DNA of 64,000 bases, taken from positions 1 through 64,000 of the forward strand of contig JBDOQK010000053.1 in the NCBI GenBank assembly GCA_040437565.1, given 5' to 3'. The notes under the pieces were generated by a model. That model was not told the DNA's origin. It saw nothing but the letters and a program-made list of their open reading frames with translations, and ran no database searches. Position numbers and translations under genes: made by a program. This document shows positions 1-64,000 of the stretch, in pieces; the stretch's first letter is position 1; each line of letters opens with the position of its first letter. The DNA comes from Albugo candida (taxonomy: Eukaryota).

Positions 1-11727: not shown

Positions 11728-13827
11728 ATGGAATTAGCGGAGGTGGAGTCGCTTTTTCAGCGCGCTGAAAAAGCGTAAAGGTGGATCCAGTTTGGCATGA
11801 ATCGCTCGCTTGATTGATGTCCTGTCTTAGCACCCTTATCCGAACGCTGAATCGTACGCTTCGAACCACTGCGCTATAGAAATGCTCCAGGCTTATCTAA
11901 AGCAACCGAAGACGTCGATGGTATACGCACAACTTCTTTTGATCCACTTATTTTTCAATCTCATTTCACAGGCGAGAGCACTCACGCAAAGTAAACTTGG
12001 AATCTACCTTATGCAATCGAATGACTCTCACCGTATGCAGCGATGTTTATTGTTTTCGTAATTGATGTTTTGAAAGATGCACAGGAAGCATTTGAGGGAG
12101 CAGTAAAATTTCTATTCCCCCAATTGGAGCAATTTGCAACTACTACTTGTAGTTTATCGGGTGCTTGCGAAGATTCACAGAAAGTGAATTTTGATGTCGG
12201 AAGCTTTCGATCCAGCGTCCAAGGTATGAACCAACTGAATCCGAATTGTTGTACTTGGCTGATAGGTCAATCCGCTGTCAGCACTAGTGTACACTGATAC
12301 ACATAATGAAAATGTGCTTTGCGGACCATTTCGCGACCTTATTATCGGTGAAGCTAATTTAATCAAGAGCTCCTATAATTCTCATGACATCTCGTAGATA
12401 TGCTTACTCAGCTTGGAATGATTTTTTACAACCGCTCTGATTCACTTCGCGCACTCTGCTATTTCTGTGCATGCGAGAAATTATGCAGTGATTCATTGAC
12501 ACCTGTATACACGATGCAGACACATATACAATTTTACTTGGCTCAAGTATACGCTTGCCTCCAATGTCATGCTGAGTCAGCCAAGTACTGCGTTCTCACT
12601 CTTGCATATCAATTGAGATCACATCTATCGAGACAAGCAGATTCTACAGTAGTATTTGATCACGAGGATTGGATCTCGAACGCCTTGCAGCTGGTTCAAT
12701 TCTTTCTAAAAAGAGGCAAGCAAACATATCAAGCTTCGGTTATGCTCCTCGCGTCTGAGCAAATTTTATATCAGGATAAAATTACTATGTGTGATATACA
12801 AAGCAAAAGTCCACTATCTGCGGAAGTTCAATTGTCATGGGCATCGCTGCAACTACGCGTACTCGAACAAGCTCATGACGAAAATGTTACAGAGCATAAT
12901 GATTACGTTCCAGTTGACGAGATCACCGAAGTGTTAGAACTAATATCGGAACAAAAATCCCATCAACCATCCGTCGGATTACAGTGCGAGGATTCGGAGA
13001 AAGTGATAATGCAGTCCAAGTGGCTGAAAATGCGATATGTAAATCCGGAAACCATTCATTTATATGATGATGCTGTCCAAGTGTTCTGTCTTGGAATGAA
13101 AGCATGCGAGGATGCGAAGAACCACTTTCAAATGGACGGCTATGTAAGTACACACATACGAATCTGCCAAATACAGAGCAAGCTATTTGATCGTTTGTCG
13201 AAGTTTGAATGCGATCCAAAGCGTCAATACTCGTTGCAACTGCGTCGGTATCACACGCTTCGACCAATACTTGAAGCTGACATAAATATCAATGCTTTTG
13301 GAGATCTCGTGCAACAAGTTGCGTATGAGGGTGGCGAAATTTTGGCTGATCTGTACGACCGCAAGCTATTGCTGGAGGCATCGCGCACCATTTCTGGCTC
13401 GAGCTCGGGTAGAGGTATCATGTACGCATCACGAGCCATCCTCTGTTATGAACAGTATGTGCGTTGCTTTTATGCGTGTGATCCTAAAGTTGTCCCCCGT
13501 GGAAATCACGCTACGCTTCCGAACGATCCCAAATTATTGAGTGCGAACGATATGCACGCGTTACTCCTTGGTTACTTTGCACTTGCGCGATTGTGCAGCA
13601 GGATTACGTTCAAAGATGATGCTATAAAGACAAGAGAATTCTGGAAACTTGGGTTGGCGTACTTCGAAACAATAGTACTTTTCAGAAAAAAGTTCGATGA
13701 AACCAACGAATTGGAAGGACGCAAATTGCAAGAGCGGTTTAAGACTGAATTTAGTTTGACTGAGGAGATGCTTCAACTATTGCCAGAAAAAATTAACGTG
13801 TTGGTGTACCGCGGAAATCAATTATAA
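11728..13827 (+). CDS. KIFBP: KIF-binding protein (KBP/KIAA1279) homolog; multi-exon 5' part, start approximate
   Basis: FQMDGYVSTHIRI...SKFECDPKRQ...QQVAYEGGEILADLYDRK matches the KBP C-terminal domain. GT-AG introns upstream of the 12400-13827 exon. Confidence 0.7.
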
Positions 13828-13972
13828 TTTGCGATTTCCCAGAGCGAACTGACAAGAAAAATATCGTAGTGTNNNNNNNNNNNNNNNNNNNNNNNNNNNN
13901 NNNNNNNNNNNNNNNNNNNNNNNNNNNNNNNNNNNNNNNNNNNNNNNNNNNNNNNNNNNNNNNNNNNNNNNN

Positions 13973-14255
13973 ATTGTGCAGCAGGATTACGTTCAAAGAT
14001 GATGCTATAAAGACAAGAGAATTCTGGAAACTTGGGTTGGCGTACTTCGAAACAATAGTACTTTTCAGAAAAAAGTTCGATGAAACCAACGAATTGGAAG
14101 GACGCAAATTGCAAGAGCGGTTTAAGACTGAATTTAGTTTGACTGAGGAGATGCTTCAACTATTGCCAGAAAAAATTAACGTGTTGGTGTACCGCGGAAA
14201 TCAATTATAATTTGCGATTTCCCAGAGCGAACTGACAAGAAAAATATCGTAGTGT
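13973..14255 (+). other. Assembly duplicate of 13590-13872 across a 100-N gap
   Basis: Identical sequence on both sides of the gap. Confidence 0.9.
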
Positions 14256-14863
14256 ATTTTCTAGACTAATTGCTATTGCTAGCTATCTTCCATAGCATGT
14301 AGTAGGCTCAATTCTCGACTTATCTGACGCAAAAGGTGTCCGCAAGTGTCCAATGTCTTGTATCCTACCAAGTTCCTTCCATGCACCTTTCTGTCAATAA
14401 ATCGCGTCATCACATTACGTGCGGGTGAAATGCAGGAGAAACGACGCGTCTCTTTATGAATGACACCAGACCTTTGAGTAGAGTCGGTCTGTAGGGTGCA
14501 TCTCTCATCATATCATTTGAAGTTTTGCCTTCGCGAAAACAATGAGTCCGGCATATGTACATGATACCTTACTTTCTTCGAAGATGTAATGCTTTCAGAA
14601 GAAAAGTTTCTAACAATATCTTCTTCGACAGTCTTTTTAATGTGTGCAACATGTAAGAAACATTAGTAACTCATTCGGCCACACTTTAGTCGTAAGATGA
14701 ATTCTTTGATGCGCAGATATAAAGAGGACACAGCGACTTACTCCAACAGTCTGCTATCTTGTAATCGTCAGTCTTGAATCAGCAACTAGCCATTCTCAAC
14801 GGTACTTGCGTTCTCTCACACAAAATCCGCATCGTCCTCGAACACGTGAAACTTGTGCGTAAA

Positions 14864-15628
14864 ATGTCTTCTACTCGAATGAAATCAGGAATGAAGTCAG
14901 GCCATACTAGACGATATACAGAATCGTCTATGCGGACAAACTCCAATACTAGTCAAAATGGACCACTCACTAGCGAAAGAGAGAACATTGACAATTTGCG
15001 TCGCAAACTGCAAGGTATACATCGTCAGCAAGAACGACTTTCAGCATCGAGTATGCACTCGGACCAAAGTGTTGGTAGCGGCTCATCTTTGTTTCGATGT
15101 TATAGTGGTCCCCCACCACCGCAGTCGATCGGAGTACCAATTGAGTGCACCCCGTCACCCGCTATTCCCTCAGTTTACTTTGAAAATCTTTTGGAACATG
15201 TTGCTATTTCGACGCAAAGTGCACCAGTCTCCCGAATTTCTCCTTCTAGTATACAGAGTCGGAAACATTGCGGGCCACCGTCACACAGATACCGTTCTTC
15301 AAGACCGCATGGAAGACTGGATGTACCATCGCACAAGTACAAAGTCGAAAATTCAGGATCGCACCAAATATGTTTCGAATCGGCACGGGCCAAAGATGCA
15401 GCACATGTCACACAGTTAAAGAGCGATTCGGATCAAAACAAGTGCTATAAAACTTCTTCAGATGTCCACCGTGGCGTCCCACCTAATATGGTACGACAAG
15501 AACCAAAAAATGACGTCAAGAAATCGGTACGTGAACCTTTCTCAGTAAAGATGCGATCGACTATGCAGAAGTGTATTCCACATTCTACTGGCATACATCA
15601 GTCGAGCACATCAGTATTGCGAAAATGA
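14864..15628 (+). CDS. Hypothetical Ser-rich, probably disordered protein
   Basis: Open frame from ATG 14864 (MSSTRMKSG), ~254 aa, with a short coiled segment; no recognisable domain. Confidence 0.5.
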   Translation: MSSTRMKSGMKSGHTRRYTESSMRTNSNTSQNGPLTSERENIDNLRRKLQGIHRQQERLSASSMHSDQSVGSGSSLFRCYSGPPPPQSIGVPIECTPSPAIPSVYFENLLEHVAISTQSAPVSRISPSSIQSRKHCGPPSHRYRSSRPHGRLDVPSHKYKVENSGSHQICFESARAKDAAHVTQLKSDSDQNKCYKTSSDVHRGVPPNMVRQEPKNDVKKSVREPFSVKMRSTMQKCIPHSTGIHQSSTSVLRK

Positions 15629-17297
15629 GAAAGCAATTCACACAATGACGCATACCTATCTTTATATTTTAGAACAGATATGACATACATATATTCATCT
15701 TATCATGCGCATTAGTTGATCAATTCTTGTACCAATTCGTCGAATATGCGCTCCTATCCAGCGCATAGCGATTGATTAGGTCATCAAGCTATGAACCAAT
15801 GGATAACAAACAACACAAAAGATCACACTTTGGACGCTATTTGCACGAGCACGCCCATTTATCTTAGCATGATCAGACTTTTCTCAAAAACCCGTAGTCA
15901 TGCCATCATGTCTCTGCGAGTAATGCGCAAGTTACAATACTCCTCGAAATGCTTTCACACATTACCAAAAGCTATACATCGTAATTGCAGCGTGAAGCAT
16001 TTGTACATATAGTTGGTAATCCAAACACAGTAAGGAAGCTATAGGATGGGAGGCGTACTCTCATATAAGGCTAAGGTAGCGGTCGAGGATCTGCATTCGT
16101 AATGCGAAACCTTCATTTGCATTCTACTGCACGCTCGCTATCGATCTATATAGTTGGATTTGTTGACCGCCCATAAACAGAATATATAGTTCCGTCACTA
16201 GATAGCATGGTGCAGATTGGCTGATGCAAAGCATTCTATCTTTGCAATCAATAGTTTCTTCATATGCCTGGGATAGTCATATTCTTCATATATGCGGCAC
16301 ATGTTGTAAACTGATGCAATATAAAAAATGGTGAGATGAATCTCACNNNNNNNNNNNNNNNNNNNNNNNNNNNNNNNNNNNNNNNNNNNNNNNNNNNNNN
16401 NNNNNNNNNNNNNNNNNNNNNNNNNNNNNNNNNNNNNNNNNNNNNNGTTGGATTTGTTGACCGCCCATAAACAGAATATCTAGTTCCGTCACTAGATAGC
16501 ATGGTGCAGATTGGCTGATGCCAAGCATTCTATCTTTGCAATCAATAGTTTCTTCATATGCCTGGGATAGTCATATTCTTCATTATTGCGGCACATGTTG
16601 TAAACTGATGCAATATAAAAAATAGTGAGATGATTCTCACTCAAATAGCCTAGATCTAACGTTGACATTTGTCTCAGTATTCAAACAAAAATAAGGTCTT
16701 TAGATCGATATTATTCCTTCTTGTAAGTTGCGATATACTTTCTTCTGAGAAGTCTCCAAGGTTCCTGTTAGTGTCGGTCTAAATTCATACGAGTGAAGAC
16801 TGTTCTGTCGACTCGGAGGAAGGCTATGATCTCATAGTGGACTCAATGAGGCTTACTTGCACTTGAATAAAATGTCTCTTTTTCGGTGTAAAGCTAGCGT
16901 AGACTTTACGGTTTTCAATTATGTGGAATATCAGAGAACTTGGATAGAGAAATAGGTGAGTAAACGTCGGTGGGTGTTGAGATTCCTAGGCGTAAGCGTC
17001 TCGACTTTTATCAGTAAATAGTGCATCTTGGTAATGGTATCATGCGTCGTACGCAAGTTCAATATCGTATACGCCTTGGAGCGATTGTAATTCTGAATAG
17101 CGAACGCTACGCTAGAAGTCACGAGTCATAGCTTCTATGCCACGTGCCCTTTGCGATGATGCAATTCTCCAACGAATGTGACTGCCAGAGAATGGATGCA
17201 TCCTCTTTCGTGTTGCTTTCCTGCGAAGCTCACAATCTGTAACTTAGTGATTGAAAGATTGCAACGGTTGTGATAAATCTTCAACTGCCACAATTAT

Positions 17298-19522
17298 ATG
17301 AGAAACTCTTTTGAAGCCTGCACAGAAAAGTTTTGTTTCACTGTCGTCATGCCAAACGCTCGACAAAAAAAAGAAGAGAGACGTCGACAGGCTCGACATA
17401 AAAGAAAATTGAAAAAGTTGAAAGGATATAAATTCCGTGATGATCAATACTTTATAATTTTCGGATATGAAGAGCGAGAGAGAAAAATTCTGGAGCACAA
17501 AGTTACATCTCATAATGGAAGAATGTGGAGATTTTCAAGTCAGCGAGTAGGCCTTACAAGTGCACCACAAAGCATTTTTATAGTGTGGTCTTGCTGGTGC
17601 GATGCACTTTTTCCGTGGGAAAGTGAAGAATATCGCACATTATCAGCTTCATCAAAATCCATTAGATACGTGACGGATCATTGGCTCGATCAGGTTATAA
17701 ATGATGAAAAATGGATTGAACCTATGAGTCATTCCTTCTACCAGCCTCCGATCAACATATATGCCCCATCAATGAATCACATTGTCGTAAATCCTTTTCT
17801 ATCGTATCCGATAAGAGACACATGTGAAATGATAGAAGACAAATTTTGCAATTGCTGCTCGTGTGCATGCCACTATCGAGACGAAGCGGATGAAAAAAAG
17901 GTTAGATTGCAAGAATTGGATCTACCATGTTCTATTTACAATTATTGGCATGATCGAATACCCAAATGGCCATACATTGTTGCAAGTCTGCAACTTCCGA
18001 TCCGAGATACGAAGGATCTGATCTCACTTCTTCAATCGTAAGTAGTCATGCTATGATGTCATGTAAACTGAATATCCTATCTTCATCGCCAGATTGTCTG
18101 AAGAGCGTTTATCAATGCATTGTTTGCAAAATGCATTAGACCAGGTACTACATATCTTTTCGTCTCGGTTTATTCGCTGCATTGATTCCCTTTTGATAGC
18201 TGCTAAGTCTAACCGACCGCCAAGCCTTTTACCGCACGATTTTGCCGAAAATGAAAAGGCTAGTCATCGACCTTCCGTTTGTATTAACCCACGACGATCT
18301 TCCACCACCCAAACGTCTTCTATCTGTGTGCACCGATAACGTCAGGTCACCTCTTGTCATCAATCATACACATCTCACCAAGCGACAAGTATCCGCATTA
18401 CTATGTGCTTCATTTTTTTGTCTATTCCAGCGTAAAACTCACACAGATCGGAGTATTCAAAATAGGTTTCCAGCATTCGATATATCGAAATTATACGATG
18501 GCGGTTTTGAGGGTACATGCACATTGAAAACTCAGAAATTACGAGCCATTCTGGAATATTTTCTTCGAGTTTTTTCAGCGGAATGCGACCAAGGCCTGGA
18601 AATTGTTACATTTTCCAGAGTCTCGTTAAGGCTCAACTATTTTGATCAAAAGAGCCAGAGGGGTGGGTTGAATCTACCAAATTGCCCACATGTAGCAAGA
18701 TTGGAGTCTTTGTATCGGATATCGAGCAATAAAAACTCGGTTCTATCTGACTTTCCATTGGTACCTGTGACAATCGAAAAAGAGAAATTGATTGAAGACT
18801 TGTACAAAAACCATATCCAAATTGATTTCGCAAACATGTACGCAGGTGGTGCTGTGTTTGGTTCAAGTTGTGTTCAGGAAGAAATCCGCTTCATTATCTC
18901 GCCAGAACTGCTTGTTGCCACATTGCTTTTTGAGAGACTCGAAGATCACGAAGCTTTTGTCGTACATGGAACGGAACGGTATAGCAGCTATTGTGGTTAT
19001 GGTGAAACCTTTCGCTTTCGCGGTAGTTTTACGGATACCACAGAATTTGAAGTATTTTCAAGTGCCAAATCTGATGATATGACATGTTACAAGCGTCGAA
19101 AGAGTGTGGTTGTCGGAATCGATGCCATATGTTATTTTGGAGTCGCAAGTCAATTCGAGTGGTCGCATATACGTCGGGATATCATAAAAGCGTGTGCTGG
19201 CTTTTTCTATCCTGACAAAACATGCACGAGTTGGAGCATTGCAACAGGTAATTGGGGATGTGGGGTGTTTGGTGGTAAGCCGGAGCTCAAATTCCTAATT
19301 CAGTGGGTTGCTGCTTCATTGGCTGGCAAAAAACTCACTTACGTCCTATTTTCTCGCCATGGAATAAACTTGCATGAATTAGAAAAGCTTCTCGTTCAAC
19401 ATAAGTCTCTGACTTGTGGAGCGATATTTTCATTTCTTGGCCGCATTGAGGCTGCGAATGCACAATGTCAATACGTTTTATTGAAATACGCTAATACGCT
19501 GGTCAGAATATACCCGGATTGA
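17298..19522 (+). CDS. PARG: Poly(ADP-ribose) glycohydrolase; spliced (introns ~18038-18092 and ~18145-18199)
   Basis: QIDFAN, AGGAVFGSSCVQEEIRF..PELL, GTERYSSYCGYGETFRF and IATGNWGCGVFGG. The upstream ORF ends in DLPCS...KWPYI followed by a GTAAGT donor. Confidence 0.85.
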
Positions 19523-20732
19523 GTTCATATAGCTGTATTACTGATGATCATACACGAGCGTCGTCGCCGAGCGCACAGATTGTTCGGAGTATAGTGTCGC
19601 ATATCGATCGTACGCTGAAACCAGTTGCACCGAATGACTTTATGTTGTTGTATGTCTTATTGATCACTTGCTTGCCTTCGTCAAAGGTTTTTTCATAGTG
19701 CTTTTATCATGATGACCACACCGTTGTAGGATGCAAAAACAAGTGCTTTAAAATAATGACATGGTCGAGGTTCCGATAGCTCATTTGTGACGATGGTTTT
19801 GCGTCAAGCTGGTGATATGCTCGCTACCTTGTGTGTACCGTGATGACTATGGATGATTCATGGACGCTCTAGACACAGTATAACGCATAAACGCTCATGT
19901 CTATACTATTGACAAGGGTACTGGTGACAAACATATTCAGTAGTTGCCGTAGTCGCATCGCTTGCTACTGTGTTCCTTTCTGCGACATTATAAGTTCAGA
20001 AAGTCGATGTTCTATAGCCTATCCGTTCAAAAGCGTGTGTACCAGTAGGAAGATGAAGAGAATGATCCATCACAATCACTCGTACAGTATGACACTCACT
20101 TGATCACGCTATAGGAATGGTAGAGCGAAAAAAAGGAAGCGATCGACAGAACACGTGGCAAGTAGTATATTGAGAAGCAGTGATTTAGTCCGCGTGTCGC
20201 AAAAATTGCTTAACAGGGCAAAGTATGTAACGTGCAAAGGGTTGACAATTCACCTAGCACCTGTCGTGGAATCAATCGAAAAAACTCATACTGAAAAGGC
20301 GATGATGTGTCTATAATTCGATAGACAGAGATAAAACAAGATGCATGATACAGTGTAAAGTGCGCGAGCCGAGACTCTCGACCAAACAACACTCTGGCAA
20401 ATCTACAGTTGGTGCAGTCGATGTGAGATATGATCATGCAATTCTCATTACGAATACTGAAAATCACGAGTAGTGCTGCACCCGAAATGGGAGCAGAAAT
20501 GTACAGTTGGTGCGATTTGTGAGTACAGCTAGGATTGGTATGCTCAGCATGAACTCATGTATACGATCAGAACTGCAGCTTTTCTACTCCGTTTGCGTCG
20601 ACTAACAATGTTACGCTGAATGAATTGTTTCTATACTCTTATCGTCCAATCAGGTCATACTTTACGAGTCTGCAGCGAGCTTTTTGACTGATTTTTGGAG
20701 AGTCAGTCGTTATCTATTCTGACTCTATTTGT

Positions 20733-23700
20733 ATGATGGGTGCGGTGCAATTCCAGTGGGAAGGCTATCTACAAAAACGCTCCGATTGGCTCAAGCACTG
20801 GGAAACATTCTATTTTGTATTGAAGGGCCGGTATTTGTACTGCTATCTATCAGAAGAAGACGCACGTCATCAACCCGATAAATCAAGGATCAAAAATGGG
20901 AAGCTATTTGTGTTCTCGCATCGTATAACGGTGATGAAGGCATGGGATGTGGAGGATCCGCTACCTGTCAATACAGCGATGTCTAGTCATGCGCGATCCA
21001 CCGCACCAAATTCTTTTTCTTTTCGCTTTACATTGCAAACGGAGAAGGGTCATTATCTTGAATTCCGCACAAACTCTCAAGCAAGCAAGCAAATGTGGCT
21101 TCAATTTGCATCTACCGCTATTGTGGAGTTCGATCGCTTAGGTATGTGTTTTAGATTTGACGTTTCCCGATCATTCATCGGAATGTCACATTACTCTGTA
21201 GACCAGTCGATTCTTCCACCCACACAACATGAGCAGAAAAAGGAACACGACTGCGACTGTCATCATGACGCCAAAGAGAATGAGAAGGAGATGCTTGTTC
21301 TTGTGGACCAGTTTTACAAATCGTATGAGTATATCTATATGGCACTTTGTGAGAGAGAAAGTTATCAATTAAAGGTAATGGAGCAACAGCGTCAAGACAA
21401 TCAGAACAAAATCATCGCGTGCATGCAATTGGAACACGATCAATATACTGACAAGCAGAGTACTTCATTATCAGGAGGTCAGACGAAAGTGGGTGTGACA
21501 CAGTCGAACTCCTCGAGAAGCAACGCATTGCAAAGAAACTATCACTTGGTCTCTTCCAACCAGCCCATGCTTCACACCAATATACAACCACCCTCCCATA
21601 TAGGAGTCATTCAATTTTGGTCACTTTTTAGCCCCGATGTGATGCTTCGCTCCAACTATCTACCCATGGTACCCTTTGAAGGCAAATTTCGGGGGTTTCC
21701 TGGTATCCTCAAGTGTTTAACTCAGTTGACAACCTCAGTGGTGTTGGAGCAGTTTTCGGTCAAGTCGATACAGTTCGAGATGGAAACAGGAGATTCAAAT
21801 GTCGTGGAGGACATAAACTTGTCTGAGAAGAAATGTCGAATTATCGTTGTGACTGGGAACGAAACGATACGAGTTCGGGCAACACAGACAACGTTCATGC
21901 AGCAATGGACTCATAAGTTGCATTTCCGACCGATTTGCAACACGACGAAACAATTCGATAAACAATATGATGAAGGCTCGGTGAAGAAATATCATGTGTA
22001 TCGATGGGAAATATTTGGGGATGTGGTCGCATCGAGTGTTGCTTTCCAGCACCCTGGAGAGCTCCCGAGCACCACTCTCACTCTACCATCATTGACAGAG
22101 CAAATACGCGAATCTTTTTTAGGTGCATACATTGTTTGCATTCGACTAAATCGAGTGACGGATGTTCCAAGAGATCTTACATCAAATGAGGTTGGTTTTT
22201 GTGTTTTCATTTACAATCACGCCAACGAATATTCTTTACATGCAGAAATACTATATACGCTGCTCTTTGGACACTAATGAATTGGATGGTGTGTGGCATA
22301 CCGAAGCTCAGTCACACCCAGTATCTCCGGAGATTGAAACTACGCGAGAAGGCCCTATTCATTTATCGTATTGCTACGACCAAGATCTGTATCTACATTT
22401 TGATCGGCTGTCGCGAGACGACAATACGACATTACTTATAGAATTTTGCCGCATTGAGTATGAGAGTGCACAAGACAACGCTTCTCGATTGCATACAGTC
22501 AAACAAGAGCGGATCGATATCGATCGACAGGTGAACGTAATGGCTCATACGTTTGTCAATCTTGCTAGGATGCTGAATCACCCGTGTGATGGACGGAATC
22601 AAGAGCATCGTGGATCAAATCGCTTTGGATTACATGGAACGGAATGCATTCGCAAGAATTACATTCTATCCAACCCAAAGGAGAGCTTTTATGGAAAAGT
22701 AGAACTCGATATTATAGTTTCAAAGGGCGATCAGAGTGAAACATGTCAATCTCACGATACGTTTTTCAATGCGCTACATGCGGGTAGCAGACATTCATTT
22801 GTTGGTTCTGGCTATCCTCATCAGGCTTCAGCCACGGTTCAGAGCGATGATTCAATGCTCATCAAAGACACGACATCCTCAATCTGTTTGTCTTCGCCTG
22901 CTTTGTCGTCTTCAATCAAGAAAACTGACTCACCACGAAAGAGCCAAAAGAGACTGACAATCGAGCGGGGCGGGATGATGCATCAGTTTGTAATCAATGG
23001 TGTTCGGTATCAGCTTGACAAAAAGTATCGAATGGTCAGGATAGTCGGGCGAGGTACATATGGTGAAGTGATTGCAGCGTGTGATTTTGTGAACGGAGGG
23101 ACTTATGCCATTAAGAAAGTGGCGCATTTCTTACGACATCCTCAGGTCGCTTGGCTCGCGTTGCGAGAGATAAAATTGATGCGGGAATTGGGTGGAGAAA
23201 TCGGTGTGTACAATCAACGCCAGAAATTAAAGCAGAATGATCAAGTGGAGCCTGGTCATCCATGTCTCTTACCAATTTACGAGCTTCAAAAACCTATCGA
23301 TTACGAGAACTTTCAAGATCTTTATATCATTCAGCCATTGATGGAGACAGATCTCGGTCGAATTATCCATTCTCCGACGACACTTAACGATGATCAAATT
23401 CAGTTTTTCATGTATCAAATTCTTTGTGGACTCAAGTATCTTCATTCAGCTAACGTTCTGCACCGTGATTTGAAACCAAGTAACATTTTGGTGAATTCTG
23501 ATTGTCGGGTCCGAATATGCGATTTTGGACTAGCTCGATTTGTTTCGGAGGATACCGCAGAAGATGGACAAGAATTATCAGAATACGTCGTCACACGGTG
23601 GTATCGAGCTCCAGAGTTACTGCTTGCCAATGCATACACCAAAGCAATCGACATGTGGTCGGTGGGCTGCATATTGGCTGAATTGCTTGGTCGACGAATT

Positions 23701-24183
23701 CTCTTCCCTGGAACTTCGTATGTGGACCAATTGAAATGGATTATTGGTGTTCTCGGCACGCCTACAACCTTTTCATTTGTAGACAACCCTGCCGCTCGTC
23801 GATTTGCTGGTCGACAATTTCTCGCGAATCTCAAAAATAGAGCCACGCGTGTTCATTGGCGAGACTTGTTTCCAAATGCGAATCCAGACGCACTCACTCT
23901 TCTCGATCGACTACTGCAATTTGATCCGAGAGATCGGTGCACAGTAGAAGAAGCATTGGATTCTTGTTATGTTCGATCTTGGCGTGCGTCAATGAGTTGT
24001 AATGCAACGAAACATCGATATGGGCAGTTTGATCGCGAAATGGAACGAAGCTGCAGTACTCATATCGTTGAACGACTGAGAGATTGGGAATGTCATTTGG
24101 GTCGCGGTGCTCGCAAAACGCAGCTCTTGGAGAATCCCGACATGCTGAAACGTTTATTGTATGATGAAGTGATCAAGTCCTAA
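20733..24183 (+). CDS. Multidomain MAP kinase: PH - NTF2/SnoaL-like - C2-like - MAPK (introns ~21142-21200 and ~22191-22244; possible short 3' exon)
   Basis: PH: WEGYLQKRSDWLKHWETFYFVL...SKQMW. Kinase: GRGTYGEV, AIKK, HRDLKPSN, DFGLAR, SEYVVTRWYRAPE. A GT..AG intron joins the two large ORFs in frame. Confidence 0.85.
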
Positions 24184-24664
24184 ATCAGAACAGTGTATAC
24201 TTGCTTCTAGGTCGGCAGTATGTGAGGACGAGGCGCCAAAGGTGGCAGCGTACAAATGCAGCAGAAAGGTTCACGGATAGGCAGACATAGCTATCGCTCA
24301 TATAGTACAGTTGTGATCGTCAAGTGACCGGATCGACAGTGTTATTAGTAGAGCCTTTATATTAGTCATATAAAGGCGAAATATGATGGCGAATCGATTC
24401 GGATACACCGATTTTTTTCTCACAATTCAAGTCTACATGTTAATTCGCAGGGTCGAATGACCAGTCATTCAAGTCACGGCATATTGTTGGATGTTAGCAA
24501 TATCACGGATGTGCAGATCAGATGAGGATAGTTTCTACAGGCTTAGATGAACTGTTAAGTGAACTAGGGACCTAATATGAAGTACTTCCGAAATTGAGCT
24601 CCCTGGGAGTCATTGGTTACAGATCATCTACACACATCAGGTATCTTTTTTCCCGTTCGAGCTG

Positions 24665-25043
24665 GTGGGAAGAAATTCAGATCGAGTGCCAGAATACCGT
24701 TGTGACTTACATTCTATTTTCACAAAAAAGTTGCCACGCGAGACAATTCTGTCGACTTGGGGCCCAAGTCACCGTGGTCAAGTCGCCGAGGATCAGATAT
24801 GTTAATTGATGATTTGACGATTTGGTAACGGGACATGTAGACTCTGTAGACTTTCTATACATGTGACTTGAATGAAAACCTTTTATGATGACATCGTCCG
24901 TACGCTGTACCCAAAATCTCGCTCAAATCCTAATGAGTTTTGTGCGAAGTTGACCGCAGGGCCGACACTCTTATAGGTACATCGAGTTTCTCGTGGGAAG
25001 AAATTCAGATCCAGTGCCAGAATACCGTTGTGACTTACATTCT
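24665..25043 (+). repeat. 51-bp direct repeat pair (24665-24715 and 24993-25043)
   Basis: GTGGGAAGAAATTCAGATC(G/C)AGTGCCAGAATACCGTTGTGACTTACATTCT, one mismatch. Confidence 0.9.
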
Positions 25044-25259
25044 TTTTTATAAGGCAGTCGCTGTGTCCTACTTCGCCAGTCTGCCGTCCAATTGCTGCGA
25101 TCAGTAGTGAGGCAGTATGTATCCGATTGCAAGGAGATCAAGACCTACCGCGTGCACAACCTGATGAGCAACCTAATCCATGACGACAATTTGTCGATTC
25201 TAAGGGTTCACAAAATTTGCGGACCAGATCTCCAATCAACTTGACTTTTCTTCATTTCT

Positions 25260-25276
25260 CTCATTTTTGAATTTGC
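25260..25276 (+). promoter_or_regulatory. Oomycete Inr/FPR core promoter element
   Basis: CTCATTTTTGAATTTGC fits the YCATTYYNNAWTTY consensus, ~40 bp upstream of ATG 25301. Confidence 0.55.
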
Positions 25277-25300
25277 TTTTATTCACTCATTCAACCAAGC

Positions 25301-26467
25301 ATGAAGAACCCATGGACATCAGTATCATTCGTAACTCTCATCTGCACTCAGTCAGGAAATGGTATGCCACTTAGATTTCGCCCAAATATGCAACTACAAA
25401 TACCAGATTCAGCTCCAGCAGAACAATTTCAAGTATACTCCGAGGACAGTAGAGTCCGACACTTACAGTACGAATTAAGAGATAACAAGGCTGTACATGT
25501 CCATGTTGATGAAGCGGATGCCGAAAGCTTACGTAAAGTTCATCTAACCACCAACAGAGATGGAAGGAAGATAAGCTTTATTGTACTCGCTGACTCGGGT
25601 GTTCCCAATTTTCAACACGGTCACAAAATGGAAGGGTTCCATAAAGACATCGGAGAGAAACTTGGATCATTCGCTGGCAATGTCGACTTTGTTGTCTTGG
25701 CAGGTGACAATTTTTACGATCATGGAGTGAAAGACTGTGCCGATCCTCAATGGAAAGAGGTGTGGTTTGACCGTCTACGCGTTGCGAAGCTGAAGGTGCC
25801 ATTTTTCTCGGTTTTGGGGAATCATGACGTAGAAAGTGCTCCTGGATTGCAGAATGTCTTTCAGAACTGTGAAGGGGTTGATGAGGAGATGGCACACTAT
25901 TGGGTGAGTCCCAGCACAAATTATCATGTTGCCGTGAACGGAGAAATCAACTTGGTCTTCATCAATACGAATGAAGTGGGAACTGATCCTGTTACGCGAA
26001 AAAAGGGAATGAATGTTATTGCATCGCAAGCTATTCAGGATATCAAGCCTGATTTTGTGGTTGGTCATCACCCCATGTATGCTGCCGGCCCTACCAACGA
26101 AAAGCGCGTAAATTATATCAAGAGTGATGGAACGCTTCACGGCGAATCTATCGCGGCTGCTCATTTGCGCGAACATCCTTTTTTATTCTATTTATGTGGT
26201 CACGTACACGGTATGCAATTCCACAGAGGTGTGAATCACAAACAAATTCTTGTCGGAGGTGGTGGAGGGACTCTCGCAACCGGTCTTGGGTCAAACCCAC
26301 AACATGGCTCGAGCAGCAATTTCGAGGATATTGAAGCAGTCGTAAATGACATTGCCCATGGGTTCGCAGTCATCACTATCGATCTAACCACCCACAAAAG
26401 CGAGGTGGAATACCACCGGTACATTGGTCATCGGAAATGGGTGATATCTCTCAGCGTGGATGAATAG
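25301..26467 (+). CDS. Secreted purple acid phosphatase / ACP5-type metallophosphoesterase with RHLQ in the pro-region
   Basis: All five PAP motifs present: DSG, GDNFY, GNHD, VVGHH, GHVH. Hydrophobic N-terminus. Confidence 0.85.
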   Translation: MKNPWTSVSFVTLICTQSGNGMPLRFRPNMQLQIPDSAPAEQFQVYSEDSRVRHLQYELRDNKAVHVHVDEADAESLRKVHLTTNRDGRKISFIVLADSGVPNFQHGHKMEGFHKDIGEKLGSFAGNVDFVVLAGDNFYDHGVKDCADPQWKEVWFDRLRVAKLKVPFFSVLGNHDVESAPGLQNVFQNCEGVDEEMAHYWVSPSTNYHVAVNGEINLVFINTNEVGTDPVTRKKGMNVIASQAIQDIKPDFVVGHHPMYAAGPTNEKRVNYIKSDGTLHGESIAAAHLREHPFLFYLCGHVHGMQFHRGVNHKQILVGGGGGTLATGLGSNPQHGSSSNFEDIEAVVNDIAHGFAVITIDLTTHKSEVEYHRYIGHRKWVISLSVDE

Positions 26468-26490
26468 GTTCCAAAGTAACTTGAGAGCAG

Positions 26491-28518
26491 CTAAACAACT
26501 TCATTTGCTTTATCTCGGTTATTCAATTCTGATGCGAAACGCACAAACACTTTCTCTGCCTCACTCCATCGCTTCTTCATTGATTCTGACATAGATTTTC
26601 TCATTGCTTCACTGTTTCCACGTTGCAATATCTTATGCAAGAGAAGCGCACGTGGTCGATTGAGTAAAATCGACTTGAACGACTGCAATGTATGGTCGGT
26701 AAGCATTCGTTCAAGCGCGCGAGTGATCATCGGACCGGTCGACGTCGACGGATGATACAAAAATAAGATGACCAGTGTTTCACATACTCGTTCGTCGCCG
26801 CTGAGCGCATTGTTTGCAGTGATACGATCCACCAACTCGGGAGAGAACAAATACTCCATAACGTGTGGAAGGAGTAAAGATCGCGCCGATGGATGCAGCA
26901 GAGGCAATGCGCGACTCAGTAATTGCTTTCCATTGCGAACTGACATGATACGAAACAATTGAGATGCGACACATTGTACGACGCATTCTGTGCTGCCATC
27001 CACACGCACAATGTCATTAGCGGTAACTCCCAATATGTTTGCCAATTCCAAAAGCAAAGCGGTTGTCTTGGACCGTAAATGCACCAAAGCCGGATCCAGC
27101 TGACTATCATCGAGCACGTGGAATTGTTGTACATCAATATGACGAGCGTCCAAGATGTGACGCGCGTCTTCCAGCGATAATAAGCATTCGAATCCTCGCG
27201 ATATCTGACGTCGTTTAACCCAATCTTCACTGGACAGAGCCAGCATCGTGCGAGTATCGGCGCTAGGGTCCGCATCATCCTTATGAGTACGAGTTGACTG
27301 ACAAGTGAGCATCTCTTTTGGACGATACAAGCTGCTTTTGGTGTTGCGACCGAGTACTTGATTTTCATTCTCCCAAGTGCGGGTTTTCTTGGCACGCTGT
27401 CGTTCTTGTGTATTGACTGTGAGCACATGCTTCAGTTGCCACGAAGGTAAGGGAATCAAAGGTGAAGCTCCGTTTCTCTGCAGTACGGCGGGTGGAGGAT
27501 CAGATGAAGTATCTTGTGAAGGTTTCTGCAGTTGAGATGGATCCATCGGTGGAGGCAGCCCTGAAGATGCATTCATGCGAGCGTTCTGTAATCTCTTTTG
27601 TGTGTAATTGTGGAAGTAATAATCATCGCTGTATGGGTCACTCATTCGTATTTGTTTCAACTGTTGCTGCACAACAAAATTCACATCACGTGACGTCATG
27701 AATTTGTATTTCTTTTGCATATACGTCGCGTTGGCGGCAGTATACGAAGCGGAATGAGCGACATGGAAAGTGTGGTGTGAAGCTGTTTTTGGTGTATTCG
27801 GCAACGAAGCAGCTCCGATGAAGTCGGGTGATGCTCCACATGGACTTTGTATTAGTGAGCGCGGAATCGGTCGTTTCTTTTCGGCATCATCCAGTCCATT
27901 TTCACCGTCCAGACCAAGTCCCAACCCACGCAAAGCGAGAATCTGACTTTCATCGAACGCATCAAACTGTTCTTCCTCCACGAGATCCTTCGTCATGGTA
28001 CTTTGTAATGTCTCTGTGTATTGATGCTTACCGCGAGCCCAATTCAGATCTATAACCGATGGATTAGCAGAGTTTGTGCATACGGCTGTTGACGTACCAT
28101 TTTGTGACAAAACACTATCAGCATTTAGACTCGCGAATCCTGGCGGAGGGATTTTGTGGACATTTATTATTGACGTATCGGATGGATGCAGTGGCGCTTC
28201 CGTGTCGTTTGATGTGGTGACATCACACGGCTCGAAATTGCTCATAAAAGTCGCAGAAAAGGTATCATTGAAAAAGAGAGACGTTGAAGCAGCGATCGAA
28301 TTTGCATTGTCTATCTGTTTGGCTGTTTTTTCATGCAAACTCGTGTCGGTTGAAAGAGATCCCAAGAGATCATGTGCTCGTAAATCGTCTAGTAAACGCT
28401 CATACTTATGATCATCAACTGAGCTACTTGAAAACAGATCAGCGAAATCTCTATCCCAAGCGATTGCAGCGCGTCCGTAGTCGTTGTCACCTGAAGCATC
28501 TGTTTGCGCAGAGCTCAT
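26491..28518 (-). CDS. PAT1: mRNA decay factor PAT1-like
   Basis: KFMTSRDVNFVVQQQLKQIRMSDPYSDDYY motif, N-terminal FFNDTF-like motif and a helical C-terminal domain. Start taken at MSSAQT. Confidence 0.75.
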   Translation of the reverse strand: MSSAQTDASGDNDYGRAAIAWDRDFADLFSSSSVDDHKYERLLDDLRAHDLLGSLSTDTSLHEKTAKQIDNANSIAASTSLFFNDTFSATFMSNFEPCDVTTSNDTEAPLHPSDTSIINVHKIPPPGFASLNADSVLSQNGTSTAVCTNSANPSVIDLNWARGKHQYTETLQSTMTKDLVEEEQFDAFDESQILALRGLGLGLDGENGLDDAEKKRPIPRSLIQSPCGASPDFIGAASLPNTPKTASHHTFHVAHSASYTAANATYMQKKYKFMTSRDVNFVVQQQLKQIRMSDPYSDDYYFHNYTQKRLQNARMNASSGLPPPMDPSQLQKPSQDTSSDPPPAVLQRNGASPLIPLPSWQLKHVLTVNTQERQRAKKTRTWENENQVLGRNTKSSLYRPKEMLTCQSTRTHKDDADPSADTRTMLALSSEDWVKRRQISRGFECLLSLEDARHILDARHIDVQQFHVLDDSQLDPALVHLRSKTTALLLELANILGVTANDIVRVDGSTECVVQCVASQLFRIMSVRNGKQLLSRALPLLHPSARSLLLPHVMEYLFSPELVDRITANNALSGDERVCETLVILFLYHPSTSTGPMITRALERMLTDHTLQSFKSILLNRPRALLLHKILQRGNSEAMRKSMSESMKKRWSEAEKVFVRFASELNNRDKANEVV

Positions 28519-28659
28519 TGAGAATTGTGGTGGCTCTCCCACTCCGTAACGTGTTTCGAATTCGAACAATAACATGTGACACGTTGACGCATTGTTATAA
28601 ACCGCACACAACTACCTTGACGTATGATATGATACAAAAAACTTATACTATAAGACGCG

Positions 28660-31600
28660 TCATCGAGGCGGCGCTCTATTTGACGGCACACAGTAAATAC
28701 CTCCTATTCGGGAAAGATGTAGCGATGGACATGACCTGCATTCTTGTGTTTCCCATCCGACTAAGTACGATCCTTTCGGGCAGCAACGTTGTTGGCCATT
28801 GTTTCCTGCCTTTGTGTTTGTTCTACTGCCAGCGTCCTTCCCGCCGGTCATAACAGGTGAGACGTACTCGGGCGCGTCAGGCTCTTTCAGAAAAACTCCT
28901 GTATCTTCGCCATTTTCCTCGTCTGAGGTTGAGTCTAATTTTCGAGCTTCAGTCGCTTGCATGTTTCCAGCAATGCGCTTCCTTCTTCCCGCGCCTACAC
29001 TTCTCAGAGCATCAGTGGCCAATTGTCTCGCACTTGAAGGCTTTACAGGGACATGAGGTGTGGGTGCGGGACCACGTGGTTGTACGCTTACTGGAGCTCC
29101 AGTGGCTGATTCGGGGGCAGTACCCTCTGATTGTGAGTCTGTTCCACGTTGAGAGCCTTCGACTGGTGCCATTTGGCCGCCGCCTTGTGTACCATCAGCT
29201 GTACCTTCCGACGGGTCTACACTGGTATTTGCTGCGGCATCGTGCACAATCAGTGAGACAAGAACCATCAGAGGAGCTGATGCTTGGACGCCGGTATACG
29301 GGATTCTATCTGACTGTCCTATTCCACCGGAAATCCTGGTGGACACTGTAAAGGTACTAAACAACGACGGTAGCGGCACTTCACCGGCCAGAGTATCGTC
29401 ATTCACATCCGCGTGACCATTTGTTATCGCACACAGATCGGGTGCTTGAGCATCGCATTGCTGATACAGACTTCGGATCGGATTTGGGCAATTGGATGCA
29501 CTGCTTCGTTGCAAATTTCGTGGTCCATTGGATTGTATCGAGTTGAAAGAATACGTCTGTCGTTTTTGAACTTCGCGGTACGTAAAATCGAAGGTTCGTG
29601 TTGGAATGCTGAATTTCTGGTTGTTTGCTGCTGGGCCGAGATCCGTTACTTGGTGTGCCGTTGCAGTGACCTGAATCAATGAATTGCTTCCCGGTTGTAA
29701 TGTGCTCGGAGGCAATACAATGGCCATACGCTTGACGAAAATCACATGTTTTCTGATGTCAAAATCGGCAGGGACCCAGTTGTATCGTCTCAGCCACTCG
29801 ACATTTTGTGGGATCGTGAACGTAATATTCCGCTGCGTATCCGTGGCCATCAAATCGCCCAATGGCAAATGTGGTAGTCCGCTGCTGGAGGATGTAGGAA
29901 TGTATGCGATTCGCTGGATCGGTTCAGAGACGTCATTGAATTTGTATGCGATGAGGGAAGCCAGGTCGAATGGGGTAGATGAATCCAGTACAATCGGGGC
30001 GCACGGCTCAATCACACTTCCGCCATTTTGATATGTAAGGTAGGAGCATGTCGTTGCGGCCGTAAGAAACATCTCTGTGGATGTTACAAGCAATTGATAG
30101 ATCGCGCCAACGCGTAAGAACTTTGTCCGTTGTTGTGATTTCTGGTACGCTTGCAGCCTATTTTTCCTTCCAGTTCTCCACTTGTCAGTCAGCTTATCGA
30201 AACCAGCATCCGCACTATCCAAGACGGCATTCATTCCTTTGATGAAAAAGTTGGCACTCGCAGCAGTGACTGCCCCACGAGCGACTTCTGCGAGAGTTGT
30301 AATGGCATCATTGGACGTTGAGATCACTCGTTGCAACTTGGCGAATATCAATACATCTTCTTTGACGGCAAGGCACTCTTTGATAACCAATCCAATCGCA
30401 TTAGAGACCCGGCAAAGCTCTCCTTGATACCCAGAGAAAATTTCTTGCATCTCTGTCACCGCGGCGGAAGTAAATGCACTGTTATACTCTCCATACGCAC
30501 GCAAAAAATTCTGCGAATACTGTACGAATGATTCGGGAGTCAGTGCGGTATAATTCTGAAGTGGTTTGATCGTAAATCTCAGATTCTGTAATTTTGGGGC
30601 TTCGTCTAACATGCCTTGAATCGTAGATATCAGCTTTGGTATCAACCCCTGTGACATCAGTTTGTTGAGCTCCTTTACTCCTTTCTCTCCAGCAAAATCT
30701 TTCCGAACTTGATTGATCGCGCGTGTGAAATCGGCGTATGCTGCAGGTTTGAACCAATTATCTGGTTCCATTACGTGCAGAAGGGAACGGATTACAAGAC
30801 CAAATATCCCAAATATCTGTTTCTGTTGCATTGCTTTCTGTGCAGCCTTCCCAATCGTTTCGAGCCGAGCAATGTAAGGAGCCACAACTGGCTTTATCTC
30901 GGACAAGAGTTTTCCAATGGCTAACATGGAGGCGTTAAATCGTCTATCATTCCCGAATGCCATCCCATTTCCAAGCAAACGAGCTTGTGACGCAATCTGA
31001 GCCATTCTGGTGGTCGCGAGTTGCGTGAATGTGAGTATTTCACCATAAGCGGCACTGTGTTTTTGCGCTGTGATGTCGTTGCCTGCTGTCTGTATGGAGT
31101 CATTAAGCTGTGCAAACAGATCGGTGATTGCCAACGCTTTCTGTTGTGCTTCAGATCGCTCCTTCAGCAGCGTGAGATAGCGCGATCGCTTCATATCGGT
31201 TGATTCTTGTGATAGTACGGTCACTCTCCCCGGAATTGTGATCAAATCTTTATGTGAAGCCATAAGACTCATTTGCTGCAGCATTGGTGACAAGAAGCAG
31301 AATCGGATCAAAAGTTCTGGCTTGCACAACGCCGAGGAGACATTCATGTATGCTGGAATGTCTTGATCAGAATCTCCAAAAAAGGCCAAGATCAAATCGT
31401 CTGATTGTCGGATCATGTCGGACGCTTGAGATTTTATTATGTCAAAGTACGGGTCGATCACTGAGCCCATTAATTCTTGTCCTGAGGCATTACGAATGAC
31501 ATCCACAGTAGCAAACTTCAAAAGAGCCATTTCGACGAGCACGTTTGGATACTCTTGTAGCGTTCGATCAGGTACGTTTGAGATAAGTGGAACATACCAA

Positions 31601-32478
31601 TTGGGTGGCTGTGTCTGTGTGGAATTCACGTATTTGCCAGCAAGCTGTACCAAGTTGATTTTCTCAAGAATCGTGAAGTTGTTTTGACGAAACCACGCGA
31701 GCTCACAGGACGCGCGAAAGTAACTCCGAACACTGGTCAGGTAATTGGTTTGTTCTTCTATGGTAAGTTGGTCCAAACTCTTGATATCATCGCGTCGATC
31801 GTAATGGGTGATGTTTCGAAGAGCGGAAACCATTTCCCACAAACTCACGGCTTGCATCATGTCATCATTATCGGGTGATTTCTCTTGTTCAGCGACTAAA
31901 AGATTATTTACATACGACGAGACATTAGGCCATACGGTTCCCAGAACTGCGTTCTTCACTATAAGAGCCGATGCATCCATTCGCATTGGCAGCATATACC
32001 CCAACGACGAATATTTTGCATGAAAAAAACTAGGTCCCTGGCCAACAACGTATACAATCAAGGACGCAAACACATTGGCGACCTGTGGAATGATCGTATC
32101 CGTCGTGTAGGTGGGAAGAGTGATGGAGCTCCAAGTTGTGGTGTCATTCACAAGAGCCGCGAGCAAAGAATTGAAAAAGTTTTTAGAGGTTTCTATCAAT
32201 GGGACGATCTCGTAGATAATTTTCTTCTCTTCTTCTTCTTCTTCATCGGGTTCCTCCGCCGTTCCGTTCCGTTGTTGGAGGTTCGTTTCACCGGCATTGG
32301 GCACCATCGCGCCTCGGGAAATACGACCACCGGCCTGCAGGTTTCTATGGGGCTTGAGTGGGAATCGCACATTCAAATTTGCTGCAGAAATGACATAAAA
32401 CAAAAGTGTGACTAAAATAACTCGGCGAAAATGTACTCGGAGCTTCTTAGCGTGGAAATCGAGCCTTGTTCTATCCAT
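28660..32478 (-). CDS. Large (~1272 aa) putatively secreted protein with RNLQ + acidic tract; function unknown
   Basis: Single long ORF. Hydrophobic VILVTLLFYVISA, then RNLQ at residue 45 and EEPDEEEEEE; long helical middle; Cys-rich C-terminus. Confidence 0.8.
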   Translation of the reverse strand: MDRTRLDFHAKKLRVHFRRVILVTLLFYVISAANLNVRFPLKPHRNLQAGGRISRGAMVPNAGETNLQQRNGTAEEPDEEEEEEKKIIYEIVPLIETSKNFFNSLLAALVNDTTTWSSITLPTYTTDTIIPQVANVFASLIVYVVGQGPSFFHAKYSSLGYMLPMRMDASALIVKNAVLGTVWPNVSSYVNNLLVAEQEKSPDNDDMMQAVSLWEMVSALRNITHYDRRDDIKSLDQLTIEEQTNYLTSVRSYFRASCELAWFRQNNFTILEKINLVQLAGKYVNSTQTQPPNWYVPLISNVPDRTLQEYPNVLVEMALLKFATVDVIRNASGQELMGSVIDPYFDIIKSQASDMIRQSDDLILAFFGDSDQDIPAYMNVSSALCKPELLIRFCFLSPMLQQMSLMASHKDLITIPGRVTVLSQESTDMKRSRYLTLLKERSEAQQKALAITDLFAQLNDSIQTAGNDITAQKHSAAYGEILTFTQLATTRMAQIASQARLLGNGMAFGNDRRFNASMLAIGKLLSEIKPVVAPYIARLETIGKAAQKAMQQKQIFGIFGLVIRSLLHVMEPDNWFKPAAYADFTRAINQVRKDFAGEKGVKELNKLMSQGLIPKLISTIQGMLDEAPKLQNLRFTIKPLQNYTALTPESFVQYSQNFLRAYGEYNSAFTSAAVTEMQEIFSGYQGELCRVSNAIGLVIKECLAVKEDVLIFAKLQRVISTSNDAITTLAEVARGAVTAASANFFIKGMNAVLDSADAGFDKLTDKWRTGRKNRLQAYQKSQQRTKFLRVGAIYQLLVTSTEMFLTAATTCSYLTYQNGGSVIEPCAPIVLDSSTPFDLASLIAYKFNDVSEPIQRIAYIPTSSSSGLPHLPLGDLMATDTQRNITFTIPQNVEWLRRYNWVPADFDIRKHVIFVKRMAIVLPPSTLQPGSNSLIQVTATAHQVTDLGPAANNQKFSIPTRTFDFTYREVQKRQTYSFNSIQSNGPRNLQRSSASNCPNPIRSLYQQCDAQAPDLCAITNGHADVNDDTLAGEVPLPSLFSTFTVSTRISGGIGQSDRIPYTGVQASAPLMVLVSLIVHDAAANTSVDPSEGTADGTQGGGQMAPVEGSQRGTDSQSEGTAPESATGAPVSVQPRGPAPTPHVPVKPSSARQLATDALRSVGAGRRKRIAGNMQATEARKLDSTSDEENGEDTGVFLKEPDAPEYVSPVMTGGKDAGSRTNTKAGNNGQQRCCPKGSYLVGWETQECRSCPSLHLSRIGGIYCVPSNRAPPR

Positions 32479-32785
32479 TTTTTTCGCCTGAACAAAACTA
32501 AGCATGTGGGAGAAGTGTACAGAGTGCGACAATGTATGGACTGCAAACATGCTGCCAGCACAGCAAGTGTTGTGCTGGTTGACGTGGCACAAGCGATTTT
32601 CATACCATTTCGAACCCTCAAAATGACTATACAATTATCAAAATTAGGCAGCCGAATGTAAAGGCTGCGTGCCACCTCGAAAGCTATCGATTATCGAGCG
32701 ATTGTGACACATCGCTTTGGATTCATTGACGACGCAATAAACAGCTCACTTTTGTGCAAGAAAAAAGATATGGCAAATATGTGTG

Positions 32786-33403
32786 TCAATGTTCTAGTCT
32801 TTTGAAAATATGGTCACGAAACACAAATCGCTCAAGAACTTGTATCCTATGCTCATCTTCTGGTGTCATACATGGAATCTCTTGTCCTCCACTTTCTCTT
32901 GTGCCAGCTCGACAAGTCGCTGATCCATCCGATGACCGCCAGTAGTCTGGGAAATTGCGCAATAATTTCGCAAAGTAGCCGTATGCATGGGTGCGGACTT
33001 GTACAACTGTTTTCGTTCCAACCAAACCTTGTATTTTTTTCCATTTCCGTCCGTACGTCAGTAAGCCTTCCATAAAGAGTGAATGTTCCTTCTCCGTCCA
33101 TCGTTCACGTAATTTCGTATCAAACGCTTGCTTTCTTGTCGTCGTGTGCATTGTCGGAAGATTAAGATGCTGCATGTGACGACTAGGAGCGCAAGGTTGG
33201 CGATGCTGAGAGCATTTCAAAAATTCCTGCATGCTCGGTAGTGAGCCAATCGATGGTTTGGGGCTCTGTGTCGCTAACTCCACGTTACGAGAATGTTGCA
33301 AATGAGACTTTGGAAAGAGTCGATCGGATTGCTTGGAAGTGAGGAGCTGTTCTCGAGATGAGACCATCACGCTCGCATGCATTAAAGCGTCAAAGGAAGT
33401 CAT
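32786..33403 (-). CDS. Single-repeat Myb transcription factor (SHAQKYF class, THAYGYF variant)
   Basis: RERWTEKEHSLFMEGLLTYGRKWKKIQGLVGTKTVVQVRTHAYGYF. Confidence 0.85.
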   Translation of the reverse strand: MTSFDALMHASVMVSSREQLLTSKQSDRLFPKSHLQHSRNVELATQSPKPSIGSLPSMQEFLKCSQHRQPCAPSRHMQHLNLPTMHTTTRKQAFDTKLRERWTEKEHSLFMEGLLTYGRKWKKIQGLVGTKTVVQVRTHAYGYFAKLLRNFPDYWRSSDGSATCRAGTRESGGQEIPCMTPEDEHRIQVLERFVFRDHIFKRLEH

Positions 33404-33967
33404 GCAATTGACTTTGTGTTGCAACGCAAATTGCGAAATGAGGTGTTTGTAGAGTGTGAGGACAAATCAGTTCCCTGGAATGGACCGAAAAACGGAAGAA
33501 ATATAAAAAGATAGGATGTATCTTGCTGCGCGTGCATGTCGCGCATCGTGCATGTGCTCAGTACGAAGTCGTTATATCTCGATTTTATACGAATTCGAAC
33601 ACCCTTTTCTGCTACGAATTGTCTGCAAAACGATATTATAGCTGCTATGAATTCAGATATACCTTTTTTTATGAATCTGATCGATCGAAACTTGAAGCTG
33701 TGCAATCGAATCTTGCTTTATGTATAGTAATCCCCTTCAAAAAGTTTGGACTCGGAACAAACATGAAAAACCTACACTAATATACATTATATCAGTTAGT
33801 ACCTACGTAGACATCAGCTGACTCAAACCTGGCTAACAATCGTTTGTGTCTGTTTATACGATATACACACGTCATAGTCTACAAATGATATGATTGACAC
33901 GCACATTTCGAGCCATTTAACGCGTTAAGAACTTGAACGCAGGCAGAGTTATAGCCTATACCGTTTC

Positions 33968-36900
33968 ATGACACTGCCTGTTGGGGTTTTCGTTCGGTGG
34001 CCTAAAAGCTTTGCATCGGATGCACAGAATAAAAATGAGTGTCAACATAGGCTAAATTCTCCATTTCACACCAATTTCACGAATCCGAATGCAAAGCTTA
34101 CGTACTGTGCACTTCAGGAGATGACTTACCTTTCCGCTGTCAAACAATTGCACTCAAAAGTGCATCGCGTATTGACAGAGGCCAATACTTTGTCATTAAA
34201 TCGTGTTTTGGGCTATTTGAATGCGTATCAAGTAGCTATACTTAACTCTCAGGTGTTTGACTCAGGTTTGTATCCAGTAGCGGTACTGGAGACCGGAATT
34301 ACAAACACATTCGACCACTCGTGGATCCACGCTTTGACTCAGAAACTGATTTTGGATGCGTTTCAGCCCGTGATCGTACTTTACGAACAGGATATCGCCA
34401 CACTAGCAACAGCTCGCAGTCTTTTTGAGTGGCTACTTCTTCAATTCCAATTGGATCATTATGCCGCAGAACGAGAGATTGTGTGGATCCGTCAGCAATG
34501 TGAGCATCAAAACATTACGCTGCCCGAGTTTTTGTGGTCAGAAGAGTGGGTTTCGTACAATTGCGATTTTGGAAAACGCGAATTTGGAAACAAAAATCGA
34601 AAACCGAGTGTGGGTATCACATTGGACGCTAATGGTAAGGAAAGCGAAGCTATCTTTAGAAAATATGTTTGTGAACGAACGGCTCAATCGCTGAAAAAAG
34701 AAGCCGAAGTGTACCAAAACTGGTTGCGAGACCGTACCATGACCGAGCTGTTAGAGATATTTCATCGAGAAATCTCTTCTCGCGTCGTCACAAGCAAAAG
34801 TGTGTTAAAGGACCGATATCCCGCAATGTATATTCGTAAAAAGCTGTGGAAGCGGTTTTCGCGGTGTATCATGTCACGAATTGAGGCAGATATCGAGTTT
34901 TGTGACTCAGATACTGAGACATTGATTTTGACGTTCTCAGAATGGATCGTGCGGCTTCAGCAATGGCTTAAGGCGAATGAAAATGAGTCCCTAGTGTATA
35001 GGAGCGGAATCAAAACACGATCGATTGCTTTCCAGCTCGCCTTCAGTTTGTACTCCATCCTGCAGCGATATAAAAAAATGCTACAAACAGCTACGAAAGC
35101 CTACCAAACCTCTGATTGTTTGAAGCCGCTACGAGAATTAGACCAAACACGACGACTTCTATCGGATTTGGATGAGAAATTGCACACTTTTGAACTTCGA
35201 TACGGATTTTCACCCATTTCAGACCCGGTGATTGACTCTGAAAAATCACCACAGCTACTTGTATTTGTATTCGAGCAAGCACAAGCGATACACAATCGCG
35301 TTTTCGATGATTTCGTGCTGATTTGGAATGATTTTGAAGATCATACGATCGTATCAACAGCGCGATTTGGCTTTGTTTTGGGCGTATCGAGCGCTACAGT
35401 GTCCAATACTCAGCAACCATCGGGTCCACATCTTCCTTTAGGGCTACAAAGCTTAAGTCTGGATCTTATCACGCATTTGGAACCTGAAGTATTCAGCTTA
35501 CAAAACTTTTCAGACTTCTTTGATCGTGTTGTTGAAGAATTATTTGTGGAAATGGCGCTACCGGTTCGCATCTCAGGTTCTGTCTTACAATCACTCTGTC
35601 TCCAAGTCAGCAGAGGAATGATCTATACAATGCACCAACTCGTCCAGCGGATCCAGCTCTTACTTTATTTTCATTATCAGCATGCACCGTGTAGTTTTCT
35701 GGGCCATTTTCAGGTGAAAAATCATTGGCATCATCCGCTCCACACGTTTCACGCTTCTGTGCACTCATCAGAAGCCTTGCATCATGCCGCAACATGTGAG
35801 AAGGACAAGTGGGCTCACGTCCAAGAAGCGTATGACCTGGCAAGCTATCGTCGACGAGAGGAAGACTCTATCGATGAAAACACTCTATTCGAAAATCTGA
35901 TGCATTCTATTTGGAACTTATTCGATCGAAATGAAAGNNNNNNNNNNNNNNNNNNNNNNNNNNNNNNNNNNNNNNNNNNNNNNNNNNNNNNNNNNNNNNN
36001 NNNNNNNNNNNNNNNNNNNNNNNNNNNNNNNNNNNNNCATCGGGTCCACATCTTCCTTTAGGGCTACAAAGCTTAAGTCTGGATCTTATCACGCATTTGG
36101 AACCTGAAGTATTCAGCTTACAAAACTTTTCAGACTTCTTTGATCGTGTTGTTGAAGAATTATTTGTGGAAATGGCGCTACCGGTTCGCATCTCAGGTTC
36201 TGTCTTACAATCACTCTGTCTCCAAGTCAGCAGAGGAATGATCTATACAATGCACCAACTCGTCCAGCGGATCCAGCTCTTACTTTATTTTCATTATCAG
36301 CATGCACCGTGTAGTTTTCTGGGCCATTTTCAGGTGAAAAATCATTGGCATCATCCGCTCCACACGTTTCACGCTTCTGTGCACTCATCAGAAGCCTTGC
36401 ATCATGCCGCAACATGTGAGAAGGACAAGTGGGCTCACGTCCAAGAAGCGTATGACCTGGCAAGCTATCGTCGACGAGAGGAAGACTCTATCGATGAAAA
36501 CACTCTATTCGAAAATCTGATGCATTCTATTTGGAACTTATTCGATCGAAATGAAAGTCGCTTGATGCTGCAATCCTTACAAGATAATGATAAAGTTTCA
36601 GAGGATCAAGTGGTCGCTGAATTACAGGCGCTTCAAAATGCCCAGAACGCTTGGACGTGTGGCTGGAAATGCTTCCTTGCAGTTTGTTCGCATTTGGAAA
36701 TGAATCTGTCGAGAGATGAGCGATTTGCATGTCTTAAAGCAGCATTGGATGGCCAACTGTTCTTTACGGATGCAGCCGACTCATTTGAATTTGTGAGCTC
36801 TGGATCCTCCATTTGGAATACGACTCCGCTTCTTTCTCGTCTGTGTCGCACATTCCAACAAGTTTCGTATAAAACTCTGACCCATCTTTTGGGTGACTGG

Positions 36901-37575
36901 AAAGCGCTATTTAAGACACACAATATAACAATTAATACGTCGGTGGAAGAAGCATATCATTTATGTAATTATATGGCGGATCTATTGGAAAACAAGACAA
37001 ACGCTCCACCTCGTGCAGAAGTGCGAACGACAGCAAAGACAATGGATTATCATGTGCGTATGGAAGTGCTCACATTACTTCGTGAAAATATATTAGACAA
37101 ACTGCTAGTTGAGTCGACATCTCGTCAGAGAATTAATGTGATGTGGCGATCGAGCGCGTTGGCAGAGCCTCAATTGAAATTGATGCATCAGCACATCCGG
37201 ATGCGTCATTATGACGCCTTACACCAGATCTTCAGGTCCTCAACGACATCGAATCAACTCAGCTGGAAGACGGATGTTGCTACTGTGTACCAATTCTACG
37301 CGCAAAGTCCCACTATGCATCTTTGTATTGACGACTGGTACCAGTTCTTTGTGGAATCGCTGGTCAAAATGGAAGAAACGACTTTTACAAAATATAAAAG
37401 TGATCGGGAACTGTACACTATAGCTTGTGAGTGGCCTTGCACACTTCAACAGGAGTATGCAGCACGATTTTTCCGTGTGCTTTGCATCTTTCGGCATTTG
37501 GGGCTATTGAAGCAAAAGGATGAACCATTCGGCGGTAGGCAAGAGCAATTTGTGGAGAAAATGGTTTTTTTGTGA
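33968..37575 (+). CDS. ORC3: Origin recognition complex subunit 3 (~995 aa after removing the assembly duplicate 36038-36557 and the gap)
   Basis: YPVAVLETGITNTFDH, LVFVFEQAQAIHNRVFDDFV...FVLGVSS, and a C-terminal winged helix DVATVY...DDWYQFF...ARFFR...HLGLLK. Collapsing 35418-35937/36038-36557 gives one continuous frame. Confidence 0.7.
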
Positions 37576-37620
37576 TATAAAGTACTACAAAACGTCTCTA
37601 TCTTGATTGGCGTAGTTGCG

Positions 37621-37899
37621 TCAGTCTTCTCCGCGTTCAATCGCTACGGAAACGTCGTATGAGTGATACTTAGTGAAGATGGTAGATACATAACGATACG
37701 TACCTCCAGTGTTATAATGCAGCAATTTCTCAATTAGGTCAACATGTGTTAGCATCATTCGCCGACAGCAATATCGTTTAAGTGCAAGTTCATCCAATGC
37801 ATCTCGTTCTGTGTAGTCTGCTCGTAGAAGTCCAAGATACGTTTCCCACTTATTGGCTAGAACTTTTCCACAAGTAAAACATCGCACAGGAATGATCAT
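37621..37899 (-). CDS. RPB10: RNA polymerase I/II/III subunit RPB10 (intron 37644-37703)
   Basis: [13 protein letters not shown]...[20 protein letters not shown]. Confidence 0.95.
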
Positions 37900-38371
37900 T
37901 GCGAATGGAACGTATCGATGACTGGAGAAATCTGACTGACGATATAATTGGCTGAAAATACAATGGTATTTGGCCAATAATACCCGATAAGAGAAGGCCT
38001 CATAGGCTGCGCATCCTCGAATCGATGACCGCCCAAATGCGTCGTCCTGTCATATCCTTCCAGGTCACTTAGCATCCGGAAATGGGGCTACATGATCCTA
38101 GATAAAACGTTAAGAATACAACACGAACATTCTCTCTTTATTTTGGACAATTGTAAACCTACATTTTCGTCATTTATCCTACTTTACATAATCTAGGTGC
38201 CACNNNNNNNNNNNNNNNNNNNNNNNNNNNNNNNNNNNNNNNNNNNNNNNNNNNNNNNNNNNNNNNNNNNNNNNNNNNNNNNNNNNNNNNNNNNNNNNNN
38301 NNNTATCCTACTTTACATAATCTAGGTGCCACACACTATTAACGGTGAGAACACACTTAAAGGATCCGAAA

Positions 38372-39427
38372 ATGCTTCGATTTCCGCAAAGCGTTTATAT
38401 AAAAGCACGAGCGATGTTTCCTTCCACATACAAAACACAGCGCCGCAGTCTAAAAATCGTCAATAACATGACAGAGCTGATCGGAAAAACCCCATTGGTG
38501 CGCTTGAATCGCGTCACAAACAGTGTAAACGCGCATATTATCGCCAAGTGTGAGTTCTTGGAACCATGCTCGAGTGTCAAAGATCGGATCGGTATCAGCA
38601 TGATCGAAATGGCAGAGAAAGAAGGAATATTGAAAAGTGACACACTTATTGTTGAGCCGACTAGCGGAAATACCGGTATTGGTCTCGCGTTTGTGGCAGC
38701 CGCTCGAGGATACAAATTACTGCTTGTGATGCCGGATTCCATGTCGATGGAACGTCGGATCCTTTTGAAAGCATTCGGTTGTGACGTTATACTGACACCA
38801 GGATTGAAAGGAATGACGGGTGCGGTCATGAAAGCCAATGAGATCGTGAAGAAAACACCCAATGCGATCACACTGCAACAATTCGAGAATGAAGCTAATC
38901 CCAAGATCCATTTTGAAACAACTGGCCCCGAAATATGGAATGATACAGATGGCCAAATAGATGTTCTTGTGAGTGGAGTTGGTACTGGTGGCACGATAAC
39001 CGGAGTCGCCAAATACCTCAAATCCAAAAAGCCCGATGTGCATATCGTCGCTGTGGAACCAGAAGAGAGTCCAGTGCTATCCGGAGGGAATCCTGGACCA
39101 CACAAGATTCAAGGAATTGGTGCTGGATTCATACCCAAAATCCTCGATAGAAGTCTCATTGATCAAGTCATGACATCCAACATCGAAGAATCTTTTGCAA
39201 TGTCGAAACGCTTGGCACTTGAAGAAGGTATGCTTGTAGGTCCTTCTTCCGGCGCTGCTGTTTGTGCTGCTCTCAAGCTTGGACGACAAGCTCAGTTTGC
39301 AGGTAAGATGATTGTCGTGGTCATTCCGAGTTTTGGCGAGCGCTATTTATCGTCTCCGCTATTTGATGAAGAAAGAGAGGCAGCAGCCACCATGCCGACT
39401 GAAGCGCTTTCAGACATCGAGCATTGA
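38372..39427 (+). CDS. cysK: Cysteine synthase A / O-acetylserine(thiol)lyase with a transit-peptide-like N-terminus
   Basis: SSVKDRIG (PLP lysine), [26 protein letters not shown] and PSFGERYLS. Confidence 0.95.
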
Positions 39428-39491
39428 CTGAATTGGAAAGTGTTGTGAACCGATAGATGACGTAAACATAATACTTTACTCATGTGATTGT

Positions 39492-39929
39492 TTAATTTCG
39501 TTCTGATATGCACATTGCGTTCGGGTTATTTTGCTGATCCTGAGTGCGTAATTGCTGAAATTTGCGTAACTGACGTAAAAAATGAAATTCGCGAAGTAGT
39601 GCGTTGATTTCAATGTAACGATGTTGGTCTGAATTGAATGCGGTCGCACGTTTGCATAGATCCGAAAGAGAGGTATCAAGACGTAACTTTTTAAGCTCCT
39701 TCCCGATATTTTCCTGAATGATTGCTTCTTCATTCGAATACTGGTCTCTGTGAATGATGGTTGATGTCATGATGTCTTCCATCTGATCGGAAAAGTCATC
39801 GTTGGAGACGTACGTAGGTATACTCCGCGGAGATGAAGTTGAAGAAGAACTGCGTAGCGTGGTGGAATTGGGAGACGAGAATGCGGGTGTTCGAGCACGT
39901 TTCTTTCCAGAGAGATCGCACGATTCCAT
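39492..39929 (-). CDS. Hypothetical protein (145 aa)
   Basis: ATG-started ORF filling the space between cysK and uS9m; ends in YIEINALLREFHFLR. Confidence 0.55.
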   Translation of the reverse strand: MESCDLSGKKRARTPAFSSPNSTTLRSSSSTSSPRSIPTYVSNDDFSDQMEDIMTSTIIHRDQYSNEEAIIQENIGKELKKLRLDTSLSDLCKRATAFNSDQHRYIEINALLREFHFLRQLRKFQQLRTQDQQNNPNAMCISERN

Positions 39930-40033
39930 TGCGCGTCCAAGATTCTGCGTCGAATTTAAGCCAATGTACGTTTTAGTATGGACACTTCGGGATCAGCATA
40001 CTGCGATTGGCTTATATTATCTTCTGGACACAA

Positions 40034-40939
40034 ATGCGCTGCATCCGTCCGAATTTGCTACTTTCCAGAAGAGGAGCCATTGCGCCACGACCTGTGGTAT
40101 CACAAAGCTATGTCAGTGCTCAAAAGTCATTTTCCGCTATGCATCTGATGCCTTTCTTGGGCTCAATACGCTGTGTACTCGGCAAAACATACGCAACACA
40201 CTCCAGGAAACCTCTTGATTTCGGCACGAGTATGGATGATGGCGAGGACAGAAGCGGAAAGAAAACAAAGCGAAACCGTGCCTCTCGAAAAAATCGCGTC
40301 AATGATTCGGACTCCTCAGACTCAGATTCAGACTCAAATGATGATTTATCTGATTCGAAAGATTGGTTTGGTTTTGACGGCGACTTTGATGCGATAACAA
40401 AAGACGGGACACCGACGTGGCTTGCATCCTATCGTCATATGCTTGATGATCATCTGAACGAAGAAGAAGAAGGGAAAGTAGACTGCGAAAAGAGCACAAC
40501 TGTGGAGCCCAAAATCATTCGAACGCGCCAAGTGGACGATTTGGGTCGAGCATACGGTACTGGTCGACGTAAGACAAGCACGGCACGTGTGTGGATCAAG
40601 AAATCAAGCACTCCTTTTCGAGGCATCGTTCGAGTCAATAAGAAGGACGTTGTTGATTACTTTGTTCGCGACTCTAACCGTGAGCACGTTCTGAGCCCTT
40701 TTGTTGCAGTCGAACAAGTAGGGCATTTTGATGTCATGTGTAATGTTCGTGGCGGAGGATTGTCAGGTCAGGCTGGAGCGATACGTCATGGAATTAGTCG
40801 AGCATTGCAGAATTTTGATCCGAGCTATCGCCCGTTACTGAAAGAGGAAGGCTACCTGACTCGTGATCCAAGAATGGTCGAAAGAAAAAAGCCAGGACAG
40901 CCTAAAGCCAGAAAGAAATATCAATGGGTCAAAAGATAG
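40034..40939 (+). CDS. MRPS9: Mitochondrial ribosomal protein uS9m
   Basis: AYGTGRRKTSTARV, VRGGGLSGQAGAIRHGI, LTRDPRMVERKKPG..KARKKYQWVKR; Arg-rich presequence. Confidence 0.93.
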   Translation: MRCIRPNLLLSRRGAIAPRPVVSQSYVSAQKSFSAMHLMPFLGSIRCVLGKTYATHSRKPLDFGTSMDDGEDRSGKKTKRNRASRKNRVNDSDSSDSDSDSNDDLSDSKDWFGFDGDFDAITKDGTPTWLASYRHMLDDHLNEEEEGKVDCEKSTTVEPKIIRTRQVDDLGRAYGTGRRKTSTARVWIKKSSTPFRGIVRVNKKDVVDYFVRDSNREHVLSPFVAVEQVGHFDVMCNVRGGGLSGQAGAIRHGISRALQNFDPSYRPLLKEEGYLTRDPRMVERKKPGQPKARKKYQWVKR

Positions 40940-40987
40940 AGATACAGGTACAGATGATGGACAACGGCATCAGGATTTGCAACTTGT

Positions 40988-41336
40988 TGGATTGATAAGA
41001 CAGTTATCTTCTTATTCGACTGCGGTTTGCATTGTGCCAGCTTCATCTACGGCCGAAATTTGACTAGGACGAATAAGAAGAAAAATACAATTAGATGGCA
41101 CGGTGTCAAGCAGTGTGGACCACGTACATCCACTTTTTATCGAGTGTTTCTTTCCATAAAGTGACTTTGTGATCACCTGACGATACTGCCAACACATTTC
41201 CTGTGACCGACCAGCTGACCCGCCAGACGGCCGCGTCGAACGAATGCAGCAATTCTCTTTTCCAGCTTGCATTAGCGTCTGTCTGTGTCCAAATATACAC
41301 GGTCTTGTCTTCCGAGCAGCTAGCGATCAGATTGAC
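40988..41336 (-). other. Assembly duplicate of the SEC13 3' end (41437-41785)
   Basis: Identical sequence on both sides of a 100-N gap. Confidence 0.9.
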
Positions 41337-41460
41337 NNNNNNNNNNNNNNNNNNNNNNNNNNNNNNNNNNNNNNNNNNNNNNNNNNNNNNNNNNNNNNNN
41401 NNNNNNNNNNNNNNNNNNNNNNNNNNNNNNNNNNNNTGGATTGATAAGACAGTTATCTTC

Positions 41461-42619
41461 TTATTCGACTGCGGTTTGCATTGTGCCAGCTTCATCTACG
41501 GCCGAAATTTGACTAGGACGAATAAGAAGAAAAATACAATTAGATGGCACGGTGTCAAGCAGTGTGGACCACGTACATCCACTTTTTATCGAGTGTTTCT
41601 TTCCATAAAGTGACTTTGTGATCACCTGACGATACTGCCAACACATTTCCTGTGACCGACCAGCTGACCCGCCAGACGGCCGCGTCGAACGAATGCAGCA
41701 ATTCTCTTTTCCAGCTTGCATTAGCGTCTGTCTGTGTCCAAATATACACGGTCTTGTCTTCCGAGCAGCTAGCGATCAGATTGACCGGAGCACCTGTGCT
41801 CGGTGCCCACGCCACATCTCGAACCCAATCTGAATGAACCGCTGCTAGATCCTCCTTTTTCCACTCCGTCTCTCCGTCAATAAGACTCCATATCTTGACG
41901 GTTTTATCGCAAGACCCTGTCACCAATCTACGAACACTTCTTCCAGTCTCTTGGTGAGTACTTCCCACCGAGTGAAAGGGAGCCCAACTCAGCGCATTGC
42001 AGCCCAAAGATCCGTCTTTAAATGAGCTCACTGCCCATACTTCAGCTAAATTGATCACGTTCAGCATGCATCCGGGTAAGTCAACAGTACCGTACCCGTG
42101 TAAGAGAGGATGGAGATGGTACCATCGGCCGAGGCACAAGCCAGTACCAGCCCATACTCGTGCGGTGCCCATGCGATTGCATTGACGGAAGAGTGATGGA
42201 AGGAAGACACGTAAATTTGCACCCATTGATTCAAGCTTTGCTCACGGAACAAAATAACTTTCCCATCGTACGCGCATGACGCCAAAAGCGCACCAAATTT
42301 CGGATGCGCCCAAGCAACTTGCCACACGGGACTCTGGTGCCTGGACGGATGGTAGTCAGTGGGAAGAACTAGTAATACGCAGAGTACTGTACCCTGCGAG
42401 AATTTGTTCATTGTGTTGGACCTGGCCCGTGACGTCATAAATTTTGATGGTACGATCCGAAGAGCAGGTCGCAAGACGCTTGCCGTAGTAGTCAAGTTGT
42501 GCGTCATGCTAGGTAATTGATGTGAGATGACTTTAAACAGAGAAAAATAAAAGTATTTTGATGAGTACAATCATATCTTCATGTTGGGTGTCAATCGAGA
42601 GCACCGGTGGGGCGGTCAT
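41461..42619 (-). CDS. SEC13: COPII/nucleoporin WD40 protein SEC13 (multi-exon)
   Basis: [60 protein letters not shown] and [18 protein letters not shown]. Confidence 0.93.
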
Positions 42620-43383
42620 GCTTTGGTACGATAGAGTGTGATCAGATTGGACATAATTCTTTGAAAGCGTTGATAAAAGTGATTGGGTATTAAAAGACTT
42701 AAATGGACATCTATTGGTTGATTTCCGGTGTGAATGGCTACTTAGGCCACTGTACGTCTCTAGTGGGATTAGATATAAGACTATGCTCGTAGCTTGTGCC
42801 CATGAGGCTCTACAGTCATTGAAGTTCTCTATCAATCGCACAAGCTCACTCCCGCTATGACCAAGTAGAGTAACAAAAAATAATAGTGCCTGGAGATCGA
42901 TTAGGACTCTTATTTTGGGGCTACTAAAGCAAGTGAAAGTGATCGGGACCGACTTTATGTAAAGAGAAATTTTTAAAGCGCATAATAACCCGCGATAAGA
43001 CGTCAGACATCCTCACGCCGGGAATGGACCATGTTGAGCAGCTGCAAGGATGGAAGCGTATCAGAGGCGTTATAGCGAGATTATTCCAAATTATCGCATT
43101 GGGTAGCCCATTATCCTTGGTGTCTCGTGTCATATCGGAGAATGTTATCTGAAATCTATAAAACACATCACAAAAATATGCAACAAAGTAAGCTCTCATT
43201 ATAGGGTCCGATTACGTAATTTATCACAAACGCTTTTCCCGCTACCATTCAACGTCCTGTTCAACTCGTCGTGTCCCAATGCCTTTATAAACGCTTTTCA
43301 ATCAATCACATGATCGAATCCATTGCGGTCGTTATTCTATCGTAACGTGACAATACGCTTCGTATCCGTGTCGAAGATTCACA

Positions 43384-44712
43384 ATGGAAGGGTACCGCAT
43401 GAAACAATATCGAGAAAGCACGAGAGGAGGCACTCGGAGCCCAGAATTACTGATTCCAATTCCGTGTGGCATCGAAGTTGGTGCTGTCATCGGCAAGAAA
43501 GGATCCGTACAGCGTAAATTGAAAGACGAATTCTTCGTCCATTCGACTGTAGATTGCCGAAGACGTATTGTTCGCGTCTCTGGTCAACGTGAGAATGTCA
43601 ATCTGGCCGCTAATGAGCTAGAGCAATTGTTCAAGTCGCTGCGTGTGAGCTCAAGGGGACACAATGTGTATTGGACAGCGTTTCAGGATGTGGCTCGATC
43701 GATGTGGTATATGGATCACTGTATACACGACTCCAATGACATTGACATGGATCAGTATCCGTATAGACTGAAAAAAATTCCCATGCGATATCGCTGTACT
43801 ACCAAACTGGCTCCAAATTCCAGTGAGCAAGTTGGAAATCACACGTGGATGCAATTTCACGATTTTGAAAATTTCGTCAAAGATGTCCCAGCGAGAACAT
43901 GCGAAGCGCTAGAAGGTTTTAGAGAACGTGCGATACATAAAGGTTTGGATCCGAACGATATGGAGGTAACGTATCGCATTAATATTGGTGGCGACAAGTA
44001 TGTTGGCTGGAAGGACAAACAGGAGCTAGTTTCAGAGCCAATTTGGTTTAAGGAGCTGAAGGAATTGTGGATAACGCGAAAGATTCGGGTATGTTACTCT
44101 AACGTCAATAAGCCCCCCGGTCTTCCGGTAATAGCATCAATAAAAGAAGATATCAAGAGGACTTCAATAGAGAGCGTGACAGTTTTGAAGGTGCGCATGT
44201 ACGATACAGAGGACAAGAGCGTTGCATGCACGTTGAAGTATCTTTGGGACGAAGAAGACATGTTTTGGCGGTATAGTGGAATCAAATCACCTGTGAGTTG
44301 GAGAACAGTGCATGATGTCTTACTGTCAAAGCCGTGCGATATTTGGCTCCGATTGCGCGTCATTCTTAAGTGCGGAACGAATTCAAAGACAGCTCATTGG
44401 TTAGATTCGGCTGCTAGTTTCGTGGAACTTAAGCCCGATGAAGACGAACCGAATCGCCCGTTTGGATTCACAGCGACGGAGACGGATCTCGCACCCAAGT
44501 CACTGCGAATCCGCAAGATTTCTTTTTACACACAAGAGACTGCTGCGTCTGACGATCTTCCACTGATTTGCAGATTAAGGAGCTTTGATGATGAGCATAT
44601 TGTGATACTTAATCCCCGTGCTGCGAAACAGCAGCCACTAGAAGAGCAGCTACCTTCTGCGATGTTATTAGCGAAAAGATGGATCGATATACACGATCGG
44701 AAAGTAATATAA
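43384..44712 (+). CDS. KH-domain protein with an unrecognised ~340-aa C-terminal region
   Basis: VGAVIGKKGSVQRKL...VRVSGQRENVNLA is a type-I KH domain with a GxxG loop; intronless 442-aa ORF. Confidence 0.75.
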   Translation: MEGYRMKQYRESTRGGTRSPELLIPIPCGIEVGAVIGKKGSVQRKLKDEFFVHSTVDCRRRIVRVSGQRENVNLAANELEQLFKSLRVSSRGHNVYWTAFQDVARSMWYMDHCIHDSNDIDMDQYPYRLKKIPMRYRCTTKLAPNSSEQVGNHTWMQFHDFENFVKDVPARTCEALEGFRERAIHKGLDPNDMEVTYRINIGGDKYVGWKDKQELVSEPIWFKELKELWITRKIRVCYSNVNKPPGLPVIASIKEDIKRTSIESVTVLKVRMYDTEDKSVACTLKYLWDEEDMFWRYSGIKSPVSWRTVHDVLLSKPCDIWLRLRVILKCGTNSKTAHWLDSAASFVELKPDEDEPNRPFGFTATETDLAPKSLRIRKISFYTQETAASDDLPLICRLRSFDDEHIVILNPRAAKQQPLEEQLPSAMLLAKRWIDIHDRKVI

Positions 44713-44812
44713 AAAGCCAAATGCTCAAAAGGGTTTTTAACGTAATTGAAGGAAGATAGCAGTTATCAGGTGTTTTCATTTCGTGTTAAGCTTCCATGGG
44801 GATCTGTTATCT

Positions 44813-45367
44813 CTAGGCACGGTATTCCCTGGATTTCTGCACACACATGGACACAAAAGAGGTTAGAATATTTGTTAACCTCTCGAGGCAGATGCTGGAG
44901 CTGATCGTGGAAGCAATAGAGGATTCAGCGAACTTTGCGGAGAACATGACACTCTGATTGCAACGGGTTCACCGATTTTCGGCTCCAGCATTGAATCATA
45001 AGTGGCTTACCTGCTGTACTACAACAGAAGGAAACTCCAAGTTCAAATGCGTGAGCATTTTTTGGGTCTCAACATCAACTTCAATAGTGTCTGTGTTGAT
45101 GGCGGAGACGTCCGGCACAAAGTCGAGACGTCGCTCACGCTCTTCTTCTTGCAATTTCAATGAGACACCACGCACTTGGCCTTTTTGAATGCGCTTCATC
45201 AAGTGAGTAATGTAACCTGCGATCTTGTTACGCATTCGTTTCGACGGAATGATTGCTACTTCATCACAAATGCGCTTGTTGGTATCAAAATCCAAAGTTA
45301 GACGCGAGTAATACTTCTCGATGATTTGAATTGCGGATCGCTTGACAGTCTTTGTTCTCACACCCAT
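44813..45367 (-). CDS. RPS17: 40S ribosomal protein eS17 (predicted intron 44837-45010, last exon KSREYRA*)
   Basis: [10 protein letters not shown]...[13 protein letters not shown]...[42 protein letters not shown] donor, CTAAC branch point and TGCAG acceptor. Confidence 0.93.
44892..44991. ncRNA. Candidate structured RNA (100-nt imperfect hairpin) inside the RPS17 intron
   Basis: ATGCTGGAGC/GCTCCAGCAT perfect 10 bp, plus inner stems GTGGA/TTCAC, GCAAT/ATTGC and AGAG/CTCT. Confidence 0.4.
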
Positions 45368-45550
45368 GTCTGCTTAAACTTTTTGATAAATGCGTCAAAT
45401 GACAATTCGCTTTGGCCAATGAATATTGCAGTTAAGATATCTGTTATTCAATAAAAGTAAACGGTAGGAGCGCTATACTAGGATCGTTATAATTTGTCCT
45501 TTTGGAAGCGTAAAGTAACCTAACTAGAGACATTGTACTTGATTAGAAGC

Positions 45551-46111
45551 TCAATCCTCTTCTTCCGAGCCTTCCACAGTCACCAGTTCATATTCAATTG
45601 CGGAAAAGTCGTTTTCCATCTTGATCTCTGTCGGCGGCTTTGGAGTTGATGCGACTCCGTCTGGATAAGGAGTGATTTTACCCCATCGGGTTACATTGAG
45701 ACGTAAATAACCATTATACACGTCGGCGTTGCAATTTCGAATGACAATATCACTGCCTTCTTTGAGACTGTCGATTTGCTCTATCATTGTACGTGATCAT
45801 AATGTGTCTCGACGAAAGCCAGACTTCGAACGAACGTACCGTTCCGTGCAGTGAGAGTAACGATACCAGTTTCATCGCCTACGACTGCTTCCGCCATTCG
45901 TGGTGCGTTGCCATCTTGCCGCTTTTTTGCCTCTAGTGGTGTAACGGACACTATTCGAAGTACTAAATTATGGCCATGGGTTCCGGGAGTCACATCCTCA
46001 ACCTTGACATCTATTTCGTTGGCGTCAGTTTCCAATTTGTAGTGAAACGCAGAGAACGAGGTACGTACAGCTAGCGGGACGTAGAGATTTCTTTTCACCT
46101 TCGCTTGTCAT
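45551..46111 (-). CDS. Small OB-fold nucleic-acid-binding protein (At4g28440-like), 3 exons
   Basis: KVEDVTPGTHGHNLVLRIV...AEAVVGDETGIVTLTARN|EQID...IRNCNADVYNGYLRLNVTRWGKI...SAIEYELV. Confidence 0.8.
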
Positions 46112-46359
46112 AGTCTTTTCTATAAATCTTTCAAACCGTTTGCAATTTTGCAGGAGAAAAANNNNNNNNNNNNNNNNNNNNNNNNNNNNNNNNNNNNNNN
46201 NNNNNNNNNNNNNNNNNNNNNNNNNNNNNNNNNNNNNNNNNNNNNNNNNNNNNNNNNNNNNGTTTGCAATTTTGCAGGAGAAAAAAACACACAAACGATT
46301 ACCGTGGACCTAATTAATTTCGATCTAACTACCGTACACCACGAAACTGAACACCGATA

Positions 46360-48163
46360 TCAAGCACTCTTGAACTTAATCCTTTGCGTCTGCTTTTTTA
46401 GCTTGTACCGCTTCCACTCTCTCACGAATCCGAGCAGAAGCGGTAAGATCATAGGTGCTAGAAGAGGCGCAAAAACACCAAGCATATGTTCCTGCGGGAA
46501 GTAGAGTTGGCGAATCATGGAGGAATCAAAGTACGCTGCATCCGCCAAGGCAGCCGCTTCACGAGCGTGCGCCAAATCCGTTTGCAGATTCTCCTTTAGA
46601 TGGTGATTTACGATTGGTTCCAATAACGAGATCGATTGAAGTAGTCTTGTTTGCACTCGCTGCGGAACACTCATTTGCGGCATATCGGATACCAAAGTCG
46701 CGATGGAATGCAATGTTGTGATGGCGGCATGGACATGTCTACATTATTTAATATCATCACATAAATAATAACCCGTGATAACCTAACTGCGCACCGATGA
46801 AAGAGTTGATACATAACGCGATCCAATTCCCAATCACAAACTCCTGTGCGTGTTGCCGGTAGGAATTGGAGTGTAATCGGATGATTCAACTCACGTTCTT
46901 TTAATTGGCGACGCTGAAAGTGCGGTAAACCCATCAATTGACGCAGAATTGTCACAAATAAACTGAATATCCGCTTGCTTTCAAAAGCCTTCTCGTGCAA
47001 AGTTCCATTGAGCAGAGCGTTTCGATTCAGTATGAGAACGCCTCCCCATGCAGGAATCTGGAATGAAGTCGCATACGGCTCATTAGTATCTTTGTTTGAC
47101 TGAATAACCAAAGGCGAGTAAATTTGTGCGGGAAGAGCAGCCTGAAATTATGAATGCATGAGATCTTATTAGCTTGTTCTTCTCAATTACCATAAAATGA
47201 AGCTTGATCTCTCGATCATCCAGCACTGAAGTTGATAAAAAATCATTGGCGGTCTTGAACTAGGGTACAAAAAGCTGAGATTGGTGTACCATTAGTGTGC
47301 AGCTTTCTTCCTTACTTTCTTCAGATCATCAGAATCGATCACATAATACCGGCCATCAAAGCGTGGAGTCACATCCTTGACGATATTTGCAAAGTTAAAA
47401 ACGTGTTGCTCAACCGTGAATTCTGCCAAGGCAGTCATCTTACAAGTGTTCAGTACAACAAAATCAGAGGCGGGTGCTTGTCTCGTACCTTGCTCAATAC
47501 TGGGTCTAAATGCTCGGTAAGTAAACGATTCAAATCCCAGTGCCACGTATCCATTCCATCTAGCTTAAGCAGAGTAAAATCAAGTCGATATCGATGCGAT
47601 CGTCGTGCACGATGAGTGCTTTTGATGTCTTCCACGGCATCGAACTGAACATGTTCATCCACGAGTCGACTGATCGATTCGAGTAGACCGTCTGTCTGTT
47701 GCATTGAGCAAGAAGATGTCCACGCGTATCGTTCCGTACCCACAAAAACTGTCGAATCTGTCGACTTTTCATCACACACGAAAAATATATGGAAAGAGTT
47801 GACGGGAGCCGAAGAAGCTATTTCTCTATAATACTGTCGCATCGCCTCTATGCGAGCTGAGTTTCCATTGAACTCTTTTTTTCCATGTCGAAATATCCAC
47901 TGCAAACTATTTTCTTTATGACCTATCAAGAATGCATGCGCTTGTGTATCGCTGTGTAATTGCGCCTCATTTGAGTAGACGATAACGATAGATTGAGTAC
48001 TGTTTTGCGTGATATTTGAATCAATCCATTGACGATATAGAGATTCTATACGATCATATGTTATTTCCACACGTTCCACTTGTATTATGTTCCATGCAAA
48101 CGGAGCAAGTGCAAGTGCGAACGCGATAAAACTCGCGACTATTTCCAGTCGAGTTCCTGCCAT
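46360..48163 (-). CDS. PIGS: GPI transamidase component PIG-S (multi-exon)
   Basis: N-terminal TM ALALAPFAW, SFQIPAWGGV, WELD, and C-terminal YFDSSMIRQLYFPQEHMLGVFAPLLAP followed by a TM. Confidence 0.88.
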
Positions 48164-48248
48164 TAGCCCCAAAACAGGTACAGTATCAATATGTACCAGT
48201 ATTATGGCACCGTGTCAGATACAGTAATCAGAATCAGAGTCATACGAC

Positions 48249-50354
48249 ATGCGTGAGGAAAGCATTCGCAGTGGCGTTCAATTTTTGCAGCATCCGAATG
48301 TTCAGGTGCTTAAATAAGTCTTTCATTCTCATCTATCGTCTAATTACTAATCCTAATATATTTGCAAGTCGACACCTATGTCAGAACGAGTCGCTTTTTT
48401 GGAACAAAAAGGATTGACAAATGAAGAAACGCAACAAGCTTTGGAACGGTATCAGTCTGCACAGAGTGGTGAAGAAAACATTCTTCCAACAAGTATAAAA
48501 GAGCCTCTGTATACGAAATCGAATGGTGTTTCACCATTACGTAACTCCGCGCCTACGGCTTTAGCTACGTCAGTGTTGCCACTTATGATCCGAAATCCTT
48601 TTCGCCACTTTCCAGTAATTACAAAGATGATACGTTTGGTTGCAACCATTTCATCAATAGTTGGTATGGCATCAATGCTACTGTATACATGGAACTTTGC
48701 AGTGTATATGCGCATTCTTCCATCGTGGTGTAAATATCACAGCCTTTTCCCTTCTTTCGATTCGGTGGAAGTTGTTGGAGCTCGAACACAGGAATCAGAA
48801 AAAGAGAATCAGAACCTCAGTGATGAGATTAGAGAAATGACCACTGTCATGCAGAATCAGACTCAGAAATTACTTGAGATATCACAAGAGATCGATTCTC
48901 GTCCCAAACATGAAGACACAATGGATTCGATGACGATACAGGTANNNNNNNNNNNNNNNNNNNNNNNNNNNNNNNNNNNNNNNNNNNNNNNNNNNNNNNN
49001 NNNNNNNNNNNNNNNNNNNNNNNNNNNNNNNNNNNNNNNNNNNNGTTGGTATGGCATCAATGCTACTGTATACATGGAACTTTGCAGTGTATATGCGCAT
49101 TCTTCCATCGTGGTGTAAATATCACAGCCTTTTCCCTTCTTTCGATTCGGTGGAAGTTGTTGGAGCTCGAACACAGGAATCAGAAAAAGAGAATCAGAAC
49201 CTCAGTGATGAGATTAGAGAAATGACCACTGTCATGCAGAATCAGACTCAGAAATTACTTGAAATATCACAAGAGATCGATTCTCGTCCCAAACATGAAG
49301 ACACAATGGATTCGATGACGATACAGGTACTAGACGAACTGAGAAATCAAGTTGCGGAGCTAAAAATGCTTATCCATGAACCAAACATCGAACTTGGTGA
49401 AAGCAATGGGCAAGATCCGAACTTGTCACTTCCTGGAGTAATGCTGGAGGAAGTATCACATATGGAGTCACCAAGAATCGATAAAGTGCTGACTGTCCTG
49501 GATAAATTGCAGCGAGAGGTCCTCTATTCTTCATTTTCAGTCAGTGTGTTCTGAAGATTATCTGTGTGCAGAATTCCGTAGAACAGCTCCAAGATGCTTT
49601 CGATTTGATGATAATGTACGTCAAAAACTTGCTCGAAAACCCAACTGTACCCCGATATCGAAAAATTGCCACAGGGAATGTCAATTACAAAACCAAAATT
49701 GGACCAATAAAGGTACGTCAGCAAAAGCCACGCGTTTAAATGATTGTAAACAGTTTTTTCCTATAGCATCATAGAGAATTATTGGAGACGATTGGCTTTG
49801 AGCCATACGGAATGAACCTAGAATGGAAGTGGTACACATCAAAATCAGCAGAAGAACGAGAAGAGAACGCGGCGATACTCCAAGCGGTTTTGAGTACATT
49901 TCAAAGCGCTTGCAAAAGCAAAGAACTAAAGACCGGCGTTTTGAGGAATGTCGCAAAAGACGCGTTCGAGAGACAGCTTGGTGCATCGACACACACCGAG
50001 AATATCCATTTCGACGACCTTCAGGATGACAACGCGCATCGCGCTTGTGATTCAGCAACAGACAAGTGGGATACTTTTTTCCAGATGATGGAGAAGAAGA
50101 CATTGGAAACGACCGAAATCAGCTCACACCCCACTCACTCAGGCAACTTTACAGAAAAAAATCGTCAACAGTACCCGGAATCCTTTGCCGGCGTAATAAA
50201 AATGGTACAGAATGGTCAACAGCCTCCCGATATAAAAAAGTTTGAGGAGAAACTTTCCGAGGATTCAGCCATATTTGTAAGAGAGTTGAAAGAATCACAA
50301 ACTACGCAGCACAAGAACGCCACCTTTTCTTACACGGCTACACCCTCGACATGA
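48249..50354 (+). CDS. PEX14: PEX14-like protein: Pex14_N - hydrophobic segment - coiled coil - PUB - KPWE-domain-like helix pair (multi-exon; duplicate 49045-49328 is an artefact)
   Basis: MREESIRSGVQFLQHPNVQ|STPMSERVAFLEQKGLTNEETQQAL; spliced MYVKNLLENPTVPRYRKIATGNVNYKTKI...LLETIGF; YPESFAGVIKMVQNGQQPPDIK. Confidence 0.75.
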
Positions 50355-50500
50355 ACTGTGTTTGCAGTTGCGACGGAAAGCGATGTCATCGTATGGTCAC
50401 TCTGAACTCCGAATGTATGGATAGCTGGCTATTCCTGTAATATTTGAGATCAATTGGGCTCTAAGAAAAGGCTGTTTGTATTAGCTCTTCATTATTTCCA

Positions 50501-50875
50501 TTAATCGACTTTTTCGCATCCACATGATTTCACTAAGTATGCAATCAAATCTTTTCGCTCCTGGTCCGATTTAATACCAGCAAAAACCATTTTGGTTCCT
50601 TTCATAAACTTTTTGGGATTATGTAGATACTTGAAAAGATTGCTTTTGGTCCATTGCACGTTGGAGTTTTTGTTAGCGGTCGAGTACGAGTAGCCAGGGA
50701 CCTGCCCAGATTGTCGGTTGATCAGTCCATGCAAGTTTGGACCTAACTTGTTACCTTTATCTTTTTCCACCAAATGACATTGAGCACACTTCTTCTTGAA
50801 TGTGGCCTCTCCTGCCTGGGCGTCTCCTACAATGTCGTCGTCTGTGAGCTCTCCTTTAGTGTTTCCTTTCGCCAT
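50501..50875 (-). CDS. CYC: Cytochrome c
   Basis: CAQCH heme-binding motif, GPNLHGL and [17 protein letters not shown]. Confidence 0.95.
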
Positions 50876-51091
50876 TTCCTAACGGCCGTTGAAGTCGAGA
50901 AATGAGCGAAAAAGCGTCGAGTGAAATGTATAACGGTTCCTGTGCGCCACAGAAGTTTTCACCTCGAGATTGAGGTTAAGAGTCGTTTTTGCACCAATCC
51001 AAACATCCTGCGAGTCTTGATTTCGGTTTCGACTCTTTCTGACCGCCTCAATAATAGGCGCTAAAAGAAGAGTAAGCTTTTGTCGTAAAAT

Positions 51092-52123
51092 ATGGGCAGG
51101 TACGATTATTAAACAGTTGTCGCGATTCAATTTTGTCGTTTCATATTGTTCTTATAGATTCGAAGAGGCATCAAAGGATGAAGAATATTTTCCGTCGTTT
51201 CTTACTGCTTCAGCGGAAAAACCACAGGAAGCCAATTCCTCACCACGTCATCCTGCATCGAGCAGTTGTCAACAGACAATAGCCTCGACTCCTAATCGAT
51301 ATACCTTCAACGATACGCTACTGTTTGACACCAAGAAATCTGGTGTATCGTCGTACACAAATGAAATCAAAGACTCTCCATTCAACTTTCTCAACAACTA
51401 CAAAAACAGGACCACAGAAACATTAGGCTTACGCCATCGAAAAGACAATGAATACGATAGAACGGAAATGATAGGAGACGACGATGATTTACCACCAACG
51501 GTTCGCCAAAAATGCTCTTGTGATCTTACAAATTGGTGCTTGATGTGTCTGTGTAGAAAAGTCTGACCACCGGCTCTGATTTTGCACCAAATGTATTTTC
51601 AGGAAACGATACTGGGAACCCGATGCCCAAAAAATTTACCTCCAGTCTTTACCTCATGGATCAAGGAGATGCCTGGGGAATGGATGGACAATATTGGGTC
51701 ACAGTCTTTGGATTCCCTGCAGCGTCGAAAGCTGTGATCATGACGTATTTCCAAAACATAGGTGAGCTTGTAGATACTAGAGAGTATGGTGGAAAGGCAA
51801 ACTGGATACATATGCGTTATCGCACATGCTTACAAGCTGAGAAAGCGCTCTCTCGTGATGGATCAATGATTGGAGATTTCATGGTTGGAGTCAAAAAGTG
51901 TTATTCCACTGGAATCAATAACCCATGCAGTCTCTCTCTTGACAGCTCGCGAGCCACTCCCATGCCATCAAGGTATGTCTACATCTCACTAGTGCGTTCT
52001 TTCCTCACTCCTGCAATTAGTGAATATGATGTAATCCATTCGAATGACACTGACATATTTCTACCTCCACGCCGTCGCAAAGACATATGCTCGCGAATAG
52101 CTCATTATCTGTTCAATTGGTGA
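51092..52123 (+). CDS. NUP35: Nucleoporin NUP35/NUP53 (MPPN RRM), multi-exon
   Basis: DDLPPT, WVTVFGFP...NWIHMRY...AEKALSRDG...MVGVKKC and C-terminal amphipathic helix RIAHYLFNW. Confidence 0.85.
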
Positions 52124-52180
52124 CATCAGATCAATTCACTAATTTAGAGTAGAATCAGTATACACTATACTTTTTCATTT

Positions 52181-52685
52181 ATGTTTTCCGGATTTGTACC
52201 GCGTCTTCAAGCCAAAGTCCTGGCCGCCGACATTGTCGCCAAAAACCCCTCTTTCCGATCGTTCCTTCAGCATCCAGCTGGTCCTTTTACTAGTGAGATG
52301 CAATTGTGAGGCACTTGTTGCTAAACATTCAACCATTTTGTCTGCAGTTCATTTTTGGGCTCCTGCGTTCAAGTGGGGAATTTCGCTGGCCAACATCGCA
52401 GATATGAAGAGATCACCTGAAACGATTTCACTACCGCAACAAATTGGTACGTAATGCTCTCAATTGTCACCAAAATGTGATGCATTCCAATTTGTCCATG
52501 TTGTGGAAATTACATATATAGCCATCACTGCTACGGGTGTCATTTGGTCGCGCTACAGCTTGGTGATCACGCCGAAGAATTGGAATTTATTTTCAGTCAA
52601 CGTGTTTATGGCAGCTACCGGTCTCACTCAACTATTTCGGAAAGCAACTTACACGAAGATCTCGGATATTGAAAATGCGAAATGA
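52181..52685 (+). CDS. MPC2: Mitochondrial pyruvate carrier (MPC2-type), 3 exons
   Basis: QHPAGPFT|VHFWAPAFKWG...|ATGVIWSRYSLVITPKNWNLFSVN. Confidence 0.92.
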
Positions 52686-52767
52686 AAATGTACGTGTGGG
52701 AGTCTTTTCCTAAGTCAAAATTGACTAGAGTACAGAGTGAACATACATTCATATTCTATGCTGTACG

Positions 52768-54668
52768 CTACAACTGCAGCCGATTCACTGCTGTTTCACC
52801 GCTGACAAATTGCTGGAAGGAGCACATTTGTATTGGGCCACCGTAAGCGCTTGAGGGTGCGGACCTTGCAGATTGAGGGACCATCATGCGCCTAGTCTCA
52901 TTGGGTATCGTGCAATCTTGATAATTCATATGTCGTCCGTTCAATGCTGTATTCATTTCCAAGTAAGGAGCGACAGGGAGCGGTTGTATTGGCGAAATTC
53001 CATTATGTTGAAACTCGTTTTTTGCAACAGGCCAATCGTCAAAAGAAATGAGGTCTGTGGCGGCGAAAACCTCCTCTTCTTTCTGCTGCTTTTCTTCCAT
53101 CAATCGGTCTCTTGAAATCTCGTGATCGCACGCCTCCACACTACTTTGCAATTCCTTCAACCAATTTCCTCGCTCTAGCTCAGACAAAGCCGTAAGTAGA
53201 TGGCCACCAACAACACCAGGCACATCGATTCTAATACCAAAAGAACCTCTAGGTNNNNNNNNNNNNNNNNNNNNNNNNNNNNNNNNNNNNNNNNNNNNNN
53301 NNNNNNNNNNNNNNNNNNNNNNNNNNNNNNNNNNNNNNNNNNNNNNNNNNNNNNCCAATCGTCAAAAGAAATGAGGTCTGTGGCGGCGAAAACCTCCTCT
53401 TCTTTCTGCTGCTTTTCTTCTATTGATTGGTCTCTTGACATCTCGTGATCGCACGCCTCCACACTACTTTGCAATTCCTTCAACCAATTTCCTCGCTCTA
53501 GCTCAGACAAAGCCGTAAGTAGATGGCCACCAACAACACCAGGCACATCGATTCTAATACCAAAAGAACCTCTAGGTCCATTTAAAAAATGCGCCGCTGT
53601 CATCTGTGTGTCACTGTTGACCGGAATGATCAGATGTGGCATCTTACCAGTCACACTCTCATATAAAAGTAAGGCTTCCGGTCTTAAAATTGCATACATT
53701 TTAATCCAAATCGAGTCGCTTTTCAGCCGATACAAAGGACCTCGAATTCCGGTTGCTTTCATATCGATCATTTCATCCACGCTACATGCGGCATATTGCA
53801 TTCCATTCAACTGTCGAGCATTTTTATTCATTAATTTCAATTCCGCGTCGCTGAATTCCTCCGACTCAAGTACAACTCCTTCGATTTCTGCTTCCAATTG
53901 AATCCATTCCAAAGGTGTCATCATTTTGTACCGTCCGCCATATTTGACTGGAAGGCTGTCGATCCCGATAAACTGTTTTAAATCTTCATAATTTGAAATT
54001 AGTCGCACACGTAACTGAGTACGGTCGGCTGCTTGAGTCTTAATAAGCATATGAATCAGACTTCTTGTGATCGCATTACAGTTAAGGATGAGAATGTGCT
54101 GCACAATTTCGGGATATTGCGACCGCATGGTCTGAAGCAAGTCTGTAAACATTCGCGTTTCTAAAAAATGCTGCTGTAAAGAGCACTCTTCCGCGTCAAT
54201 TATGAAGACAACGCCATTCGCGTTATTGTCTTCCATACTCTGTACTGCGAGATCTGTCAGATACACACAAAGACGTCGAGCGTCTTCCAAAGAAGTGAAG
54301 CAGCTCGAATTGTCTTGTCCTTTTGCGATAGTTTTCAGCTCGACTGTAAATTGAGGTTTGAAGAACTTTAATTGGAGTAAAATGATGGGACACTTGTCGA
54401 CATCGGTGGCGTTTTCGAGATAATGCACGTACCCTTTCTTGAGCTCTGACTGTATCCGAGTCATTCGGATATCGAGAGATTCATAGGAGAATCGATGTCT
54501 AAATTGGTGTTTTTCAATGAGCTGAGAGGCTGCTTTCATGACATTCCATTGATTGCGACATAGTGTTCGTGACAACTCCTTTTGGGAATATACGCCTGAA
54601 AGAGCTATCGCATTGGCGAGAGCCTCAAGAGCTCCATTGGGGGCAGCTAATGTACATTTTGAGTTCAT
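52768..54668 (-). CDS. CRAL-TRIO (Sec14-like) + PH domain protein (~525 aa after collapsing 53032-53254/53355-53577)
   Basis: LCRNQWNVMKA, GVVFIID, QYPEIVQHILILN and IDSLPVKYGG (Sec14-like); RGPLYRL...WIKMYAIL...ERGNWLKEL (PH). Confidence 0.8.
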
Positions 54669-55302
54669 GTGTGTGTACGGAGTGGAGCCGTCTCGGTGGC
54701 AAAATGTGAATAGATCAGTGAGATAAGACGGAAATCATTTGCATACGAAGATATTTATAGTATTCTATAATTGTATACAGGAGGCTAAAATTAGTGCTTA
54801 TAGGATACTGGTACAAGGTCGGTACGTACACTGGTCTCTGGTCGGGGTCGTGGGTGTGCCGATATGGTACCAGTAAGGTACCATACGACAATGAAAAATG
54901 CAATTGACGTTTCTCTTTTGTTCAGAGTGCATCTTTCAACATATTCTACCATTAAAACAAGACAATCTCTACATTCAAGCCGGTATCGTTTCTTGCCTTT
55001 GCTCCATTTCCATCCCCGCTCCTGCTCTTCCACCGGCTTTATCACCGGCAATTCCAATAGAGGTACTTCCGCTCGAGCCTGAAACGGAGCTGGATTTCAT
55101 TTTAGAAGATGATATCAATCTGTATTGACGTCCCATTGTTTTTCTCGTCATCAATGTACCATCTCCATTTTCCGTCCCAGCGTTGGGACAGCTACAAACC
55201 AANNNNNNNNNNNNNNNNNNNNNNNNNNNNNNNNNNNNNNNNNNNNNNNNNNNNNNNNNNNNNNNNNNNNNNNNNNNNNNNNNNNNNNNNNNNNNNNNNN
55301 NN

Positions 55303-56535
55303 AAACTGTTTTAAATCTTCATAATTTGAAATTAGTCGCACACGTAACTGAGTACGGTCGGCTGCTTGAGTCTTAATAAGCATATGAATCAGACTTCTTG
55401 TGATCGCATTACAGTTAAGGATGAGAATGTGCTGCACAATTTCGGGATATTGCGACCGCATGGTCTGAAGCAAGTCTGTAAACATTCGCGTTTCTAAAAA
55501 ATGCTGCTGTAAAGAGCACTCTTCCGCGTCAATTATGAAGACAACGCCATTCGCGTTATTGTCTTCCATACTCTGTACTGCGAGATCTGTCAGATACACA
55601 CAAAGACGTCGAGCGTCTTCCAAAGAAGTGAAGCAGCTCGAATTGTCTTGTCCTTTTGCGATAGTTTTCAGCTCGACTGTAAATTGAGGTTTGAAGAACT
55701 TTAATTGGAGTAAAATGATGGGACACTTGTCGACATCGGTGGCGTTTTCGAGATAATGCACGTACCCTTTCTTGAGCTCTGACTGTATCCGAGTCATTCG
55801 GATATCGAGAGATTCATAGGAGAATCGATGTCTAAATTGGTGTTTTTCAATGAGCTGAGAGGCTGCTTTCATGACATTCCATTGATTGCGACATAGTGTT
55901 CGTGACAACTCCTTTTGGGAATATACGCCTGAAAGAGCTATCGCATTGGCGAGAGCCTCAAGAGCTCCATTGGGGGCAGCTAATGTACATTTTGAGTTCA
56001 TGTGTGTGTACGGAGTGGAGCCGTCTCGGTGGCAAAATGTGAATAGATCAGTGAGATAAGACGGAAATCATTTGCATACGAAGATATTTATAGTATTCTA
56101 TAATTGTATACTGGAGGCTAAAATTAGTGCTTATAGGATACTGGTACAAGGTCGGTACGTACACTGGTCTCTGGTCGGGGTCGTGGGTGTGCCGATATGG
56201 TACCAGTAAGGTACCATACGACAATGAAAAATGCAATTGACGTTTCTCTTTTGTTCAGAGTGCATCTTTCAACATATTCTACCATTAAAACAAGACAATC
56301 TCTACATTCAAGCCGGTATCGTTTCTTGCCTTTGCTCCATTTCCATCCCCGCTCCTGCTCTTCCACCGGCTTTATCACCGGCAATTCCAATAGAGGTACT
56401 TCCGCTCGAGCCTGAAACGGAGCTGGATTTCATTTTAGAAGATGATATCAATCTGTATTGACGTCCCATTGTTTTTCTCGTCATCAATGTACCATCTCCA
56501 TTTTCCGTCCCAGCGTTGGGACAGCTACAAACCAA
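55303..56535 (-). other. Assembly duplicate of 53970-55202 (5' half of the CRAL-TRIO gene, intergenic region, 3' end of the VASt gene)
   Basis: Near-identical 1233 bp at offset 1333 across a 100-N gap; one substitution noticed (tacaggagg vs tactggagg). Confidence 0.88.
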
Positions 56536-59500
56536 CGTCCCATGACATTTGGTACACGGCAAAGTTCTTATCACGCCCGCTCCAATCGATGCTGCCAGCG
56601 AAGGACCTGTTCGGACTCTACCAGGTACCTCTTCATCCTTCCCATTACCATTCTCCGTCACATCGACAAGATCGACTTGTGGGACGTACGCCATCATGCG
56701 TATCCACCGTCGACGTCGGACCGAAGCGCCCAGCCTCTTCGAACTCGATTTACCTCTCGCCAGATGTGCATTAAATCGTCGAAAGTCGGTAGCATAACTC
56801 CATCCCTCGTCGTCGCAGTCTGTGTACCGCTTATCAATTTTCCATGGTGTTGTCCACACCCAATGCGGGGGCAGCCGAATTTGCTCGAAACCCAGCTCCA
56901 CGTGGCCGCTGCGATTGGTGAAGCGAGCTCGATCGGTTGGCAGTAAATGGTTCGGACCCCATTTTCCAAACAAACTCATTCGTTGATTTTCAAATATCTC
57001 TTCCAACGCGACTGTGCCATCTAACGTGCTATTGAGTCGATTCGAAATGGACGGTTTTCTCAGCAAAGTGGGACCAGCACCACTGGGACTGGCAGCACTA
57101 TGGATGCAATGAGATGTGATTGAAGATTCAGATAACACCTGAAATCGTTTCTTCTTTCCGGGTTTTCGACTCCATTTTCCGATAGAATGACTTGTGTCAT
57201 GAGACTGCGAATCGTTCCACGATATTGGTCCATCCGGTACGAACGCTTCCGTCTCGCTGGATGAGCGTAATCCAAAATTTGCTTTTCTACGTGCTGATAG
57301 ATTTTCCGTGGTCTCTGATGGTATTTCGTATGTATCATTCGAATCCACCGACAAGGAGTCTTTATTCTCGACGACATACTTTGCAATATACTCGAAAAGC
57401 GCTTGATTGCTTTTCGCGACAGACTCCCGAAAGCTTGAGACGATTTTGCTTTTGAAAAGCGTGCTTTTAGTGAATGGAACAGCCGCGTGCACTTTAGCAA
57501 CGATGATACCCTGGGAATCAATCTTGAATTCAACGTGTTGTTCGGCAGTGAAGCAATCGTGGTATGGAATATCCTGCAGCTCTGTTTTGATCTCCAGGAC
57601 CATTGTCTTCATCCGAGAGAGTGCGTGATGCACATCGACCTTTAGAGTTGCTGGAGAGAGTGGATTTGACGATGGAATTTGAATATGCTGCTGATTCTTT
57701 GTGCGTGTGCTGGAAGGACCGATGGGAGCGTGCGTAAGTGATCGAAACCTCAGCTCACGCACAATGCCACCACACGCTTCAGAAATCTGCCAAGGATCTA
57801 CTTCCAATTCTGTATCGCCAACACTCTGACGCAATTCCTCCATGCGATGCTCCGCGCCGTTTGCATAAAAGCACGCATACAATTTGTAGAGAGAATCCAT
57901 CTCTTTAGGAAGTGAGAAATCGCCGATAAAATGACGTTCGTTTTCGTTAGAAGTGAGGAATGGAGTTTTCGGCTCTTTGACACACCCGTCTTCTGTTCCA
58001 TTTGCGGGATACTCATCCGATCCAATTGCCTTCTCCCATTCTTCCATCATTAATTCACTAGCAGTTTGTACACTTTCGCGTGTCGATGAAATGATTTTCG
58101 ATTTGAATAAACAGCCTTTAGAGAACGGAATCCCCAAAAGCACTTTGAATACAAATCCATTCCCATGCAACCGCACAAAACGATTGACTTTCTCCACCGC
58201 AAAGCAGTCGCCATAGGGGATATCGTGCAACACCATTTTCGATCGGATGATCAATTCCGCTGGATCGATGCACGCTCGAATGTTATTTTCGATACAACTG
58301 TTTTCATCGGATGAGGTTATTGCGTTGAATGCGTTATTTGGAGCTGTTGGTACCAGCAATTCCGTCAATGTGCACAGAGTCGACGATGGTCCTATGGTCG
58401 CATTCGTGAGAGATCGGAAGGATGATACTCGAATAAAGCCTCCGTACTGTTTTGCCACTTCCCATTTCCCCACTTCAGTCTCCGTCTCACCACGTGCATC
58501 TCGATATCCTTCCCAACGCTTTCGAACGGTTGGATCGGCTTCATTCCGATAAAACAAATTGAATAGAAGCTGACAATCCGTGATACTCGATGGTACCGAA
58601 TACTCTCCGACAGATTCCAATTGGCTTTCATTTGTAACGAGAAACGGTTTGGCAGATACGACTTGACCCTCATCCTTTTCACTTTCACCATGACTCTGGG
58701 TACGATCTCGCATTGAAGAAGCGGTGTACTCAAGCTTGAGTAACACTTGTCCGAGTGTCGCGTTCTCCGTGAATGCGACTAAAGGCCAACAGCATTCTAT
58801 TTCGCCTCGTTTCATCCCATAAATTCCAAATAGTTCTGAAATCGAAATAGACACCTGCCCGATTTTCGTGGTGAGACATCGTAATCGAGTCTCATACAAA
58901 GTGAGTATAAGAATTTCGGGAAGCGCTGAGATGACGGACGATGAAGCAGTGACGCCAATAGCTTTGCGACACTCATCACATTCAGAGCAAAAGTGATCTC
59001 TAAACTGCCAGCTCCATTGATCGTCCCAATACACCTTTCCATTCACACAATTTGTTGGAAGGGTTTGTCCCACTGGAACGTCATTTCGTGTGTGCCCTTC
59101 CGAGTGAAATTTGATGACAAAATAAAATTGACGAAGAGTGGAGTCATTCAGGTACGTTAATTCCTTGATCGAGAGGTTCAGAGTGTGTGATTGCAGTGCC
59201 GGTCGTTGATCTTGAGTTTCTTTCGTCAGAGAGGTATCATTCGGTAACGAGACTGAAGACGCAAGAACAGGATAGATACGATCGACTCCTGGGTTTTTGT
59301 ATGTCGATGCTTCAATAGCACGTTTGGTCGCGACACATAGCCACTTTTTCGCTGTCATTGGATCGTCCACACGCATGTAGTATGTACCACCTAATGTACC
59401 ACAAAGTTCCAATGTATTTGTCCCTATTTCGATCGGGTCCGCAGGCTTCACTGCAAAGATTTTAAGTGACATTTTCAGATTTATATTTTTTCGAGCGGCA

Positions 59501-60039
59501 TCGGCAGTTGAAAAAACCCGAATTCTCGCATTAGCGTCTAATGACACAAACCGTTTTTTCCATTTTCTACCTTTACTCGAGCTTTTCTTAATAAACACCC
59601 AGCCAAGAAGTGGATCATTTCCCAGCTCTATGAGTGAAGAAACAAAGTCTTGTTTGCTGTACAACGTGTCGGTGAAAAAAGGCAGCGAGTAGTATGGTGA
59701 GGAGTGAGGCAAGAAAGTAGCGAGGGGTGGTGACTGAGAATCCGACTCACGCAATACTTCGGGCGATGTGAGACCTTTTGGGGCTATACAGCGTGACAAT
59801 TGGCGTGTTTTTTTCGCTTTCAAGGATGCGTGTGGAGTGAAATTGCTCGATGAAGCCTTGGACCTGTTCTGGGTGTATAGCAGAAAACAGGCAAAGACGA
59901 TGAAAACGGCGAGTGTCAGTAGGACGATTGTATCGTTGTATACGCTCATGGAATCCTTCGTGATACAAACGTCATTTCTCTCTGTGGGTGATGAGATTGG
60001 CCCATGATTATTGGATGATTCGATCGCATCGGTCTCCAT
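56308..60039 (-). CDS. Membrane-anchored lipid-transfer protein: TM - PH - C2-like - VASt - VASt - DysF
   Basis: TM IVLLTLAVFIVFACFLLY; PH GWVFIKK..WKKRFVSL; two repeats FRSLT.A.IGPSST...DIPY.DCF..E...PF.K..LFKSKI.SS; DysF FENQR...LLPTDR...W.W...W..D....EGWSYA.DF...VRRRRWIR. Confidence 0.8.
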   Translation of the reverse strand: METDAIESSNNHGPISSPTERNDVCITKDSMSVYNDTIVLLTLAVFIVFACFLLYTQNRSKASSSNFTPHASLKAKKTRQLSRCIAPKGLTSPEVLRESDSQSPPLATFLPHSSPYYSLPFFTDTLYSKQDFVSSLIELGNDPLLGWVFIKKSSSKGRKWKKRFVSLDANARIRVFSTADAARKNINLKMSLKIFAVKPADPIEIGTNTLELCGTLGGTYYMRVDDPMTAKKWLCVATKRAIEASTYKNPGVDRIYPVLASSVSLPNDTSLTKETQDQRPALQSHTLNLSIKELTYLNDSTLRQFYFVIKFHSEGHTRNDVPVGQTLPTNCVNGKVYWDDQWSWQFRDHFCSECDECRKAIGVTASSSVISALPEILILTLYETRLRCLTTKIGQVSISISELFGIYGMKRGEIECCWPLVAFTENATLGQVLLKLEYTASSMRDRTQSHGESEKDEGQVVSAKPFLVTNESQLESVGEYSVPSSITDCQLLFNLFYRNEADPTVRKRWEGYRDARGETETEVGKWEVAKQYGGFIRVSSFRSLTNATIGPSSTLCTLTELLVPTAPNNAFNAITSSDENSCIENNIRACIDPAELIIRSKMVLHDIPYGDCFAVEKVNRFVRLHGNGFVFKVLLGIPFSKGCLFKSKIISSTRESVQTASELMMEEWEKAIGSDEYPANGTEDGCVKEPKTPFLTSNENERHFIGDFSLPKEMDSLYKLYACFYANGAEHRMEELRQSVGDTELEVDPWQISEACGGIVRELRFRSLTHAPIGPSSTRTKNQQHIQIPSSNPLSPATLKVDVHHALSRMKTMVLEIKTELQDIPYHDCFTAEQHVEFKIDSQGIIVAKVHAAVPFTKSTLFKSKIVSSFRESVAKSNQALFEYIAKYVVENKDSLSVDSNDTYEIPSETTENLSARRKANFGLRSSSETEAFVPDGPISWNDSQSHDTSHSIGKWSRKPGKKKRFQVLSESSITSHCIHSAASPSGAGPTLLRKPSISNRLNSTLDGTVALEEIFENQRMSLFGKWGPNHLLPTDRARFTNRSGHVELGFEQIRLPPHWVWTTPWKIDKRYTDCDDEGWSYATDFRRFNAHLARGKSSSKRLGASVRRRRWIRMMAYVPQVDLVDVTENGNGKDEEVPGRVRTGPSLAASIGAGVIRTLPCTKCHGTLVCSCPNAGTENGDGTLMTRKTMGRQYRLISSSKMKSSSVSGSSGSTSIGIAGDKAGGRAGAGMEMEQRQETIPA

Positions 60040-60318
60040 TTTAGCGATTCGCCAGTTACGTGGCGATACCCAGGTATACGGAATGGTATACACTTGATGG
60101 TCCGAATTTTCTCTATGATCCGTATATAAAATACAGCTTTGTATTCACATACTTTAATGCAGATAACGCGACTCAAACTAGAAAAAAGCGTAAAAAAAGA
60201 ATTGGTGTCGACTTGTGAGCCTCGTTGTACCACGAGCAGTGTCCTGTGATGCAAACAGAACTCGTGCTATAATACGCGTAGAAAACACAATGGGAATCGC
60301 ATGAGTGAGCAATTATCG

Positions 60319-60868
60319 TTAATTCTGCGCAGCGAGGCTTTTCTCATCAGGCAATGACACATTGGCATTGACGGTCGGTTGTTCTTTTGTCTTGTTTTCT
60401 TCACGTTCTTTCTTCAACTTTTCATTTTCTATCGTTATTTTACCATTCTCATCCCTCGATATGCGAGTGATTCCGTCAGTTCCGTGTTTGATTGTTATTT
60501 CATCCCCTTCCTGAGTTTTAATTGTGGTGGTATGTGTTTCCACAGACGGATCGTCTTTCAAAGTCGTACTCTTCAGATTTCCGGTGCGCGTACTCTCCTG
60601 CTGCTTCACTTCCGTTGTCTCGTGTGCGCTTGCGATTTGATCTTTCGTATTGTCACGATTAACAACGATGAAGCCGTCACGGAATGTGTTGGTTGATGTC
60701 ACTGTTCAAAGAAATCACACACAAAAACAAACAAATTGGAGGATAAAACGTGATGTCATCGCAATCGGGTAAAATGAGTACAAAAAACGAACCAAAGCCT
60801 TCCGGTACAATCCGCACGGAAAAGAACAGCAGGAATAGTGTAATTATCAAGAGATACAGCATATGCAT
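60319..60868 (-). CDS. Small putatively secreted or membrane-anchored Thr/Lys/Glu-rich protein (intron 60702-60792)
   Basis: Hydrophobic exon MHMLYLLIITLFLLFFSVRIVPEGF splices in frame (phase 1) onto ORF 60319-60701. Confidence 0.55.
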
Positions 60869-61023
60869 GCTTTTGAATTTATGATGCTGCGGAGGTCGGG
60901 TCAGGTCAAACGGGCATTTCTCTTTATTCGCAGCGCGAGATCGAGTTCTCATACTTTCTGACTTGATGGAGCCGTCTTTAAATTCCATTCCAAGTGATTG
61001 GCTAAAAGTAGCAGTGTTTAAAA

Positions 61024-61808
61024 ATGACGCAGAATCACTTATTGGGTGAGAATGACTGTAATCGTACACTTGGCATTCGTTATGAACATTTACAGTCAGC
61101 AACACCACCAAACCCGTTTTTATACCCTCGGTCTCTATTCCGTTTACAAAACGAAACGGGCATGTATCCAATTTTAGCAACACATCCGCCACAGCTCGTG
61201 CAACATTTCCAGCCAAATCCAATATTAGAGTCATGCGCGGGTAAATTCGTAATGTCAGCGGCGATGGGTGTGGGTTACTTGGTCTATTTCTCAATAGTCG
61301 CATTGGCTTAGAGGTATCTCTTTAGGGTACGTAATGGGGAATCTGTTTGGAGTTGTCCTTGGAAGTTATGAAGGAATGGCTCCTCCTATCCCAATTCCAG
61401 GCCAGAGGGAAGCACCCAAAGTTCCTTGGAAAGAATCGGTGAGTCGGAAGCGATGAGGTCATTTATTGTGTATGCAAATTGGCTTTTTAGATGCGTGGAG
61501 CTTTACGAGTGACTGCAGGCAAATGTCGCTATTGGGGAAATAACTTTATGATTATATCGGGTAAGATTGCATTGAATCAGTCGATATAGATAATAGGGTT
61601 TCTACGGCGTGTAGCTATGTTTTCTGGCTTGGAATGTGCCTCGGAAAAAGTTCGAGCTCGTCACGATGTGGGGAATGAGCTCCTTGCAGGATGTGCTACT
61701 GGAGCTACTTTGGCTTACGGTCAGGGAATTCAAGCACAATGCTTAGGATGTGTAGGATTTGCAGCATTTTCAATGGCCATTCATCATCTCACAGATGGCA
61801 AATTCTGA
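61024..61808 (+). CDS. TIM22: Mitochondrial inner-membrane translocase TIM22 (multi-exon)
   Basis: LESCAGKFVMSAAMG|YVMGNLFG... and FSGLECASEKVRARHD..N...AGCATGA...CLGCVGFAAFS. Confidence 0.88.
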
Positions 61809-61870
61809 TACGGCGACATAACTTGGACAAGAGATGCATTAGAGAAAGTGAAATCCCGACCAGTTATTTA

Positions 61871-63070
61871 TCAATTTGAATCAAAATCAGAATCTAGAAC
61901 GTCGTCATCCGCATTGTCAAGATCTTGATCGGTAGAGTTCCCTTCGATCTCACTGAGCTCTAGTCCTTCGTACGCTTCTTCATCTTCTTCATCTTCTTCG
62001 TCAAACTCTTTCATTTCAGTCTGAGAATTCTCTATTTTTTGCTTTTTACCAGGCCGAGTCGAGTCTTCTACATGCTGCACGATACCTTCATCACAAAACA
62101 AAACTGTATTCAGCCGCTGTTTTGCATATATCGAGTGCTGGCATGTCCGTGCGTTGATATCAAACACGTGGACCATCCTGTCCAGTCCGACTGCTGCCAA
62201 ATATGGTAAAGTCGGATGGCGCGACAAGCTGCGAATAGCTCCATCTGGTCCGAGGAATCGTCCGAGATGTTTTAGCGTTCGAAGGTCCAACACGTCCAAA
62301 CAGCCTGTCGTATCCGCCGCATACACATGCAATCCATTTGGATCGACGCACAACGCGTTGATCGGATGGTCGCCAAAATCGATGCTCTGTATGGGACGTC
62401 TCTGTGTATTTGTGTCATACAAACGGATTTGATGATACCCTGTTCCAACTACAAGTCGATGACCGTTGCTGTTGCCTTGTGAGAGAAATTCGATATCTTT
62501 TACCCAAACGGGAACTCGTAATTGCAGTTTATCAAACGGAACATTTTTGGCTCGAAATACTATTTGTTGTGTTTCCAACGACCAAATTTGTGCATCGACT
62601 TCTTTTCCACCAATTGCAAAGTGTCTCTGCACACTTTGAGCATCTTTTTGTGGTTCGAGTCGCATGCACTCTATTCGCTCGCTCAATTTGATCACATTGC
62701 CAAGTTGGTTCGTGGACGGGTTATACTCTGACACGATTCCAGAGTCCGTCACATGAAGAACAGAGCCTTTGTCTCTAATTATGTCCAAGCCAACACATTT
62801 TCCTTCTTCTATTTCACTCGTCCAATTTGGGATACATTCCGACAACCGTTCATGGCGTACAGTCAGGTTCTCAATGTAGCCATTGGCTCGAGCGAGGACT
62901 ATAGAATTACACGCTTGTGTGGGATTCTGATCCGCTTTGTGCCAACACATATGCTGTATCCCATGAGATCGACATTGGCTTTTCGTGCCAGTAGATAGGA
63001 TAATCTGTTCTTTTTTCTCTAATGCGATTGATTTAAGTAAACCTGTTTCGTCTCCGACCAAAACACGCAT
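61871..63070 (-). CDS. WDR74: Ribosome biogenesis WD40 protein WDR74/Nsa1
   Basis: MRVLVGDETGLLK, GGKE, FRAKNVPFDKLQLRVPVW, RLYDT..QRRP, VGLDR and YAKQRL; acidic tail. Confidence 0.92.
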   Translation of the reverse strand: MRVLVGDETGLLKSIALEKKEQIILSTGTKSQCRSHGIQHMCWHKADQNPTQACNSIVLARANGYIENLTVRHERLSECIPNWTSEIEEGKCVGLDIIRDKGSVLHVTDSGIVSEYNPSTNQLGNVIKLSERIECMRLEPQKDAQSVQRHFAIGGKEVDAQIWSLETQQIVFRAKNVPFDKLQLRVPVWVKDIEFLSQGNSNGHRLVVGTGYHQIRLYDTNTQRRPIQSIDFGDHPINALCVDPNGLHVYAADTTGCLDVLDLRTLKHLGRFLGPDGAIRSLSRHPTLPYLAAVGLDRMVHVFDINARTCQHSIYAKQRLNTVLFCDEGIVQHVEDSTRPGKKQKIENSQTEMKEFDEEDEEDEEAYEGLELSEIEGNSTDQDLDNADDDVLDSDFDSN

Positions 63071-63169
63071 GCTGACTTGTGTGATTTGAGCCAATCGATT
63101 AGTCTATCAATAAAGTTGATTCATTATGCGGCCAATCAGATGCTCAAAATTAATTAGATTTTGAAGGAA

Positions 63170-64000
63170 ATGTCCACAACTGATCGAAAAAAATTGATCG
63201 ACCAAAGCGTTCGCTTCCTACAACATCCGACTGTGCGAGACACTCCGCTGTCGGAGAAATTGAAATTTCTTGAGAAAAAAGGGCTGACGTCTCAGGTGAT
63301 GTTTCGAACGTGAACGGATTGCGCTGATGTCTGATCACATTGCGCGGCAGGAAATCACAAGAGCTTTGAAGGAGTATGAAGAAGCCGTCTCCAGCCAGAC
63401 AAATCAGATTGCTTCATCGATGGTATTGAGCGTGATTTCTATATGGGTTATAAGCAGTATTTCGAGTTATGTGCAAATGTAGACTGGTCTAACGAGCGGT
63501 TCTCGACTGCTCGATCGAGTTGGCGTCATTGTTGGAGGCCTTTCGGAATTCGGGTACCTTGTGTCGCTTCGATTATCTCAAGAAGGAGCAAAACTCTCCG
63601 TTGTGGACCTAGCTTCCAGGAAAGGTATCGGGAAACAACACGAAACCGATTGGAAGATCTTTTATGGCGAATCTTACGATTGGGATTTTTTCGATACATC
63701 ATACAAAACCATCGCCAACGAGTTTGATCGAATTGATTTTATTGTCAACTGTATACCAATACAAAACATTCCAATTCACAGACTCGTTGACCAAAATACT
63801 ACGATACAAGACAATCTTTTCGGAAAAGCAGCGCACGCAACGTTCTTGAGCTGCAAACGAGCCATTCATCAAATGCTGACGCAACAGAAAGAGAGCATCT
63901 GCGGTCGAATTCTTAACGTGATAACAGGTCACATCAAACACTCGTCCAAAGAGAGCTTTGAGGCAGCGGTACTCCGTCACCTCACCCACTATATTGCGAC
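63170..64000 (+). CDS. Pex14 N-terminal domain fused to an SDR-like Rossmann domain (exons 63170-63295, 63351-63422, 63483->64000; runs off the window)
   Basis: LIDQSVRFLQHPTVRDTPLSEKLKFLEKKGLTSQ|EITRAL; exon 3 is open to the window end: LLDRVGVIVGGLSEFGYLVSLRLSQEGAKLSVVD...EFDRIDFIVNC...TFLSCKRAIHQML...GRILNV. Confidence 0.75.

What the first reader, a model, noticed from the sequence alone, without database searches (positions are those of the whole stretch)
63170..64000. Pex14 N-terminal domain fused to a degenerate short-chain dehydrogenase (missed by the ORF track)
Seen: exons 1-2 encode a clear Pex14_N (RFLQHPTVRDTPLSEKLKFLEKKGLTSQEITRAL). A 60-nt intron ending in an in-frame TAG joins phase 0 to a frame open for 172 codons to the window end, with SDR landmarks in order: VGVIVGGLSEFG (degenerate TGxxxGxG), LSQEGAKLSVVD, EFDRIDFIVNC (for G.ID.LVNNAG), TFLSCKRAIHQM and GRILNV. 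No YxxxK is present where expected (HIKHSSKESFEAAV), and no TM in the visible part. Known: Pex14_N binds WxxxF/Y motifs of Pex5 and normally heads a membrane peroxin. Inference: a soluble Pex5-binding pseudoenzyme acting as a decoy, redox/NAD(P)-sensing import regulator, oligomeric scaffold or piggy-back adaptor. With the PUB-bearing PEX14 15 kb away, this suggests an undescribed variant peroxisomal import system.
Basis: partly seen in the sequence, partly recalled or inferred. Interest (0 to 1): 0.75.

Follow-up and report, generated by a model that had tools for sequence, protein, structure and literature searches.

The report
Soluble Pex14-domain protein with dead dehydrogenase body
This is a real three-exon gene, shared by many oomycetes, that joins the receptor-binding head of the peroxisome docking protein Pex14 to a dehydrogenase-like body without its catalytic residues, a combination on which I found no published study.

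Summary
Exon 1 (63170-63295) is a Pex14_N domain (Pfam E 1.2e-12). Two GT..AG introns of 55 and 60 nt lead to a frame that stays open to the window end and passes the adh_short cut-off.

The source genome's own protein model (P0002) and the Albugo laibachii orthologue (P0001, 72% identical) both use the exon 2-exon 3 junction. P0002 starts inside intron 1 and so misses exon 1.

The fusion is not an Albugo oddity. 19 of 34 eukaryote-like relatives carry both domains, from 11 named Phytophthora, Nothophytophthora, Plasmopara, Peronosclerospora, Globisporangium and Pythium species.

The catalytic Tyr is Phe in 30 of 37 rows examined and Tyr in 2. Albugo has also lost the Lys and the middle Gly of the cofactor loop, and its SDR domain sits on a very long branch. 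The fold is still predicted with confidence. The Pex14_N head is better conserved than the body and keeps both Phe of the WxxxF pocket.

Best reading: a soluble, non-catalytic Pex5-binding accessory protein. Binding, location and oligomeric state are untested. Seven literature searches found no description. The "variant import system" is not shown.

The parts
63071..63169 (.). About 100-nt intergenic stretch shared with the divergently transcribed WD40 gene (61871-63070, minus strand); presumed promoter region
   Evidence: Sequence, ORF list and Pfam WD40/beta-propeller matches of the minus-strand ORF. No promoter test was run.
63170..63295 (+). Exon 1, 42 codons: helices 1 and 2 of the Pex14_N domain, with both Phe of the WxxxF/Y pocket
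   Evidence: Pfam Pex14_N E 1.2e-12, 47.6 bits. Matches solved PEX14 N-terminal domains, best E 8.5e-6. Pex14_N core (residues 1-50, exon 1 plus the start of exon 2) 44/50 identical to A. laibachii P0001.
63296..63350 (+). Intron 1, 55 nt, GT..AG, phase 0. It contains the ATG at 63329 that the source genome's model P0002 uses as its start.
   Evidence: Sequence. P0002 starts MSDHIARQ, which is intron-1 sequence. P0001 reads straight from exon 1 into exon 2.
63351..63422 (+). Exon 2, 24 codons: helix 3 of Pex14_N and the helical linker
   Evidence: In P0001 the Pex14_N match covers profile positions 1-46 of 46 across the equivalent junction. AF2 helix 41-67.
63423..63482 (+). Intron 2, 60 nt, GT..AG, ending in an in-frame TAG. 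If retained, translation would stop after an 85-residue Pex14_N-only product.
   Evidence: Sequence. The junction SSM|TGL is used in P0002 and P0001. Exons 2+3 are found letter for letter in P0002.
63483..64000 (+). Exon 3, cut by the window end: first 172 residues of a classical-SDR-fold domain with degenerate cofactor and catalytic motifs. P0002 supplies the remaining 69 residues.
   Evidence: adh_short 31.7 bits against cut-off 26.6. Full domain in P0002: adh_short 37.9, adh_short_C2 43.5 bits. AF2 mean pLDDT 80.4. Foldseek on the orthologue model returns classical SDRs.

Best explanation
The locus encodes a soluble protein of about 307 residues. An N-terminal Pex14_N three-helix domain is joined by a helical linker to a classical-SDR Rossmann fold that no longer works as a dehydrogenase.

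Shown:
- The gene model, the two domains and their conservation across peronosporalean oomycetes.
- Loss of the catalytic Tyr family-wide, and in Albugo also of the Lys and the glycine motif.
- Stronger conservation of the head than of the body.
- A confidently predicted fold.
- No membrane segment, PTS1 or PTS2.

Inferred: the head binds the WxxxF/Y motifs of the import receptor Pex5, as the PEX14 N-terminal domain does. The SDR body serves as a folded, probably oligomeric, non-catalytic scaffold. In the non-Albugo lineages it may still bind NAD(P)(H).

Further inference (weakest step): Pex5 carries whatever is bound to it into the peroxisome and is stripped on export. The default fate of such a protein would then be PTS-independent co-import into the matrix, where it would add soluble Pex5-binding sites beside the membrane-bound PEX14.
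For: Gene model:
- Searches give the exons, introns and domain matches.
- Searches show the same exon 2-3 junction in P0001 and P0002.
- Intron 1 splits the Pex14_N domain, which is complete only after splicing.

Conservation of the fusion:
- 19 of 34 eukaryote-like rows carry PF04695 plus SDR families. They come from 11 named species; A. laibachii adds a twelfth.
- One such 332-aa protein (P0158) lies on a 1087-nt contig, which leaves little room for introns.
- The linker and junction are alignable from Albugo to Phytophthora.

Head is functional-looking:
- Exon 1 aligns to human PEX14 N-terminal domain chains, with Phe opposite both Phe of the ..KFLQ.. and ..AFLKKKGLT.. segments.
- Those two Phe are described as crucial for WxxxF binding (preprint 10.1101/2025.08.01.668090, passage read).
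- Head against body identity is 88% against 69% between the two Albugo proteins, and 67% against 39% between Albugo and P. ramorum.

Body is non-catalytic but kept:
- Tyr is replaced by Phe in 30 of 37 rows examined. Tyr is kept in 2 (unnamed P0170 and P0183). The 2 Albugo rows have a 4-residue deletion with Glu at the Lys position. 3 rows could not be assessed (alignment).
- adh_short_C2 bit scores: 209-220 for bacterial relatives, 147-159 for other oomycetes, 55.7 for A. laibachii, 43.5 for the window's protein.
- The Albugo stem branch is 3.16 changes per site, against 1.35 for the bacteria-oomycete branch.
- The frame is still intact in both Albugo species. AF2 mean pLDDT is 79.6 and 80.4, with low confidence confined to the active-site and substrate loops.
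- In Albugo the best-kept elements are beta1, beta4 and helix alpha4. The active-site loop keeps 1 of 11 and the substrate loop 2 of 17 consensus residues.

Soluble and signal-less: maximum KD19 of 1.41, and no PTS1 or PTS2 pattern in 9 of 9 family members checked.

Mechanistic background:
- Beads carrying the isolated PEX14 N-terminal domain deplete PEX5 from cytosol. PEX5 enters the lumen with its cargo, and its WxxxF/Y motifs bind a lumenal PEX14 domain (Skowyra and Rapoport preprint 10.1101/2022.05.31.494222; abstract and passages read).
- SDR folds without classical active-site residues serve non-enzymatic roles (PMC2792337, passages read).
Against: - No binding test of any kind was made, and no oomycete Pex5 sequence was examined.
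- No transcript evidence for either junction. The orthologue proteins are themselves gene predictions.
- 15 of the 34 eukaryote-like rows lack Pex14_N. At least some look like truncated models: P0180 starts in the linker while P0169 of the same species is fused. Even so, unfused forms cannot be excluded.
- No Saprolegnia or Aphanomyces protein appeared, so the fusion may be confined to one oomycete branch.
- A Pex14_N domain also binds other partners in animals (Pex19, tubulin; recalled, not checked).
- A protein that occupies WxxxF/Y motifs could equally well hinder docking.
- Tyr to Phe argues against the canonical mechanism, not against every possible activity.
Confidence: 0.45

Rival explanations
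1. Cytosolic regulator or decoy. The protein stays in the cytosol, caps WxxxF/Y motifs of free Pex5 and so tunes or delays docking. In lineages that keep the GxxxGxG loop this might respond to NAD(P)(H).
For: Same domain evidence as the main reading. The isolated PEX14 N-terminal domain binds PEX5 strongly enough to deplete it from extract. The glycine motif is kept outside Albugo (GGNxGLG). SDR-fold redox sensors are known (PMC2792337).
Against: In Albugo the middle Gly of the loop is Glu or Asp, so cofactor sensing is doubtful there, yet the gene is kept. Nothing is known that would hold a Pex5-bound protein back from co-import. No experiment bears on it.
Confidence: 0.2
2. An active peroxisomal SDR enzyme with a non-canonical active site, for which the Pex14_N head is only a targeting device that replaces PTS1.
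For: The unnamed fusion P0170 keeps Ser, Tyr and Lys, so the ancestral fusion was probably an enzyme. Outside Albugo the SDR domain scores 147-159 bits and keeps Ser, Lys and the glycine loop. No PTS1 or PTS2.
Against: Phe stands at the Tyr position in 30 of 37 rows. The tetrad Asn is Ser or Ala in all 18 oomycete-type rows of the alignment. In Albugo the Lys and the glycine motif are gone too, and the active-site loop keeps 1 of 11 consensus residues.
Confidence: 0.12
3. The head binds something other than Pex5 (for instance Pex19, Pex13 or tubulin). The protein would then act in membrane-protein targeting or organelle positioning rather than in matrix import.
For: Only the general fact, recalled and not checked here, that the animal PEX14 N-terminal domain has further partners. 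Unnamed proteins with 4-12 tandem Pex14_N repeats exist, which suggests the module is used outside classical PEX14.
Against: Both pocket Phe and the following KKG segment are kept. The head is 28/61 identical to the canonical PEX14 head of the same genome.
Confidence: 0.1
4. Annotation artefact or decaying gene. Either two neighbouring genes are wrongly joined, or the Albugo SDR part is a pseudogene remnant.
For: The source genome's own model omits exon 1. The Albugo SDR domain is extremely diverged. There are no transcript data.
Against: The fusion recurs in 12 named species. The Pex14_N domain is split by intron 1 and completed by exon 2, the exon that P0002 joins to the SDR. The reading frame is intact over about 240 residues in two Albugo species at 69% identity. 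The fold is predicted with confidence.
Confidence: 0.05

Closest known systems
PEX14, the docking peroxin (Pfam Pex14_N, PF04695); a canonical copy lies in this window at about 48249-50351
   Same: The N-terminal three-helix domain, with both pocket Phe. It is 28/61 identical to the canonical PEX14 head of the same genome, with a local score of 150 against 24.7 +/- 4.8 for shuffles.
   Different: No hydrophobic segment (KD19 1.41 against 1.82). No KPWE or PUB match. An SDR fold stands where PEX14 has its membrane and coiled-coil parts. The intron position inside the domain also differs.
PEX33, the fungal PEX14 paralogue of the docking complex (Jansen et al. 2021, PMC8172628, passages read)
   Same: A lineage-restricted second protein with a Pex14_N domain beside the canonical PEX14.
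   Different: PEX33 is described as part of the membrane docking complex. This protein has no membrane segment and carries an SDR fold. The passages read from that survey, which includes Phytophthora infestans, do not mention it. Its supplements were not opened.
Non-catalytic SDR-fold proteins: NmrA, NMRAL1/HSCARG, the MAT2B regulatory subunit (PMC2792337, passages read)
   Same: An SDR-type Rossmann fold lacking classical active-site residues and used for a non-enzymatic role.
   Different: Those are atypical or extended SDRs that still bind dinucleotide. This one is a classical SDR by fold and nearest relatives. There was no NmrA Pfam match at E <= 0.1. In Albugo the glycine motif is broken.
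Bacterial classical SDRs that reach the NCBIfam 'glucose 1-dehydrogenase' subfamily cut-off (for example P0184, P0186)
   Same: 43-47% identical to the Phytophthora SDR part over about 79% of its length. They share unusual strings such as ..CKRAVQQMLTQ...
   Different: They have the full Asn-Ser-Tyr-Lys set and no Pex14_N. The oomycete proteins reach no NCBIfam cut-off (146.7 against 215 for P0006; 43.1 for P0001).
PTS-independent cargo that binds the N-terminal half of Pex5 (yeast acyl-CoA oxidase; recalled, not checked in any call)
   Same: What it may work like: entry into peroxisomes without PTS1 or PTS2, by holding on to the receptor outside its TPR domain.
   Different: There the cargo has no Pex14-like domain. 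Here the handle would be a copy of the docking protein's own receptor-binding module. Entirely inferred.

Membership tests
Pex14_N domain family (PF04695) | Match to the family profile above the curated cut-off | tested here: met
   Exon 1 alone: 47.6 bits against 23.2. Orthologue P0001: 46.9 bits over profile positions 1-46 of 46.
Pex14_N domain family (PF04695) | The two aromatic residues that separate the pockets for the W and the F/Y of the Pex5 motif | tested here: met
   In the alignment to 2w84_A and 4bxu_A both Phe are matched by Phe. Their role comes from a passage in preprint 10.1101/2025.08.01.668090. The human residue numbers are recalled.
Pex14_N domain family (PF04695) | Binding of Pex5 WxxxF/Y peptides | not testable with these tools
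   No oomycete Pex5 sequence was in hand, and the window encodes none.
PEX14 peroxin (orthologue of the docking protein) | Membrane-anchoring hydrophobic segment after the N-terminal domain | tested here: not met
   Maximum KD19 of 1.41, falling on SDR strand beta1; the window's canonical PEX14 reaches 1.82.
PEX14 peroxin (orthologue of the docking protein) | C-terminal PEX14-type regions (KPWE domain) | tested here: not met
   No such Pfam match in P0001 or P0002. It is present in the canonical gene.
Classical short-chain dehydrogenase/reductase (adh_short, PF00106) | Profile match above the cut-off, and a Rossmann fold | tested here: met
   Bit scores of 31.7 (window part), 37.9 (P0002) and 44 (P0001) against 26.6. 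Foldseek top matches are classical SDRs, E about 5e-13, TM to target 0.65-0.74.
Classical short-chain dehydrogenase/reductase (adh_short, PF00106) | Glycine-rich cofactor loop TGxxxGxG (motif as recalled) | tested here: not met
   The window has VGGLSEFG and A. laibachii VGGLSDFG, with Glu or Asp at the middle Gly. Other oomycetes keep GGNxGLG.
Classical short-chain dehydrogenase/reductase (adh_short, PF00106) | Asn-Ser-Tyr-Lys active-site tetrad (PMC2792337, abstract) | tested here: not met
   Window protein: Ala at the Asn column, Thr at the Ser column, a 4-residue deletion around the Tyr, Glu at the Lys column. Other named oomycetes: Ser or Ala, Ser, Phe, Lys.
NmrA-like non-catalytic SDR sensors | Match to the NmrA family profile | tested here: not met
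   No NmrA family is among the Pfam matches of P0001 at E <= 0.1 or of P0002 at E <= 1e-5.
NmrA-like non-catalytic SDR sensors | Dinucleotide binding without turnover | not testable with these tools
   Needs a binding assay.

The most novel reading that the evidence does not exclude
Oomycetes copied the receptor-binding head of PEX14 onto a soluble SDR. That created a third way into the peroxisome, in which the passenger grips the WxxxF/Y motifs of Pex5 instead of showing a PTS. The enzyme then lost catalysis and was kept as a soluble, possibly oligomeric, lumenal Pex5-binding factor. Such a factor would help retain the receptor in the matrix or release it there, a job done by membrane PEX14 alone in animals and partly by Pex8 in fungi.
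Probability: 0.2. Interest if true: 0.8.

Novelty: new variant of a known kind. Interest (0 to 1): 0.55.

Why it matters
How Pex5 is held in the peroxisome and let go again is still debated, and all known Pex14_N domains with an assigned role sit on membrane peroxins. A naturally soluble Pex14_N protein would be a ready-made probe of that step. It is conserved in a whole group of plant and animal pathogens and is kept even in a reduced obligate biotroph. It is also a clear case of an enzyme fold retained after loss of catalysis.

On the practical side, the gene is mis-modelled in the source genome, where exon 1 is missing. Two other genomes name it 'carbohydrate esterase', so it is easy to overlook.

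Tried and rejected
1. Complex prediction for a homodimer of the window's SDR domain (alignment A2, residues 33-273, two copies) never ran. The tool answered 'queue full' or 'too soon'. The oligomeric state therefore remains unexamined.

2. A Pex14_N-Pex5 complex could not be attempted. There is no Pex5 in the window, and all three word-index searches and the one representative search had been used.

3. NCBIfam gave no specific SDR subfamily for the oomycete proteins; all scores fall below the cut-offs.

4. The ESM Atlas returned only generic SDR clusters.

5. The WKIFY string in the Albugo SDR (residue 123) was considered as a built-in WxxxY ligand for the head. I rejected it because it lies in predicted strand beta3 (E123-127) and is absent from the 7 non-Albugo orthologues checked.

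6. PTS1 and PTS2 pattern searches found none in 9 of 9 proteins.

7. Literature searches found no paper on a Pex14_N-SDR protein. Many 'PEX14x' hits in Phytophthora papers are effector names. Supplements were not opened.

8. Branch order inside the oomycete SDR clade was unresolved in the tree: 13 of 24 inner branches were open. The claim that Tyr is ancestral therefore rests on the bacterial relatives and on P0170, not on the topology.

9. dN/dS between the Albugo species could not be computed, because no A. laibachii DNA was in hand.

No orthologous loci were fetched.

Full report
**What is in the sequence.** The plus strand from 63170 holds a three-exon gene that runs off the window.
- Exon 1, 63170-63295, 42 codons. 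Its ATG is the first after an in-frame stop.
- Intron 1, 63296-63350, 55 nt, GT..AG.
- Exon 2, 63351-63422, 24 codons.
- Intron 2, 63423-63482, 60 nt, GT..AG, ending in an in-frame TAG.
- Exon 3 from 63483, open for 172 codons to base 63998.

From the window's trinucleotide content, a frame that long stays open by chance with probability about 7e-4. Exon 1 alone matches Pfam Pex14_N at E 1.2e-12 (47.6 bits, cut-off 23.2, profile positions 1-37 of 46). Exon 3 matches adh_short at 31.7 bits (cut-off 26.6).

**Is the gene model right?** Two independent protein models use the exon 2-exon 3 junction. One is the source genome's own protein P0002 (273 aa; listed without source, as the tool does for the window's own proteins). 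The other is Albugo laibachii Nc14 F0W9J3 (P0001, 306 aa, 72% identical to exon 3 over its full length). Exons 2 and 3 occur letter for letter in P0002.

P0002 starts at an ATG inside intron 1 (63329) and therefore lacks exon 1. P0001 starts at the equivalent of 63170 and reads exon 1 straight into exon 2. Intron 1 splits the Pex14_N domain. Exon 1 carries profile positions 1-37, and in P0001 the match runs over positions 1-46 across the junction. The domain is therefore complete only in the spliced form.

All of these are predictions. I had no transcript data. P0002 also supplies the C-terminal 69 residues that the window lacks.

**Is the fusion conserved?** A search with the Phytophthora ramorum orthologue (P0006) listed 120 proteins, of which 34 are eukaryote-like (55-100% identical). 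The rest are bacterial SDRs at 47% identity or less.
- 19 of the 34 carry PF04695 together with SDR families. They come from P. ramorum, P. rubi, P. cactorum, P. infestans, P. kernoviae, Nothophytophthora sp., Plasmopara halstedii, Peronosclerospora sorghi, Globisporangium splendens, Pythium oligandrum and Pythium insidiosum, plus unnamed records.
- With A. laibachii that makes 12 named species.
- The other 15 rows are shorter at the N-terminus. At least one (P0180, P. insidiosum) begins in the linker while another model of the same species (P0169) is fused. Truncated models like P0002 seem common, but truly unfused forms are not excluded.
- One fused 332-aa protein lies on a 1087-nt contig, which fits an uninterrupted frame.

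An exhaustive phmmer search of 1.84 billion cluster representatives gave 1571 hits at E <= 0.001. I Pfam-scanned 22 of the best 150, choosing the top-ranked, the long and the multi-stretch ones. Only P0006 and P0007 had both domains. P0002, the window's own truncated model, ranked first in that search.

No Saprolegnia or Aphanomyces protein appeared in either search.

**The head.** Exon 1 aligns to solved PEX14 N-terminal domains (12 distinct PDB sequences at E <= 0.01, best 8.5e-6). The Phe in ..VRFLQ.. and the Phe in ..KFLEKKGLT.. stand opposite the two Phe of the human domain. A preprint passage describes those two Phe as crucial for binding the WxxxF motifs of PEX5 (10.1101/2025.08.01.668090).

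The head is 28/61 identical to the head of the canonical PEX14 gene in the same window. The local score is 150, against 24.7 +/- 4.8 (maximum 48) for 500 shuffles. Its intron sits at a different place.

The head is the better-conserved half of the protein. Identity is 88% against 69% between the two Albugo proteins, 67% against 39% between Albugo and P. ramorum, and 81-92% against 60-87% among the other pairs.

**The body.** AlphaFold2 models have mean pLDDT 79.6 for P0001 and 80.4 for P0002 (pTM 0.71 and 0.78). Each shows a Rossmann fold, and confidence is low only in the linker, the active-site loop and the substrate loop. Foldseek against the PDB returns classical SDRs (best E 5.4e-13; TM to target 0.65-0.74).

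The enzyme motifs are not intact.
- At the catalytic Tyr column, 30 of 37 rows examined have Phe (..FTFGVxK..). Two unnamed rows keep Tyr (P0170, a fusion, and P0183). The two Albugo rows have a 4-residue deletion there and Glu at the Lys column. Three rows could not be assessed.
- The tetrad Asn column is Ser or Ala in all 18 oomycete-type rows of alignment A1.
- Outside Albugo the glycine loop GGNxGLG and the Ser and Lys are kept. In Albugo the middle Gly is Glu or Asp, and the window's protein has Thr at the Ser column.
- adh_short_C2 scores fall stepwise: 209-220 bits for bacterial relatives, 147-159 for other oomycetes, 55.7 for A. laibachii and 43.5 for the window's protein.
- In a maximum-likelihood tree of the SDR domain the Albugo stem is 3.16 changes per site, against 1.35 for the branch to the bacterial relatives and a median tip of 0.14. 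The inner order of the oomycete clade is unresolved.
- Within the Albugo body the best-kept elements are strands beta1 and beta4 and helix alpha4 (16 of 28 consensus residues). The active-site loop keeps 1 of 11 and the substrate loop 2 of 17.

Both Albugo species keep an open frame over about 240 residues at 69% identity. That argues against a decaying pseudogene.

**Signals.** No 19-residue stretch reaches the usual membrane threshold: the maximum is 1.41, on strand beta1, while the canonical PEX14 of the window reaches 1.82. None of 9 family members has a PTS1-like C-terminus or a PTS2-like N-terminal pattern.

**How it most likely works.** Shown: a soluble two-domain protein with a conserved Pex14_N head and a conserved but catalytically disabled SDR fold. 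Inferred: the head binds Pex5 WxxxF/Y motifs.

The background for the next step comes from Skowyra and Rapoport (preprint 10.1101/2022.05.31.494222; abstract and passages read).
- Beads with the isolated PEX14 N-terminal domain deplete PEX5 from cytosol.
- PEX5 enters the lumen with its cargo.
- Its motifs bind a lumenal PEX14 domain.
- PEX5 is unfolded on export.

A free Pex14_N protein in the cytosol should therefore be found on Pex5, and nothing known would keep it from travelling in with the receptor. This last step is the weakest. I put 0.45 on the general reading (a non-catalytic, Pex5-binding accessory protein) and about 0.2 on the specific co-import and lumenal role.

The rivals are:
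- a cytosolic cap or decoy (0.2);
- a still-active enzyme that uses the head only for targeting (0.12, better for non-Albugo lineages and for the Tyr-keeping P0170);
- a different partner for the head (0.1);
- an artefact or decaying gene (0.05).

Because P0170 has both the fusion and the Ser-Tyr-Lys set, the simplest history is that an active SDR gained the head first and lost catalysis later.

**Comparison with what is known.** It is a member of the Pex14_N domain family and of the SDR fold family by profile and fold. It is not a PEX14 orthologue, having no membrane segment and no KPWE region. It fails the motif tests for an active classical SDR.

The nearest analogies are fungal PEX33, a lineage-specific membrane-bound Pex14 paralogue (PMC8172628, passages), and the non-catalytic SDR-fold proteins NmrA, NMRAL1 and MAT2B (PMC2792337, passages).

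The architecture is visible in public databases under misleading names: 'carbohydrate esterase, putative', 'Enoyl-(Acyl carrier protein) reductase' and 'Peroxisome membrane anchor protein ...'. Seven full-text searches found no paper describing it. The passages I read from the comparative PEX survey, which includes P. infestans, do not mention it. Supplements were not opened. About 1.7 million PMC articles and most subscription journals are outside the searched library.

**Verdict.** It is a new variant of a known kind: a soluble Pex14_N protein on a pseudo-SDR scaffold, conserved in peronosporalean oomycetes and most degenerate in Albugo. The claim of a 'variant import system' is not supported by anything beyond domain content. 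Interest 0.55.

Noticed in passing
window 48249-50351 (+): The canonical PEX14 gene. ATG at 48249, then a 63-nt intron at 48306-48368 inside the Pex14_N domain. It has a hydrophobic segment (KD19 1.82). Downstream ORFs on the same strand match Pfam PUB (38.6 bits against cut-off 34.3, ORF 49506-49739) and the PEX14-like KPWE domain (31 bits, ORF 49767-50351). No paper in the library holds both 'PEX14' and 'PUB domain'. Whether all parts belong to one transcript was not checked.
   Followed up: partly
window 48660-49329: A 100-N gap (48945-49044) is flanked by a perfect 285-nt direct duplication (48660-48944 = 49045-49329). This looks like a scaffolding artefact inside the PEX14 coding region. 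The window has 11 gaps of exactly 100 N.
   Followed up: yes
window 56311-60144 (-): A 1278-codon open frame with Pfam VASt (95.6 bits) and Pex24p 'integral peroxisomal membrane peroxin' (40.8 bits) matches. With PEX14 and the fusion gene, that makes three genes with peroxin-type domains within 16 kb. This may be chance.
   Followed up: no
proteins P0008, P0009, P0010, P0012, P0107 (unnamed cluster representatives): Long proteins (722-2200 aa) with 4 to 12 tandem Pex14_N domains and little else by Pfam. The Pex14_N module is evidently used outside classical PEX14. Their organisms are unknown and were not traced.
   Followed up: no
window 63329 (start of the source genome's model P0002); names of P0001 and P0156: The source genome's model starts inside intron 1 and omits the Pex14_N exon. 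The A. laibachii and P. infestans orthologues are named 'carbohydrate esterase, putative', which no domain match supports.
   Followed up: yes
window 61871-63070 (-): A divergently oriented WD40/beta-propeller gene starts about 100 nt from the fusion gene's ATG, so the two probably share a promoter region.
   Followed up: no
window 63423-63482: If intron 2 were retained, translation would end at its terminal TAG and give an 85-residue protein consisting of the Pex14_N head alone. There are no data on whether this happens.
   Followed up: no
window 12388-44709 (various): Other genes seen in the Pfam sweep: KIF-binding protein, poly(ADP-ribose) glycohydrolase, a PH-domain protein, a protein kinase, a metallophosphoesterase, a Myb protein, RNA polymerase subunit N, a PLP-dependent enzyme, ribosomal protein S9, WD40 and KH proteins, PIG-S, cytochrome c and a Nup35-type RRM. 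No Pex5 was found.
   Followed up: no
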